IMG/VR virus record: IMGVR_UViG_3300021373_000198
Span: 1-57,201 of that record
DNA length: 57,201 bases
Source of the DNA: a virus
Taxonomy: Duplodnaviria > Caudoviricetes
Reading direction: 5' to 3' (one strand)
The notes beneath the pieces are model-generated. The model saw only the letters and a list, made by a program, of their open reading frames with translations, did not search any database and was not told where the DNA came from. A program made the position numbers and the translations under genes. This document shows, piece by piece, positions 1-57,201 of the stretch (the stretch's first letter is position 1; every line of letters begins with the position of its first letter).

Positions 1-217
1 AGATCAGTTCAAATTTGTTAGACAAGTATGTGTCTTGAAATTTTGTTTCTGATTCACAAATTGTTCTAGAGAACGATGGATTTTTATTTTCTATATAAGC
101 GTTGGAATAAGCAGAGTCTTGATTAAAGAACCATGAAAAATCTTTTCCCTCAACTATTTCCTTGAACCACTTGTGCTGTCCGAAAGGCAGCACATCATTA
201 TATTCAACGAAATTCAC
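1..217 (-). CDS. Partial ORF running off the window edge; possible N-terminus of a 2OG-Fe(II) oxygenase-like protein
   Basis: GTG at 217 overlaps the nrdB stop (GTGA). Frame is open to base 1: MNFVEYNDVLPFGQHKWFKEIVEGKDFSWFFNQDS... The family guess rests only on N-terminal resemblance; no catalytic motif lies in the window. Confidence 0.55.
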   Translation of the reverse strand, partial: MNFVEYNDVLPFGQHKWFKEIVEGKDFSWFFNQDSAYSNAYIENKNPSFSRTICESETKFQDTYLSNKFELI

Positions 218-1392
218 AATTTAAATCCAGCAAATGTACTTTCACTAACGTCCTGTTTGATACCACCAATGACATAAGACTCAACCTCTGTCTCCTGTGG
301 TGCTACTTGCATAGACTTGGAATTGAGCCAGTGCTCTGTCCATGGTAAAGGGTTATTGTTTGCTGGGACATCAAAGATCGGTTTTAATCCGATTGACTTC
401 ATACGACGGTTAGCAATCCACTCAACATATTTGGAGAGTAGTTTATCATTCAGTCCGATCATGCTGCCATCTTTGAACAGATACTCCGCCCAGTTCTTCT
501 CTTCCTCCACACATTGTTTGAACATCTCAATGATGTTCTCCTCTTCCTCCTTGGCAATCTCACGCATATCAGGATCATCACCTTCCAACCACTTCTTGAT
601 AATGTTCTGGGTGATAGTCATGTGCTGCGACTCATCGCGAGCAATCAGTCCGATGATCTTGGCGTTGCCCTCCATCATCTTCAGTTCACCAAAAGCGAAA
701 GAACATGCAAAGGAAACATAGAAACGAATACCCTCAAGGATATAGACGTTGACTACAGCACGGTAGAGTTTACGTTTGAGTTCCTTGAGTTCCCACTGTG
801 CAGAATCAACCTGCTCTAATGCCTGTTCCCAACGGTTGCCAGCACCCCACTCCTGGGATGCTTGTAAGAACTCATCGTATGCTGCAGTAACACTCTTGGC
901 CCTCTCCAGGATACGATCATCATCAACGATGGTGTCCAGCACCTCGGTGGGGTCTGGGTATACGTTCTTGATGATGTATGTGTAGGAGCGACTATGAATC
1001 ATCTCCATAGTCTGCCAGATGTTCATGGCACCCTCAAGTTCAGGTAATGAACAGAAAGGACTAAAAGCCATCCCAGGACCACGCCCTTGTACAGAATCCA
1101 GGAGGATCTGGTACTTAAGGTTAGCAGTGAAAATGTGCTTTTGCTCGGGGCGAAGTGTTTGATAGTCTGCACGATCTTTTTGTAGTGACACCTCCTCTGG
1201 TCTCCAGAAATAACCCAGTTGTGTCTGGGTTAGTTTATCAAAGACTGGATATTTAAACTGATCATATCTTTGGACCCCAAGAGGGGCACCAAAGAACATC
1301 TTCTGCTTGGTGGTATCAACTTTGTTCGTATTGAACACGGTCATACCTGTTGGTCTCTTGGGTTCCGTCACTCTAAATCGCGCAACTGTCAC
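214..1392 (-). CDS. nrdB: Ribonucleotide reductase class Ia beta subunit
   Basis: FWRPEEV, LDSVQGRGP, EMIHSRSY, LEGIRFYVSF, DESQH diiron motifs; C-terminal QVAPQETEVESY. GAGGAGG lies upstream of the GTG start. Confidence 0.97.
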   Translation of the reverse strand: MTVARFRVTEPKRPTGMTVFNTNKVDTTKQKMFFGAPLGVQRYDQFKYPVFDKLTQTQLGYFWRPEEVSLQKDRADYQTLRPEQKHIFTANLKYQILLDSVQGRGPGMAFSPFCSLPELEGAMNIWQTMEMIHSRSYTYIIKNVYPDPTEVLDTIVDDDRILERAKSVTAAYDEFLQASQEWGAGNRWEQALEQVDSAQWELKELKRKLYRAVVNVYILEGIRFYVSFACSFAFGELKMMEGNAKIIGLIARDESQHMTITQNIIKKWLEGDDPDMREIAKEEEENIIEMFKQCVEEEKNWAEYLFKDGSMIGLNDKLLSKYVEWIANRRMKSIGLKPIFDVPANNNPLPWTEHWLNSKSMQVAPQETEVESYVIGGIKQDVSESTFAGFKL

Positions 1393-3682
1393 AAGCTTCC
1401 TCCTCGGTGTCTAGAATTTTATTTAATAGGTCTTCGATAGATTGTTTCTCTTCTTTTGGTTCCTCTACTTCATCGCTCTTATTGTCGTAGGTGTTCTGGT
1501 AGTAAGATGTCTTCCAACCATACTTATATGTATTCAAAAAGTCACCCGCCATTACGGACACTGGGACTTCATTGTTGGGGTAGTTCTCTGGATTGTAAGA
1601 CCAGTTTCCACTGATGGCTTGGTCGAAGAACTTTTGCATGACTGCGACCACGTTGATATAGCCGCTATTATTAGGCATGTCCCACAGTAAAGTATAATTA
1701 TTTTTGAGAGTGTTGAACTGCGGTACAATCTGTTTAAGGGGTCCCTTCTTGCTCTTTTTAACGGACAAGTATCCGCGAGGTGGTTCGATTCCATTGGTTG
1801 CATTTGACACAACGGAACTGCTCTCCGAAGGCATTTGTGCGGACAGTGTGCTGTGTCGTAGTCCATGTTCGACGATGCTGGATCGTAAAGTCTCCCAATC
1901 ATAATTGTACTCTGGGTTCACCAGTTCATCTACGTCTTTCTTGTATGTATCAATTGGCAGAATACCGTCTGCATACTTGGTGCGATCAAAGTAACCACAC
2001 TTTCCTTTTTCGATAGCAATCTGATTAGATGCTTTCAGAAGATTGTATTGGAAAGACTCTGTAAGGGCATGTACTTTCTTAAGTGCTTCAGGATCGTCAT
2101 AGGATACGCCCTGCTTGGCGAGGTAATGGGCAAGACCGATATACCCAACCCCAAGAGACCTACGGTTGATTGTAGACGCTTCTGCTGCCTTTACAGGGTA
2201 CTGTTGGTAATCAATCAATTCCTCCAGACCGCGAACAGCCAGATCACACAGCTCTTCCATATCATCCAGAGACTTTAGTTTGCCTACGTTGACAGCAGAC
2301 AAAATACACAGAGCAATCTCACCTTCGCCATCAATATGCTGAAGAGGATCTGTAGGCAGGGTGATCTCCTGGCACAGATTGCTCATGTTCACCTTGTCCT
2401 TGAAGGAAGAGTGACTGTTGCAGTGGTCGATGTTCATCAGATACATCCGACCAGTCTCTGCTCGCTCCTTCAGGAGGTCCAGAATGAGTGCTTGAGCTTT
2501 GATAGTTTTCTTTGGAATCGATTCATCAGATTCATAGCGCGTATAGAGATCATCAAATTTGTCAGTGCCAAAAGCATTATAAAGACCTGGGACATCGTGA
2601 GGTGAGAATAACGTGATGTCTCCATCCGTGATGAATCGCTCGTAGAAGAGTTTGGAGAGTTGGATTGAGTAGTCGAGTTTTCGGACACGGTTATCTTCGC
2701 TTCCTTTGTTATTCTTTAGGACAATGATGTCTTGGATTTCTTGGTGCCAGATTGGGAAGTGGACAGTTGCGCTTCCACCTCGAATGCCATTTTGAGTGCA
2801 GCATCTGACAGTGCTCTCAAACTTTTTGAGGAATGGAATAACACCCGTGTGCGCGACTTCTCCACCTCTGATCTTACTGTTGACGCCACGGATTCTGCCT
2901 GCGTTGATACCGATGCCCGCCCTTTGTGCAACATATCTGCCGATAGCCATATCAGAACTAAAGATGCTATCGAGGGTGTCATCAGAATCAACAAGAACAC
3001 AGCTAGCAAATTGTCGAAGTGGAGTTCGCACTCCCGCCATGATAGGTGTGGGAATGTTGATTTTGTGCTTTGAGATTGCGTTGTAGTATCGTCTGACATA
3101 ATCGAGTCTCGTAGACAAGGGGTATTCTGCGAAGAGAGTCAAGGCAATCATCATATACATGTACTGGGGAGTCTCATAGACATCTCCACCACTACGATCC
3201 TGAACAAGATACTTGTCCACTACCTGGCGAAGACCAGCATAGGTAAACAGGTAGTCACGATCATGATCAATCCAACTATCAATCTTGATCCAATCTTCAT
3301 CGCTATACTTATCTAGGATTTCTTCATCGTAGACTTTATTAACTGTAGCATTATAAGCCGCGACATCAAAGACAGAAGGCATACCTTCCTTCCAAATGTT
3401 CTTGTGGAAAGTTTGCTTACGCAGACCGAATAGCAGCAGGCGAGCAGCGACGAACTGATAGTTAGGATGGTCCAGGTCGATCAGATCAGAAGCAGAACGA
3501 ATCAGGATCTCTTGGATAGCCTCGGTGGTGATACCGTCATAGAACTGGATGCCCGAGTTCATTTCTACCTGCGATGCAGAGACACCACCAAGTCCCTTAC
3601 ATGCTTCATCGACCATCTTATGAATCTTATCCAAGTTGAGAGGTTCTTGTGAACCGTCTCGCTTTACAACATTGATGCTCAT
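1373..3682 (-). CDS. nrdA: Ribonucleotide reductase class Ia alpha subunit
   Basis: ATP-cone N-terminus (VVKRDG), PTPIMAG, SCVL, SNLCQEI, MPSESSS, KTSYY, C-terminal CDSC. Start chosen at ATG 3682 (ATGA overlap with primase stop) rather than 3694. Confidence 0.97.
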   Translation of the reverse strand: MSINVVKRDGSQEPLNLDKIHKMVDEACKGLGGVSASQVEMNSGIQFYDGITTEAIQEILIRSASDLIDLDHPNYQFVAARLLLFGLRKQTFHKNIWKEGMPSVFDVAAYNATVNKVYDEEILDKYSDEDWIKIDSWIDHDRDYLFTYAGLRQVVDKYLVQDRSGGDVYETPQYMYMMIALTLFAEYPLSTRLDYVRRYYNAISKHKINIPTPIMAGVRTPLRQFASCVLVDSDDTLDSIFSSDMAIGRYVAQRAGIGINAGRIRGVNSKIRGGEVAHTGVIPFLKKFESTVRCCTQNGIRGGSATVHFPIWHQEIQDIIVLKNNKGSEDNRVRKLDYSIQLSKLFYERFITDGDITLFSPHDVPGLYNAFGTDKFDDLYTRYESDESIPKKTIKAQALILDLLKERAETGRMYLMNIDHCNSHSSFKDKVNMSNLCQEITLPTDPLQHIDGEGEIALCILSAVNVGKLKSLDDMEELCDLAVRGLEELIDYQQYPVKAAEASTINRRSLGVGYIGLAHYLAKQGVSYDDPEALKKVHALTESFQYNLLKASNQIAIEKGKCGYFDRTKYADGILPIDTYKKDVDELVNPEYNYDWETLRSSIVEHGLRHSTLSAQMPSESSSVVSNATNGIEPPRGYLSVKKSKKGPLKQIVPQFNTLKNNYTLLWDMPNNSGYINVVAVMQKFFDQAISGNWSYNPENYPNNEVPVSVMAGDFLNTYKYGWKTSYYQNTYDNKSDEVEEPKEEKQSIEDLLNKILDTEEEACDSCAI

Positions 3683-4674
3683 ACCTTTTTCCATTCGTTC
3701 AGTTTAAGAGTTGCTTCTAATCCTTGATATACATTGGATTCTACCACAGATTGAACGTCATGTCCATGAAGAACCATGTCATTGATGTCTTTCTGTGTGA
3801 TTGATTTAGGCCAGATAACTACGGAGTTGCCTTGATTGATTGAGTTACGGATTCGGTTGACGATTTGTGGGTTTCGGGGTTCGTTATCATAAACATAGCA
3901 GCAATCGCTAGCAAACCCACTAGGAAGTAGAACATCACTTCCGCACATAGCAATCGAATTGCGAATGAACGTTGAGTCGAAAGGACCTTCGCATATGTAT
4001 ACTCTTTCATTAGTGTTTACCTTATCAAGACCAAAAAGTTTCGGTTGATTCTCGTCAAGAATAACCGTGATGTACCGTAGTTTCGTTGCTTTAGATAGTG
4101 ACCTACCTTGAAAACCAAATAGTTTTTTGTCTGCTGTGTATAGAGGCAGAATAATACGTGGACTATCACCTCTCATGTCAGAGAAGGTTTCTTTCTGTTG
4201 ATTGGTCCACTCCTTAAATTTAGGACAGTAAAAGAAGTAATCGAGATCTTTAATTTTTCGTTGCTCTAGATATTGCCTCGCCAGGTGAGAAGTATTTAGC
4301 TCCGAAATCTTTTGCAGTTTGATATCTTGTTCTGATTTCTTGAAGACTGGCTTCTTGAATTCAAACTTGGGTGATGCAGTTTGAGTATTCTTACCAGTCA
4401 ACCCCTCCCTATATCGTTCCAGGACATACTCATCGTAAAGAAGTTTGTTCTGATCCTTCAGGAAGTTAGTAAAAGTCCTACCTGCACCACAGTTGTGGCA
4501 CTTGTAAACATAATCATTCTTCTTCTTAAACAGATACCCCCGTGCCTTGTCCTTACGCTTCTGGGAGTCACCACAGTATGGACAACGAAAGTTATACAGT
4601 CCTTCTTTCTTGCGTTCAAACCTCTGAAGAGAGGCAGAAACCATGCTGATATACTTTACGTCAAGATAGCTCAC
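3679..4674 (-). CDS. gp61: T4-like DNA primase
   Basis: NFRCPYCGDS...CHNC zinc ribbon, TOPRIM motifs EGPFDS, YDNEPRN, KDINDM. Confidence 0.95.
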   Translation of the reverse strand: MSYLDVKYISMVSASLQRFERKKEGLYNFRCPYCGDSQKRKDKARGYLFKKKNDYVYKCHNCGAGRTFTNFLKDQNKLLYDEYVLERYREGLTGKNTQTASPKFEFKKPVFKKSEQDIKLQKISELNTSHLARQYLEQRKIKDLDYFFYCPKFKEWTNQQKETFSDMRGDSPRIILPLYTADKKLFGFQGRSLSKATKLRYITVILDENQPKLFGLDKVNTNERVYICEGPFDSTFIRNSIAMCGSDVLLPSGFASDCCYVYDNEPRNPQIVNRIRNSINQGNSVVIWPKSITQKDINDMVLHGHDVQSVVESNVYQGLEATLKLNEWKKV

Positions 4675-5095
4675 GGACCACAGGATTCACTGATCCCATG
4701 ATACCACTGGTTTGTATGTTAGTCAAGGGTCTTAACATAGGTCCAACCACTTGTCCAACCGCCACAAGAGTGGCAAGCACAGCACCTGCACCGACCACAA
4801 ACTTCTGATTCGCATCAACTTTCTTTTGAATGCGATCGATTCTTTCGTGCAAGATATTATGATTTTTTTCCTCTTGCTTTTTCATCTCCTCAATCATTTT
4901 AATGATGAGTTGATCCGATCTTTCACTATCATCCAGACGATTTTCATGACGCTCCAATACAATAGCAATTTTGTTGCTGTTGTCAGAGATAGTTGTTACC
5001 GCTCTCTCAAGCTTGTCAAGCATCTCTTTAGAGAGATCTTCATAAATTCCCAGTTTACTTTCCAAAACTGCTAGTTTACCAAGACCAAAGGCCAT
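4661..5095 (-). CDS. Hypothetical coiled-coil protein with C-terminal hydrophobic segment
   Basis: 144 aa, GAGGAG SD, heptad-rich, hydrophobic tail FVVGAGAVLATLVAVG. Confidence 0.75.
   Translation of the reverse strand: MAFGLGKLAVLESKLGIYEDLSKEMLDKLERAVTTISDNSNKIAIVLERHENRLDDSERSDQLIIKMIEEMKKQEEKNHNILHERIDRIQKKVDANQKFVVGAGAVLATLVAVGQVVGPMLRPLTNIQTSGIMGSVNPVVRELS
4698..4726 (-). promoter_or_regulatory. Sigma70-like promoter upstream of g61-nrdA-nrdB
   Basis: TTGACT-17 nt-TATCAT with TG extended -10, inside the 3' end of the preceding ORF. Confidence 0.65.
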
Positions 5096-5107
5096 GTCGC
5101 TCCTCTA

Positions 5108-5827
5108 TCAAACGTTACGGATAGCAAAGTCAAGAGCGGATTGATAAGTAGCAGCGTCTTTGTTCAGCATGTAGCGGAACTGGGTCTGTTGCTCATCAGG
5201 CAGCTGTGCATAACAAGCAGCGATACGCTTCGCTGAAAAATTGTCCAGGTTCTGTTGCGATCCATCACCAAAGGTGATCTTGGCGAATGATGCTTCTCCT
5301 GTTGGGTTGAGTTCCGAGGTTGCAACTTCTAATGCAACTTCCAGAGCGTCCACTTGTGCAGTGTTTTCAGTAATCATGTTAGTAGTCACGTCAGTTTCTT
5401 CTTTCTTGAGTTTCTTGGTTTGATCAGATGCTTTCTTTTTGAAGTCTGCCATACGAGCCTTCATAAGAACGTCCATTTCTTTCGTCTTGGACTGCATCTT
5501 CTTCTTTGCTTCGTCGCGCTTCTTCTGCAGATCTTTAGCACGGTTCAGTTTCTTCATCTGACCGATCTGCTTCTGCGCTCTCTCGGTCTCCGAGGGTGCA
5601 GCTTCAGAAATAGTTTTTTCTAGTTCTTCTTTCATTTTCTTACGGGACTGTATACGAGAGAGCATAGATTTTGCACCCTTGGTGCGACCATCTACCTTAT
5701 CTTGATTTGCTTTTTTATAGCGACGATGCGATCTAGGATTGACAAATACAAAAGCAGGTGGAATCTGCAGACCAGCACCATTGCCTGCCATCATTTCATT
5801 CAAATTAGGTTTAGTTCCTTCAGACAT
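5108..5827 (-). CDS. Hypothetical Lys/Glu-rich late protein, probable virion/internal head protein
   Basis: 239 aa in the late block; several (L/I)xE sites (NLNE, TISE, MITE) resembling gp21 cleavage sites. Confidence 0.7.
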   Translation of the reverse strand: MSEGTKPNLNEMMAGNGAGLQIPPAFVFVNPRSHRRYKKANQDKVDGRTKGAKSMLSRIQSRKKMKEELEKTISEAAPSETERAQKQIGQMKKLNRAKDLQKKRDEAKKKMQSKTKEMDVLMKARMADFKKKASDQTKKLKKEETDVTTNMITENTAQVDALEVALEVATSELNPTGEASFAKITFGDGSQQNLDNFSAKRIAACYAQLPDEQQTQFRYMLNKDAATYQSALDFAIRNV

Positions 5828-6156
5828 TCTTGATCAACTTCTTCGTTTAAAGATTCAGGTAGACGATTAAGTACAAGCATAAATGCTTTTAGTGCTGGCC
5901 AGTGTGTCGCCTCTATCTTATAGAAGAGTAGAGGCGTAGCAGCATCATCAAATACATTATACATCACAATGACATGATTTAATATAAGATGAGTCTTCAA
6001 TTCGCCATGAGTTTCATAGCGACGAAACAACCTTTTGATGTACTTAATCTTATTTAGATCTTTCTTAAAGTCATCAAAGGTAACAGAATTAGGATTATTA
6101 TAATGTTTAATAGCAAACATTACCCAGTTGTCTGGGGTCAACTCATCAAATAGCAT
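5800..6156 (-). CDS. Conserved T4-like cyanophage hypothetical protein
   Basis: 118 aa, MLFDELTPDNWVMFAIKHYNNP...YIKRLFRRY...LILNH pattern typical of marine T4-like phages. Confidence 0.8.
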   Translation of the reverse strand: MLFDELTPDNWVMFAIKHYNNPNSVTFDDFKKDLNKIKYIKRLFRRYETHGELKTHLILNHVIVMYNVFDDAATPLLFYKIEATHWPALKAFMLVLNRLPESLNEEVDQECLKELNLI

Positions 6157-6163
6157 TTACTCA

Positions 6164-6745
6164 TCAAGCAACGGTGAGCAGAGCAGCATCAGAGGTGACA
6201 TCAGCACCACCAACAACAGAGATGACTACACGATACTGATAAGTATCAAATCCTGTAGCATCAGAGATGTCAAGGGTTGCACCAGTAGCACCACTGTATA
6301 CTCCGCCATCTACGACATTAACAAATCCAAGTCCTTGATCTTCTTGCCACTGGAAGGATAGTGTTCCACCTGCTGGGCGAGATACCGCAGCAACAACAAA
6401 CTGTGCGGGATCACCAGTCAATACAGAAGCAGCTTGTGGTTGGTTATCAATAGTGATAGCGAAGTCTGCTGCGATTGCGTCGTCTGGTTGAGTCTCGTTA
6501 GAGTTGAGATCAGGATTAGCGATGGTTACAAGATGCTCTGCCTTATGACGGACGTTACCTTCGCCATCAGTATAGGTGTAGTATGACCACCAACCAGGGG
6601 CATTGATACCACGATCCTTGTTCTCTTTCAAGGCCGCTTCTTGGTTATCTACAAATACAATAGTTTTTGCTTGAGCAGATGCTGCAATACCGCGACTTGC
6701 TTTCGTCACGTTGTCAGCACTGTCCGTTCTTCCGTATAAGGACAT
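6164..6745 (-). CDS. Virion structural protein with C-terminal Ig-like domain
   Basis: C-terminal ITIDNQPQ...LSFQWQ...GATGATLDIS...YQYRVVIS is an Ig-like pattern; TATAAATA late promoter upstream. Confidence 0.75.
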   Translation of the reverse strand: MSLYGRTDSADNVTKASRGIAASAQAKTIVFVDNQEAALKENKDRGINAPGWWSYYTYTDGEGNVRHKAEHLVTIANPDLNSNETQPDDAIAADFAITIDNQPQAASVLTGDPAQFVVAAVSRPAGGTLSFQWQEDQGLGFVNVVDGGVYSGATGATLDISDATGFDTYQYRVVISVVGGADVTSDAALLTVA

Positions 6746-6777
6746 GGTTTTTCCAGCGCGTTAATTTACCTAGTATA

Positions 6778-6785
6778 TATTTATA
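6778..6785 (-). promoter_or_regulatory. T4-type late promoter TATAAATA
   Basis: Exact gp55 consensus about 30 nt upstream of the ATG at 6745. Confidence 0.8.
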
Positions 6786-6812
6786 AAAAATGGGAGAGGC
6801 GTACCTCTCCCA
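6785..6812 (-). terminator. Rho-independent terminator
   Basis: TGGGAGAGG-TACG-CCTCTCCCA followed by TTTTTT. Confidence 0.85.
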
Positions 6813-6818
6813 ATATAT

Positions 6819-7037
6819 TCATTCACCTTCTGCAGGTGCTTCCTCTCTTGATTTAATAGCAGCGGAGACAACTTCTAGAAGTTGATCATCCATATCAGTC
6901 TTCGTGAGTTTAACTGCTTTGCCTAGAATAACCAGACAAATGTCGATTAGTTTCTCACCTAGTTCTTCGTTATCGGGAATTTTAGATACTGCATCAGAAA
7001 TAATTTTTGATGCAAGTGGAAGTAGAAATGCAAGCAT
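6819..7037 (-). CDS. Small hypothetical amphipathic protein (72 aa)
   Basis: Start re-assigned to ATG 7037 (MLAFLLPLASKII...TKTDMDDQLL), downstream of AATAAATA at 7064-7071. Confidence 0.7.
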   Translation of the reverse strand: MLAFLLPLASKIISDAVSKIPDNEELGEKLIDICLVILGKAVKLTKTDMDDQLLEVVSAAIKSREEAPAEGE

Positions 7038-7062
7038 GATTTTAAGGGCATAATGTGCCCTA

Positions 7063-7317
7063 TTATTTATTCTTGTTCTTATGCTTCCACGCAGTAGCGT
7101 ATGCAATACCCTCTTTATCTTTAGGATAGTTCTTCTTAATGTGCTTTACCATCCTTTCGTACTTCTTACCAGGAGGAGCGACTTCATCGAGTTCAACTGA
7201 CTCTTTTTGCTGCTTCTTCACGGCACCGAGAACATACTTCTTATGCTTCTTTTTAGCAGAAGCATCTTCCGCTCCGTCTTTGATGTCAGGCATCACTTCG
7301 ACGGAAGCGGCTTTCAC
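7063..7317 (-). CDS. Lys-rich hypothetical late protein; possibly the -1 frameshift extension of 7314..8360
   Basis: GTG overlaps the upstream stop directly after A_AAA_AAG; contains ELDE|VAPPG...IAYATAWK module. Confidence 0.65.
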   Translation of the reverse strand: MKAASVEVMPDIKDGAEDASAKKKHKKYVLGAVKKQQKESVELDEVAPPGKKYERMVKHIKKNYPKDKEGIAYATAWKHKNKNK

Positions 7318-8360
7318 TTTTTTTCTTCTTCAATCTCCCCACGAAGCTCTGCCTGCTCCTTCATCTTCTTTTTGGTGTTGATGATCTTGGAGACTTTCTT
7401 GCGGCGAGCAAGTAGATACTTGTCGGACTTGTCATGATCACCGTCATTGTCAACGTCCTTGTCTTCCTTGCCTACAGGATCAAGTTTCTTCTCACCAAGA
7501 ACTTCTCTGTTCTTTGCGTCGTTAACAACGTGCTCATGAACTTCACTGATCATGATCTCAAGGTCTTCTACAGGTACATTATGGAGAATGGTGGTCTCTC
7601 TCATAATATCATAGTGAGTTACTGTTCCATCCTCAAGCATGGTGTGCTCACCAGGGATGACAGTGTACTCAAGACCTTCTTTCTTGACTTTCTTTGCACA
7701 GTTGTGCTTCTTAACCATCTTGCCAGACTTGGGGTCCTTCTCAAAGTATTCCTTAACGCAGTTATCAACACGCTTGCCACCCTTCATCTTGGTGCCCATT
7801 TGCTTGTATCCTTTCCAACAAGCTTTACCATCGAGACCTTTTTTCTTCTCCATCATGTATGTGACACCTTCGAGTTCAAACTCATAAGTTGTACCAACCA
7901 GTTCTTCATGGACTGTCTCTTCTTTCTTCATAGCAGCCTTATCTTTCTTCTCACACTTGGAGCACCCTTTTCCTCCACAATAAGAGCAGGCTTCCTCACG
8001 GGCAACCACCTTCGTGGTGTCTTTAATTTCTGATCCGTGAGATTGTTTGATACCTGTACCAGCACGAAGATTGGGAGCAGGATCAGGCGCACCAGAATTT
8101 GTTTTGGGATCCTTTGTAGAGAAATCATCTGCTTTCGCCTCCTTTCCTGCGAGGGATGGGATTGATGTAGAAGAATCAGCACCACCTGCAGGACCAGGAG
8201 TTGGAAGTTCTTTCTTTTCTGGTGCTGGGATTGTAGTAGCCTCTTTAATTGTGGACTGTTGGAATCCTTCTCCACCCATCCATCTACCATATGCTTCAAT
8301 CAAAGCATTTGAATAAGCATCATTATGTTGCACACTATTGACTGGTTTTTGTCTTTCCAT
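7314..8360 (-). CDS. Modular charged late protein, probable internal head protein
   Basis: 348 aa of short modules (CWKGYKQMG...DNCVK; HNCAKKV...HYDI; KKLDPVGKEDKDVDNDGDHDKSDKYL) separated by Glu-ending motifs; TATAAATA at 8391-8398. Confidence 0.75.
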   Translation of the reverse strand: MERQKPVNSVQHNDAYSNALIEAYGRWMGGEGFQQSTIKEATTIPAPEKKELPTPGPAGGADSSTSIPSLAGKEAKADDFSTKDPKTNSGAPDPAPNLRAGTGIKQSHGSEIKDTTKVVAREEACSYCGGKGCSKCEKKDKAAMKKEETVHEELVGTTYEFELEGVTYMMEKKKGLDGKACWKGYKQMGTKMKGGKRVDNCVKEYFEKDPKSGKMVKKHNCAKKVKKEGLEYTVIPGEHTMLEDGTVTHYDIMRETTILHNVPVEDLEIMISEVHEHVVNDAKNREVLGEKKLDPVGKEDKDVDNDGDHDKSDKYLLARRKKVSKIINTKKKMKEQAELRGEIEEEKK

Positions 8361-8613
8361 TGTTGAAAATACTACTACTTTTCCTTTCTTTATTTATAGT
8401 GTCCGTCACGTTAACGTGCCGCACATCCTTAATCCACGCACGAAACATGTCTCCTGACTCGGTAATTGCGATGACATAGTTGACACCAGCACGATGAATC
8501 GTGCCTTTCTCACCAGTGATAGACGACATGATAACATCACCCTCCACAAAGACATCACCTTGTCTATGTTGCTGACGCAGTGCTTCTTCGCGTAGTGTCT
8601 TGAAATTTTTCAT
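8335..8613 (-). CDS. Small beta-rich hypothetical protein with capsid-targeting-like N-terminus
   Basis: MKNFKTLREE resembles the T4 internal-protein targeting sequence (MKTYQEFIAE); body GDVI...GEKGTIHRAGVNYVI is SH3/KOW-like by eye. Confidence 0.7.
   Translation of the reverse strand: MKNFKTLREEALRQQHRQGDVFVEGDVIMSSITGEKGTIHRAGVNYVIAITESGDMFRAWIKDVRHVNVTDTINKERKSSSIFNNGKTKTSQ
8391..8398 (-). promoter_or_regulatory. T4-type late promoter TATAAATA
   Basis: Exact consensus 30 nt upstream of ATG 8360. Confidence 0.8.
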
Positions 8614-9173
8614 TTATAGTTGTCTGGCAAATTACTCTTAATCTCTGCCATAAGTGCCCTACAATCCTTCTCCGATAACGCTTTAGGTATACCCTGGCGG
8701 AATGTTTTGAAGTCGTTGGCCGCAGCAGCACGTCTCATTTTAGTACCCGAGATAGCAAAAGTGTCTCCGTCAGCATCTCTGCTGCCCGAAGACTCAATGC
8801 GGATACTTCTAAAGGAGTAATCCTTACCATTATATTTATGGAGGAACTGCATGGCATTAACTCTATCAGAACCCACCAAGAATACTACATCATCATACCC
8901 AGCGAGCATGAGTTCTTGTAAGATTGCAACAGGTTGTTTGGGTCCCGAAAATATTTTACCACGATGTTGCGGAAACATCAAGTTCATGTAGTGCAATTTA
9001 CGATCAGGAGGTAGAGGGTTATTACCTTTAGCATCAACAGACTGTGAGATGTAGATGCGATAGTCATGCTGACCAGCAGCACGTTTCACGCCATTGAAGT
9101 TATCTTCATGACCTGTTGTAGGTGGTTGGAACCTACCAAATGTGAAGTAACATACCTTTCCTTCTAACGCCAT
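8610..9173 (-). CDS. HIGH-superfamily nucleotidyltransferase (cytidylyltransferase-like)
   Basis: FTFGRFQPPTTGH (GxFxPxHxGH variant), NPLP, VGSDR, ISGTKMR (SxTxxR). Confidence 0.85.
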   Translation of the reverse strand: MALEGKVCYFTFGRFQPPTTGHEDNFNGVKRAAGQHDYRIYISQSVDAKGNNPLPPDRKLHYMNLMFPQHRGKIFSGPKQPVAILQELMLAGYDDVVFLVGSDRVNAMQFLHKYNGKDYSFRSIRIESSGSRDADGDTFAISGTKMRRAAAANDFKTFRQGIPKALSEKDCRALMAEIKSNLPDNYK

Positions 9174-10357
9174 TTCTTCTCGATAGTAAAATTATTGTAC
9201 GCGAACTCAAGACGGTTAACAAACTTGATCATACTACCGTCTTTATGCATAACATATCCTTCAGGACTGGTTACCTTATAACCTTTATCTGTTTGAACAA
9301 ATGTCTTGAAAGTTTCAAGGTGATCTAATTTATCTATAACCATTTGTTTGATAGCCTGCAACTCTTTATAGAGTGCAATCATCGTCTTGAAACTGTATAT
9401 GTTATCTAATAGGTAATTTTCACTCTGATATACCAAGTTTCTTTTCTTTGTAAGAGTAGCAACTGTCTTTATCTTGGACAGTTCCTTTGTCATCTTGGCG
9501 TGGTAGAAGTTTACCAGTTCATTTATTGTCTCATCAACGTTGGAGATTGCCCTCGCATTTTTAATTTCAGAATTAAAGAACTGCTTGAGGGATGAGGATA
9601 TGTGGAGTTTTTTCTCTCCTGAATTGCCAAAATTGTCCACCAACTGATCCAGGAAAGGACCAGCAAGAACACACATGCGCTCAATCTTCTGAACATGGTT
9701 GTCAAATGTACGGAGTTCTGCTGTAGAAAATCCCACTCTGTCCATAGGTGTATCGTTTTTGACGACCAATACGTTACTATTGCCTTCTACTTTTGCACCT
9801 GCCATGGCCTGCATATTTTCTAATGCAGTACCAGTGTAGTGAGTGTGAAATACTACCCCAATTTTAGCAGTGTTTGCAGCTTTGCCAATGGGATGATCAA
9901 CTGGTATACCATATGTAATAGTATTAGGACGGAATGTATACAACTCTTCGCCGTCTACAGTTTCTTTCTTCAAATCTGTGGTGAATAGCAGGTCTCCCTG
10001 CACCACACCCTTGATACCTAGTTGACTAAAATATTTTAGAGCAAACTTTAGTTTCTCTGCTAGATCTCCTTGATACCATTCATCAATACTCTCCTCGGTG
10101 AAGCAGATCTTTGGTTCTGTTTTGTTAAAAACTGACTTTGTTCCTACAAAGAACATCTCTGTCAGCGGTTCTACACCACAAACAACTGAAGGCGCACCAT
10201 CCCACTTGGTCTGCATGAATCCGCTGCTCTCTTGCTTGCCCAGCATCTTGCGAAGTTCTTTCAAGAATGAAACTGCTGCCATACACCCCTCGGTGCCGTA
10301 GTTCAGCATCTCATCTTCCAAGTGTTCTAGGTGTTTGAGTTGTTTAATGTTTGCCAT
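9164..10357 (-). CDS. Conserved phage protein with covalent nucleotidyltransferase (RNA-ligase-like) motifs
   Basis: HLEHLED N-terminus; KWDG, VQGDLL, VVFH, PEGYVM and IKFV occur in the order of ligase motifs I, III, IIIa, IV, V. Recalled as DUF6267-like; not verified. Confidence 0.7.
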   Translation of the reverse strand: MANIKQLKHLEHLEDEMLNYGTEGCMAAVSFLKELRKMLGKQESSGFMQTKWDGAPSVVCGVEPLTEMFFVGTKSVFNKTEPKICFTEESIDEWYQGDLAEKLKFALKYFSQLGIKGVVQGDLLFTTDLKKETVDGEELYTFRPNTITYGIPVDHPIGKAANTAKIGVVFHTHYTGTALENMQAMAGAKVEGNSNVLVVKNDTPMDRVGFSTAELRTFDNHVQKIERMCVLAGPFLDQLVDNFGNSGEKKLHISSSLKQFFNSEIKNARAISNVDETINELVNFYHAKMTKELSKIKTVATLTKKRNLVYQSENYLLDNIYSFKTMIALYKELQAIKQMVIDKLDHLETFKTFVQTDKGYKVTSPEGYVMHKDGSMIKFVNRLEFAYNNFTIEKKWR

Positions 10358-11658
10358 TACGCCAGCAGATAGTTTACCGTTCCTTGACTAGCATCAATGT
10401 TGCTGGTAGATGCCTTTGAACCAGAAAAACTCAAGTTCATCTGTGCAGCTTTACTCATCCTGAAGTACACTTCTCCCTTCAAGAACTTACTATCATCCAA
10501 GTTTGCTTGATAGAAATCCTTTCCAGCGATCAATCTCTTTGCTTCGTTTAGAGATGTGGTATCTTTATTTAATCTGTCTGCTATACCCCTTGATAGAATA
10601 GCGGTCAGTGATTTACCACCCTTTTTGCCGTTGGTGATCAGCACTTGAGCCGATGACTCTGTACCATCACCACCAGACTTGACATACTGCAGTGCCTTGA
10701 GCAGGACAGGAGCATGTTCAGCAGGTTTTCCTGCCTTAAATGCCTTGAAAACATCGTATGGTGTGTTGGTGTCCACGCCTAGGATCTGCTTGACTCCATA
10801 CTGATATACTATCTCCTTTCCCTTGCGTGTGGGGTCGCCACCGACCTCTTCAGCAGCTGTCACAAGGTCTTTCAAAACACAATCGGACAAACTACTCTTG
10901 TATTTTATAGCAACTGGGATGATGTTGGCCCAGACAGATGCCAGAGCACCTCTACCATACTTGGATGAGATAGGAACCTGGGTGCCATCTTCTGCTAAAA
11001 ACAGCGAGTCAACACCCGCAAACTGTGGATCATCAGGTACTAGGAAGCACTTATTATTTTTGGGAAGAATGTTTTGAGATAGGTGTCCCTGTGCTGCGTT
11101 GGACATACCAATATATCCCACCAACATCTCACCAACGTAGGTTCCTAGTTGTTTTTTGATACCATCTACTACTGCTGCAGACCATGTGAAATTATAGTTG
11201 CCATCCAGATTACTCATGAAGTAATCCACAACTTGTTCGGTCACATAGTCAGGCACCGATGGTTCGTTTTCCAGTCCATGTATAACTGATGTAGCAATCT
11301 GTTCTGGTGTAGTAAAACATTTACACTTTACATCAGGTATGCCCAGGATAGAAGGCACAATTTCATTGCTACCTTTTGATATAAGTTTCGTTGCTTCGAT
11401 CTGCATCCTGACATTTGTCTTACCAGGCTTGTCGATGCAGTCGATATGGAGTTCACTACTGTTATTACCCCAACTGATTTGCAGTTTGGTATTGTACTGG
11501 TCGCCGCCGAACACAGTGATAGGTGTTCCGTGCGATAGTTTCACGCCAGAGGCAGTGGTATTTTTTGTTTCAGTTGCCTTACTGTTGGCCTTAACAAAAG
11601 TATCAACGGTCCTACCTTTGAAGTAGTGCTCCCATTTTACTCTACCAGTCTTTGCCAT
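10357..11658 (-). CDS. Hypothetical protein, putative PD-(D/E)xK-like nuclease
   Basis: 433 aa; YVGEMLVG helix then VPDDPQFAGVDSLF...VPISSKYGRGA; GGAGG SD directly upstream. Confidence 0.55.
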   Translation of the reverse strand: MAKTGRVKWEHYFKGRTVDTFVKANSKATETKNTTASGVKLSHGTPITVFGGDQYNTKLQISWGNNSSELHIDCIDKPGKTNVRMQIEATKLISKGSNEIVPSILGIPDVKCKCFTTPEQIATSVIHGLENEPSVPDYVTEQVVDYFMSNLDGNYNFTWSAAVVDGIKKQLGTYVGEMLVGYIGMSNAAQGHLSQNILPKNNKCFLVPDDPQFAGVDSLFLAEDGTQVPISSKYGRGALASVWANIIPVAIKYKSSLSDCVLKDLVTAAEEVGGDPTRKGKEIVYQYGVKQILGVDTNTPYDVFKAFKAGKPAEHAPVLLKALQYVKSGGDGTESSAQVLITNGKKGGKSLTAILSRGIADRLNKDTTSLNEAKRLIAGKDFYQANLDDSKFLKGEVYFRMSKAAQMNLSFSGSKASTSNIDASQGTVNYLLA

Positions 11659-11689
11659 AAAAAAATCCTCCCCTATTATTTAGAGGAGG
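11659..11689 (-). terminator. Terminator-like hairpin containing a late promoter in its loop and the downstream SD in its 3' arm
   Basis: CCTCCTCTA-AATAA-TAGGGGAGG-A-TTTTTTT-ATG; TCTAAATA at 11677-11684. Confidence 0.75.
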
Positions 11690-11695
11690 TATAAA

Positions 11696-11780
11696 CGGAA
11701 GGGGTGGGATTCGAACCCACGGAAGCTTTCACTTCGCTGGCTTTCAAGACCAGAGCCATCAACCACTCGACCACCCTTCC
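11696..11780 (-). tRNA. trnS: tRNA-Ser (anticodon TGA), CCA not encoded
   Basis: Acceptor GGAAGGG/CCCTTCC plus discriminator G; D-loop AGTGG; anticodon arm CTGGT-CTTGAAA-GCCAG; long variable arm; T arm GTGGG-TTCGAAT-CCCAC. Confidence 0.95.
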
Positions 11781-11959
11781 TTGTATTGTAATGCTCCAGA
11801 CAAATCGAAGAGCATTCTATGTTTTTCAGTGAGCACATAATACCCACAAATGTCCTTGCCATTATCTTCCCATCCGTAACCCAGGACACGTTCACCTGTG
11901 ATGTCGTGTTTTCTGTTGCTGTTCAGGTAGTGTCCGTAGCGTTCGTGGAGGTTGATCAT
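11759..11959 (-). CDS. Small hypothetical protein (66 aa)
   Basis: MINLHERYGHYL...GYGWEDNG...GYYVLTE; preceded by extended -10 TGA-TAAAAT; the last 22 nt overlap the tRNA. Confidence 0.6.
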   Translation of the reverse strand: MINLHERYGHYLNSNRKHDITGERVLGYGWEDNGKDICGYYVLTEKHRMLFDLSGALQYKEGWSSG

Positions 11960-11980
11960 GTGGTGGTTGCTGCTGTATAT

Positions 11981-12008
11981 ATTTTATCAGGAAACCACCA
12001 CAAAACAA
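11981..12008 (-). promoter_or_regulatory. Putative sigma70-like extended -10 promoter for the small ORF and tRNA
   Basis: TTGTTT-16 nt-TAAAAT with TGn immediately before the -10. Confidence 0.45.
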
Positions 12009-12025
12009 GGTCTTTTAATTATTTT

Positions 12026-12430
12026 TTAACGATCGTCTGCTGCTCGATTCTCGGAGTAGTAGATGTCGAAAGACCCACCAGGGTAACGCTTCTCAAGTTT
12101 CTTGACATTGGTTGCAAGCACTTCCTCAAAAGAAATGCCAAGCGCCTGGGTAGCTTGTGCTACGTACCACATAAGATCACCCAACTCAATAATAAGATGT
12201 TCTCGGTTATCGTCGTTCCAAGGCTTACCTTGGAAGACCATCTTCTTAATGATCTCAAGGAACTCACCACCTTCAGCATTAATACCAACACCAGCAGTGA
12301 GAAGTCGTTCAATATTGGCACCTTTAGAATCAAGTTCGACAAGGCGATCAGAAAGCGCAACAAAATCAGTAGAAGCGTCGGAGGTAACTGCATCTACAAA
12401 CTCTTCGTAGCGAGAGAAATTAATGGTCAT
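12026..12430 (-). CDS. mazG: MazG-like nucleoside triphosphate pyrophosphohydrolase
   Basis: AEGGEFLEIIKK...ELGDLMWY...NVKKLEKRYP; typical cyanophage position after g41. Confidence 0.92.
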   Translation of the reverse strand: MTINFSRYEEFVDAVTSDASTDFVALSDRLVELDSKGANIERLLTAGVGINAEGGEFLEIIKKMVFQGKPWNDDNREHLIIELGDLMWYVAQATQALGISFEEVLATNVKKLEKRYPGGSFDIYYSENRAADDR

Positions 12431-13818
12431 ATAACGAATTGGGAAAATTTATCGAGTCGTGATTGTTTAGTTGAGATCTCCTCAAGTGCTTCGTAGGTTT
12501 CATCTTCTGGTTCAGAAGTTAGGTCGCCTTCGGAGTCATCAACATTATACAGCTTCATCTTCGCCCTGTCAATACCCACAGTGAAGCGTCTGTAATAGGC
12601 AGCATCGTTGTATCGGTTCTTGAGCTGCTTGATCATAATGCGACCAGACTGCTCTAGCTCTTCCGTTGATATAAGAGCAAGCATAAGGTCAGCAGTAGCA
12701 GGCAAACCAAAACTTTCAGAAGTGTCAGTAAGGTCCACATCACTATTGCCATATCCACTACGAGTAGTTTGGGTAGCAGTAACAATAGGAAGATCATGCT
12801 CAACAGCAAGACCACGAAGTTCTTCAGCGATTGCCTTGACATAAGTATAGGAGTTCACAATGTGTCCTTTATATCGAGATGAAGCACAGATATTCAGATA
12901 GTCAACAAAAATAATGTTGGGTCTGAAGTCTTTTTTGAGAGAAAGATCATTCAAAAGAGATTTGAAGTGACCTGTGTGTGCTGCAGCAGTAGGATACTCT
13001 TTGATGATCAGCTTACCTTGAGACTTCCTACCAATCTCATTGACACGGTTCTTGAAGATGTCTTCAGGAATAGAACCAATCTCCTGAATGTTGACATTGA
13101 GAAGGTTAGCGTCAATACGTTCAGCAATCTTTTCTTCTGCCATCTCCATTGTGATATACAGCACATTATACCCAATGGATAGGCATGAAGCTGCCATGTG
13201 ACACATGAACAAAGACTTACCAACACCTGTACCAGCAAGAGCAACATTGAGTGTCTTGTTAGGTAGACCACCTTTGGTTACCAGATTCAGTTTGTCAATA
13301 TCAAACGGGATCTTGTGCTCCTCAAGGTGATAATAGTCGTAGCGTTCTGCTACATTTTGTACGTAGTCGTGTCCGATGTGTTCGTTGAAAGATACTGCCA
13401 GGGCCTCTTGGAGTATGCCTGGTATCGCGTCCTTTGATACTTCCTTATCGCCTCCTTCTGCGATCTTGATAGACCGTAAGATGGCGTTGTAGACTGCTCG
13501 TTCTTGGCACCATTTTTCTGTGGCGTCAGTGAGCCACTTGGTGTCAACCCATTCGTCTGTGAAGGCGTTGATCTGTTGAACAGACGTTTGATAAGTTTCT
13601 TCAGTGAGGTCATTTCTCTGTTGCAATTGTAAGATTAGCACTTCCTTTGTAGGGAACTTATCATATTTCCCAGCAAAGTCTTGAATCTCATCAAAGATAA
13701 CCTGTTGATGCTGGTCCTGAAAGTATTCTTTCTTTAGGAAGGGAACTACCTTACGAAAGTAGTCTTCACTGCATATCAGATTTCTTAAGATGGTTTGCTC
13801 AAGACTCTCCGTCATCAT
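12427..13818 (-). CDS. gp41: Replicative DNA helicase
   Basis: LAGTGVGKS Walker [41 protein letters not shown]. Confidence 0.96.
12544..12572 (-). promoter_or_regulatory. Consensus sigma70 promoter inside g41, upstream of mazG
   Basis: TTGACA-17 nt-TATAAT, exact consensus. Confidence 0.7.
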
Positions 13819-14830
13819 CTGCTCCGTACAAAAATTCGCGTTGTGCTTGTTTATCTAGTTTGGCAAGAATCTCTTCAGTAAAGTATGTCTCGGGGTCCTT
13901 TAGGATTGCCTTTGCATACACTTTCTTGCCGTCAATCTCGTAGCGACCAGCAGTGTTTTTCCACAGTCCTGCTCGCTCTCCTAATTCAAGGAGTCCATAG
14001 TGTCTCTCAAGTCCACGCTCATCAAAGAACAGACGTGTCTCAATTTTTGATCCCTCTCGTGTCAGACGAGACTTTTTAGCCTCGCATTTGACAATGTTTC
14101 CGACGAGATCCGTTCCATCTTTTTCCTTTCTCTTTCCGAGATATACGATTGTGCTAGCAGAATACTTGAGTCCACTGCCTCCCCCCATTTCTTTTGTAGG
14201 GACATAAGAACCGACGACATCATAGGTGTGATTGGTAACTAACATAGGTATATTAGCCTTACCAAGTTTCAAAGTAAGGATTCTGAAACAAGACTTGATA
14301 AGTTGTGCCTTGGTCATGTCGCGAACGTTCTTGTCGTTCGACGCATCCTCAACCTCTTTGTTGGTGGCTAGCATACCAAGAGAGTCTAGCACAAACATCA
14401 GTGGTTTGCGATCCTCTTTCGGTTGTTCTACATATTTGTCGATGATCCTGACTGCCTGGGTCCTGAACTCTTCCACTGTATTTACGGGAAAGATTACCAT
14501 GCGCTTGGAGTCGATGCCACGACTCTCAATCATCTGCTTACTAATGGCAGACTCGGTTTCAAAATATAATACGCCAGCATCAGGATCAAGATCAAGGAAA
14601 TTACGAACGACAGAAAGACAAAAGAAAGTCTTTCCTGTGCCGCTCTCTCCTGCCAAAGCCGTAATCTTATTTGAGGGAATACCCCCAAACAGGCTTCCAG
14701 AAACCAGGGCATTAAAGATGTAACTACCAGTATCAACGAAACTTTCAACGTCACCAGCAGCAATACCATCAGATGCAAGAGAAGCAAACTCATTTTTGCT
14801 ATCCTTAATTACTTGCGATAGAAAATCCAT
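13799..14830 (-). CDS. uvsX: RecA-like recombinase
   Basis: [26 protein letters not shown]. Confidence 0.95.
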
Positions 14831-14831
14831 A

Positions 14832-17324
14832 TTAAAAGAATGATAGAAGTGATACTGTTTTCTTACTGCTCCAACCGATACAGTTTAACACATTCTTGAG
14901 AGGTTCATAGAACGACTTGTCGAACTGCAAGTTGTAATCAATGTATTTTTCTACATTGAACTCGGTAGGGATGCGCCCCATGAATGAGATTACATTCTCA
15001 CCAATGGGATTTGGTTCTTTCAAGTACAAGAACTTGATCTTTTCACCTTCCTGTATTTTAGCATACTTATGCTCTACCTTATGCTTTTTCACATAATGAT
15101 TATAGAGCAAGGCACCACGAACATGGATAGGAGTTCCCTTGTTATAGATGTCAGTGTGACTACGATACTTGTCCAGATTGTTGACACCACGAGGGAAAGC
15201 AATGTCTGCATACTCTTGCTTGCGAGTGTCAGTCTTTACCTTGTCGATGTACTCAAGAACATCATCATTAGAACCATTGATGATAATCTTGTATGCCTCT
15301 TTGAGTTTGTTGCGGAAGAATGCAGGAGTGGATGAACGTGCCGTCTCCATGCCACAGATTTTCATCTTGGCTTCGGAGTAACGAACACCCTCGCTGTCCC
15401 AGACGTTGAGGATATAGCGTTTCTTGGCAGTCCAGATGCCCTTGGAAGCAATGTTCTCCCGCTTCATCTTCATCTTCTGTTCGTATGCCCGAACATAAGT
15501 GGCGAGCTCTTGGTAAGAACTTTCAATAAACTTTTCAAATTCCACCTGACACACCTTGTCAAGGAACCCAACAATGATTTCATCATTTGTCTCTCGTCCC
15601 TTGAATACAGCCTCGACCAAAGGACCGAGGTTAAGATACATAGAATCGGTATCGCAAGCAATAACGTAATCAACATCATTAGTCTTCAGAATCTTGTTTA
15701 GATATGCATTGGTTTTATTACTGATCCAACGGATAGACAACTGACCTGACGTTGTAATCGCTTCTGCAATCTCCAGACGGTAGTATCGGAAGTGTTCGTT
15801 ACCGATAGCACCATAAGCGGAGTTGAGTTGGATCTTCCTTGCCATCTGAATGTTGTTGCAGCGAGAGATTTCTTTCTGCAACTCGACGGTAGGAGTATTC
15901 TCATACTGCTGCTTGGCAGCAAGCATCTTCTTCTTGTAGATGGTACGTTCTTGGTAGATTTTGTCCATCAATTCAGGCAAGAAACCGTGGAATGTGGTGT
16001 CGTAATATGTGCCATTAGCACATACAGTCTTGCCATCGAGATCACTCAAATCAATCTCTTGATTCAGGAGTCTTTCGACGTTAGCCGAAGGGTGCTTAAC
16101 TGGTAACAACGTCTCTGGCGAGAGGTTGTACTGCATAATGAGGTGAGGGTATAGGGAGTTGAGGTCAAAACTGACCACCCAGTCATAAATCCCTGGAATA
16201 GGTTCTTTGACATACGCACCAGCATATTTGTTGTCCTTTGTGCTTTGATGTTTAGGAGGAATAGCAATGTTGCGACGTGCAAGATACACGTAGATGATGT
16301 TATCCCACATGCGGACCTGTGAATACACGTCCTCAAAGTTTACCTTGGCATCATACGCCATGGTAATGGCAAGTTCAAGTAGCTTCATCTTGTCATCCAA
16401 CCTGTCCACCAGGCGAACGTCAATGATGTTATACTCTACAAACTTCTGCCAGTCATTATCATAGAACTCTTTGAAGGTATCATACTCACTGTGATCCAGT
16501 TTGTTCTGTCCTAGTTCCACAAAGGCAATGTGATCAAGACGATATGATTCCTGGTTGGTGTAAGTAAATTTACGATACAACTCAAGGTAATCAAGAGTAG
16601 CCACGCCAGTAATGTCATAGGCAATGTTCTTCCTGCCTTTGATGTAGACTTCCCTGCAGAAAATATTCTTCCACGGAGATAGAAGTCTCGCCTCCTTCTC
16701 TCCTAGGATACGTTCAATGCGACGGACGATATACGGAATATCGAACAACTGCACGTTCCATCCAGTGATAACGTCAGGGCAGTTGCCAGACCACCAGTGG
16801 AGGAATGCTTTGAGCATACCTTCCTCTGTCTGGAAGTGCATGTAATGAACATCCTTCTCGGTGTTCTTGAATGGACGTGTACCGAAGACAGAGATCTTAC
16901 CAGTGTGGGAGTCTTTCAGCGAGATCAACAGGATCTCCTGGTCAGCCGACTCAATATCAGGGAATCCGTTCTCGGCACCTGTCTCAATATCAACAGTGAA
17001 GACACGAATCTGATTGATATCGTACTTCATCTCCTCTTCAGGATACTGATCAAAGATATATTGATTCAAGAAGCGTGTCTGTCCGCAGATCTCAAAGTCA
17101 GAGATCTCTTTGTGTTCTTCAATGAATTGCTTGGCATCTTTGATAGTGCCTTGCTGCACAGGGCGAACGTACTTACCGTCCAGTGTCTTCCAATCTGTAG
17201 GTTTGAGAGATGGTAGATAGAGAGTAGGGTTGAACTTTACCTTATCTTCAAATGCTCTACCATCTTGATATCCTCTTACAAAAATGTTGTTTCCAGATTG
17301 TTCGACACTGGTGTAAAACTTCAT
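14832..17324 (-). CDS. gp43: Family B DNA polymerase
   Basis: Exonuclease [18 protein letters not shown]; polymerase [28 protein letters not shown]. Confidence 0.97.
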
Positions 17325-17578
17325 TCGTCCTCTTTGTCTTTCAGATCATAATATAATGATGCGAACATAGCAGATGGTTCGCAAATGAGAGTGATGTCCG
17401 ATGAACGAACAGCAAGCTCTCGGTCGTCACTGAACTCGGGGAAGGGCACTGCTCCATCCCCGCTCACTTCACATGGGTATTTTAGCACACAGTCGGGGTC
17501 TCCGAACTCTACACCAGGAATCTCTTCAACCTCTGCGACGATCCAATGACCGTCAAACTTGAGCAGTTTCAGCATCAT
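17321..17578 (-). CDS. Small hypothetical protein (possible Sm-like fold)
   Basis: 85 aa; LLKFDGHWIVAEVEE...CVLKYP resembles the upstream neighbour; ATGA overlap with g43. Confidence 0.7.
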   Translation of the reverse strand: MMLKLLKFDGHWIVAEVEEIPGVEFGDPDCVLKYPCEVSGDGAVPFPEFSDDRELAVRSSDITLICEPSAMFASLYYDLKDKEDE

Positions 17579-17951
17579 TAGGAACGAAACCAGTGTCAGC
17601 AGCAGGTGCTTGAGTTACTTCAGTGCGAGTAGCAGCTGCTTCTGCTGCTTGAGCCTGTGCAACAGTGTTGTTATAGGCTTCAATCAATCCAGGATCAGGA
17701 GCACCGATGGAGATAAGTGTAGAGAATGCCACTTTAAATTCAGTATCAGTGGAGTATGGCAGCCACTTGCTAAAACGAACCTGAACTTCTTGGGAGGAAG
17801 GATCACCAACAGTCTTCTCTACACTCAAGATGTAAGGTCTAATCATGACCAGGCATACAGGTTTGCCCTCTGGGTCATTGTTCTCACGCATTTCCTGGAG
17901 ATCAGTAATAACACGTTCTCCTGTTTGGAGCACAACAATAGATGTAGCCAT
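17553..17951 (-). CDS. Hypothetical protein (possible Sm-like fold)
   Basis: 132 aa; IVVLQTGERVITDL...LVMIRPY...FSKWLPYS pattern common in small marine T4-like phage proteins. Confidence 0.75.
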   Translation of the reverse strand: MATSIVVLQTGERVITDLQEMRENNDPEGKPVCLVMIRPYILSVEKTVGDPSSQEVQVRFSKWLPYSTDTEFKVAFSTLISIGAPDPGLIEAYNNTVAQAQAAEAAATRTEVTQAPAADTGFVPNDAETAQV

Positions 17952-17975
17952 AGTTTATACGAAATGGATAATAGT

Positions 17976-18004
17976 ATGATAACACAGAAAAAGAGGGGTG
18001 TCAA
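17976..18004 (-). promoter_or_regulatory. Sigma70-like promoter heading the g43-uvsX-g41 block
   Basis: TTGACA-17 nt-TATCAT, embedded in the terminator hairpin. Confidence 0.7.
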
Positions 18005-18028
18005 CTGGATTTGGCCAGTTACCCCTCT
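17988..18028 (-). terminator. Rho-independent terminator downstream of hsp20
   Basis: AGAGGGGT-AACTGG-CCAAAT-CCAGTT-GAC-ACCCCTCT followed by TTTT. Confidence 0.75.
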
Positions 18029-18060
18029 GTCTGCGCCGACGATATTTGGGTCGCAGTTAT

Positions 18061-18498
18061 TTATTCTAACAGCAATTCCTTTGCTGTGTCTGCAATAGAA
18101 TATGTCACCTTCTTCTGATGATCGGGAATAATTTTCTTCAGCGAAATACGCAATAAACCGTCCGCAAATGCTACATCAGACACACGCAGATCATCAGATA
18201 GTTGCCATGTATTTAAGAAAGATCTCTTTGATAATCCTTTGTGGAGATACTCGACATTAGGATCTGTTTTCGTATCTTTGCTGGCAACTCGGAGAATGTT
18301 TGATTCAGTAGATACTTCGATCTCATCTTTTTTAAATCCCGCCAAAGCGATTTCAATTTCGTAATTAGCGGTGTCATGCTTGATTAAATTATAGGGAGGA
18401 TAGTTTTTATTATGACTCGTCATCGATTCGAGTCTGTGGAAAACATCATCCAATCCCACATAGAAGGGAGAGTAAACGTCCCAAGCGTATTTATTCAT
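18061..18498 (-). CDS. hsp20: Small heat shock protein (Hsp20/IbpA family)
   Basis: NYPPYNLIK, EIALAGF, YLHKGLSKRSF, ADGLLRI. Start re-assigned to ATG 18498 with AAGGAG SD. Confidence 0.93.
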   Translation of the reverse strand: MNKYAWDVYSPFYVGLDDVFHRLESMTSHNKNYPPYNLIKHDTANYEIEIALAGFKKDEIEVSTESNILRVASKDTKTDPNVEYLHKGLSKRSFLNTWQLSDDLRVSDVAFADGLLRISLKKIIPDHQKKVTYSIADTAKELLLE

Positions 18499-18551
18499 TG
18501 ATAGTCTCCTTGAGTAAGCGAGAGTTGTTAATGGACCCATTACGGCATCCA
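18499..18551 (-). promoter_or_regulatory. Structured 5' UTR of hsp20, ROSE-like thermometer candidate
   Basis: Hairpin TGGATGCC-GTAAT-GGGTCCA, then TCTC-G-CTT-ACTC-AAG-GAGA pairing the SD with a bulged G in a UCGCU motif. Confidence 0.55.
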
Positions 18552-18572
18552 CTACTAATTATAATCGAACAT

Positions 18573-18598
18573 AAAAAAAGCGGGGTGTTGAGCCCCGC
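18573..18598 (-). terminator. Rho-independent terminator after regA
   Basis: GCGGGG-CTCAACA-CCCCGC-TTTTTTT. Confidence 0.85.
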
Positions 18599-18613
18599 AC
18601 ATTTTTATTCGGT

Positions 18614-19036
18614 TTACACTTCTGTTTTCTTTCGACCGATGTTATACTTGGACTCAAGCGTCCATTCATCCTTATCTTTAAAAGCAAGAACTTTAATTTG
18701 ATTGAGAGGTGCTACATCTTCAATAGCAGTAGCATCAACAATAGCAACCAGTCCCCAGTCTGATAGCAATTGTGCAATACGATTGCGTCTTTGTAAATCA
18801 TTCAAAGTAAAGTTTGTCTTCTTACCATCAAGAGCAAACAGTTCTTTAAAGTGTACAATATAATATCTACCCTGTTTGTGAAGGATATGACAGGATTGAT
18901 ATAGTTTACGTTCTTTACGAGAAGCAACGCCGATACGAGTGAGTGTCTCACGAACCTTTAGAAAGTCATCTGGTTCGGACAAACTCACTTCCACCATGTC
19001 AGAGGGTTGCCACTGTACTTCAATTTCAGTTGTCAT
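18614..19036 (-). CDS. regA: Translational repressor RegA
   Basis: DDFLKVRETLTRIGVAS, LYQSCHILHKQGRYYIVHFKELF. Confidence 0.96.
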   Translation of the reverse strand: MTTEIEVQWQPSDMVEVSLSEPDDFLKVRETLTRIGVASRKERKLYQSCHILHKQGRYYIVHFKELFALDGKKTNFTLNDLQRRNRIAQLLSDWGLVAIVDATAIEDVAPLNQIKVLAFKDKDEWTLESKYNIGRKKTEV

Positions 19037-19413
19037 CTTTGTCCGCCTGTATCTAATAGTTTTTTAATCTCATCTAATTCAGAATTCGTGAGAATCCTCA
19101 ATGCAGCGACGGCTTTGTTATGGCTATAACCATAATATTGCTTCACCAATTCAAGATGCTCAAGAGTTTCTTTTCTCACCCACGGCGTAAAACGCTTTCT
19201 AGGCTTCAAACTATTTATGTAAAAGTCATATTGCATCTTCTTATCTAACTGATGATACTTGTTCATCTCGTTAGCGAAGAGAATGCTATCGGTAAATCCA
19301 GACAGACACTTGTTGATAATAAAAGGAGGATACTTTTTTACAGCATCCTCATTATCATCAAGTAGATTCTTTTTTGATTGATTAATACTATAAAGATAGT
19401 CCTTTAGTTCCAT
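19033..19413 (-). CDS. gp62: Clamp loader small subunit
   Basis: YPPFIINKCLS, ANEMN, QYDFY, VKQYYGYS; position before regA. Confidence 0.9.
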   Translation of the reverse strand: MELKDYLYSINQSKKNLLDDNEDAVKKYPPFIINKCLSGFTDSILFANEMNKYHQLDKKMQYDFYINSLKPRKRFTPWVRKETLEHLELVKQYYGYSHNKAVAALRILTNSELDEIKKLLDTGGQR

Positions 19414-19556
19414 TATTTAAATACAGCAGTCACACCAAGAACTTTGGCATTAGGATTACGTGCCAGGGCAACCTCCCTGGCTTCTTGATAGTTGCGAGCG
19501 ATCACCTCTTCGGTGAAGACCTGACCTGCAACGTAGAGTTTCACTTCACACTTCAT
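19413..19556 (-). CDS. Small hypothetical protein (47 aa), not in the ORF track
   Basis: MKCEVKLYVAGQVFTEEVIARNYQEAREVALARNPNAKVLGVTAVFK; fills the dam-g62 gap with a TAATG overlap. Confidence 0.8.
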   Translation of the reverse strand: MKCEVKLYVAGQVFTEEVIARNYQEAREVALARNPNAKVLGVTAVFK

Positions 19557-20391
19557 AATTTAAAAGGACGAGTTCCTTGCGAGACGCTTGATCTGTATTA
19601 TAACTCCCCACGGAGCGCATGGTGTAAGTGTGTGCAAATTCTGCTACTGTCCACCCTTCGAACCTTTCTTTAACAAGATTAGACGAGTTGTAAGATATGC
19701 ATTGAGGACCAATAAAACGGTCACAATCAGCAGCAAAGGTGTCATGATCGAAGCACTTGTGCATACTACCTCGCCTTCCGTATAAGTTAGATTTAATATC
19801 ATAGGGCGGGTCGAGGTAAGTGAAGGTGTCTCGATCGTCGGTAAGTAGCTCTTCATAAGATAGGTTAGTAATTTTCCAATTCTTAATCATCAACGAGAAG
19901 TCTGGGAGTCTATCAATGCCTCGCATTGAGAAATTGCTCTCTGAAGCCTGCTTTGAGAAGGATGAGGATTCAGTGAGACCAGAAAAAGAGCACTTGTTAA
20001 TAACGTAAAAAGCAACAGCACGAGATAGATTGGATTGATCACCTTGTGTTCCATTTAGATAGTCCTTTGATTGCTTAAACAATACTTCTGCAGATGTAGG
20101 ATCACAGTGAATATACTTTAGCTGCACAAGTTGATCTCTCATCTCACGACCGTGATCTCTCAACTCACACCAGAAGTTATAGAGAGGTTCATATAAATCG
20201 TTGACCCAGATATCCAATTTAGGATACCTTTTAGACACTTCAATTGCTACGCTACCACCACCCAGAAAAGGCTCACGATACTCCGTTGCCTGGGAAAGGT
20301 CTGGGAGGAATCGGAACAGGTTTGCCAGTGCTCTGCTTTTCCCCCCTGGATAGCGGAGTGGTGTCTTCAGTGATTTTAAAGTTTGGGTCAT
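19546..20391 (-). CDS. dam: DNA adenine methyltransferase (Dam/D12 class)
   Basis: LRYPGGKS, EPFLGGGSV, VNDL, YLDPPY, ISYN. Confidence 0.9.
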   Translation of the reverse strand: MTQTLKSLKTPLRYPGGKSRALANLFRFLPDLSQATEYREPFLGGGSVAIEVSKRYPKLDIWVNDLYEPLYNFWCELRDHGREMRDQLVQLKYIHCDPTSAEVLFKQSKDYLNGTQGDQSNLSRAVAFYVINKCSFSGLTESSSFSKQASESNFSMRGIDRLPDFSLMIKNWKITNLSYEELLTDDRDTFTYLDPPYDIKSNLYGRRGSMHKCFDHDTFAADCDRFIGPQCISYNSSNLVKERFEGWTVAEFAHTYTMRSVGSYNTDQASRKELVLLNYEV

Positions 20392-20533
20392 GATATTTGA
20401 GGTATTCCCAGAAGGTCATTTTCATTTCTTTCTGCGTCATGCCACAATGTGCAGCTGCAGCAGGTAGATTCATTTTAGCATGAAACAATCCTTCGTTTGA
20501 TTCTTTCACGTTTTCAGGTGTGGTCTTCTTCAT
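20273..20533 (-). CDS. Small hypothetical protein
   Basis: Start re-assigned to ATG 20533 (MKKTTPENVKE...MNLPAAAAHCGMTQKEMKMTF); HTH-like by eye; overlaps dam by 119 nt. Confidence 0.6.
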   Translation of the reverse strand: MKKTTPENVKESNEGLFHAKMNLPAAAAHCGMTQKEMKMTFWEYLKYHDPNFKITEDTTPLSRGEKQSTGKPVPIPPRPFPGNGVS

Positions 20534-20720
20534 CGACTTCTCCAGCAAATTCAAATTCTTCGATGTCACTAGCAGGAACTTCATATTCACCAGCAACCAA
20601 GTACCAATGATGACCAGCCCTTTCACCAAGATACTTCATTTGATCTTCGGGAAAGCTGTTCTCACGCATTGCTGCCTGAATCTTAAGGTGAATAAGTTCT
20701 TCTTGGGTTGGTACTTTCAT
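20514..20720 (-). CDS. Small hypothetical protein
   Basis: 68 aa, coupled to both neighbours. Confidence 0.7.
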   Translation of the reverse strand: MKVPTQEELIHLKIQAAMRENSFPEDQMKYLGERAGHHWYLVAGEYEVPASDIEEFEFAGEVDEEDHT

Positions 20721-21004
20721 TAGAGAACAAGTTGCTTTTTGGGAGTAATCAGAGTAGAGAAAATACCTTCGTATTGCTCCGCAATATTAGGATTTGGTTC
20801 TACAATATAGACTGTATAGTCCCGTGGAACAGTGAATTCAATATCCTCTTTGGATAGAGGAGACCATGGAGCAAATCCTAATTGTCCTTGACCTTGAGGA
20901 ACTGCTACGAGAGCATTCCCAATAGTAATTTCAGTATCAGTCTCGTTAATGAGATCGCAAATTACGTCCTCGCCAGAACGAAAGCGCACAAGTTTAGTGT
21001 TCAT
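20720..21004 (-). CDS. Small hypothetical protein (possible Sm-like fold)
   Basis: MNTKLVRFRSGEDVICDL...GFAPWSP pattern. Confidence 0.75.
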   Translation of the reverse strand: MNTKLVRFRSGEDVICDLINETDTEITIGNALVAVPQGQGQLGFAPWSPLSKEDIEFTVPRDYTVYIVEPNPNIAEQYEGIFSTLITPKKQLVL

Positions 21005-21527
21005 TTATTTTCCTTAAGTGTTGTTTCCACGGAACAGAATACTGTCCCCTACTTCTATTGTAAAATAGAAATGCGTTAGCATGATACTGACCCATAAAAG
21101 GATCACGACCATGTTCTGCCGTCATACCATTGTATATCATTGCGTCCCCATATGTCAAGGTAACGTAATTTTTATTTCCACTTGGATCTCTTACCCATAT
21201 ATCCCATGGTTCATCAGATGATAGATGAACCGTGATTGCTATTTCACTTTCCAATCTGTCTACATGTGGCTTGAGAATATTGCCATTGTAATACACCCTA
21301 CCGTAGCAGTACGTAGGCAATACTTTTTCACCAAGTATCCAATTCACTTCTGGCGTCTTCGCAACCAGCAGTTCTAGGAAAGAAATGTATCCAAAGTTTT
21401 GGCGATTGCCATCTTCGTTTACTTCAACATACTTTTCACAGTAGTCAATATATTCTTTCCCTAAATCCTGTGCTTCCTGTGAATCTAGGAATCCACGAAG
21501 AACCTTATAATTATTACTTAAACTCAC
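20994..21527 (-). CDS. 2OG-Fe(II) oxygenase-like protein
   Basis: YGRVY...LKPHVDR (HxD)...GDAMIY...EHGRDP (distal His). Confidence 0.75.
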   Translation of the reverse strand: MSLSNNYKVLRGFLDSQEAQDLGKEYIDYCEKYVEVNEDGNRQNFGYISFLELLVAKTPEVNWILGEKVLPTYCYGRVYYNGNILKPHVDRLESEIAITVHLSSDEPWDIWVRDPSGNKNYVTLTYGDAMIYNGMTAEHGRDPFMGQYHANAFLFYNRSRGQYSVPWKQHLRKINEH

Positions 21528-22461
21528 AACTCATCATAACTTCAGTAAGACATGCTAGTAGGTTGATCTCTTGGTCAGCAACAAAGGCAATCTGATACTG
21601 ATACTTTGCCAGGATCAGAACAGCCTCTGGAATAGATGCTCCTTTGAGGTTTTCATACAAGCAGTCATAGATCTTACGGATGACAATGTTAGGATCATTG
21701 TCAATGTTTTCCACAACCCACTTACGAACCGTGGTGAACTCTTTGTTCTTCATAGACCTGACTAGATCATTGACTGATACGTCAGCAATATCAACCAAGA
21801 TTGACGTATCGATCTTACCAGTAGCAGCATGACGCTGACACTCATTGATCAGACGACGCCAGTCAGGATAGTAACGTTGAATCAACTTGACAAGAATCTT
21901 GTCCTCGCACTCAACATCATTCTCCTTCAGGATTTGCTTGAGTCGCATGAAGAACTGACCCTGCAGTTCCATCTTGGCTTCGTTCTTGACACGAAAGTCC
22001 ACCACCGTGCATCGAGAATGCAGCGGTTCAATGATCTTGTTTGGGAAGTTGCAGGTGAAGATGAAGCGACAGTTGCTGTGAAACTCCTCCACCGCCGCCC
22101 TCAAGGACAGTTGCACGTCGTTGGTGGTGTTGTCTGCCTCATCGATGATAACGACCTTGTGGGGCGCTCCAGAGGCGAGAGAGACGGTGCTAGCGAACTG
22201 CTTGACCTTGTTCCTCACCGTGTCTAGGAAACGACCCTCGTCAGACCCGTTGATGACGATATAAGACGCACCAATCTCCTCACAGACTGCCCTGGCTACA
22301 GTAGTCTTACCAACACCAGCAGTACCTGCTAGCAACAGGTTTGGAATCTCACCTTGTTCTAGGAATGCCTGAAAAGATTCCTTGATATTCTTGGGCAGAA
22401 TACAGTCTTGCAGTTTGCGAGGTCGATACTCTTCGACCCAAAGGAATTTTTTATTCATCAT
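21514..22461 (-). CDS. gp44: Clamp loader large subunit
   Basis: LWVEEYRP, GTAGVGKTT, IIDEAD, PLHSRC, YPDWRR, DQEIN. Confidence 0.96.
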   Translation of the reverse strand: MMNKKFLWVEEYRPRKLQDCILPKNIKESFQAFLEQGEIPNLLLAGTAGVGKTTVARAVCEEIGASYIVINGSDEGRFLDTVRNKVKQFASTVSLASGAPHKVVIIDEADNTTNDVQLSLRAAVEEFHSNCRFIFTCNFPNKIIEPLHSRCTVVDFRVKNEAKMELQGQFFMRLKQILKENDVECEDKILVKLIQRYYPDWRRLINECQRHAATGKIDTSILVDIADVSVNDLVRSMKNKEFTTVRKWVVENIDNDPNIVIRKIYDCLYENLKGASIPEAVLILAKYQYQIAFVADQEINLLACLTEVMMSCEFK

Positions 22462-22924
22462 TAAGTAATTCTACAGGCTCAAAAATTTCATCCATAGATC
22501 CATGCTTAAACACAGACTCTGGATGATTCATAATACTACCACGAAAATACTCGCCAAGTCCATCAGACTTTACGGTATAAAACATAGTTTTTTTCTTTTG
22601 TTTACACCACTCAATAGCAAAGAGTAGTGCAGCTCCATCAATTTTACCACTAAAGTCGGCAGTAAGAGTGACAAATTTCTTTTGTTCTGTCATCAAGAAT
22701 CCAACCTTATCTGGTCGCATCCATTCTGGCAAAGTCCACTCTTTCAACCAAGCACATCCATAGCTATCACATATTGGAGGTCGTGATAGATCGTCATAGA
22801 TGCCACAACCATGTTCAACAACGTGAGGACAAGGATGCTCTGGATATACTTTATGTTCGTTGATCTTAACTGTTAAAGTTCCACGACAACATAAAGTACA
22901 TCCACCACATTCTTTTATGTTCAT
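22451..22924 (-). CDS. CxxCxxCC cysteine-cluster protein (YkgJ/UPF0153-like, Zn or Fe-S binding)
   Basis: CGGCTLCC...CPH...GCGIY...RPPICDSYGCAWL. Confidence 0.75.
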   Translation of the reverse strand: MNIKECGGCTLCCRGTLTVKINEHKVYPEHPCPHVVEHGCGIYDDLSRPPICDSYGCAWLKEWTLPEWMRPDKVGFLMTEQKKFVTLTADFSGKIDGAALLFAIEWCKQKKKTMFYTVKSDGLGEYFRGSIMNHPESVFKHGSMDEIFEPVELLNDE

Positions 22925-23592
22925 CAGGGTTCAAGTGCAATATAGTATTTCAATTCAATACTCTGGTGAATCCACTCCGTAATACCTCCAGAAGCAACGT
23001 TTACTTTGTAGTTACCTGGGTGTAGACGAAGGTTCTCAACTTTCATAGAGATGTCAAACTCACCAGTGCTCTCACCACTTACAGTTTGACTGTATACATT
23101 ACCAGTATCATTCTCTTTGTCACACAGATCAAGATTGATCGTACCATCAGAAGAAGCTCGGAATGCTAGATCTGGTAAATCATACACCGCAGATGCTTTC
23201 TGAAGTGCAACTAGATCTTCGTACTTAACAACAAAACTAAAGTCAGTTCCAGGAAACTTAACAGTAGTTTCTGGTGCAGCACTCAAAGTAATCTCTGGGT
23301 TTGAGAAATAATACTTTGCTGAACGACCATTACCACGAATGGTAACATAATTTTCATTGTCAAACTGTAGAGCCGCATCATCAAAGAGAGACAATCCAGC
23401 AAGAAATTGGTTCAAATCATAGATACCAAAAGTTTGCGGGAAAGATTCTTCACTTTTGTATTCGGCAATAGCATTCTGCCCAACACTAATAGTCTTGAGT
23501 ACAGTGCCTTCCCGAATCAAAATAGAACTATTGATTGTGCAAAAGTTCTTGAGAATGTCGCGAGTTTGTTTAGAAAGAGTTACTGTGCTCAT
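22924..23592 (-). CDS. gp45: Sliding clamp
   Basis: ILKNFCTINSSI, FGIYDLNQFL, C-terminal YYIALE. Confidence 0.94.
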   Translation of the reverse strand: MSTVTLSKQTRDILKNFCTINSSILIREGTVLKTISVGQNAIAEYKSEESFPQTFGIYDLNQFLAGLSLFDDAALQFDNENYVTIRGNGRSAKYYFSNPEITLSAAPETTVKFPGTDFSFVVKYEDLVALQKASAVYDLPDLAFRASSDGTINLDLCDKENDTGNVYSQTVSGESTGEFDISMKVENLRLHPGNYKVNVASGGITEWIHQSIELKYYIALEP

Positions 23593-23876
23593 TGAGGATA
23601 GGTTTCAAGGTTAGCGGATTTGTCAGAGAAGTGAAGAAGAAGCAGAGCGTAGTGAAGGATCTTGATGATATCACGACGGGCAGTGCCTTTCTTATCGTAT
23701 CGGGAAGCATACTTCAGGATGTTGCTTCGGCAGAATGCTTCAGCGTCTCCACATGCTTCAATCAAGTCTAACGTTTGAATGCTGTCGTTACCAGCAGAGT
23801 AGTGTTGTCCATAAGTGCTTGTAATGTAATCACGTAGCTCTGTGATCAGAGCTTCTTCATTATATTTGAAAGTCAT
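23589..23876 (-). CDS. Conserved hypothetical protein (DUF3310-like)
   Basis: HY...FCRSNILKYASRYDKKG...DIIKILHY pattern. Confidence 0.75.
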   Translation of the reverse strand: MTFKYNEEALITELRDYITSTYGQHYSAGNDSIQTLDLIEACGDAEAFCRSNILKYASRYDKKGTARRDIIKILHYALLLLHFSDKSANLETYPQ

Positions 23877-24046
23877 TTATCCCAGATAAAGTCAATGTCA
23901 TTATGATAGCATTCAATGATGGAACCGTCAATCTTTCTGACAAATAGTTTGAGGTTTTGTCCACCAAGAATTTTAACGGTCTGCCCGTCTTTGAGGCGGG
24001 CAAGGTGACCTACGTATCCGTGAAATTCAATCTGCGGTTTCTTCAT
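23873..24046 (-). CDS. Small hypothetical protein (57 aa)
   Basis: Start re-assigned to ATG 24046 (MKKPQIEFHGYVGHLARL...); the longer ORF overlaps cobS. Confidence 0.6.
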   Translation of the reverse strand: MKKPQIEFHGYVGHLARLKDGQTVKILGGQNLKLFVRKIDGSIIECYHNDIDFIWDK

Positions 24047-25115
24047 TAGCGTTCTCATCGATTTTGTCGTAGAGTTCAATAAAGGAAGTCTTGGTCTCGT
24101 CATCGAAACGATTGACACAGACTTCGATTGCCTTCATGCGCTTTCCGAAGATCGAGAAAGCACGGACAATGTGGGTGAGGCGACGGGTAGAGATAACTTC
24201 ATCAATACCACCGTCATTAAAAGTTTTACGAATAACTTCTGCCCAGGTAGCAAGTTTAGCACAGAACTCATCATCTTGGCAACCCAGTTGTTCAGCAAGT
24301 TTCTCAAGAATCTTGGTCTCAACAGCGGGAGTAGGATACTCCTGCTCGAAGGTCAAAGCAAAACGCTCAAGGAATGCTTCGTTGAGAACATTGGTGCCAA
24401 TGAAACGACCGTCGTCACTACCCTTACCTTTGGTATTGGCTGTAGCGATAACATTAAAACCAGCAGCGGGTTGAACATAACGACCAGTCTTTTTCAGAAA
24501 CACACCTTTGCCTTCAAGGATGGACTGGAGGCATAGAATTTTGTTGGAAGCAAGGTCAACTTCATCGAGTAGCAAGATTGCACCTCGTTGGAGTGCTTCA
24601 ATGACAGGTCCGTTATGCCAAACAGTTGCCCCATCCACAAGGCGAAAGCCACCAATAAGATCGTCTTCATCAGTTTCAATCGTAATGTTTACACGGATTA
24701 GTTCACGACCCAACTGGGCACATGCTTGCTCCACAGAGAAAGTCTTGCCGTTGCCAGACAGACCAGTGATAAAAGTGGGGTAGAAGAGACCAGACTTGAT
24801 GATCTTCTTTACGTCAGCAAAGTTCCCGAACGGGACATAAGTGTCATCCTTGAGGGGAACGAGGTTCTGTTCTTCCCGTTCGGTAACAGGAACAGCCGCA
24901 GGAGCATTATAGGTCTGCTCAAGTTTCTCTTGAACAGTCAGATTCCAAGTACCACGGCGGACATAGAAATCACGCAGACGCTTTACCGCAGTCGGATACG
25001 TAACTCCAAAGTGATCTGCAGCAGAACGAACAGCATCAGCATTGATGTCGTTACCATAAGTTTCGAACAGATAAGAGGTGAGTTGAGTAGTGGTCAGTTC
25101 AGAACGAGCGGGCAT
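24027..25115 (-). CDS. cobS: CobS-like / MoxR-type AAA+ ATPase
   Basis: GLSGNGKT, LLLDEVD, ATANTKGKG, NEAFLERF, ISTRRL. Start re-assigned to ATG 25115, downstream of TATAAT at 25137-25142. Confidence 0.88.
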   Translation of the reverse strand: MPARSELTTTQLTSYLFETYGNDINADAVRSAADHFGVTYPTAVKRLRDFYVRRGTWNLTVQEKLEQTYNAPAAVPVTEREEQNLVPLKDDTYVPFGNFADVKKIIKSGLFYPTFITGLSGNGKTFSVEQACAQLGRELIRVNITIETDEDDLIGGFRLVDGATVWHNGPVIEALQRGAILLLDEVDLASNKILCLQSILEGKGVFLKKTGRYVQPAAGFNVIATANTKGKGSDDGRFIGTNVLNEAFLERFALTFEQEYPTPAVETKILEKLAEQLGCQDDEFCAKLATWAEVIRKTFNDGGIDEVISTRRLTHIVRAFSIFGKRMKAIEVCVNRFDDETKTSFIELYDKIDENANEETAD

Positions 25116-25183
25116 TGGTTGGTTGCGTATGAAGTAATTATAGGGCAAGGGAGTGGTGATACCACCCCCGAGTGGACAGTCTG

Positions 25184-27319
25184 TCAAGCGACATACTGGA
25201 TGAAGGAGTTGAGCAGTTTCTTGTTTGTGGACTTGCTAGCAAGCATCTTCTTGAATGCTCGCGTGATCTCTGCTTTCTTGGCACCAGATTCAACTTCAAA
25301 TTCAGTGTCAGCAGTCAAAGAATTATTAGATAGTGCATAAAGAGCCGTGAATGATTTGGGATCAGGAATGATCGCAGACTTCTCTTTCTTCCACTGCTTT
25401 TGTACATCAGCATACTTCATGCTGTTGCCATAAACAGAAACAAAGTTAGACAGTTGTGATGCGCTACCGATACGAAAACCAAGAACATTTACACCAGGGT
25501 TACGATCTCGAACTTGCTGGATAAAGTTGTTAGTGGATACACCATAGTATTCGGTCTTGCTGTAAGTGATTCCTGTTTTGCGATCACGGAGAATGCAACT
25601 TTCAGTGCGACGAGGACGAATATAATACTCATCTTTGTATTCACTATAATACTTACGACCATAAGTGCTCATGCAAGATTCACCATCAGTCAAGATACAC
25701 ACGTTAACTTTCTGAAGATCATTCTGCTTTTTAAATTGAGGAATGATGTAGTTCAGCATGACAACAGCTTCATTAAGAGGAGTGCCAGACAGACCGATAC
25801 CAGGGGTAGTTTGATACGAGACGTATTGAACGTAAGCATATGCTTCGCGGAACAAGTTGTAGCACATCCGTTCATAATCTTTGGAGTTAGAACGAGAAGA
25901 CACAAAGTTCATCAGATGGAACTGGTCCTTGTGCAAAAAGACTTTGTTCTCTTCACAACCCCTGCTCTCAAAATATTCATCATCATTGTGGTTATCAACT
26001 ACCTGACCATTTGCACGGCGAACAGGATAGTAGTCATTGGTAAACGCATAGACTTCAAAAGGGATCTGAACTTTCTTGCAGAAAGCAGTCATGTTTAAGA
26101 CTTGCTTTACTGCTGCAAGAATATCATGTTGCATTGATCCAGACCAGTCAAGGAGGAACAACAAACCATGGTTCTTACCATCAGTCACTACAGTCACTTT
26201 CTTGAAGATGTCTTCAGAATACTTATAAGTATGAAGCTTTGAAGTATCAAGAACACCAGTTTTAGATTCTCCAGAACGAGCATAAGCGTCAGCAGACTTA
26301 CGGCACTCAAACTCTTTAACAAGATAGTTTACCTCTTTCTGCGATTGCTTTCTGAACTCACGATAAGCATCTTGTACTTCTATGTATCCAGCAAAGTCCT
26401 CATTTCGCTCAAGAAATCCCTTGGAATAAGAATCAATCCAGTCATGAACTTCAGTCCAGTCAGCGACATAATCAGGAAGATTAACGCTGTCAGGAATCTC
26501 GATGTAATTGTTGTTACCAGACCAGCGATCAGTAAATCCTTTTGCGTTCTCATCAAAAGCACGTTGGGTGCGAGACTCCTCTTCATCCATATGGTCACCA
26601 CCTTCAGGTGCGCTGCTACCTTGCGGCACAGATTCTCCGCCATCAGAGTTTTCGTTTTCACTCTCACGACGCTGTGCCTCATCCAGCATCTCTTCATGAG
26701 TCATAGTGTCACCATCAGAACCTTCAGGACTCTGACGTTGTGATTGCATCTCTTCAGGAGCAGGTTCCTGAACCTTTTCTTTCTTGCTGTAATTATAAAT
26801 GTCAACAGCAATTTGCAGGGCTTCCTCAAAAGTTTCGCAGTCATCGATGCGAGGAAGGAACTGACGCTCATCTGATTCAAAAGGAATCATGGCAGAAGCA
26901 CCAATCTTATAGTTCAGATTGATACGATCAATCAAGCTGAAGGTGTTGAGATCTTCGTCAGCGATCTCAAAGAAATCTCTCTCATGCAGTTCTTTGTAAC
27001 CACCAGCGAAAGAACGACGCAGACCAGGATACTTGCGCTTCATCAGCTTCTCAATGCGAGCATCCTCAACCACGTTGATGAAGTCCATAGGACAGTCAGC
27101 AACGTTCCTCCAATCTTCATTAGGGGTGAAGAGAGCGTGACCAACCTCATGCCCCACCAAGAGGTCATAGACGATGTTAGATGCCTTGTCCCAATTAGGC
27201 AGGGTAAGCACACGGGTGTCCACATTGAACTGTGCTGTAGAACAGTTGCGGTGCTCAACAATCAGGTTCTCGGTTGCCAGCAAACGGGCAAGGTTACCTT
27301 TGATTGCTTGGGTGGTCAT
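25184..27319 (-). CDS. Metallopeptidase-like plus VWA domain protein (CobT-like partner)
   Basis: N-terminal GHEVGH and EDARIE, acidic linker, MIDAS LDWSGSM, GTPLNEA, ILTDGES. Confidence 0.85.
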   Translation of the reverse strand: MTTQAIKGNLARLLATENLIVEHRNCSTAQFNVDTRVLTLPNWDKASNIVYDLLVGHEVGHALFTPNEDWRNVADCPMDFINVVEDARIEKLMKRKYPGLRRSFAGGYKELHERDFFEIADEDLNTFSLIDRINLNYKIGASAMIPFESDERQFLPRIDDCETFEEALQIAVDIYNYSKKEKVQEPAPEEMQSQRQSPEGSDGDTMTHEEMLDEAQRRESENENSDGGESVPQGSSAPEGGDHMDEEESRTQRAFDENAKGFTDRWSGNNNYIEIPDSVNLPDYVADWTEVHDWIDSYSKGFLERNEDFAGYIEVQDAYREFRKQSQKEVNYLVKEFECRKSADAYARSGESKTGVLDTSKLHTYKYSEDIFKKVTVVTDGKNHGLLFLLDWSGSMQHDILAAVKQVLNMTAFCKKVQIPFEVYAFTNDYYPVRRANGQVVDNHNDDEYFESRGCEENKVFLHKDQFHLMNFVSSRSNSKDYERMCYNLFREAYAYVQYVSYQTTPGIGLSGTPLNEAVVMLNYIIPQFKKQNDLQKVNVCILTDGESCMSTYGRKYYSEYKDEYYIRPRRTESCILRDRKTGITYSKTEYYGVSTNNFIQQVRDRNPGVNVLGFRIGSASQLSNFVSVYGNSMKYADVQKQWKKEKSAIIPDPKSFTALYALSNNSLTADTEFEVESGAKKAEITRAFKKMLASKSTNKKLLNSFIQYVA

Positions 27320-27354
27320 GGTTTCTCTTGCGTTGATGCCTATAGTATATACGC

Positions 27355-27380
27355 AAAAAGGGGAGTCCGAAGACTCCCCT
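27355..27380 (-). terminator. Rho-independent terminator with UUCG loop after g46
   Basis: AGGGGAGTC-TTCG-GACTCCCCT-TTTT. Confidence 0.9.
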
Positions 27381-29109
27381 ATGCCGCTTCCGCAACTGTC
27401 TCTCGGACGACCGAGTAGTTCTTTACTTTCTCACACTGTAGAGTTCTATCAAACTTTCCGTCAAGATTTTCTTTGTGAGAGATCACAAACACATTAGTGT
27501 CATCATCAAAGTTACGAAGGATCCATCCCAATTCACCAGTGCCATTCTGATCTAATGAGCCATCAAAGATCTCATCTAATATGAGGATGTTAGTATCAAC
27601 GCTATTCTTAAGTTTAGCAACAGCACGCCAAGTAAGCAGAAGAGCGATATCGATACGAGCTTTCTCTCCCTCGCTGAAGGATTCGTAAGAGAACGTATCC
27701 CTGTATCTTGACTTGATTGTTTCTTCAAAGTTCTCGTCCAGCGCAAAGTTGACATAGAAGTCCATGTTCTGAAGGTACTGGTTGATGAGTTTGTTCATCA
27801 CGGGAAGATATCTCTTGATGATCCTGGTTTTGATTCCATTATCTTTCAAGAGTTGTGACGCTGCAAGAAGTGTGTCACGTTCTTCTTTGATCTCGGAGAT
27901 CTGTTTCTTCAGTTTCAGGTATTCTTCCTGTAAGTATTTTAACTTCTCGTCTGCTTCTGAAGAATCTGATTTATTATTTCTTAATAATTCAATCTGATCC
28001 ATCAGGTCTTTGACTTGCAACTGAATGCGTGTGATGGTAGAGTTTGCTATTGCAATATCAGAATTAACTTTGTTGATAAGTTTAGATGTTTCGATATATT
28101 TTGATTCTCTTTCTTCCTCAAGTTTAATAGCAATATCCATTTCATCAAAGCCCTTGTTTAGTTCTTTGATGGAGTCCATGATAGTGGTAATTCTAGCATC
28201 CTTCAACTCTTCTGTAATTGACTGACTACAAGTAGGACATGTAGAGTTGTGCATAAAAAACTCATGTTCTTTTTTATGCGTAGAAAACTTTTGTTGAATC
28301 TTCCCCTTTAAAGTGTTTAACTTTTTAAGTTTTGTTGGTGTATAAGAGTTGGTTTCTAAATCTTTAGAATATTTTTCACTTTCTACGTTAAGGTTGTTAA
28401 CAATTTCAATAGTTTTTTCTTCTTCTGCTAACAAAGAAGCAATGGCATTCTGTTTTTCAACAACCGTCTCTTCGTTTTTCTTGCTGATGTGTTCGATGTA
28501 TTGTTTTTGCATCAGAATTTTTTCTTCAGCAAGATTAGATTGATAGTCAATCTGTTTCATCTCATCAGTAGACATCTTCACCTTGTCTTTCAACACGGTG
28601 TTCATTACAGAGAAGATCTGAATGTCAAGAATGTCTTCGATGATGTCCCTACGTTGAGCGATAGGAAGACGCATGAAAGGAACAAAGGTACTACTTCCTA
28701 GTACCACAATCTGGGTAAATGATTTATAGTTCATCTTGAGAATGTTAGTCTCAAGTTGTTTTTGATAATCATTTGTCGTACTTGATTGATCAAGCATCTG
28801 ACCGTTCTGATATATCTCAAAGACACCAGGCTTAATACCACGAACTACTTTAAAGTCGTTCTTTGCAATATTAAACTCGATCTCAACCAGACAATCCTTT
28901 TGATTGATGCTATTCACCAGCATCGGTTTGTTGATCTTACGGAAAGGTTTTCCAAAAAGTGAGAACGTCAGTGCATCTAGAATGGTAGACTTGCCTGCAC
29001 CATTAGCACCAATAATTAAGTTTGTTTTTGAAGCAAGCAAATCAATTTCGGTGAATACGTTTCCAGTGGACAGGAAATTTTTCCAACGAAGTTTTTTAAA
29101 GACAATCAT
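27379..29109 (-). CDS. gp46: Recombination endonuclease ATPase subunit (SbcC/Rad50-like)
   Basis: GANGAGKST, CPTC zinc hook, FSEGE signature, ILDEIFD, VISH. Confidence 0.96.
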   Translation of the reverse strand: MIVFKKLRWKNFLSTGNVFTEIDLLASKTNLIIGANGAGKSTILDALTFSLFGKPFRKINKPMLVNSINQKDCLVEIEFNIAKNDFKVVRGIKPGVFEIYQNGQMLDQSSTTNDYQKQLETNILKMNYKSFTQIVVLGSSTFVPFMRLPIAQRRDIIEDILDIQIFSVMNTVLKDKVKMSTDEMKQIDYQSNLAEEKILMQKQYIEHISKKNEETVVEKQNAIASLLAEEEKTIEIVNNLNVESEKYSKDLETNSYTPTKLKKLNTLKGKIQQKFSTHKKEHEFFMHNSTCPTCSQSITEELKDARITTIMDSIKELNKGFDEMDIAIKLEEERESKYIETSKLINKVNSDIAIANSTITRIQLQVKDLMDQIELLRNNKSDSSEADEKLKYLQEEYLKLKKQISEIKEERDTLLAASQLLKDNGIKTRIIKRYLPVMNKLINQYLQNMDFYVNFALDENFEETIKSRYRDTFSYESFSEGEKARIDIALLLTWRAVAKLKNSVDTNILILDEIFDGSLDQNGTGELGWILRNFDDDTNVFVISHKENLDGKFDRTLQCEKVKNYSVVRETVAEAA

Positions 29110-29384
29110 TCTAGATCAATCGGCGGAATAATAAAATCATCAACGGTTATTATAGCATACCTATGGTTTCTTTGTTCACAGGCTGCAACAATAAGTTCTC
29201 TTTCTATTTCAACTAACTGCAGATTTGGTCCCTCTTCATCTTCTATAAGTTGTATAGCATAGCGTTCCGCATCATCTTGACACTCAAAAATAGGAACTAT
29301 TTTTTCTCCAGTATCCTTATCTATGAGAGAAAACACACCCTCTGGGTGGTCAACAAGTGTCAAGATGTACGTAGCGTCTGTCAT
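29106..29384 (-). CDS. Small hypothetical protein
   Basis: 92 aa between g47 and g46 with ATGA overlaps; IFECQDDAERY motif. Confidence 0.75.
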   Translation of the reverse strand: MTDATYILTLVDHPEGVFSLIDKDTGEKIVPIFECQDDAERYAIQLIEDEEGPNLQLVEIERELIVAACEQRNHRYAIITVDDFIIPPIDLE

Positions 29385-30424
29385 ACCATCTCACAGCTTT
29401 CAATATATAGGTTCCTCATGAGTTTTTTGAGCGAGGTTTTGTCTACGGATATCTCCACCTCATCGATATATTCGTTCAGAAGTGTGAGGGTATCTTTCAC
29501 TTCAATGTCAGCATCATCGGTTTGATCCTCACTCACAAGAGTCTCAACAACTTTGATATCATGTACACCAGCAGCATACAAAGAATCAATCATTGTTTCG
29601 AACCTGTAGTAGTCTCTCTTTTCTTCTACAACTACTTTAACAAAGGTATCTTTGTACTCCGTGTAGTCAAGAACCATGTCTTTATCTACATCATTGTAGT
29701 AGACCTTCTTGAAGATCTCATATGGATTCTTGACTCTAGTCAGTCTATTTGTCTTGGGTTGCCACAGATGAAATCCACGCTCATCCTTGTAATCATTCCA
29801 GAACATTTGGTAAGGATTACCTAGGTATGTGATGTTGCCCTTGCTTGACTTGTGATGGTAGTGACCAGAGAAGACTTGTTTGAAGTCCTTGTAGATAGAA
29901 GGATCATGTCCGTGCTCCATCTTAAGCCCAGGTGTTACTTCGAAACCGTCAAGTTCGAGGTGTCCCATGACAATTTGTGCATCTGTTTGTTGGAGATGTT
30001 CCATCGTCGATGCTTCGTTCTCCCTGTTGATCCAAGGGACAAAACAAACTTTCGTACCCTCAATAGTAACAGTAGTAACCTCATCGTAGACACGAATATT
30101 ATCATAGTCACCTAGCAATAAGTCAGGAGAGTTGATGGAGTTTGTGTTCTTGTAGTACACACAGTGGTTGCCCAAGATTGTATGCACTGTGATGCCCATT
30201 TCATTCAGGCGATCAAAGTAGTGAGTACGAACACGATTCCATACATTAAAGTCAATACCTTTACGGTTGTCAAATGTGTCGCCCAGGTCGATGATCTCTT
30301 TGATACCTTTCTTCTCTAGCGTAGGAAAGAAGACATCATCATAGAACTTTTGGAAGTAATTCCAAAATGCCAGACTACCCTTACGACCGTCTAGATGTTG
30401 ATCAGTAATCAATGCTACAGTCAT
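29381..30424 (-). CDS. gp47: Recombination endonuclease nuclease subunit (SbcD/Mre11-like)
   Basis: ITDQH, LGDTFD, GNH, MGHLE, SGHYH. Confidence 0.95.
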   Translation of the reverse strand: MTVALITDQHLDGRKGSLAFWNYFQKFYDDVFFPTLEKKGIKEIIDLGDTFDNRKGIDFNVWNRVRTHYFDRLNEMGITVHTILGNHCVYYKNTNSINSPDLLLGDYDNIRVYDEVTTVTIEGTKVCFVPWINRENEASTMEHLQQTDAQIVMGHLELDGFEVTPGLKMEHGHDPSIYKDFKQVFSGHYHHKSSKGNITYLGNPYQMFWNDYKDERGFHLWQPKTNRLTRVKNPYEIFKKVYYNDVDKDMVLDYTEYKDTFVKVVVEEKRDYYRFETMIDSLYAAGVHDIKVVETLVSEDQTDDADIEVKDTLTLLNEYIDEVEISVDKTSLKKLMRNLYIESCEMV

Positions 30425-30912
30425 CGGTTCATTCTTGTCTCAATGTTTTCTTTGATGCTACCCATGTCGGCATAAGAAGCATTCATACCAGCCATATCAC
30501 CTTCGTATGTTTCTGTGTACATAACTTCTTGGTGACCAGATCTCTCAAGAATTTTACTCTTAATTTCTAGTTGGCGTTTTTCTTTCTGAATGCGGCGAAG
30601 GAAAGCGTAGTAGATAATTTGTGTGAAGTAGGCAAAAGGATTGGAAGACTTCTCTGGATTAAAGTTGTCAATATACTGTAGGCAGTTTTCAATGCCGTCA
30701 CAGATCATGTCCTCTCGGAACATGTAGTTAACAAAGTTTGGTTTGTAAGACAGGTGTGTAGCAATCTTCAGGAAACATTCACCAATGTAATTTGGTACAA
30801 GCGGTTTTGATTTACCTTTCTTTTTAGCAAGCTCGACCTTACGTTTATATTCCACGATTGCTTCGAGGAACTCTTTGTTATTAACGTAGTATTCGGTCTT
30901 TGCCTTTGCCAT
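30421..30912 (-). CDS. gp55: Late transcription sigma factor
   Basis: YVNNKEF, IGECFLKIA, NFVNY, NPFAYFTQIIYYAFLRRIQKEK. Confidence 0.95.
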   Translation of the reverse strand: MAKAKTEYYVNNKEFLEAIVEYKRKVELAKKKGKSKPLVPNYIGECFLKIATHLSYKPNFVNYMFREDMICDGIENCLQYIDNFNPEKSSNPFAYFTQIIYYAFLRRIQKEKRQLEIKSKILERSGHQEVMYTETYEGDMAGMNASYADMGSIKENIETRMNR

Positions 30913-30934
30913 CTAGTTGCTATTTGCTAACAAC

Positions 30935-30963
30935 AGTATAACTCGATTCTGTAATTCTGTCAA
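30935..30963 (-). promoter_or_regulatory. Sigma70-like promoter for g55-g47-g46
   Basis: TTGACA-17 nt-TATACT. Confidence 0.8.
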
Positions 30964-30967
30964 TAGC

Positions 30968-30996
30968 TTGACAAAAGACCTAAAACCTAATAGAAT
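30968..30996 (+). promoter_or_regulatory. Divergent sigma70-like promoter pointing antisense into the upstream ORF and uvsW
   Basis: TTGACA-17 nt-TAGAAT on the + strand. Confidence 0.55.
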
Positions 30997-31022
30997 AACT
31001 CTGTAAGGGTTCAAGAGACATA

Positions 31023-31418
31023 CTAGCTTTTATTAAATAGAGCTTCTAATTTCTTTTTAGTTTCTTCTACAGAACCAAGGTATCCCATCTCTCTAGAGAT
31101 TTCATTTGTTTTTGATTCTGGTTCATCAGAATTAATATTGTTTACATTCATCAAGTAATATACTTTGACTCTCTCATCTAATTCGGAGATAGTTAGTACC
31201 TTATCCATTTGAATAATAAACATGTCATCATAAGAAGAAGCGATCCATTCTTTTAATGAGAATCCATCGATTTGTTTTCCAGATTTTTTTGATGTCACTC
31301 TGTCAACTAGTAAAGGATTCTCCATTAATAAAGAATCCTCATCTACCATGTAACAGACTTTAGAGATTAATTCTTCTCCAGATGATAGTTTTATCGTTGC
31401 ATAAAATTCGTCTTCCAT
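31023..31418 (-). CDS. Conserved hypothetical protein between uvsW and g55
   Basis: 131 aa, ATIKLSSGEELISKV...MGYLGSVEE. Confidence 0.78.
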   Translation of the reverse strand: MEDEFYATIKLSSGEELISKVCYMVDEDSLLMENPLLVDRVTSKKSGKQIDGFSLKEWIASSYDDMFIIQMDKVLTISELDERVKVYYLMNVNNINSDEPESKTNEISREMGYLGSVEETKKKLEALFNKS

Positions 31419-31420
31419 TA

Positions 31421-32884
31421 TTACCTTAAATCTACTTTTACTGTTTCATACTTAAAATTTTCTTCCTGGTAGATTGCAATCCTTTCGTAAAGGTGTTTAA
31501 GTGTATAGTTTTCTCGACGACCAGAGATGTCGTCTGCAATATCATAGAGAGTAGCGATTTCTTTTCCTTCTCCCTTCCTCAATACACGACCTATGCTCTG
31601 TAGGTTACGCACTCTTGACTTGGAAGGTGATGCGAAGATGATGTTGTGCAGTCTCCTGATATTAATACCAGTGCTGAATGTTCCATAAGAAGCAATGATC
31701 ACTGCATTGTCTTCTTTTTCTGTAATGAGTCTGACAGCTTCACGATCCTCAATGTCAGTGCCGCCGTGTACGAAAAATACTTTTCTTTCATTACCAACAC
31801 TATTATTTATGAGTTCAAAGAGTGGTTCACCGTGCTTCTCCACATAGTTGAATAGCACCAGTGTATTACCACCGATGTCATTAACAAGATTCTTAATTAG
31901 ATTGTTTCTTTTCTGATGAGTTACAATGTATTCCATTTCAGAATGGAAGTCTGCAAAATGCTGATACTCATGTTTACACACCAGAACTTTGATCCTGAAG
32001 TTCGACAGATAACCCTTCTTGATAAGATCGTCAGTCTTTGTGACTTTTTCACAAGCACCAAACAATCCTTCTAGAACCCACTTGTGTGTCTTGCTTCCGT
32101 CAAGCGTTCCAGTAAAACCAAAACGATACTTGGCATTATGAAGCTTCGTCATGATTCCTGTGAGGGACTTCGACTTAAATAAGTGTGCCTCATCTCCGAT
32201 AACACAGTCAATGTCATCAAAGTATCTCTTTGGGAATTTGTAGATGGACTGCCATGTTGAGATAACAACTGGTTTGTCAGTATTCTTATCTTTGCCCGAA
32301 TATATGGTATGACAGTGTTCGTCAGCGGACCATCCATAGTCTTTAAAATCCTTGATCATCTGCTCCACTAGTGAAGTAGTAGGAACTACGAGCAGAATCT
32401 TTTTACCTGTTGCAACATAGTATCTTACGATACTGTAGATCATGAGTGACTTACCAGATCCTGTTGGTGACAGGAACAAACCTCTGTTATTTTTGAGGGC
32501 TTGATAAACTGTGTTGTACTGATAGTCTCTTGGTTTATATTTAGAGATCTTATCCATGAAGACCTTAACACCACCAGGAGATACTAACTGGTTTGGTTCT
32601 TCTACGTCACCATACCAATCATTACTTTCATACTTAATCTGATATCTACGTTCCTTACACCACTCTTTAAGGTGTGGCAGCAGACCATTGTACAGTTCTC
32701 CTGTAGCAGGAGAGTACAAGTGGATCATCCCATCCCAGTATCTAAAGCGTGGTTGTCTTTTTAAAAACTTTGCTTCTGGCAGCTCAAAAGAAAAATAGTC
32801 TGCTAACTCTCTATGTACGTGTGGTTCTGAATTGACTGTTAGATAAACTTCATTCTTCTTCTTGACGACGATGTTAGACATCAC
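31421..32884 (-). CDS. uvsW: SF2 DNA helicase UvsW
   Basis: PRDYQ, SPTGSGKS, GDEAH, GFTGT, FSTGINI, QSIGRVLR. Confidence 0.95.
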   Translation of the reverse strand: MMSNIVVKKKNEVYLTVNSEPHVHRELADYFSFELPEAKFLKRQPRFRYWDGMIHLYSPATGELYNGLLPHLKEWCKERRYQIKYESNDWYGDVEEPNQLVSPGGVKVFMDKISKYKPRDYQYNTVYQALKNNRGLFLSPTGSGKSLMIYSIVRYYVATGKKILLVVPTTSLVEQMIKDFKDYGWSADEHCHTIYSGKDKNTDKPVVISTWQSIYKFPKRYFDDIDCVIGDEAHLFKSKSLTGIMTKLHNAKYRFGFTGTLDGSKTHKWVLEGLFGACEKVTKTDDLIKKGYLSNFRIKVLVCKHEYQHFADFHSEMEYIVTHQKRNNLIKNLVNDIGGNTLVLFNYVEKHGEPLFELINNSVGNERKVFFVHGGTDIEDREAVRLITEKEDNAVIIASYGTFSTGINIRRLHNIIFASPSKSRVRNLQSIGRVLRKGEGKEIATLYDIADDISGRRENYTLKHLYERIAIYQEENFKYETVKVDLR

Positions 32885-33357
32885 GCACTCCCGTTAATAA
32901 ATTTTTCCCATTCAATAGCACTCTTGATAGCAAAACCTCGGTTAGAGATCTGGCGCATTACTTGGTCTAGGTAGTACAACATTTGGTCAATGTATTTGAC
33001 CTTGGCTTCTAGGTTGATAATTTCGTCATCTGATTCCAGATAGACTTTCATCTTTTCTGAAGTCTTGATACTTGCCCCAAACGGTTTTTCGGCGTATACT
33101 CTTGCGTCAGCTTCGCCACCGTAATATTCTCGTTTATCTTTTACAAGTCTGCGAACCTCAAACTCTAAAGAAGTTTTAATTTGTGAGAGGTCTGTGTAAT
33201 GGTTTAAGTATTTATTGTGCTGGAAAGGGATCTCTAATGCGAGCTTTGCGAGATCCTCTGTGTATTCTTTGTTTTTAAATTGGAAATCAATTTGTGTATC
33301 TTGTGCCCACTCTTCCTTAATTTTCTGGAAGCGATTATGTAGTTGATCAAATTTCAT
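32881..33357 (-). CDS. uvsY: Recombination mediator UvsY
   Basis: HNKYL, YYGGEA, ISNRGFAIKSAIEW; position g3-uvsY-uvsW. Confidence 0.88.
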   Translation of the reverse strand: MKFDQLHNRFQKIKEEWAQDTQIDFQFKNKEYTEDLAKLALEIPFQHNKYLNHYTDLSQIKTSLEFEVRRLVKDKREYYGGEADARVYAEKPFGASIKTSEKMKVYLESDDEIINLEAKVKYIDQMLYYLDQVMRQISNRGFAIKSAIEWEKFINGSA

Positions 33358-33869
33358 AGAATCCTGAAGTTCTTATCACGTAAAGTATAGCGTGTATACT
33401 TAAAGGTCACATTAGCAGTAAAGAAATCGATGTCGTTTACACTGGCATCGAATGATAGTTCTGTTAGAGATACTGGAAACAGTCTCTCAAAATCGATAAA
33501 GAAATTAGCGTTGTGATTTGATGTAGAGATTTGTAATTGACCAGCGGAATAACCCTCTCCCTCCACATCTCCATCTCTATCAGCATTTCCGTTATCGCGA
33601 ATCCAATTCCAGATAGAAGAATAATTTACCATGTCTTCATCTACGATAAAACGAAGCTGAAGATCGCCATAAGTTACTCCACCACCAGCAATAATTGGAT
33701 ACTCCCTGAACCTTGTAGGTACTTGAGTAACCTGCGCGGATACATCAGGGAGATTGACTGCTTGGCACAAGAAATCTACAGCAGCAAATCTTTCAAGCTT
33801 CAACTTGAAACCTACTGGTGTTAGGTAGTTTCTATTTACTAACTGTTCCTTATACCAATCGGCAGACAT
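33354..33869 (-). CDS. gp3: Tail completion / tube terminator protein
   Basis: NYLTPVGF, CQAVNLP, FIVDEDM, FPVSL; GCTAAATA late promoter at 33891-33898. Confidence 0.85.
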   Translation of the reverse strand: MSADWYKEQLVNRNYLTPVGFKLKLERFAAVDFLCQAVNLPDVSAQVTQVPTRFREYPIIAGGGVTYGDLQLRFIVDEDMVNYSSIWNWIRDNGNADRDGDVEGEGYSAGQLQISTSNHNANFFIDFERLFPVSLTELSFDASVNDIDFFTANVTFKYTRYTLRDKNFRIL

Positions 33870-33893
33870 GTCAACTTCCCAAGCTACTACTAT

Positions 33894-34556
33894 TTAGCAG
33901 TCGTTGAAAACTTGTCCTACTTGAGATCCTAGTTCTGATCCCGCCTTCTGACCTAACAATAGAGCCCATCCACCTGCTAACCATCCGATGTAAGGAATGC
34001 TAGAGACGGCAGGAACAGCAACACCAGCAGCGATAGCACTACCCGCCATAGCACCTTGTGACCGAGCTCCAGCGTCCGCGATTAAACATTCTACTTGTTT
34101 CGCAGACTTTCCCTCGGAGTTTGTATCACCTCCAAGGTTACGAGTTCCTTCTCTGGTATATTGATCGCGACGATATTCTAATCTTTTTTCCGTACCACCT
34201 CCAAACATTCCTCTCTTCTCTTTGTTGAGGTTAAGAGATCTTTCTGATTCTAAAACTTTAGGATCATCTGAACGATATTCAATCTCATATCCATCTTTTC
34301 CCGCTTTAATTTTGTAAGATGAATAGGGTCCTCTTGGAATATTAATCGTAGGAACTGGTTGCACTTTCTCTTGTGGTCTCAAAACATAACCCAGAAGACC
34401 AATATGCGACAAAGCAAATAAAGTTCCCGCAACAACAGCAACAGTTTTTAATGGAGACCTAGAGGATTTACTAGGATCTACGGTAGTATTAGAATTTTTT
34501 TTCTGTTCCTGTAGTTTTGCTTCTTTTGCTGCTTTCGCTTCTTCTAGGGTTGCCAT
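33894..34556 (-). CDS. Hypothetical membrane protein with C-terminal glycine-zipper-like region
   Basis: N-terminal hydrophobic helix; C-terminal GAMAGSAIAAG...GWLAGGWALLLGQKAGSELG; TCTAAATA at 34583-34590. Confidence 0.75.
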   Translation of the reverse strand: MATLEEAKAAKEAKLQEQKKNSNTTVDPSKSSRSPLKTVAVVAGTLFALSHIGLLGYVLRPQEKVQPVPTINIPRGPYSSYKIKAGKDGYEIEYRSDDPKVLESERSLNLNKEKRGMFGGGTEKRLEYRRDQYTREGTRNLGGDTNSEGKSAKQVECLIADAGARSQGAMAGSAIAAGVAVPAVSSIPYIGWLAGGWALLLGQKAGSELGSQVGQVFNDC

Positions 34557-34591
34557 TATTCTCTATGACGTAGAGCAATAATTATTTAGAC

Positions 34592-34619
34592 AAAAAAAGA
34601 CCCCCCTTTCGGGAGGTCT
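34592..34619 (-). terminator. Rho-independent terminator after g23
   Basis: AGACCTCCC-GAAA-GGGGGGTCT followed by a T run. Confidence 0.85.
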
Positions 34620-34641
34620 GTGGAAAACCTGAAGTGATGGA

Positions 34642-36060
34642 TCACATGAGGTTGATAACTTGTACTCTTCTGTAGTACATGTTTGCATTTGCCGAGAGGG
34701 TTTCGCCATCGGGAGTGCCGTTGTATGCACCGTTGGTGGTGACGAATGGGTTCGATACCATGCCGTAACGAGTCTTGAAGCCAATCTTGGGCTGGAAGGT
34801 GTTAGGATCGATCGAACGAACCATCTGGAGGGGAACATATGGGCAGTAGAATAGACCTGCGTCATATGGTGAAGTACCCTTATAACCGATAACATAGTAG
34901 TGCTTATCGGAAAGGTTAGCAGCATAAGGATCAACATAGACCTTGATGCGACCGTTGATAGTACCGACTGAAAGGTTACCAGTGTCATCAACCTGACCGA
35001 TGGAAGGACCACCAGCACCGTTGAGACCTGAAGAGTAGTCAAGTACACCAGCCATTGCGAGTGCAGAAGCAACGTCAGCTGAACAGATCAGGAAGTTGCC
35101 CTTTCCTCTACGAGTGTCTTGTGCGATAGCGTTAGCGTCACGCTCGATTTGGAAGAGAAGACCTTTGAACTTCTCAACCGACCAACGACCGTTGGAGTCA
35201 ACGTCGAGGTCAAATACGCCAGGGGTTGCTACGTTGTTTTGAGCACCTTTCTTTGCAACGGTGTAGACGGTACGAACGACTTCACGGTTGATTTCTGCTA
35301 GAACTTCGCTGGACAGAATGTTAGCGAGTTCTTGCTCTGCATCAAGACCATGGATCGCCTTGAGGTCTTGTGCGAGTTCTAGGGTGTACTCTGCTTTGAG
35401 TGCTCTGGACTTCGCGGTTACCGAGGTCTTCTCGATGCTGAAGGACATTTCGCGGAACAGTCTGTTCGCTTCGCCCATGCGCTCAAGATCTTCGCGGGGC
35501 ATTCCACGACCTACTTCATATGCGTTAGCAGCAGGTGCTGCATCGTTGAGCAGAGCGGGGTTGTTGCCTTCAGAATCGCCACCAACACCAGCACCAGTTC
35601 TAGGTGTGTAAGCGCCAGCGGTTGCATCGTAAGATGCAGAGAATCCAGTGTCAGGCTCGTTGAAGAGTGCCTCTTCGCCTTGTAGACCTTCGTAGCGTGA
35701 ACGCATTGCGAAGATTAGTCCAGTAGGACCTGACATTGGTTGAACGCCACAAACGTCATATGCCATTAGGTTAGGCATTGCACGACGGACAAGGCTGATT
35801 AGAACGGGATCGAAACCAGCAAGTCCAGTTGCGTTATCTGCGCTGTTGCCGAGAGGTGCGCCAGTACCCAAACTTGCTGAAGTATTGAGTGAGTTGACAG
35901 CAACTTCGTTTAGCATTCCACGCTCTTCGCGTAGAAATCTTTCTTGGTTTTCCAGGAGAACAGAGGTAACAGCCTTCTTATAACGGTCAGTAATTGGCGA
36001 AGCCATTTCGTGACCTAGAACAGGCGACCACTTTTCCTGGAGTCTTTCTGCGTTAAACAT
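34642..36060 (-). CDS. gp23: Major capsid protein
   Basis: GVQPMSGPTGLIFAMR, ELAQDLKAIHGLDAE, FYCPYVPL, QPKIGFKTRYG. Confidence 0.98.
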   Translation of the reverse strand: MFNAERLQEKWSPVLGHEMASPITDRYKKAVTSVLLENQERFLREERGMLNEVAVNSLNTSASLGTGAPLGNSADNATGLAGFDPVLISLVRRAMPNLMAYDVCGVQPMSGPTGLIFAMRSRYEGLQGEEALFNEPDTGFSASYDATAGAYTPRTGAGVGGDSEGNNPALLNDAAPAANAYEVGRGMPREDLERMGEANRLFREMSFSIEKTSVTAKSRALKAEYTLELAQDLKAIHGLDAEQELANILSSEVLAEINREVVRTVYTVAKKGAQNNVATPGVFDLDVDSNGRWSVEKFKGLLFQIERDANAIAQDTRRGKGNFLICSADVASALAMAGVLDYSSGLNGAGGPSIGQVDDTGNLSVGTINGRIKVYVDPYAANLSDKHYYVIGYKGTSPYDAGLFYCPYVPLQMVRSIDPNTFQPKIGFKTRYGMVSNPFVTTNGAYNGTPDGETLSANANMYYRRVQVINLM

Positions 36061-36099
36061 TTGTAACTCCGAGTGTTTTTAGAAAAGGGATTTATATTA

Positions 36100-37260
36100 T
36101 CAGGAATTCCAGCGGTTGATTGCGTTGAGGTAAGCCGCCATTGCTGGGGATACTGCCTCGCCTTCTACTGGGGTTTCATCGGTAACTTCTGCCTTTGGAG
36201 CAGAACCCGAGGGGAAGTATGACTCGCGGAGAGTTTTTAATTTCTCTGCGAACTTCTCTTCTGTCTCAAACTCTACGCCTTCAGCGAGAGAAGCTAGTTT
36301 ATCTTTTTGAGTGTCTGCCAGACCTTCTGAAACAATGTTCAGAACTACAGTTTTTGCAGACTCATCAAGACGACCTTGAAGTTTCACATTTGCTTTGACC
36401 TGTTCGTCAAGGCGTTCCTCCATCTTACGAAGATCTTCAGTCAGACCCTCAACGACATCAACTTTGTCGTCGGGGATATTGATGTAATGCTCTTGGAAGA
36501 GATTCTTGAGTCCAGCAATGAAATCTTCAGTGATCTCATTACGGATGCCGCGATCAACTGCGACTTGGTTCTCTTCTAACCATGCGCTGATAGCATACTT
36601 AACGGTGCCACCAACTTCTTCAGCAAGTTCTGCTTTAACTTCAGATACTTGCTCATTGAGACGAGTTTCAAACTGCTCTTCGAGTTTCTTCCACTCTTCA
36701 GAAAGCTTGGACTTGACTGCTGCCTCAAAAATTGTCGTTGCTTTTTCTTTGAACTCTTCAGAAAGTTCGGTTCCCTCGGTGAGTGCTGCAACGTCTGCAC
36801 TCATGTCAAGTGATTCAAAGGAAGGCTTGATGGGATAAGAAACGTCAGGACCAGTCTTTGTTCCATATGATACGTTTGTGCCAACAGAGGGTTGTGCGTT
36901 CATACCAGTAGACTCACCAGCTCTTTGCTGGGGATCACCACTGACTGGCTTAACAGGAGCAGCTGCTTTAGCGCCAGGATTATCCTCGCCCTCTTCGTTA
37001 CCATCTGGACGTGGACCACCGTTGTCGGTGATCGACTGTTGTGCGCCATAACCGTTTACAGCGTCAGTACCGATAGAACCTTTTCCTTCTGCACTGCCAC
37101 CTTTGGAGTTTACTTCTGTCTTTGATTGACCAGAAGCACTATGCGTACCACCACCAGGAATAACGGATGCGGAAACAGTTGGCATAGGATCGCCAGCTTC
37201 TACAACCAAACCTGATTCGGTTACAAACTCCTCAAATTTTTCCTTTAACATATCTGACAT
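36100..37260 (-). CDS. gp22: Prohead core scaffolding protein
   Basis: LSEEFKEKATTIFEAAV, LKNLFQEHYI, KLASLAEGV; AATAAATA at 37300-37307. Confidence 0.92.
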   Translation of the reverse strand: MSDMLKEKFEEFVTESGLVVEAGDPMPTVSASVIPGGGTHSASGQSKTEVNSKGGSAEGKGSIGTDAVNGYGAQQSITDNGGPRPDGNEEGEDNPGAKAAAPVKPVSGDPQQRAGESTGMNAQPSVGTNVSYGTKTGPDVSYPIKPSFESLDMSADVAALTEGTELSEEFKEKATTIFEAAVKSKLSEEWKKLEEQFETRLNEQVSEVKAELAEEVGGTVKYAISAWLEENQVAVDRGIRNEITEDFIAGLKNLFQEHYINIPDDKVDVVEGLTEDLRKMEERLDEQVKANVKLQGRLDESAKTVVLNIVSEGLADTQKDKLASLAEGVEFETEEKFAEKLKTLRESYFPSGSAPKAEVTDETPVEGEAVSPAMAAYLNAINRWNS

Positions 37261-37311
37261 TTGAGTTTCCCCGTAAATTTCTGATAATTATTCTATGATT
37301 ATTTATTAATA

Positions 37312-37956
37312 TTAGAGATTTGAGAGGAAGTGCTCAAACACCTGTAGTGTTCTTGCTTCCAACTCTCTTCTCGATGATTCATTAATGTGTCTTTGATATT
37401 TAGCAACAGTTTTCTCCTGGAGAATACCGTTGTCCCATACCCATTCCTTACCTTCCATAATGCCGTTTACAAATGCATCAGGGGCGGAAGGATCTGCAAC
37501 AATATCTGCTGCAGTTGCAAGCATGAAATCATCCATGACATAGTTAGCATTCTCTTGGCGATCAATACTACCCATACCACGGGAAGAAACTCCTAACTTC
37601 ACACCTTCCTCAAGCAGGGACTTCGCAATGCTACCCATTGGTGTAGCAAGAATCTGTGCCTTGCCAATGAAGTTATTGCCTTCTGCTTTCAGAGATGTAA
37701 TTCTGTGTGACACACGATCAAGATTCACAGTTGGTCCATCGGGATGTCCAAGCTCTCCCAGAGCACGTCCTGTTTTGACGTACTCTTCGTTGTAACGATT
37801 AACTTCCTTTTCTAAAACAGAGAAAGGATAGATGCGACCGTTACGATTCTTGATTTCGGATTGCAAGAATACACCCTCAATGTAGAGGTTCTTCTTACCA
37901 TCCTTTTCCTCGGTAAGGATTTGGATGTCCTCGATGTTTTCTGTGATAAGTTTCAT
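37312..37956 (-). CDS. gp21: Prohead protease
   Basis: KNRNGRIY, ALGELGHP, GVSSRGMGS, DIVADPSAP. Confidence 0.96.
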   Translation of the reverse strand: MKLITENIEDIQILTEEKDGKKNLYIEGVFLQSEIKNRNGRIYPFSVLEKEVNRYNEEYVKTGRALGELGHPDGPTVNLDRVSHRITSLKAEGNNFIGKAQILATPMGSIAKSLLEEGVKLGVSSRGMGSIDRQENANYVMDDFMLATAADIVADPSAPDAFVNGIMEGKEWVWDNGILQEKTVAKYQRHINESSRRELEARTLQVFEHFLSNL

Positions 37957-38147
37957 TCTTCTGCCGATGGTTCGTCCCCAGTAGGTTCATCAAAATATGA
38001 TGAGGCTACTGTTTGTTTGTACGTGTCGATAACGTCGGATGCCTTTGAATAAAGATAGTCATTGATTTTATCCAACGCTTCTCCGCGTTTTTTGTCTGCG
38101 ATTAGATCAACAATGTCAACCAATTCAGATTCTAATGGTGTATCCAT
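37953..38147 (-). CDS. Small prohead core protein (gp67/gp68-like position)
   Basis: 64-aa acidic ORF between g20 and g21; AATAAATA at 38176-38183. Confidence 0.7.
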   Translation of the reverse strand: MDTPLESELVDIVDLIADKKRGEALDKINDYLYSKASDVIDTYKQTVASSYFDEPTGDEPSAEE

Positions 38148-38174
38148 ACTATTAAAATTATCCGTAGATATGAA

Positions 38175-39872
38175 TTATTTATTAGACTTTGGTTTTGAAG
38201 CGGTGGGAGCGGGCTTTAATTTTTCCATCTCTTTCGCTTTTTCCAGTTCACGATCCGCAGAATCAGATGCCTGCTGCGCTGTAATCTCTGGTTGATAAGC
38301 AGAGTTTTGCTTGTCCATCATGTCCAGAGTATTAACATCAACAGGATCAATTGCCATACCTGAATCAATATCAGAACGCATCTGCTTATCAATTTCTTTA
38401 TACTCTTTCTCGGTCTGCATGAGAACCTGACGGCGGATATACTCTGAAGAGAAATACTTACCAACAAAAGGATCCATCTGTGTAACGAGAGTGATGCGCT
38501 GCATCATCATCTCTTGTTCCTTTAATTCATTGAAATGATTGTCAAACAGGAAGTCATACTGGATATGCTCTTCCATCTCATCCCAGTCATCGGGTGTGAT
38601 AATACCCTTGAGGATCAGTTGAGTCTTTAGAATATCGTGGAAGAGTGAAGAGAAACGCTTGCGGAGACGACCGATGAACTTACTAAACTTCAGTTCGTCG
38701 CGCAGAATCTCTGTGGTCTTTCCAAGGTTGAATGCCTTGTTATCGTCTGTCAGACGAGATGGTGGCAGGTTTAGGGAGTTGTATAGTTTCTTTCTGAAAT
38801 ACTCAACGTCCTTAAGTTCGCCAAGGTTCTGTCCGCCAGGTAGAGTAGAGATCTCGGTTCCTCTACCACCTTCGCGGCGAGGAAGCCAGAAGTCTTCCAG
38901 CATACTCATATGCTTTTTGTCATCACGAATTTCCCCAGTGGCAGCATCGTAAACAAGCTTGTTGCGATAACGCGCCATCACATCACGGAGATACTGCTCC
39001 GCTTTTACTTTAGGTAGATTGCCGACATCGATGTAAAAAATTCTACGTTCTGGAGCACGGGACAATCTGTAGATAACAAGAGAGTCTTCAATCATACGCA
39101 GTTGATTGAGAGACTTGATTGCTTTGTGTAAGAAACTCAACTGATACTTCTTGTTCAGATCCATCACACCAGAGTTACAAGTGGCGATAGAATCAGAAGC
39201 AATTTTAATACCGTTGTTGGTCGAGAAGTCTGATGCACTATTGCTAGGCATACCCATCGAACCAGAGAATCCTTTGGGATTGTAGAGATAGTAATCTACA
39301 TAGTCTCCCCAATCATATTCTAATGCCGTGCCTCGTACCAGATTGGGATTAGCAGCAGCAGTTGGATTGGTGATCTTTTGGCGAACCTTGCGGATCTTTA
39401 GTGGATCAATGTAGCGCAGTTCAAGAATACCTTTTCTGGGGTTGTCTAAATCTACTACTTTGTGGTAATATGTACGACCATCAACATACCAATTACGAAT
39501 AATCTGGTGAGCATTCTTGTCGAAGTTGATCATCTTTTTGATACGATCAAATTCATCTCTAATTTTTTTCTTGACGCCTGCTCCGATGTCAAGATTAGAC
39601 AGTTCAATCTCAACGGGACTATCATCAGCATCGCTGACAACAAACTCGTTCACAATCTCGTCGATAGCAGTATCGACTTCTGGATGAAGTGACATGTCGC
39701 GATATCTTTTGATGAGTTCATACTCATTCTTGGAGACACCTTCGACATCTACGTATGTACCAAAATAGCCACCTGCTACGGTGGCTACGCTGTCATCACT
39801 ATTAGGAGGGATAGGGGATTGACCCCTATCCTCCTTTCCTTTGTTGATTAGAAAACCAAACAGTTGACTCAT
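38175..39872 (-). CDS. gp20: Portal vertex protein
   Basis: WYVDGR, RAPERRIFYIDVGNLPK, EDFWLPRREGGRGTEI; GATAAATA at 39901-39908. Confidence 0.97.
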   Translation of the reverse strand: MSQLFGFLINKGKEDRGQSPIPPNSDDSVATVAGGYFGTYVDVEGVSKNEYELIKRYRDMSLHPEVDTAIDEIVNEFVVSDADDSPVEIELSNLDIGAGVKKKIRDEFDRIKKMINFDKNAHQIIRNWYVDGRTYYHKVVDLDNPRKGILELRYIDPLKIRKVRQKITNPTAAANPNLVRGTALEYDWGDYVDYYLYNPKGFSGSMGMPSNSASDFSTNNGIKIASDSIATCNSGVMDLNKKYQLSFLHKAIKSLNQLRMIEDSLVIYRLSRAPERRIFYIDVGNLPKVKAEQYLRDVMARYRNKLVYDAATGEIRDDKKHMSMLEDFWLPRREGGRGTEISTLPGGQNLGELKDVEYFRKKLYNSLNLPPSRLTDDNKAFNLGKTTEILRDELKFSKFIGRLRKRFSSLFHDILKTQLILKGIITPDDWDEMEEHIQYDFLFDNHFNELKEQEMMMQRITLVTQMDPFVGKYFSSEYIRRQVLMQTEKEYKEIDKQMRSDIDSGMAIDPVDVNTLDMMDKQNSAYQPEITAQQASDSADRELEKAKEMEKLKPAPTASKPKSNK

Positions 39873-39906
39873 GATTAATTAAACAGTACCCTTGATGTAC
39901 TATTTA

Positions 39907-40530
39907 TCAGGCTTCAATTCTGATGCCGCTGCCTGCTGGGTCTGCTGATGCACCACTAGTGATTGCGCTAGCGGAAGGATCTACTGCCTTCCAGTATGAA
40001 TACTGGAACTCAACTGTGAATTCTTCGATCTGATCGTTGCTGTCATAAGCAAGATCAATTTGAGAAACGCTAGTTGGGAAAGCGTGAAGTAGATCATACT
40101 GACGTAAGACACTACCAGCTTCGGTGCTGTCCTTACGAAGTTGCTTGACACCCAATGTTGCCATGTAACCTTCGCTATTGTTTGGTTTAAACAGTGGCGA
40201 GTTGTTGGTTTCGTGAGTGTTGATTTGCTCCAACCACTTCTCGAAGTAAGCGCGAAGCTTGAACTCTCTGTCGTTGAAGAATGTTGCGGACCATGTATCG
40301 AAAGTGCGATCACCAGCAATCTTGACTGTTCTTCCTCTGAAAGGAACCTCAATCACTCCCAGGTTTGATGCTGGGAGTGCTGCGGACTTACAGAGGAGGT
40401 TTACTAAATCTAGATCATCGCTCTTCGGTGCGTTTGCCAATGTTTGTGGCCAATTAATATCGACCGCAAACATATTAGGCTTAACGCCTTCACCAATTTT
40501 AGTTAGAAAATCGTTTAATTTAGTTGCCAT
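39907..40530 (-). CDS. gp19: Tail tube protein
   Basis: LCKSAALPAS, VPFRGR...AGDRTF, IEEFTVEFQY. Confidence 0.95.
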   Translation of the reverse strand: MATKLNDFLTKIGEGVKPNMFAVDINWPQTLANAPKSDDLDLVNLLCKSAALPASNLGVIEVPFRGRTVKIAGDRTFDTWSATFFNDREFKLRAYFEKWLEQINTHETNNSPLFKPNNSEGYMATLGVKQLRKDSTEAGSVLRQYDLLHAFPTSVSQIDLAYDSNDQIEEFTVEFQYSYWKAVDPSASAITSGASADPAGSGIRIEA

Positions 40531-40558
40531 TTTAGTTTACCTCTTGTGTGTGATTATA

Positions 40559-42982
40559 TCAGCGACCGACTACTTCAGCAAACGTGACACCAGTCTTCGT
40601 TGCTGTGAAGGTTACGGTGATGTAGTTAATTGAGCGAGTTGGCTTAACGAAGAGTTCAGCGACAAACTCGTTACGATCAATTACATCTGGGGTGTTGTTG
40701 GACTCATCACATACCACAAGGAAATCAGTTACGCCGCGACGTGCCTGAACTTCTGCCAGATAGCTGTTAACAGCAGAGGCAAAAGCAGAACGAGTTGTCG
40801 CATCGTTTTGCTCAAATAGAACTCCTTTTGCGAGATCACCAACTCTCTTCTCAAGATTGAGGAAGAGGCGACGAACGTTGATACGATCGAACGCTGAAGG
40901 TGATGCAAGAGCAGTCTTGTCTCCAAACAGAGTGACTCCACTACCAGGGAAAATAACCACAGGGTTAATTCTGTTCATGTAGAGTTCGTCTCTGTCTGCT
41001 TTGCTTGGATTGTAAGCAAGCTTGATTGCGTTACGAAGTGAACCTCTGTTGACGCCAGCAGGTGAATACCAGTCATCTAGGAGAGCTGAAGTGTTAACGC
41101 AAAGACCTGCAACGTCGCCGTTGCAAGGGATGTAGCGGTACTTATCGTTGAAACGATCGTAGTAATACTTATAACCGCTATCAAATACTGCATATGAAGT
41201 AGAAGTCATTCCGTTGAAGAAGTTCAGTGTGTTCTCCTTCTGTTGGAATGCGGTGAGGACACCAGCACTACCTACTTGGTTTGCTTTATGTGGTGAAACA
41301 AAAGCAACACAGTCTTTTCTTGCAGCAGCAATAGAGATTACTTTATTTGCTTTTGCTTTTGTATCAGTCTCGGTTGAGAGAGAACCTCCCATGAGTAGGA
41401 AGTTGATATCAACTAGTTCTGTATCCGCAAACTCATCAAATGCAGTCTCAATTTCCGATGCTGTATAAGCATAATCATCAGCACCACCTTGTAGTGTTGC
41501 TTCTAACTTACCAACCAATTGGAATGCATCTCCAGAAGTTAGAGCACTGGAGTCTGAACCTAGTGCTACACCAGCACCAGAACTAGAAGGATTCCAAGCA
41601 GCAGCAGGAGCAGTGCCATTGAAGATAGCAATTGATTGATCGTTGATTAAATCTTTGAAGTAGTTAGCAGCATTTTCTGCACTTCTACCATCAGAGAGTT
41701 TTGAACCATAGAGGACTCTTTCGACGACTGTGTTAGCAGCACCGCTGTATACACCAGTTACATCAACAACAGCAACGTGAATCTCGTCATACTTAAGACC
41801 TTTTTCTTCAGCATACTGTGAAGTGCCAGGACGAGGACCGATAGCCGATAGAGTAAGACCAGTTGATCCGATCTGGGTTGTGGTGTACCAATCTCTTACA
41901 GCAGAGATAGTAATTTGACCGTCAACTACAGTTGCAATTTCGAATGTAGCATCTCCACCGCCACCAGCAATCGTGATGGTATCACCAACAACGTAACCTA
42001 CACCAGCGTTGTTAATGACTGCAGATGCAACTCCACCCTCTACTGAAGCTACAGTAAATGTTGCGTTGTTATCGCCAGCAGCAATTGTTAGTGTATCGCC
42101 AACAGTATAACCAGTACCACCACTATTAATAGCGATGCTAGTTACAGAACCAGCAGTTGCAACTACGTCTACAGTAGCATTAGATCCAGTACCACCAGTT
42201 GTTGCTAATCCAGTTTGGGTGATATAAGAACTACCACCAGCACCACCAGAAAGAGTAAGAATAGTACCAACAGTAACTGTAGTATCAACCGTTAGACCAG
42301 ATCCTTGACCACCAGTAGTAGCAACTGCCGTAGCTGACTGATAACCAGTACCAGCAACAAATGTTCCGATAGTTGCTGTAATACCAATTTCTGGTGAATC
42401 TAGAGAATCGGATGTAGTTAGTCTAGATGTGGGGTCATCAAGAATAACAGCAGCCGTCTTACTTGCTGCATCCCACGAATAAACAGTACCAGTTTTTCCG
42501 CCAACAAAAGTTAGCGTATCGCCCATAGCAATTGAAGCAGGGGTATTTGATAGAGTTACATACTGATCAGCACCACGGTCAACAAAAACAACCTTAAGAT
42601 CATTTGCCCATTTACCTGCAGATCTTGCTACGAGGAAATTTCCGTTTCCGTTACCTGCTTCCCAGTCTTCATCATTTCTAACAATGACTGCTGTTCCAGT
42701 ATCTGTTGCGCTATTTACTCCAGTGGCAGCACGTACCACATTTAACCTTCCGCCATAGTTGAGGAATTCTGAAGCAACGAACCAATCTTCTGCATTTTGT
42801 TCAGCAGGAGCACCAAAAATAGAAAGAAGTTCTTTCTGTGAACTGATAGGTGTTGGCTTTCCAATAGGACCCTTTTGGAAAGTTGATGCAACACCAGCAG
42901 TAATTGTGGATGCGCCGACGATGACAGCATTAGATAAGTCGCGTTCCTTTAGAACGATTCCAGGCGAGACTTGACTTGCCAT
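40559..42982 (-). CDS. gp18: Tail sheath protein with Gly/Thr-rich insertion
   Basis: SPGIVLKERD, RKDCVAFVSP, WYSPAG, FDRINVRRLF, KPTRSINYI; AATAAATA at 43020-43027. Confidence 0.96.
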   Translation of the reverse strand: MASQVSPGIVLKERDLSNAVIVGASTITAGVASTFQKGPIGKPTPISSQKELLSIFGAPAEQNAEDWFVASEFLNYGGRLNVVRAATGVNSATDTGTAVIVRNDEDWEAGNGNGNFLVARSAGKWANDLKVVFVDRGADQYVTLSNTPASIAMGDTLTFVGGKTGTVYSWDAASKTAAVILDDPTSRLTTSDSLDSPEIGITATIGTFVAGTGYQSATAVATTGGQGSGLTVDTTVTVGTILTLSGGAGGSSYITQTGLATTGGTGSNATVDVVATAGSVTSIAINSGGTGYTVGDTLTIAAGDNNATFTVASVEGGVASAVINNAGVGYVVGDTITIAGGGGDATFEIATVVDGQITISAVRDWYTTTQIGSTGLTLSAIGPRPGTSQYAEEKGLKYDEIHVAVVDVTGVYSGAANTVVERVLYGSKLSDGRSAENAANYFKDLINDQSIAIFNGTAPAAAWNPSSSGAGVALGSDSSALTSGDAFQLVGKLEATLQGGADDYAYTASEIETAFDEFADTELVDINFLLMGGSLSTETDTKAKANKVISIAAARKDCVAFVSPHKANQVGSAGVLTAFQQKENTLNFFNGMTSTSYAVFDSGYKYYYDRFNDKYRYIPCNGDVAGLCVNTSALLDDWYSPAGVNRGSLRNAIKLAYNPSKADRDELYMNRINPVVIFPGSGVTLFGDKTALASPSAFDRINVRRLFLNLEKRVGDLAKGVLFEQNDATTRSAFASAVNSYLAEVQARRGVTDFLVVCDESNNTPDVIDRNEFVAELFVKPTRSINYITVTFTATKTGVTFAEVVGR

Positions 42983-43067
42983 GTTTAACTCCTGTAAGTT
43001 ACCAAACTTGATCTAAAAATATTTATTATTTCTACTCTCTCAAGTGGGGAAACAATGCATGAACACT

Positions 43068-43295
43068 CTACCAGTCAGGATATTCCCATTTATCAAAAAC
43101 AGCATTGGTCATCCTACTCAATACTATTCTTTTTTTAGTACAGTCTTTACACTCATATGAATATGCTGAAGAAGAAGTTCTATCTTTGCGAGTTCTATAA
43201 AAATCTACAAGAATGTCTTTCTTGACACCACAAGTTCTGCACTTTCTTTCTTTGAAAATAAGATGGTCTAAATCGAAAAGATCTTCTACGTCCAT
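43068..43295 (-). CDS. Small zinc-finger-like hypothetical protein
   Basis: CRTC...YECKDC; ATG 43295 in a TAATG overlap with g17. Confidence 0.7.
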   Translation of the reverse strand: MDVEDLFDLDHLIFKERKCRTCGVKKDILVDFYRTRKDRTSSSAYSYECKDCTKKRIVLSRMTNAVFDKWEYPDW

Positions 43296-44944
43296 TAGAT
43301 ACTCCACATATAACTAACGTCTTCTTGCGTTTCGCCATATTCCCAAACAGATCCTTGATCTACGAATCCATCATCACCTTCTAACCCAGTAGTGATAAAT
43401 CCAAATGGTGCCATGTCTTGTTCGATCTGATTACGCTGTTCGTCATAGATACGCTTACGAACATCATTATCAGTCATCTCTTTGAAGTAATCTTGCTGAA
43501 CAAGCCATGCAAAGATTACCATACACATTACTAGGTCATCATGGAATCCTTCATCCGCTTCAAAGGATTGCTTCTTCTGAATAAACGTAGTAAGTTCGTT
43601 AATGATTTCATAGTCATTGAAGATGAGTTTGTCATCCTCTACGATCTGCTTGAGGTTGGCACATCCAACCTTCTTCACAGTCACGCTCATCTTCACACCC
43701 AACTGGGTCTTGGTTCCAGAGAATCCATGCCCCACAATCTGCCCTGCACGCCCTCTCATGGCGCACATAAGCACGTTAGGATATTCTAGGTCATAATTTA
43801 GAATCGACGCCACAGAGTCTCCTACGTCGTTCACCTCGCACAAAACCCATGCATTATTGTACGCTCTCGCAACGTCATTGATAATGTTTGGGAACAACAT
43901 AGGCTTGACCTCATTGTTCCTATATTTTGCTACTACCCTATATGGAACCGTAGTAATGTCATAAACAATGAAAGCAGAATAATCTCCGCCAATGCCGCGA
44001 CTAACATCAACTGTAAAAAGATACTCGTTACCGTTCTTTGGTTCTTCATAAATGTCGAGTCCATTACTACGCTTCACTGGGTCAATGAATGTGAGTGCTC
44101 TCAACTTTGCAGCAGAGATTAAAGTATCAACCGATCCAAGGAACTCACACTCAAATTCCTGTGTGAACTGTCGTTCAGACGTGTTCTTAATCGTTTCTTC
44201 TTTCCACTTATCATCTCTACCTGGGACTTGTGACCAGTGTACTTCCGACCACGTATATCCGTTCTTACCATTCTGTGCATCAGTCCACAACTTGTAGAAG
44301 TGGTTCATGCCTTGTGGCGTTGAGATGATAATTACTTTCGTGCTTTTACCAGAAGTAATAGTAGGATAAACAGAGGCAAAGAACGATTCAGCGATGTGAT
44401 TAGGGACGAACGCGAACTCGTCGAGGAAGATGATATTGAACGACATGCCTCGGACAGCAGACGCAGATGTAGAAGCTGCCAATATCTTACTGCCATTTTC
44501 CAACTCCATGCTACCTTTGTTCCATGATATCACGCCTTGCTGAATCCATTTCGGTAAGTTTTCATATGCTGTCTGAAGACGACCGAGTAGATCCCTTGCG
44601 GTACTTGCTTTGTTGGCGAGGATACCAATGTTAACGCTGTCATTAAACAACGCATAATGCAACAAATACGAAACCACCGTCGTAGACTTGCCAGTCTGAC
44701 GAGGTAGCTTCGCAATGTTAAATCTATTCTTGTGAAAGTTCCAGATCAGTTCCTCTTGGAAGTCCCACATTTTGAATGGCACCAGACCTTCATCGAGTGA
44801 TACGATCTGTACATAGTTCTTGGTGAAGTATACAGGGTCTTTCGCACACTTGACATACTCTGCAATCTGTTCTTTGGTAAAATCCTGCTGGACGTTTGCT
44901 TTCTTTAGAAGCGGATTGCCAAGATAAATCTGATCGGATGCCAT
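43295..44944 (-). CDS. gp17: Terminase large subunit
   Basis: PRQTGKST, FLDEFAF, ISTPQG, QEFECEF, VDVSRG, HDDLVM; AATAAATA at 44966-44973. Confidence 0.97.
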   Translation of the reverse strand: MASDQIYLGNPLLKKANVQQDFTKEQIAEYVKCAKDPVYFTKNYVQIVSLDEGLVPFKMWDFQEELIWNFHKNRFNIAKLPRQTGKSTTVVSYLLHYALFNDSVNIGILANKASTARDLLGRLQTAYENLPKWIQQGVISWNKGSMELENGSKILAASTSASAVRGMSFNIIFLDEFAFVPNHIAESFFASVYPTITSGKSTKVIIISTPQGMNHFYKLWTDAQNGKNGYTWSEVHWSQVPGRDDKWKEETIKNTSERQFTQEFECEFLGSVDTLISAAKLRALTFIDPVKRSNGLDIYEEPKNGNEYLFTVDVSRGIGGDYSAFIVYDITTVPYRVVAKYRNNEVKPMLFPNIINDVARAYNNAWVLCEVNDVGDSVASILNYDLEYPNVLMCAMRGRAGQIVGHGFSGTKTQLGVKMSVTVKKVGCANLKQIVEDDKLIFNDYEIINELTTFIQKKQSFEADEGFHDDLVMCMVIFAWLVQQDYFKEMTDNDVRKRIYDEQRNQIEQDMAPFGFITTGLEGDDGFVDQGSVWEYGETQEDVSYMWSI

Positions 44945-44968
44945 AAGAAACTAGTTCACCACTACTAT

Positions 44969-45220
44969 TTATTCCAGCGGATGATCTTGATCAAGTTGCT
45001 CCAAACGATCTTCCCATGTTGTGCCACCATCTTGTCCCTTGCAAGGATTAATGCATTGGTGGTTTCCTAACTTGTTACACACAAGACCAGCAAGATCAAG
45101 TTCGTTTCCTTTCTTGCCTGTGCCAGACCAGTAATGTTGACCGTTAATCCAAACAGCACCACACTTTGGACATTCTGCTCTGCTCATAGACAGATCAGAC
45201 ATTTCTTTATTGTTTGCCAT
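44969..45220 (-). CDS. Small Cys-rich hypothetical protein
   Basis: Start at ATG 45220; CPKCGAVWINGQHYW...LAGLVCN...CINPC. Confidence 0.7.
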   Translation of the reverse strand: MANNKEMSDLSMSRAECPKCGAVWINGQHYWSGTGKKGNELDLAGLVCNKLGNHQCINPCKGQDGGTTWEDRLEQLDQDHPLE

Positions 45221-45422
45221 ATGTTTTGTAATGTTCCGAGAAACTTGTGGGTTTGATACCAAGCTCTTTTTCCAACTTTCTTCTTAAGAAGTATGCTCTA
45301 AAAATTACCCAGTGCCAACGTAACTCGATATCAACATAGGCAAAAAATCTCATCGTTGGTTCTACTCCTCCTACAGCGAAGAGGATGAGAACGAAGACGA
45401 GAATTAAATATGTGCCATACAT
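45207..45422 (-). CDS. Small membrane-anchored hypothetical protein
   Basis: N-terminal YLILVFVLILFAVGG. Confidence 0.65.
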   Translation of the reverse strand: MYGTYLILVFVLILFAVGGVEPTMRFFAYVDIELRWHWVIFRAYFLRRKLEKELGIKPTSFSEHYKTYGKQ

Positions 45423-45528
45423 TCTGTTACATCCAGCTACAATACATTATAGATCTATGTAGCAAAAAATGTTGTAAATTTATATTACAATTTAATAAGT
45501 ATGTCTTTACATGCTGATAATATATTGA

Positions 45529-45990
45529 TTACTCAACGAGAGTTCCGTTGGTACGTCTGATTTCTAGTAGTTCTTCAAAGTTCTTTTGCTTGGTGCCGCC
45601 ATCATATTCCCAAGCGTAACCTTCTGTAATCATTTGCTCATTGAGGGACAACTCTGCGTCCCCAATGTAAAGCCAACCCAGAAGACGCCCATACTTCCCA
45701 ACACCGCCGACAAGTTCAGTACGGATAACAAGATCATCGTCACCAGAAATGGCACCTTCCAGTTTTTCTTTGAGCCATCTGGTTGCGTCGAGTCCAAGTG
45801 CTTTCTCCTCTAAATCTCTTGTACGTTTCTCTGGGGTATCTACACCTGCAACTCTGACCCTCTCTTTTTTGTAGAGGTCAAAACCGAGATCAATCGTGAC
45901 ATCGATCGTATCCCCATCCAACACTCTATCTATGCTTATCACTCGGAAGTTGTAACAACTCTTCCTGCTGGGTGGTGTCATCGCTCCCAT
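45529..45990 (-). CDS. Thermonuclease (SNase-like) family nuclease
   Basis: RVLDGDTIDV, RVRVAGVDTPE, KYGRLLG, LNEQMITEGYA. Confidence 0.88.
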   Translation of the reverse strand: MGAMTPPSRKSCYNFRVISIDRVLDGDTIDVTIDLGFDLYKKERVRVAGVDTPEKRTRDLEEKALGLDATRWLKEKLEGAISGDDDLVIRTELVGGVGKYGRLLGWLYIGDAELSLNEQMITEGYAWEYDGGTKQKNFEELLEIRRTNGTLVE

Positions 45991-46126
45991 CTTCTAGTTC
46001 CTCGTATGCTAATTTCATAATTGTATATATGTAATAAGCAACGCCCCCCAAAAGAAGAACGAGTGACCAGATAATACTCCAGGTCACATCGTTTACATCT
46101 TCCAGGGGGCGTAAAAATAAATTCAT
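45926..46126 (-). CDS. Small single-pass membrane protein
   Basis: WSIIWSLVLLLGGVAYYIY. Confidence 0.65.
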   Translation of the reverse strand: MNLFLRPLEDVNDVTWSIIWSLVLLLGGVAYYIYTIMKLAYEELEDGSDDTTQQEELLQLPSDKHR

Positions 46127-46266
46127 GGATTCTTCGGATCAATTCCTAAACTAATTAGGTATTTAATCCACCAGTCTGGATCTTTTCGTTTCCATTCTGG
46201 AACATCTCTACCTTGCTCTGAATACCATTCATACAGAGCATCATTGATAGTCTGTGCGATCTCCAA
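46123..46266 (-). CDS. Small hypothetical protein
   Basis: Probable TTG start at 46266 with GGAGG upstream (ATG 46284 is an alternative); EIAQTINDALYEWY...DPDWWIKYLISLGIDPKNP. Confidence 0.55.
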   Translation of the reverse strand: MEIAQTINDALYEWYSEQGRDVPEWKRKDPDWWIKYLISLGIDPKNP

Positions 46267-46450
46267 ATTCTTCTTCCTCCGCATCAACGTCTGCATATGG
46301 ATTTTCCAAGAAGGGTCCTCGTTCTCGTAGAGGTTCTTTTCTGACATAATCAGTCTCCTCGTTTACTGCTTCAATCCAAACAGCAAGTTTCATCACTATG
46401 AAAATAATTGCTAATGGAGTAAAGCAACCAATTAAGATAAGTGGATTCAT
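46241..46450 (-). CDS. Small single-pass membrane protein with acidic tail
   Basis: LILIGCFTPLAIIFIVMKLAVWI. Confidence 0.65.
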   Translation of the reverse strand: MNPLILIGCFTPLAIIFIVMKLAVWIEAVNEETDYVRKEPLRERGPFLENPYADVDAEEEEFGDRTDYQ

Positions 46451-46608
46451 TTGTGGCTCCTATGAAAAGGTTCCCAGTGCTCCCAATTATATTTATGGAC
46501 TGCCCACATACCTAGAATAGGAACGAATACAAGAAGAAACCCCATGACACCAAGGCACCAAGGAGTTTGCATCGTTGCTCTGATGAACAATTGAACATTA
46601 TGTATCAT
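46447..46608 (-). CDS. Small single-pass membrane protein (53 aa)
   Basis: ATG 46608 in an ATGA overlap with the zwf stop; WCLGVMGFLLVFVPILGMWAVHKYNWEHWEPF. Confidence 0.65.
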   Translation of the reverse strand: MIHNVQLFIRATMQTPWCLGVMGFLLVFVPILGMWAVHKYNWEHWEPFHRSHK

Positions 46609-47954
46609 GCTGGATAATCCCAAACAGTTATCATGTGTGTTTTGTACTCTGGACCCCATCCACCACCGTAGATGTAAGGGACAGTACGAATTGGACAACT
46701 ATCACCAGTACACAGAAGGTCATCTACAATCCTCCAACTTTCCATAACTTCATCGACATGGACAAAGTGCGATTGGTCTCCATTTATAGCATCATAGAGG
46801 AGTTTTTCATATCCGTCGATTGCTCTATCTTGGGGGTAGTCGTGAGTGAGTGTAGCCAATTCAAGATTATCATTGAGCCCAGGAGATTTAATATCCATCC
46901 TAATGTCCAGATGAGGATTAGGCTGTAGACGCATGACAATACGATCGTTGATTTCACCTTCATAGAGTTTTAGCGGTGGTGCTTTGAGTTTAATGACTAC
47001 CTCTACACACTGGTATGGTAGTTTTTTTCCTGTCATGACATTAAAAGGAACTCCTTCCCAACGCCAGTTATCGACGAATAAAGTACCAGCAAAATAGGTA
47101 GGAGTACCACTGTTAGGATCAACGCCCTCTTCGTTACGGTAGCCATCGTATTGTCCAAGAATAATGTTCTCTGATAGTCTAGTAGCGGATAAAACTTTTG
47201 TCTTCTCTCTTCTGACTTCTTTTGCTGACATTTTGCTTGGAGGTTCCATAGCAATCAATGCCAGAACTTGCAGAATATGATTCTGTAGCATATCTCTGAC
47301 AGCACCAGCGGTCTCATAATACTGGGCACGACCCTCACAACCAATAGTCTCCGAAGCAAAGATCTGCACTTCTTCTACATACTGGCGATTCCAGAGTGGT
47401 TCAAGAAGAATATTACTAAACCGTGTAGCAAGAATATTATTGACAGTATCTTTGCCGAGATAATGGTCAATGCGATAGACTTGTTTCTCGCGTAGACATC
47501 TAGCAACCACAGTTGATAGACGATCAGCAGATTTATAATCGTGCCCAAAGGGTTTCTCAATAACAACACGCGAGAGTTCTGGGTTGTTGAGGAGTCCTGC
47601 TTCTTTGAGATTGATGATAGCATTCTCATATCGTTCTGGGGGTACGGATAAGAAGTAAGTTGAATCATCTGCATCTGGTAGATTTTTCAATGACTCTGGA
47701 TTATCCAGATCAGTGCTAATCCAATCCAGACGATGGAGAAAGTCTTCAGGATACTCTCCCAAAGATTCCACCCATGTTTGTTTTGCGATCTCACGACGAG
47801 ATGTCCCTACAATCACAAGATTAATTGGAAGTAAATCTTTCTGATGTAGTTTATACAGAGCAGGGATTAGTTTCTTCTTTGCCAGATCTCCAGTAGCACC
47901 GAAGATTACTATCTGGTAAGTAAGTATTTCAGTGTGCGGTTCCGTTTCCATCAT
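46605..47954 (-). CDS. zwf: Glucose-6-phosphate 1-dehydrogenase
   Basis: IFGATGDLAKKKL, IEKPFG, YRIDHYLGK, RDMLQNH, WRWEGVPF. Start at ATG 47954 or 47951; the 5' extension in the ORF track overlaps ndhP. Confidence 0.95.
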   Translation of the reverse strand: MMETEPHTEILTYQIVIFGATGDLAKKKLIPALYKLHQKDLLPINLVIVGTSRREIAKQTWVESLGEYPEDFLHRLDWISTDLDNPESLKNLPDADDSTYFLSVPPERYENAIINLKEAGLLNNPELSRVVIEKPFGHDYKSADRLSTVVARCLREKQVYRIDHYLGKDTVNNILATRFSNILLEPLWNRQYVEEVQIFASETIGCEGRAQYYETAGAVRDMLQNHILQVLALIAMEPPSKMSAKEVRREKTKVLSATRLSENIILGQYDGYRNEEGVDPNSGTPTYFAGTLFVDNWRWEGVPFNVMTGKKLPYQCVEVVIKLKAPPLKLYEGEINDRIVMRLQPNPHLDIRMDIKSPGLNDNLELATLTHDYPQDRAIDGYEKLLYDAINGDQSHFVHVDEVMESWRIVDDLLCTGDSCPIRTVPYIYGGGWGPEYKTHMITVWDYPA

Positions 47955-48057
47955 AGTCGTCCGAGTCGTAGTAGTCATTTTCACCTTTTCGTAGCCCGAA
48001 ATATATCGTGGCCAATACAAAGGGTATTGCCACCCACTTGAGTGCTTCACCTAACAT
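47929..48057 (-). CDS. ndhP: NdhP-like small NDH-1 subunit (42 aa), not in the ORF track
   Basis: MLGEALKWVAIPFVLATIYFGLRKGENDYYDSDDYDGNGTAH: one TM helix plus the FG...YDSDxYxGNGxAH tail characteristic of cyanobacterial NdhP. Confidence 0.8.
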   Translation of the reverse strand: MLGEALKWVAIPFVLATIYFGLRKGENDYYDSDDYDGNGTAH

Positions 48058-49108
48058 CGTGACCACCAAACATTGCTCTCATTCCGTTCAGAACCTTGGC
48101 CGTGAAAGCACCAAGACGGCGTGACTCAAAACGTGCCCACAGCGCACTGCTGATAACAGGAATGGGTACGCCAAGATCCACACCAGCGTGAACCGTCCAA
48201 CGACCCTCACCAGAGTCTGATACTCCACCATCGAACTTGCCAAGCTCTCGATCGCGCCGTAGAACATCAGCGGTAAGATCGAGCAACCAACTACCAACCA
48301 CGCTACCACGACGCCAAAGCTCAGCCACTTCAGCAACATTAATGTCGTACTGATAATCGGCAGGGTTGTCCATTGGGGCGACTTCTGCATCTCCTGCTTT
48401 GACATACTTGGCACCAGCATTTGCTTCATGTAGAATGTTGAACCCTTCGGCATATGCTTGCATTATACCGTACTCAACACCATTGTGGACCATCTTGACA
48501 AAATGACCTGCTCCTGGTCCACCACAATGCAACCATCCGTGCTCTGCTTGTGTTACCCATGAGTTAGGTTGAGTCCTGGGGGCAGAATCAATTCCTGGGG
48601 CGAGGGCATCAAAAATTGGACGACAAGTGGTGACCGCAGTATCTCCGCCACCAACCATAAGACAGTATCCACGGTCCAGACCGTAAACACCACCACTAGT
48701 ACCACAGTCAATATACGCGATGCCAAGTTTTGCAAGGCGCTCGGCTCTTTTCCGACTGTCCTTAAAATTGCTATTGCCATGATCAATAATAATATCGCCT
48801 TCACGACAAAATCGTAGTAAGTCATTGAGTGTATCCTCTACAGTTTCTGCTGGAACCACCATCATGAAGATGCCTGGTTGTGGAAACCGTAGAGTTTCTC
48901 CAGACTTCTCTCCATATAATTCTTTAGTCTTAACTATTTGAACAAGGCTTTCCAGAGAAGTGGTATATCCACTGATATAACCCTTCTCATATTGTTCATT
49001 TGCTTTTTTAACATTGTTGCGATAACCATGAACTTCATGTCCTGCTGCGATAAGACGGCGAGACATACCCTCACCCATCCTACCTAATCCGATCATTCCT
49101 ACTTTCAT
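48047..49108 (-). CDS. gnd: 6-phosphogluconate dehydrogenase (short type)
   Basis: GMIGLGRMG, IDHGNS, DCGTSGG, GAGHFVKMVHNGVEYG, SDSGEGRW, MRAMFGGH. Confidence 0.96.
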   Translation of the reverse strand: MKVGMIGLGRMGEGMSRRLIAAGHEVHGYRNNVKKANEQYEKGYISGYTTSLESLVQIVKTKELYGEKSGETLRFPQPGIFMMVVPAETVEDTLNDLLRFCREGDIIIDHGNSNFKDSRKRAERLAKLGIAYIDCGTSGGVYGLDRGYCLMVGGGDTAVTTCRPIFDALAPGIDSAPRTQPNSWVTQAEHGWLHCGGPGAGHFVKMVHNGVEYGIMQAYAEGFNILHEANAGAKYVKAGDAEVAPMDNPADYQYDINVAEVAELWRRGSVVGSWLLDLTADVLRRDRELGKFDGGVSDSGEGRWTVHAGVDLGVPIPVISSALWARFESRRLGAFTAKVLNGMRAMFGGHDVR

Positions 49109-49284
49109 ATGTCTTTAAATAAATCTTCTATTTGCTTACGAGCATTATCCATTTTTTGTTTTTCTCGTTCGCAGTGCCTATAACCACGTTTGCCTGTCAT
49201 AATCAATGTCCCCTGATAGAACATTGTGGCAGCAAACACCAACAGTAGAACAATACCAATCAGTTCAGGGTAATGTTGAGCCAT
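49105..49284 (-). CDS. Small single-pass membrane protein (59 aa), not in the ORF track
   Basis: MAQHYPELIGIVLLLVFAATMFYQGTLIMTGKRGY...; ATGA overlap with the gnd start. Confidence 0.65.
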   Translation of the reverse strand: MAQHYPELIGIVLLLVFAATMFYQGTLIMTGKRGYRHCEREKQKMDNARKQIEDLFKDI

Positions 49285-49481
49285 GGCAGTACGGGGGGTA
49301 TTACTCCGATAAGTCGAAGCAGACCTTCAGCAAAAAGTGCAAGAACAACCCAACCAACACACATACTAATAATCGAAGCATTCCGATTATGACGGCGTAT
49401 GGCAGCATCGATCATCTCCTGCACTCTTTCTTCGGTTAATCTTTCGGGTGGATTCACCCCCTTGCCCCAGTCTTTAAACAT
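49260..49481 (-). CDS. Small membrane protein
   Basis: EMIDAAIRRHNRNASIISMCVGWVVLALFAEGLLRLIGVIPP; TAATG overlap with petE. Confidence 0.7.
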   Translation of the reverse strand: MFKDWGKGVNPPERLTEERVQEMIDAAIRRHNRNASIISMCVGWVVLALFAEGLLRLIGVIPPVLPWLNITLN

Positions 49482-49804
49482 TAGTTTACATGCACAGTAC
49501 CGATCATGCCTGCACCTTTATGAGGACCACACCAGTAAGTGTAATCTCCTGCTTCAGTGAAAGTCACATCAAACTCTTCACCAGGCATCATAGCGAGACC
49601 TTCGTGAGAGATTTCTGGATGATCTTCTACAACCACATTGTGAGGTGGTAGCATGTTGTTTACAAAGTGAACCGATTCTCCTGCAGCAATAGTGATCTCT
49701 GATGGTTCAAAAACTAGGTTACCGTTGTAACCCATCTGAACATCAACTGCCCATGCGGGTGCTGCCAGGAATAGTGTTGCAAGAAATGCGAAAATAAATT
49801 TCAT
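49481..49804 (-). CDS. petE: Plastocyanin
   Basis: Signal peptide ending AWA; LVFEP, PHNVV, YWCGPHKGAGM giving Cu ligands H, C, H, M. Confidence 0.95.
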   Translation of the reverse strand: MKFIFAFLATLFLAAPAWAVDVQMGYNGNLVFEPSEITIAAGESVHFVNNMLPPHNVVVEDHPEISHEGLAMMPGEEFDVTFTEAGDYTYWCGPHKGAGMIGTVHVN

Positions 49805-49950
49805 TCTTTTGTCGAATATTGATCTTGATAAGTTTTGAGCTTATTGATCAAGTCATCATATTGTTCCCACATCCATTCACTACCAGTATTCTCTTGATAG
49901 AGTTTACAGGCTGTGATTAAACGTGTTATATCTGTGTCGTTGAGACGCAT
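49801..49950 (-). CDS. Small hypothetical protein (49 aa), not in the ORF track
   Basis: MRLNDTDITRLITACKLYQENTGSEWMWEQYDDLINKLKTYQDQYSTKE; ATGA overlap with petE. Confidence 0.7.
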   Translation of the reverse strand: MRLNDTDITRLITACKLYQENTGSEWMWEQYDDLINKLKTYQDQYSTKE

Positions 49951-50029
49951 TTTCATATCAAAACTCACTTACTAATTATAGGTTCACTATGTAATAATAC
50001 ACAATTTTAACAATATTTTTACAGTTATG

Positions 50030-50314
50030 TCAGCAATTCCACGCACGAAGAGACTTATTGATACGAGAGTCCTTATCGTTAGCAGTTTTTTTGCTGGTTA
50101 ATTTCTTCTTCATGCCCTTCATTCGAGCGCAGAAGGATGCCCTCCTGGGATTTCCAACCTTCTTGCTTGGTGCTTTGAGGTCAGATCCTGGATTTTCCTT
50201 TTCATAAGACTTTCGTCCTTTTTCGTTGAGTCCTCCAGATTTGTTCTGTCCTGATTTTTTTGTCCAGGCTGCTCCTTCGGAGATGTCATGCCTTAACTGT
50301 TTGAACGACTTCAT
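50030..50314 (-). CDS. Basic small protein, probable internal head protein
   Basis: N-terminal MKSFKQLRHDISE (capsid-targeting-like), then AWTKK...GGLNEKGRKSY...RRASFCARMKG...RAWNC. Confidence 0.8.
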   Translation of the reverse strand: MKSFKQLRHDISEGAAWTKKSGQNKSGGLNEKGRKSYEKENPGSDLKAPSKKVGNPRRASFCARMKGMKKKLTSKKTANDKDSRINKSLRAWNC

Positions 50315-50326
50315 ATTTATACCTCA

Positions 50327-51169
50327 TTAGTTATCTACGAGAATGAGATTGAATGTTGAACTGATTTGAGTTCCAGCACCATTGAATGCCTGAACTTCAA
50401 TGTCTACTTTCTCGTTAAACTTTAGTGGAATAGAATAGTTCTTTACATGGAAACCACCCGATACTGACATAGTATCTGATGTTGTCATCACAAATCCATT
50501 GACTGGCAATCTGGTTCTCAAGAAAGCAGATGTTGATGTATTGTAATCTCCTGCTCCGATAGTCCACTGTGTTAGATATGCTGTCTTACCAGCAGGCACT
50601 GTATACAAAGATAGCATAGTTTGACCAAAACCAATATAGTTAGCTCCAGTTCCATCACCACCAATTTGTGCTACGACTGTGCCTGCTCCTGATGCTGCGG
50701 TGCTGATAACAAGATCACCTCTATTGTATCCATCAGAACCAGCATCAGTAATAAATGCTCGGTAAACTCTCAAGAATGTTTGTATAGAAGCAGCACCATT
50801 AACTGTAACTTCTTCCTGAACCAAATTGTAATCAGTATCCAGTCCTTGAACTGTTACTTTTCTAGCTCCAGTTCCAGTCAATCCATCAGCAGCATTAGCA
50901 GAATAAACATAAACTGCTGTAGCAGATGTTAGATATTCGTAGATACCACCACGATCCCAAATAGTTTCAATACTTGTAGCGACACTTGGATTTCTACCGA
51001 ACTTTTCAATAGAGGAATATCCGTCTAACAGTCCAGCAGCAATGGGGATGTTAGCAGCGGATCCATAACTATTCAGTGGGTTGCCGTCTTGGTCGGCAAG
51101 CATCACTACCTCAAAGTTTGTTGTGTCCTGTGCTCTATATGCTTGAGCGTCTTTGTTCCACTGTGCCAT
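50327..51169 (-). CDS. Hypothetical virion structural protein
   Basis: 280 aa, Gly/Thr/beta-rich, LYTVPAGKTAYL motif, late block. Confidence 0.7.
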   Translation of the reverse strand: MAQWNKDAQAYRAQDTTNFEVVMLADQDGNPLNSYGSAANIPIAAGLLDGYSSIEKFGRNPSVATSIETIWDRGGIYEYLTSATAVYVYSANAADGLTGTGARKVTVQGLDTDYNLVQEEVTVNGAASIQTFLRVYRAFITDAGSDGYNRGDLVISTAASGAGTVVAQIGGDGTGANYIGFGQTMLSLYTVPAGKTAYLTQWTIGAGDYNTSTSAFLRTRLPVNGFVMTTSDTMSVSGGFHVKNYSIPLKFNEKVDIEVQAFNGAGTQISSTFNLILVDN

Positions 51170-51170
51170 T

Positions 51171-51413
51171 TTAGTATCCTACTGATGTTGCCCAGATTTC
51201 TGTTGCTGTGTGACCAGGAGCATCAATAGTTTCTGTTGGTAGTTTTTCAATAAGAACTCTCTCACCAGCAGCAATGTACAGAGTAGCTCCATTACCCAAA
51301 GCAATCAATACTGGAGCAGTATGAATATTAACAACAGAACAAACTGTTGCCTTGTTTAAATCTACAGGATTGCTAGCAATATCTGTTGCTGTTCCTTTTA
51401 CTTTAAGTAACAT
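51171..51413 (-). CDS. Small hypothetical late protein
   Basis: 80 aa beta-rich; AATAAATA at 51433-51440. Confidence 0.7.
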   Translation of the reverse strand: MLLKVKGTATDIASNPVDLNKATVCSVVNIHTAPVLIALGNGATLYIAAGERVLIEKLPTETIDAPGHTATEIWATSVGY

Positions 51414-51847
51414 CAGTCTTCTGCTTTTTCTTTATTTATTTGCTTGAGCATTTTCTGTAGGTCTGCTGTGCTGCCTACAAACAAATTATTTGTGGTGTTG
51501 TTGGTCTCTCGCTTGGTAGGTGCCTCAAGGTCCTTCATCTTTTTCTGTAGATCAATCAGTTTGTCAGTGGTGTCTGCAACCTGCTTCATAGCGTTCACAG
51601 CGACTTCATACGCTCTAGGGTGCCCTGACTCCTGCGCCACCTCTAACGCCCCGTTGAGCGCCTCCTGACCCTTATCTATGAGGTTGTAAAGCTGTGCTCT
51701 AGAATATTCATAGTCTTTACTTTGATCATCCTTGTCCTCTTTCTTGGGGGCGGGCTTGGATGGTTTAGATTCTTCGACTGGTTCGATGTCTGTAGTTTCA
51801 ACTTCGATATCAAAGATATCTTCCATGTTCTTTTCAAATTCGTTCAT
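51413..51847 (-). CDS. gp16: Terminase small subunit
   Basis: DYEYSRAQL, HPRAYEV, NNLFVGSTADLQKML. Confidence 0.93.
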   Translation of the reverse strand: MNEFEKNMEDIFDIEVETTDIEPVEESKPSKPAPKKEDKDDQSKDYEYSRAQLYNLIDKGQEALNGALEVAQESGHPRAYEVAVNAMKQVADTTDKLIDLQKKMKDLEAPTKRETNNTTNNLFVGSTADLQKMLKQINKEKAED

Positions 51848-52647
51848 AGCAATTCAATCCCCTCGTTAAATCCAAAGTCATCTGTGCTGACAACCAGTGC
51901 ATCGTCTGCAGCATCAATAACACCATCATTGTTTTTATCTTCCAATGCTTTTGGTGTGTATGTAAGTGCAACTGCACGCTTGTTCTGATCAGGATCTCCA
52001 ATTGATTCGTATACAGTTGCCTTCTTGATAAGACCACTGTTGCTGTAAGGACCGTAGATGTAAGACCTGGCAGTGAAGTTAAGAGTCCACGTAATAAATC
52101 TTCTGTTTAAGAAATCACCATCCCAGTCATCCTCGTGGTTGATACCGTTGAGAATAATGGAGATGTCTTTCTTCTCGTTCATATCACTGATCATATTTAC
52201 AGTGATATTAAAATTAGGTTGGAAGTATGGTAAGATCTGCTCTAAAATTTGAAGTCCATCATCCTGCGATTTAGAGATGATGCCAAGTTCAAACTCCATA
52301 TTATATGGAACAGGAACATACTGCATCTTAATTTCAGTTCCATCATCATTGACGACAGTCTTATATTTCTGTGTAGGTGCAGTCTTTCTTGAGCCATCAT
52401 AATTGATACCAGTCATCTCAAAGTAGAGACGTGGCAACGTGATAGCGACCTTCTTATCAACGTCAGGATTCTGCTCAAGACGTGTCAAGAATTTATTCTT
52501 GGGACCATAAGCCAGAGGAACTTTCTCTGCCTCGATCACATCACCAGTTGATGGATCTTTTTTTCTGATCTCAATGTTATTGAATAATGTACCGAAACCG
52601 ATTACTGTTTTTCTAATCGCCTCGTTATAAAAATGTGGACCTAACAT
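51844..52647 (-). CDS. gp15: Tail sheath stabiliser / terminator
   Basis: FGTLFNNI, VPLAYGPK, TLPRL, QILEQILPYFQP. Confidence 0.93.
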   Translation of the reverse strand: MLGPHFYNEAIRKTVIGFGTLFNNIEIRKKDPSTGDVIEAEKVPLAYGPKNKFLTRLEQNPDVDKKVAITLPRLYFEMTGINYDGSRKTAPTQKYKTVVNDDGTEIKMQYVPVPYNMEFELGIISKSQDDGLQILEQILPYFQPNFNITVNMISDMNEKKDISIILNGINHEDDWDGDFLNRRFITWTLNFTARSYIYGPYSNSGLIKKATVYESIGDPDQNKRAVALTYTPKALEDKNNDGVIDAADDALVVSTDDFGFNEGIELL

Positions 52648-53525
52648 CAGAACTCACCAGTTACTTTACCATACTCACCGAATGGGTTCCTCTCGGTGAA
52701 GTCGAGAAGATCATCAGCTGTTGTTTCAATATATTTATTGTCGGCGTACTCAACGTTTTCTAGAGTCAAGTTATCGACTTCTACGCTGTCTTGAACAACG
52801 CCACTTTCAGATCCAGTGATGGTCTCTCCAGGGGTAAAATTACCGTTTCTGTTGATAAGTGTGAGTTTGTGATTATCTCTATCCCAGAAGGATACTTCTG
52901 CAGTTGTGCCAGTAGTTCCACCAGTTACTGTCTCGCCTTGAATGTAATGTGTGGTAGCCGCTGGATCCATATCAATAGTAATCGAAGGTGCGAAGATCTC
53001 TTCGATCTCATCAATCTCTTCGATGCCAGTTTCAAACTCATCGTTGCCGAGCTCGTAGATTTCTGCGGTTAGAGTGTAAATATAGTTCTTACCTAACTGG
53101 TAGAATGGTGCTTCTCTTTCTACAAACTTGATCTCATATAGATCTTCTGTAAGAGGTAGGTAGATTAAATCTCCTTCGTTAGGTCTACCATCTACAGTAG
53201 TGATGTCAGCAAACTCTTGGAATACCTGACTCCATCTGTTCTGGGATACCACCATTGTGATCTCATCGGTGATACGTAGACCAAACTTACTGATGAATTC
53301 AGATGGTGATCCAAATCCCTCAACATTGATCAGTAGCATCTCAATCATGTATTGAGTCTTGAACTCGGAATACAATACATCATTGAGAGGAACATCTTTA
53401 ATCATCTTCCTGGGAAGATAATAAACATCACTACCAAATAATCTTATCTGTTCGTCTACTAGACTTTGGATAAGATTCTGTTCGGTGTTGACACCACCAT
53501 GTTGTGGGAAATAGATACTCTTCAT
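52647..53525 (-). CDS. gp14: Neck protein
   Basis: YYLPR, SKFGL, RPNEGDLIY, PFYQLGK, DFTERNPFG. Confidence 0.93.
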   Translation of the reverse strand: MKSIYFPQHGGVNTEQNLIQSLVDEQIRLFGSDVYYLPRKMIKDVPLNDVLYSEFKTQYMIEMLLINVEGFGSPSEFISKFGLRITDEITMVVSQNRWSQVFQEFADITTVDGRPNEGDLIYLPLTEDLYEIKFVEREAPFYQLGKNYIYTLTAEIYELGNDEFETGIEEIDEIEEIFAPSITIDMDPAATTHYIQGETVTGGTTGTTAEVSFWDRDNHKLTLINRNGNFTPGETITGSESGVVQDSVEVDNLTLENVEYADNKYIETTADDLLDFTERNPFGEYGKVTGEF

Positions 53526-54352
53526 CCGATCATATCCATTGGGGGAAGTTCATAATAGGTTGCGCTCTTCTCCATGAGAGCGTCAATCTCTTTCTGTGCA
53601 TCCTCAAATAACTGTCTGCCATTTAGTGACACACCACCAGGCAGTTGTACGTTGTTAAACTTGATTAGGTTCTGACCCCACTGTCTCTTAATTAATGCCG
53701 TCAGATATTGCTTGACAAAGCTATCATTGTAGACTTGAGTATAATCATCTGGGTTTAGATAGCGATAACACTCAATCAGAAGATAGTTGCCTTCAGCCAA
53801 TCTTGACTGATCAATATCAATGAACAGACGATCTTGTCTTTGGTTAAATCTGAACTGTACTAAAGCTCCAGTGTTGACAACCATGTCAAGAGTCTCGAAG
53901 TATTGACGAATCATAAAGTAGTTCGTCATGTCAAAGTTGCCAAAAGCAAAACCTGATGAGAACGAGAAGATATCCATCAGGAAGTATTGATTGCTCAATC
54001 CAAATAGGTCATTACGAACCCAGTTAGAAGAGACACCAAATACTTTTGAGATCCCAACTACATGCTCTGGAATCTCAATAAAGTTATTTCTGTTCACCCA
54101 TGTCGCTGCATCGGGAGCAAGCGTCGATGTTGTTTCATTAGAAGATTCAAATCGTGTTACATCATCTGCTGTAATCTCATGTTTGAGATACATCTTTTCA
54201 ACGCCATCAAAATGACGCTCTCTATAGTATTGGAAAGCGTCATCAATTAGGTCATCCAGCTGATCATCATCTACGTTAATTTCAAGAACTGGATGACCTA
54301 AACGCCTCAAGCAATACTCTTTAAGTTCTGCTCTCGATGCGGGTTCTGCCAT
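53522..54352 (-). CDS. gp13: Neck protein
   Basis: YCLRRLGHPVLEINV, ALIKRQWGQNLIKF, LPGGVSLNG. Confidence 0.93.
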   Translation of the reverse strand: MAEPASRAELKEYCLRRLGHPVLEINVDDDQLDDLIDDAFQYYRERHFDGVEKMYLKHEITADDVTRFESSNETTSTLAPDAATWVNRNNFIEIPEHVVGISKVFGVSSNWVRNDLFGLSNQYFLMDIFSFSSGFAFGNFDMTNYFMIRQYFETLDMVVNTGALVQFRFNQRQDRLFIDIDQSRLAEGNYLLIECYRYLNPDDYTQVYNDSFVKQYLTALIKRQWGQNLIKFNNVQLPGGVSLNGRQLFEDAQKEIDALMEKSATYYELPPMDMIG

Positions 54353-54362
54353 TAGTTACTCC

Positions 54363-57200
54363 TTATGCCTGTGCTTCGGACCAGCGAACGTTGATCGTTG
54401 CATTAATTGGATTACCAGAAGTTAGGTATGCGTTGATCGCTAGTACGTCTGGACCGTTGGGGAATGTACCTCTACCACCGATTGGGGTGTTGGTAAGTTC
54501 CTTCAGTTCGGAAAGATCGATGGCGTCTCTGTTGCCAGGAGATGCTGTGAATGCAAATACCTGCTCCCCAGGAATTGCAGCACCAGTCAGTGGTTCGAAT
54601 GTATATGTTGTTGTGCCTGCGTTACCTGCTCTAGTTCTGTCGGAGAACTGAATCCATGTTGTACTGCTGTTTCTTCTGAAGATGTTAACAACCGTAGTAC
54701 CTCCTCTCAAGTCACCACCAGTAACAGACCAACCAATCTGTACACCACCGATGTCTGATGTATTGAAGAAGACATAGTTAGAAGAGTAGTTCTGGGTTCC
54801 AGCGTTAGCAGCACTAATAGGAGCAGTACCGCCGATGAATGTAATATCACCACCAGATGCAATCTGCGCGAATGATGGTTGTCCACCTGCACCGCCCGTA
54901 TTCAAACCTGCCCAGGTAACGTCATTTGGATTAGTTGGGTAGTTCTTGGGATTTAGAACACCCTCAATAATAACACCTTGAGAGGACGTTCCACCTTGGG
55001 TGGTAATCTCAAGATTCTTGAGAAGAAGCTGTGCTCTGTTGATCAATTCTCTTTCACCGAGATCTCCTGTGATAGCATTAGATACGCTAGGTGATAGTCT
55101 GATCAAGAATAGAGTGGTCTTTGTAGTTGTGATTTCAATTTCTTTTTCTTGGTAGTTAAAGAGGTAACCACGGTCTTCATCAAATCCACCATCAGTTAGG
55201 AATGCAGAACCCCAGTGATTAATTTGTGGAGTTGCAGTATTTGTCAGTAGAATAACACCAGTGTTTACAGTGTGGTCTGCAGCTGCGCCTGCTGTGTAAG
55301 ATCTTTGAGATCCAGCAGCAAAGTTTGTAAATGTTGCTGCTCTAGTCAATCCTGATAATGTGCTATTTTGCTTACTGGTGTATCTAATAATTTCATTGTT
55401 GATTAAAAGAGTTCCACTGTTGGGGAACAATTCTGATCCAGTAGATTGTAACTGCAAACTATCAGTTTCTGTGGATGTTAATAACGTATTGAGTCTTCCT
55501 CTAGCACCTTCATTGATGACCTCATAACGAACAGGGAGGTTACCAGAACGCATAAATGCTTCGTTGTTTCTGTTGTTATTTTTCAGTCTATGTAAGAAGA
55601 TAAAGTTACCAGAAGGACCACGTAGCATCCAGTCAATAAATCCAGCACCATACCATGTATACTGGAATCCGATCATCTGCATTCTGTTGATCTCGATGTT
55701 GTAACCAGACTTACCAGTTCCATCACATTTGTCAATGTTCCATCTATCTTGTGGAATAATAATTTCTTTAGTCAATGCGGCTTTAACATTAACTGCGGGT
55801 GAGACACCTCTAAAGTCTGGATTTACAAAGAGTCTAGTATCGTTATCAATTTTTGTAATAACATGAGACATTCCACGGATAACTAATCTTTGACCAACAG
55901 ATAACTGCTCTGTAAATTTGGTGTTATTACCAAGAACCGTGTTTAAGTTTGGTTGACATGTCACCGTTCCTGCAATTTGGAATGTAGAAGATCTCAATCC
56001 AACTGCAAGGTTTGTTCCATCATACTGGAAGAAAATACCATTCTGATCATCAAATGCACCAGCACGAACAGTAGCACCTTTCCATCTATAGAGAGCTACT
56101 GATGGCTGATCTCCAAATGCTGCTTGTGTGAGTGCTAAAGGTTGTTGTGCAATAACAGTAAAAGTAATTTCATCTACAATAGATGCAACCGTATAATGAT
56201 CATTATATCCAGGAGTGTTCAATCCTAGTAGTTGAACTTCTGCACCTACTTGAAGACCGTGATTGAGGTCATCAGTAACAACAGTAATAATACTGCCAAC
56301 CGCAGTTCCATCAGAGGTTACAGATCTCAAGTCATATGATGGTGCAAATAGAGCACCAGTGGTATACATGATACCTTTACCAGATTGATATCTGATGTAC
56401 TTTTTAGATTGACGAACAGACTGTGCGCCATGTGCAGGAGAACCTGTTCCTAACTGCACACCACCATCAAAAGGTCTGTGAGTATAGAAGCAGTCTGTTC
56501 TTGGGTATACTCTACCTGTTATTCCTGTGGAAACAGTTCCAGTAGATCTAACGACGTATGCGAGTTGATTGAGAGCGGGAACTTCGTCTACAAAGAAAGG
56601 TCCAGATGCCAAATCATGACCAGATCCATTAGAAGTAATCGCGCAAAGAATAGTATCGCCAGGAACTAGACCGTGGTTTGATTGGAATTCAACAAGAATT
56701 TTTGCAATAGCGGCATATGTAACATTGGTTCCATTTCCGATTACGTTAGACGTAGCAGAACTCAAAGAAATTGCTGGGAAGAATGCAATCGAATCACCAG
56801 AGACTGGAGTACCAGCAGCACTAATTTCTGTAATAGCTCCAGTATCACTTACATCAGTGACTGTAATTACAAGGTCATTTGTTGGTGAAACGCCACCAAG
56901 AGACACTCCAGGAATATTGAATTGATAACCAATTTTATATCCTTCTCCAGCTGCACTAATTTCTGGTTGATATGAAGAGCTGATAATTCTTGGTAAGAAT
57001 AGAGCGTTAAATGCAGTTGGGTTTGCTACGTAATTAATGTAAATTTGGTTACCATCCCAAGGAGTTCCCGAAGTTGTAATTCCTGTGATGCCACCAGAAG
57101 CGTTAACTGTCTGCACTGTAATGGTTAAGTCATTTACGGTATCAGTACCGCCAAGTTGAGATCCTAGAATTGTAATTGTGTCTAGGTTTGCATATCCAGA
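54363..57200 (-). CDS. Large virion structural / fibre-like protein, 5'-partial
   Basis: The frame stays open upstream of 57116 to the window edge. Gly/Thr/Ser-rich, repeated GY...LGG...NDLxITV units, HGL repeats, RQSKKYIRYQSGKG, WYGAG. Confidence 0.8.
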   Translation of the reverse strand, partial: SGYANLDTITILGSQLGGTDTVNDLTITVQTVNASGGITGITTSGTPWDGNQIYINYVANPTAFNALFLPRIISSSYQPEISAAGEGYKIGYQFNIPGVSLGGVSPTNDLVITVTDVSDTGAITEISAAGTPVSGDSIAFFPAISLSSATSNVIGNGTNVTYAAIAKILVEFQSNHGLVPGDTILCAITSNGSGHDLASGPFFVDEVPALNQLAYVVRSTGTVSTGITGRVYPRTDCFYTHRPFDGGVQLGTGSPAHGAQSVRQSKKYIRYQSGKGIMYTTGALFAPSYDLRSVTSDGTAVGSIITVVTDDLNHGLQVGAEVQLLGLNTPGYNDHYTVASIVDEITFTVIAQQPLALTQAAFGDQPSVALYRWKGATVRAGAFDDQNGIFFQYDGTNLAVGLRSSTFQIAGTVTCQPNLNTVLGNNTKFTEQLSVGQRLVIRGMSHVITKIDNDTRLFVNPDFRGVSPAVNVKAALTKEIIIPQDRWNIDKCDGTGKSGYNIEINRMQMIGFQYTWYGAGFIDWMLRGPSGNFIFLHRLKNNNRNNEAFMRSGNLPVRYEVINEGARGRLNTLLTSTETDSLQLQSTGSELFPNSGTLLINNEIIRYTSKQNSTLSGLTRAATFTNFAAGSQRSYTAGAAADHTVNTGVILLTNTATPQINHWGSAFLTDGGFDEDRGYLFNYQEKEIEITTTKTTLFLIRLSPSVSNAITGDLGERELINRAQLLLKNLEITTQGGTSSQGVIIEGVLNPKNYPTNPNDVTWAGLNTGGAGGQPSFAQIASGGDITFIGGTAPISAANAGTQNYSSNYVFFNTSDIGGVQIGWSVTGGDLRGGTTVVNIFRRNSSTTWIQFSDRTRAGNAGTTTYTFEPLTGAAIPGEQVFAFTASPGNRDAIDLSELKELTNTPIGGRGTFPNGPDVLAINAYLTSGNPINATINVRWSEAQA

Positions 57201-57201
57201 A

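Follow-up and report, generated by a model that had tools for sequence, protein, structure and literature searches.

In the Escherichia coli dnaX gene, which specifies tau and gamma, two products arise at the heptamer A_AAA_AAG, which is accompanied by a Shine-Dalgarno (SD)-like element about 10 nt upstream and by a stem-loop. In this bacterium, AAG is decoded by tRNA-Lys(UUU) alone, with weak pairing. The orfA-orfB transposase pair of the IS3/IS911 family likewise carries A_AAA_AAG near the end of its upstream ORF, where the ORFs of the 0 and -1 frames are fused, with variable SD elements and 3' structures. In phages, as typified by T7 10A/10B and the tail-chaperone G/GT pair of lambda-like phages, a late gene has a -1 shift close to its end, which gives rise to a minor, C-terminally extended form alongside a major short one. 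We know of no such frameshift site in the T4-like phages, whose cyanophage members (Kyanoviridae), with S-PM2, Syn1, S-CAM1, and S-CAM3 as models, are among the most abundant marine viruses.

The stretch of DNA analyzed here in its entirety (57,201 nt; the window) comes from a T4-like cyanomyovirus near S-CAM3 and encodes, among other products, a zwf protein. On its minus strand, ORF1 (7314..8360, 348 aa; phrog_4359, no Pfam family) occupies the zero frame and ends as ...GGG GAG ATT GAA GAA GAA AAA AAG TGA. The slippery heptamer A_AAA_AAG (7317..7323, minus strand) lies in the X_XXY_YYZ phase of ORF1 and is abutted by the zero-frame TGA stop (7314..7316, minus strand), and the SD-like word GGGGAG (7335..7340, minus strand) stands 11 nt (7334-7324) 5' of it. 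The -1 frame is taken up by ORF2 (7063..7317, minus strand, 84 codons; phrog_11250, N-terminal part), which has a VEVMP motif at codons 6 to 10. Its codon 1, starting at G7317, is a GTG that overlaps the ORF1 stop (GTGA) 17 nt 3' of GGGGAG, and an in-frame ATG follows 24 nt downstream, at 7293-7291. A sequence-only reading of the same DNA had set out this phase and position of the heptamer, the identity of the -1 frame with the 84-aa ORF, the spacings of 11 and 17 nt, and the junction peptide ...EEEKK/VKAASVEVMP; its coordinates, frames, and translation all proved correct. By itself, the single heptamer site is not beyond chance: AAAAAAG occurs 15 times in the window, counting both strands, with 3 of the 15 copies in phase within stop-to-stop frames of at least 80 codons and 1 (7323-7317) no more than two codons from the stop. 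It is the conservation of the heptamer that carries the case.

Upstream of ORF1, a T4-type late-promoter-like motif, TATAAATA, is situated 30 nt 5' of the ATG (8391..8398, minus strand). The window has only three copies of it, each on the minus strand, and of 87 unique upstream regions, 85 have NATAAATA 25 to 33 nt before the ATG of ORF1. The identity of the motif as a late promoter is taken from PMC2984593, and the earlier designation of both ORFs as late stands only through this conserved TATAAATA-type motif.

The comparison covered 169 sources, namely, the window, eight isolate genomes, and 160 IMG/VR loci, the latter being the best 80 of 159 relatives in one scan and the best 80 of 140 in the other; contigs found by both scans merge as duplicates in the unique-junction counts. 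ORF1 and ORF2 are split in 160 of the 169 sources, which yield 105 unique junctions that share ancestry, so that the counts and p values given below do not represent independent events. Left out of the counts were L026, L028, and L058, which are fused or rearranged, as well as L018, L038, L041, L046, L068, and L071, whose VEVMP-type motif was missed by the search pattern. L018 does carry the heptamer and VEVMP, and several of the other five are truncated by contig ends.

The heptamer is present in 63 of the 105 unique junctions. Wherever ATG is missing from the stop/start overlap, it is retained in phase (62 of 62 unique junctions); 30 of these junctions have GTG or TTG at the overlap, and the other 32 have no start codon there, with GTA or GCA in that position and TAA or TAG as the stop. 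The isolates S-PM2, Syn1, S-RIM32, and S-H9-2 all have GTA. An ATG at the overlap (ATGA) is seen in 43 unique junctions, with the heptamer absent in 42 and present in 1, and none of the 105 lacks both features. Every one of the 63 unique junctions with the heptamer has an open -1 frame. The sequence-only reading had asked whether the heptamer and the open -1 frame persist where no start codon exists, and the answer is thus positive. The pattern that it had named as counterevidence, an independent start with no heptamer, does occur (42 unique junctions) but is limited to the separate ATGA-overlap class. The ORF2 of this class has an additional N-terminal leader, and on that ground the heptamer and the ATGA overlap look like alternative arrangements. 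The existence of the ATG class also shows that ORF2 is able to function as a separate protein.

Were there no recoding at all, with ORF2 a separate gene translated from the GTGA, or from the ATG 24 nt farther on, by coupling or re-initiation and the heptamer only the Lys-Lys end of ORF1, a conserved stop/start overlap would be required; the GTA or GCA in 32 of the 62 non-ATG junctions breaks this overlap. The window itself could accommodate such an arrangement, since its GTG overlaps the ORF1 stop and coupled initiation alone could express ORF2, with the in-frame ATG at 7293-7291 as a further start. The 42 relatives with a plain ATGA and no heptamer also speak for the viability of separate ORF2 expression, and all eight isolate records fetched annotate two separate coding sequences (CDSs), none with a CDS join for ORF1-ORF2. 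Set against this are the letters of the heptamer. The codon before it varies (GAA in 52 junctions, TCA in 5, GGA in 3, and GCA in 3), always with A as the final base, and the stop, which follows directly in 57 of 63 junctions and one codon later in 6, is TGA in 31, TAA in 22, and TAG in 10; across these four preceding codons and three stops, the three wobble positions of the heptamer are fixed. The ATG class spells the last three ORF1 codons in eight different ways. On a tree of the ORF1 C-terminal domain (108 unique rows, junction residues excluded), which gene mosaicism may blur, the heptamer/ATG label changes at least six times, three of the changes being forced by starred branches. Among the 67 heptamer rows of this tree, the overlap flips between start and no start at least 13 times, and the heptamer is lost zero times.

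The linker between the heptamer and the first start bears on the same alternative. In 29 of the 32 startless junctions, 3 to 20 conserved -1-frame codons precede any ATG, GTG, or TTG, and the first such codon either encodes the M of VEVMP or directly precedes the codon that does; in the remaining three, which are of the S-PM2 type, a GTG occurs only four codons past the heptamer. The -1-frame linker of S-PM2 before its first start reads ..KKPVIEVMPEIDDG... That of S-RIM32 (GTA AAG AAG CCA GTA GTC GAA GTT ATG) and that of S-H9-2 (GTA AAG AAG CCA GTG GTT GAG GTG ATG) both encode VKKPVVEVM and differ in third positions only. Over all linkers, the minimum numbers of substitutions at the three -1-frame codon positions are 34, 29, and 64 (chi-square p = 2e-4), and in the subset with no start they are 17, 14, and 33 (p = 0.0075). 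Linker lengths of 12, 21, 24, 27, 30, 60, and 63 nt are found, all of which keep the frame. The linker, by these measures, varies like -1-frame coding sequence. The maintenance of such codons, conserved in amino acid and variable in the third position, ahead of any start argues against coupling, and we consider it unlikely that ORF2 is simply a separate gene.

The break between the two ORFs sits in a homopolymer, and homologues fused in frame exist, as would be the case had a single gene been split, through a sequencing error in the homopolymer or through a recent frameshift that made it a pseudogene. The same-phase break recurs in isolates and in many metagenomes, in a total of 63 unique junctions, and both ORFs are open and conserved. 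Twenty-four sequencing runs were examined as contigs, which drop minor variants; no indel is seen in those that span the junction, be they DNA contigs from an independent run or contigs of two RNA libraries, which argues against a homopolymer error. An artifact or gene decay is thus scarcely credible here.

The same run of seven A residues (7324-7318) invites an explanation at the level of transcription, whereby RNA polymerase would add one A in a fraction of mRNAs and thereby bring ORF1 and ORF2 into one frame. The peptide obtained, ...EEEKK-VKAAS, would be equal to the product of ribosomal frameshifting. Polymerase slippage occurs at longer runs in bacteria and mobile elements, with a threshold of about 8 to 9. 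A long conserved homopolymer, which this process requires, is not what the locus has: beyond the seven A residues of the window, the run is only six A long in 11 of 63 junctions (those with TCA, GGA, or GCA before it), no lineage has lengthened it, and it is the phased heptamer rather than the length of the run that is conserved. The lack of indels in the contigs from the two RNA libraries points weakly in the same direction, since minor variants are lost in contigs, and these contigs may be of DNA origin. Together with the 3' structures described next, these observations make transcriptional slippage very unlikely.

Folding of the region 3' of the heptamer (7316-7240) gave a structure of -32.6 kcal/mol (z = -6.18) that none of 200 shuffled sequences equaled in stability. 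Its major element is a three-tier stem-loop (7269..7310, minus strand), which starts 6 nt 3' of the heptamer and holds the in-frame ATG 7293-7291 in its apical helix; folding of the window sequence only also gave a second hairpin of 8 bp (7243..7265, minus strand). In an alignment of 16 of the 29 unique junctions with a 24-nt linker, 85% of 240 cells are paired, as against 34 to 58% when the structure is slid, and compensatory pairs are present; the tested structure came from the window, which biases the comparison in its favor, and RNAalifold, used as a check on the aligned relatives, recovered the same helices. The sequence-only reading had instead proposed a 6-bp hairpin, CGCTTC(7309-7304)-CGTC-GAAGTG(7299-7294), 7 nt past the heptamer. 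This hairpin can indeed be formed, but neither energy nor comparison favors it (68.8% of 96 cells pair, compensatory changes are lacking, and 397 of 500 shuffles score at least as high in covariation), and it was set aside because the longer three-tier fold is better supported.

A first survey of 3' structure, in which 41 unique junctions from 42 loci were folded, was later extended to all 105. In the heptamer class, the 60 nt 3' of the site have a median z of -2.13, with 33 of 63 junctions below -2, and in the ATG class, the median is -1.01, with 6 of 42 below -2. Pairing begins 5 to 7 nt past the heptamer in 44 of 63 junctions, a ribosomal spacing for which slippage by RNA polymerase has no need. 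A second structural type has G-C instead of A-U as its outer pair. The downstream ATG falls within a conserved helix in two structural types, which is a further point against initiation there. For the group of S-PM2, Syn1, S-H9-2, and S-RIM32, folding gave no convincing 3' structure (z of about 0 to -1). On the 5' side, an SD-like word is found within 20 nt of the heptamer in 53 of the 63 unique heptamer-class junctions, at a spacing of 11 nt in 36, 7 nt in 12, 13 nt in 3, and 9 nt in 2, and is absent in the other 10. These words may be incidental, as the same letters encode Lys-Glu in a Lys/Glu-rich tail.

The best explanation of the locus, to which we assign a probability of roughly 0.75, is programmed -1 ribosomal frameshifting that would yield a 348-aa form and a form of about 432 aa. 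ORF1 and ORF2 would be cotranscribed, probably from the late promoter. Most ribosomes would decode GA-A AAA AAG, meet the TGA, and release the 348-aa ORF1 protein, while a fraction would move one base back on A_AAA_AAG, either by a tandem slip in which two Lys-tRNAs re-pair on AAA AAA or by a P-site slip with the stop codon in the A site. The slipped ribosomes would continue with GTG AAA GCC... through the 84 codons of ORF2 and produce a fusion protein, about 432 aa long, whose junction reads ...EEEKK-VKAASVEVMP.... The GGGGAG 11 nt upstream and the stem-loop starting 6 nt downstream are likely stimulators, and the latter would also bury the internal ATG of ORF2. That slippage happens, how often it does so, and what each stimulator contributes are inferred from the anatomy of the site and the comparison of relatives. 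In the window, some free ORF2 may be made too, because the GTG overlaps the stop.

This would be a conserved recoding event in T4-like cyanophages, carried without annotation in any fetched record. In S-H9-2, S-RIM32, and Sf-CH11, the second CDS is annotated from an internal ATG past the linker (in Sf-CH11, despite the GTG at the overlap), and in S-PM2 and Syn1, it is annotated from an internal GTG, again past the linker. A literature search that excluded most subscription journals found only unrelated papers on programmed frameshifting or slippery sites in cyanophages, and the same literature yielded nothing for ribosomal slippage with "Synechococcus phage," for DUF6321, or for the locus tags S-PM2p143-146; the word "frameshift" is absent from the main text of PMC3037559 and PMC2984593. 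The gene calls for ORF1 and ORF2 should be revised, and a product of about 430 aa is worth looking for in proteomes. Further, the sister lineages with either the heptamer or the ATGA provide a natural experiment on the origin and replacement of frameshift sites.

ORF1 begins with a conserved N-terminal leader ending in L-I-E at residue 22, which is followed by a variable middle region, a β-rich domain at about residues 215 to 280, a DxDxDG-type acidic loop, and a C-terminal helix. The C-terminal module of ORF2, APPGKKYERMVKH..YATAWKHKNK, is common to many mosaic cyanophage proteins. Natural in-frame fusions are also found: L026/L028 have ...DVDNDGD..RRATVS.. and, 22 residues on, FVEVNPEIEDN in one frame, the motif is likewise in frame in L058, P0055, and P0008, and P0035 has the ORF2 C-terminal module (APPGAKYERMVKH...) in frame inside an ORF1-like chain. 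Pfam gave no match to ORF1 or ORF2, and PHROGs gave only families of unknown function or a "cytidyltransferase" label acquired via fused relatives; the longer relatives match DUF6321, DUF3008, and, weakly, dockerin/EF-hand loops in Pfam. An AlphaFold2 model of ORF1, computed from 38 of 93 unique ORF1 sequences, has a mean pLDDT of 59.9 and is confident only at about residues 215 to 280. BFVD retrieved cyanophage homologues only, and among 48,161 PDB representatives compared by VIA-align, the highest Z was 4.7, with none reaching 5 and mostly single-helix matches, leaving ORF1 with no assigned fold. The ESM Atlas matched only unnamed viral clusters. The label of head protein for the product is putative; neither ORF falls in a known family. 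According to the S-CREM2 paper, the virion proteome includes the cytidylyltransferase ORF154 and the hypothetical protein ORF156; a link to the virion through S-CREM2 was discarded, as BLASTP showed no homology to ORF1 for either ORF155 or ORF156 (E = 0.54 and 10). As for the tRNA complement, the only tRNA gene found in the window is that for tRNA-Ser, and S-CAM3 (197 kb examined) has 10 annotated tRNAs, none of them for Lys.

Just upstream, a 92-aa ORF (8335..8613) overlaps ORF1 by 26 nt (8335-8360); this overlap was rejected as a second recoding site, since S-RIM32 has a 28-nt gap at that point. The product starts with MKNFKTLREE, and the ORF2 N termini of ATG-class relatives read MKTFKEFQEE, MKTFKQLREE, or MKSFKQFREE. 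Comparable N termini are seen in the T4 internal proteins, with MKTYQEFIAE in IPIII and IPII and MKTFKEFTST in IPI. According to PMC9026906, the T4 propeptides are 10 to 19 residues long, with residues 4 and 7 serving in targeting and residues 8 and 10 in processing. Both the upstream 92-aa ORF and most ORF2 N termini of the ATG class (24 of 26 unique ones) show a T4-type leader pattern (10 to 19 residues, aromatic or hydrophobic at positions 4 and 7, ending in [L/I]-x-E). Of 79 unique ORF1 N termini, 54 have an L-x-E whose E is residue 22. In S-CAM3, the leader pattern is found in 1 of 1,984 ATG-initiated frames of at least 40 aa, and that one is located at this locus. The likeness to IPI, IPII, and IPIII is confined to the leaders, with no sequence homology past them, and ORF1 far exceeds the T4 internal proteins in size. 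By analogy with the T4 targeting peptides, the leaders hint at proteins packaged in the capsid. Whenever the ATG and leader (MK-x-F-K-Q-F/L-R-E-E) of ORF2 are missing, the heptamer is present. It is conceivable, if doubtful, that the frameshift acts as a delivery device, by which a fixed fraction of ORF1, still with its own leader, would bring ORF2 along into the prohead as a passenger at the C terminus, in the manner of the T4 internal proteins. If so, frameshifting and a targeting peptide would be interchangeable means of loading and dosing an injected protein, between which lineages would have switched several times, and the site would give access to what cyanophages inject with their DNA.

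Among the described systems, the cyanophage site shares with dnaX the same heptamer, an SD-like element, here 11 nt upstream, a stem-loop, here 6 nt downstream, and two predicted products from one frame. It differs in that the shifted frame of dnaX stops almost at once and shortens the product, whereas here it is the zero frame that stops and the shift would add 84 residues; the gene, the host (cyanobacteria), and the protein are also unrelated, and neither the SD nor the 3' structure is universal among the orthologues. With IS3/IS911, the site has in common a heptamer near the end of the first ORF, overlapping 0 and -1 frames, and variable SD and 3' structures, but it lies in a phage late-gene cluster rather than a mobile element, and its products have no transposase domain. 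In comparison with T7 10A/10B and the G/GT pair, the slippery sequence is another one and the proteins are functionally unassigned, but the arrangement is alike, in that a late phage gene has, close to its end, a putative -1 shift that would make an extended form beside the short one.

The window, the sole contig of its own assembly, is on sequence grounds part of a T4-like cyanomyovirus. A BLASTN search with 6800-8700 found 346 phage records, almost all from Synechococcus or Prochlorococcus phages, with S-CAM3 as the top match (87.3% identity across 82% of the query length). On the minus strand, ORF1 (7314..8360, 348 aa) ends in GGG GAG ATT GAA GAA GAA AAA AAG TGA, such that the heptamer A_AAA_AAG (7323-7317) lies in the X_XXY_YYZ phase of ORF1 immediately 5' of its stop (7316-7314). 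The 84-codon ORF2 (7063..7317, minus strand) occupies the -1 frame from G7317, and an SD-like GGGGAG (7340-7335) is found 11 nt 5' of the heptamer. All the junction coordinates of the sequence-only reading, which had proposed a dnaX-style frameshift signal, proved correct. The window has 15 copies of AAAAAAG, three of them in phase within long frames and one adjoining a stop; a single such site is not beyond chance.

Comparative analysis points to a classical A_AAA_AAG -1 frameshift site that is conserved, real and unannotated, a reading to which we assign a probability of about three in four. Junctions were drawn from 169 sources, comprising eight isolate genomes and two IMG/VR scans, the first queried with the C-terminal half of ORF1 and the second with ORF2 (best 80 of 159 and best 80 of 140 relatives). 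ORF1 and ORF2 are split in 160 of them, with ORF2 in the -1 frame in all 160, and these loci yield 105 unique junction sequences in two classes. An ATGA overlap characterizes 43, of which 42 lack the heptamer, and the last three ORF1 codons of this class show eight spellings (e.g., AAG AAA AAA, AAA AAG AAA and GGT AAG AAA). The other 62 have no ATG at the overlap, and every one has an in-phase A_AAA_AAG. In 32 of these the overlap has GTA or GCA as its -1 codon, neither a start, so that the heptamer and an open -1 frame persist where the start codon is absent, the check proposed earlier. In 29 of the 32, the first ATG, GTG or TTG of that frame comes 3-20 codons downstream, at the Met of the conserved VEVMP motif or one codon earlier. 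Across the 63 heptamer junctions, the ORF1 stop is TGA (31), TAA (22) or TAG (10), adjoining the heptamer in 57 and standing one codon further in 6; the codon preceding AAA AAG is GAA (52), TCA (5), GGA (3) or GCA (3), ending in A regardless of the amino acid encoded. One clade (L146, L142, L153 and relatives) has TAG as the ORF1 stop 3' of the heptamer and a -1-frame ORF that extends 214-247 codons past a VEIMP motif, with a DUF6321 domain at its end; here frameshifting would add over half again to the length of an ORF1 frame of 316-399 codons.

On a quick tree of the ORF1 C-terminal domain (108 unique rows, junction residues excluded), at least 6 changes of the heptamer/ATG label are needed, at least 3 of these forced by well-supported branches (shuffled mean, 33), and the overlap start codon is gained or lost at least 13 times among 67 heptamer rows, none of which loses the heptamer; given related sequences and mosaic genes, these counts describe a pattern and not independent probabilities. 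Because the start flips so often and the heptamer is never lost, the GTG of the window is best seen as a by-product of the TGA stop rather than the conserved feature.

The linker upstream of the first -1-frame start behaves, by its substitution pattern, as coding sequence. Its frame is kept at all lengths from 12 to 63 nt, and the three -1-frame codon positions have minimum substitution counts of 34, 29 and 64 (p 2e-4); for the junctions without a start these are 17, 14 and 33 (p 0.0075). The S-H9-2 and S-RIM32 linkers both encode VKKPVVEVM and differ at third positions only, and residues 9-20 of ATG-class ORF2 (..REECGCDKKERK..) have homologues in the long linkers (VTEACECDDKPK.., VNEACGCDDKPAKK..). 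Translational coupling or re-initiation alone at ORF2 cannot account for a conserved coding linker where the start is absent, and we regard it as unlikely. Natural fusions are also found: in loci L026 and L028, a single frame joins a homologue of the upstream 92-aa ORF to the ORF1 core (..KACWKGYK.., ..KKHNCA.., ..DVDNDGD..RRATVS..) and, after about 22 further residues, continues into FVEVNPEIEDN.. and a YATA..K tail. This arrangement and the predicted frameshift product are collinear, except that the fusions have Asn for the Met of the motif. VEVMP-type motifs are in frame with ORF1-type modules in three further loci (L058, P0055 and P0008), as is the APPGxKYERM module of ORF2 in P0035.

Transcriptional slippage at the A-run would give a fusion peptide identical to that from frameshifting, but what is conserved is the heptamer in its phase, and the run has just six A in 11 of the 63 junctions, which makes slippage improbable in our estimation. 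Contigs assembled from two RNA libraries (X16, 6841-7654; X15, 7208-7589) span the site free of indels, a weak argument since minor forms are lost in contigs. The junction recurs in isolates and independent assemblies, which excludes a sequencing artefact.

Candidate stimulators of frameshifting flank the heptamer. The 77 nt 3' of it fold at -32.6 kcal/mol (z -6.18; 0/200 shuffles equally stable), and a three-tier stem-loop (7310-7269, minus strand) begins 6 nt past it, with an in-frame ATG within the apical helix. In 16 relatives of equal linker length, 85% of 240 cells are paired, versus 34-58% with the partners slid, and both partners are changed in 16 cells (7.6 on average in shuffles, 0/500 of which were as high); covarying pairs include C-G/G-C/G-U at columns 45-84 and U-A/A-U/G-C at 48-81, and RNAalifold returned the same helices. 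The 6-bp hairpin originally put forward as the 3' structure (7309-7294) showed no covariation in the aligned relatives and is not upheld. In other subgroups the position is taken by another hairpin, either AGGCUUG/CAAGCCU or AGGCA../..UGCCU; the latter includes the ATG and shows an A-U to G-C exchange among relatives. Over the 105 junctions, downstream structure is stronger in the heptamer class (median z -2.13) than in the ATG class (-1.01). The first paired base lies 5-7 nt 3' of the heptamer in 44 of 63 heptamer junctions, and 53 have an SD-like word upstream. Folding of the S-PM2-like subgroup revealed no clear downstream structure; it has GGAGG 7 nt upstream.

The window contains three TATAAATA motifs, all on the coding (minus) strand: 30 nt 5' of the ORF1 ATG; at 6778-6785, 32 nt 5' of the neighbouring "head protein" ORF 6164..6745 (phrog_613, with an Ig-like/Hoc-like C-terminal part); and at 50314-50321, downstream of ORF 50327..51169. 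NATAAATA stands at the same position 5' of ORF1 in 85 of 87 unique relatives, and a passage of PMC2984593 reports this type of motif as the late-promoter motif of S-PM2 and T4. The description of these ORFs as late is thus plausible.

Elsewhere on the minus strand, the window carries a zwf (glucose-6-phosphate dehydrogenase) auxiliary metabolic gene (46605-48050). Among the best 80 loci of a genome-collection search, none was cyanobacterial; the closest (L170, 80% identity) is on a 24-kb contig that was assigned to a "Rhodopirellula" MAG and is probably a mis-binned cyanophage contig. A D12-class N6-adenine DNA methyltransferase (19546-20391; Pfam E 1e-27) lies amid replication genes. The sole tRNA, tRNA-Ser(UGA) (11696-11780), is at a syntenic place in S-CAM3, which has nine other tRNAs, none for Lys.

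Sequence-family and structure-model searches found no match of ORF1 or ORF2 to a known family or fold. Each consists of a string of short modules that cyanophage proteins have in shuffled form, in many cases as fusions with the neighbouring cytidylyltransferase. In its variable, low-confidence part, ORF1 (residues ~124-135; 7930-7990, minus strand) has CSYCGGKGCSKC, which we take to fit the DnaJ CxxCxGxG zinc-finger pattern. In one DNA contig from run X1, 7840 is linked directly to 8297, which omits 456 nt (152 codons, in frame) and gives an ORF1 variant with the 21-residue leader and the C-terminal core but no variable middle; it agrees with short ORF1 forms (187-204 aa) of relatives, and a related phage in the sample may be its source. 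The window encodes DUF6267 (397 aa) and the cytidylyltransferase (187 aa) in two distinct ORFs that overlap (8610-10357, minus strand; see also L085, 1-744). In S-PM2, they appear to form one 1761-nt CDS, p143, as a separate cytidylyltransferase CDS is unannotated there and phrog_455 covers both. The whole cluster is, judging from such arrangements, a module chain split and fused differently by different phages. Cytidylyltransferases are described, in a portion of PMC10665884, as frequently detected in cyanophage virions.

The upstream 92-aa ORF (8335-8613, minus strand), whose homologue in L026 is fused in frame to an ORF1-like protein, carries the label "ribonucleotide reductase alpha subunit/NrdB" in phrog_4808 and a number of GenBank records; a Pfam search found no ribonucleotide reductase domain, and the label looks like a propagated misannotation. 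Its N terminus is MKNFKTLREE, and ATG-class ORF2 proteins start MK-x-F/Y-..-F/L-..-E in 24 of 26 unique cases; of the 1984 ATG-initiated frames of S-CAM3, a single one fits the leader pattern, and it is located at this locus. ORF1 has a conserved leader of its own, with an L-I-E end at residue 22 (54 of 79 unique N termini). Because ORF1 and ATG-class ORF2 have leaders and heptamer-class ORF2 lacks one, we speculate that frameshifting might replace a targeting peptide. The leaders of the 92-aa ORF and ATG-class ORF2 are suggestively like those of the T4 internal proteins IPIII and IPII (MKTYQEFIAE) and IPI (MKTFKEFTST) in the T4 record, and in T4 such propeptides load internal proteins into the prohead, as stated in a section of PMC9026906.
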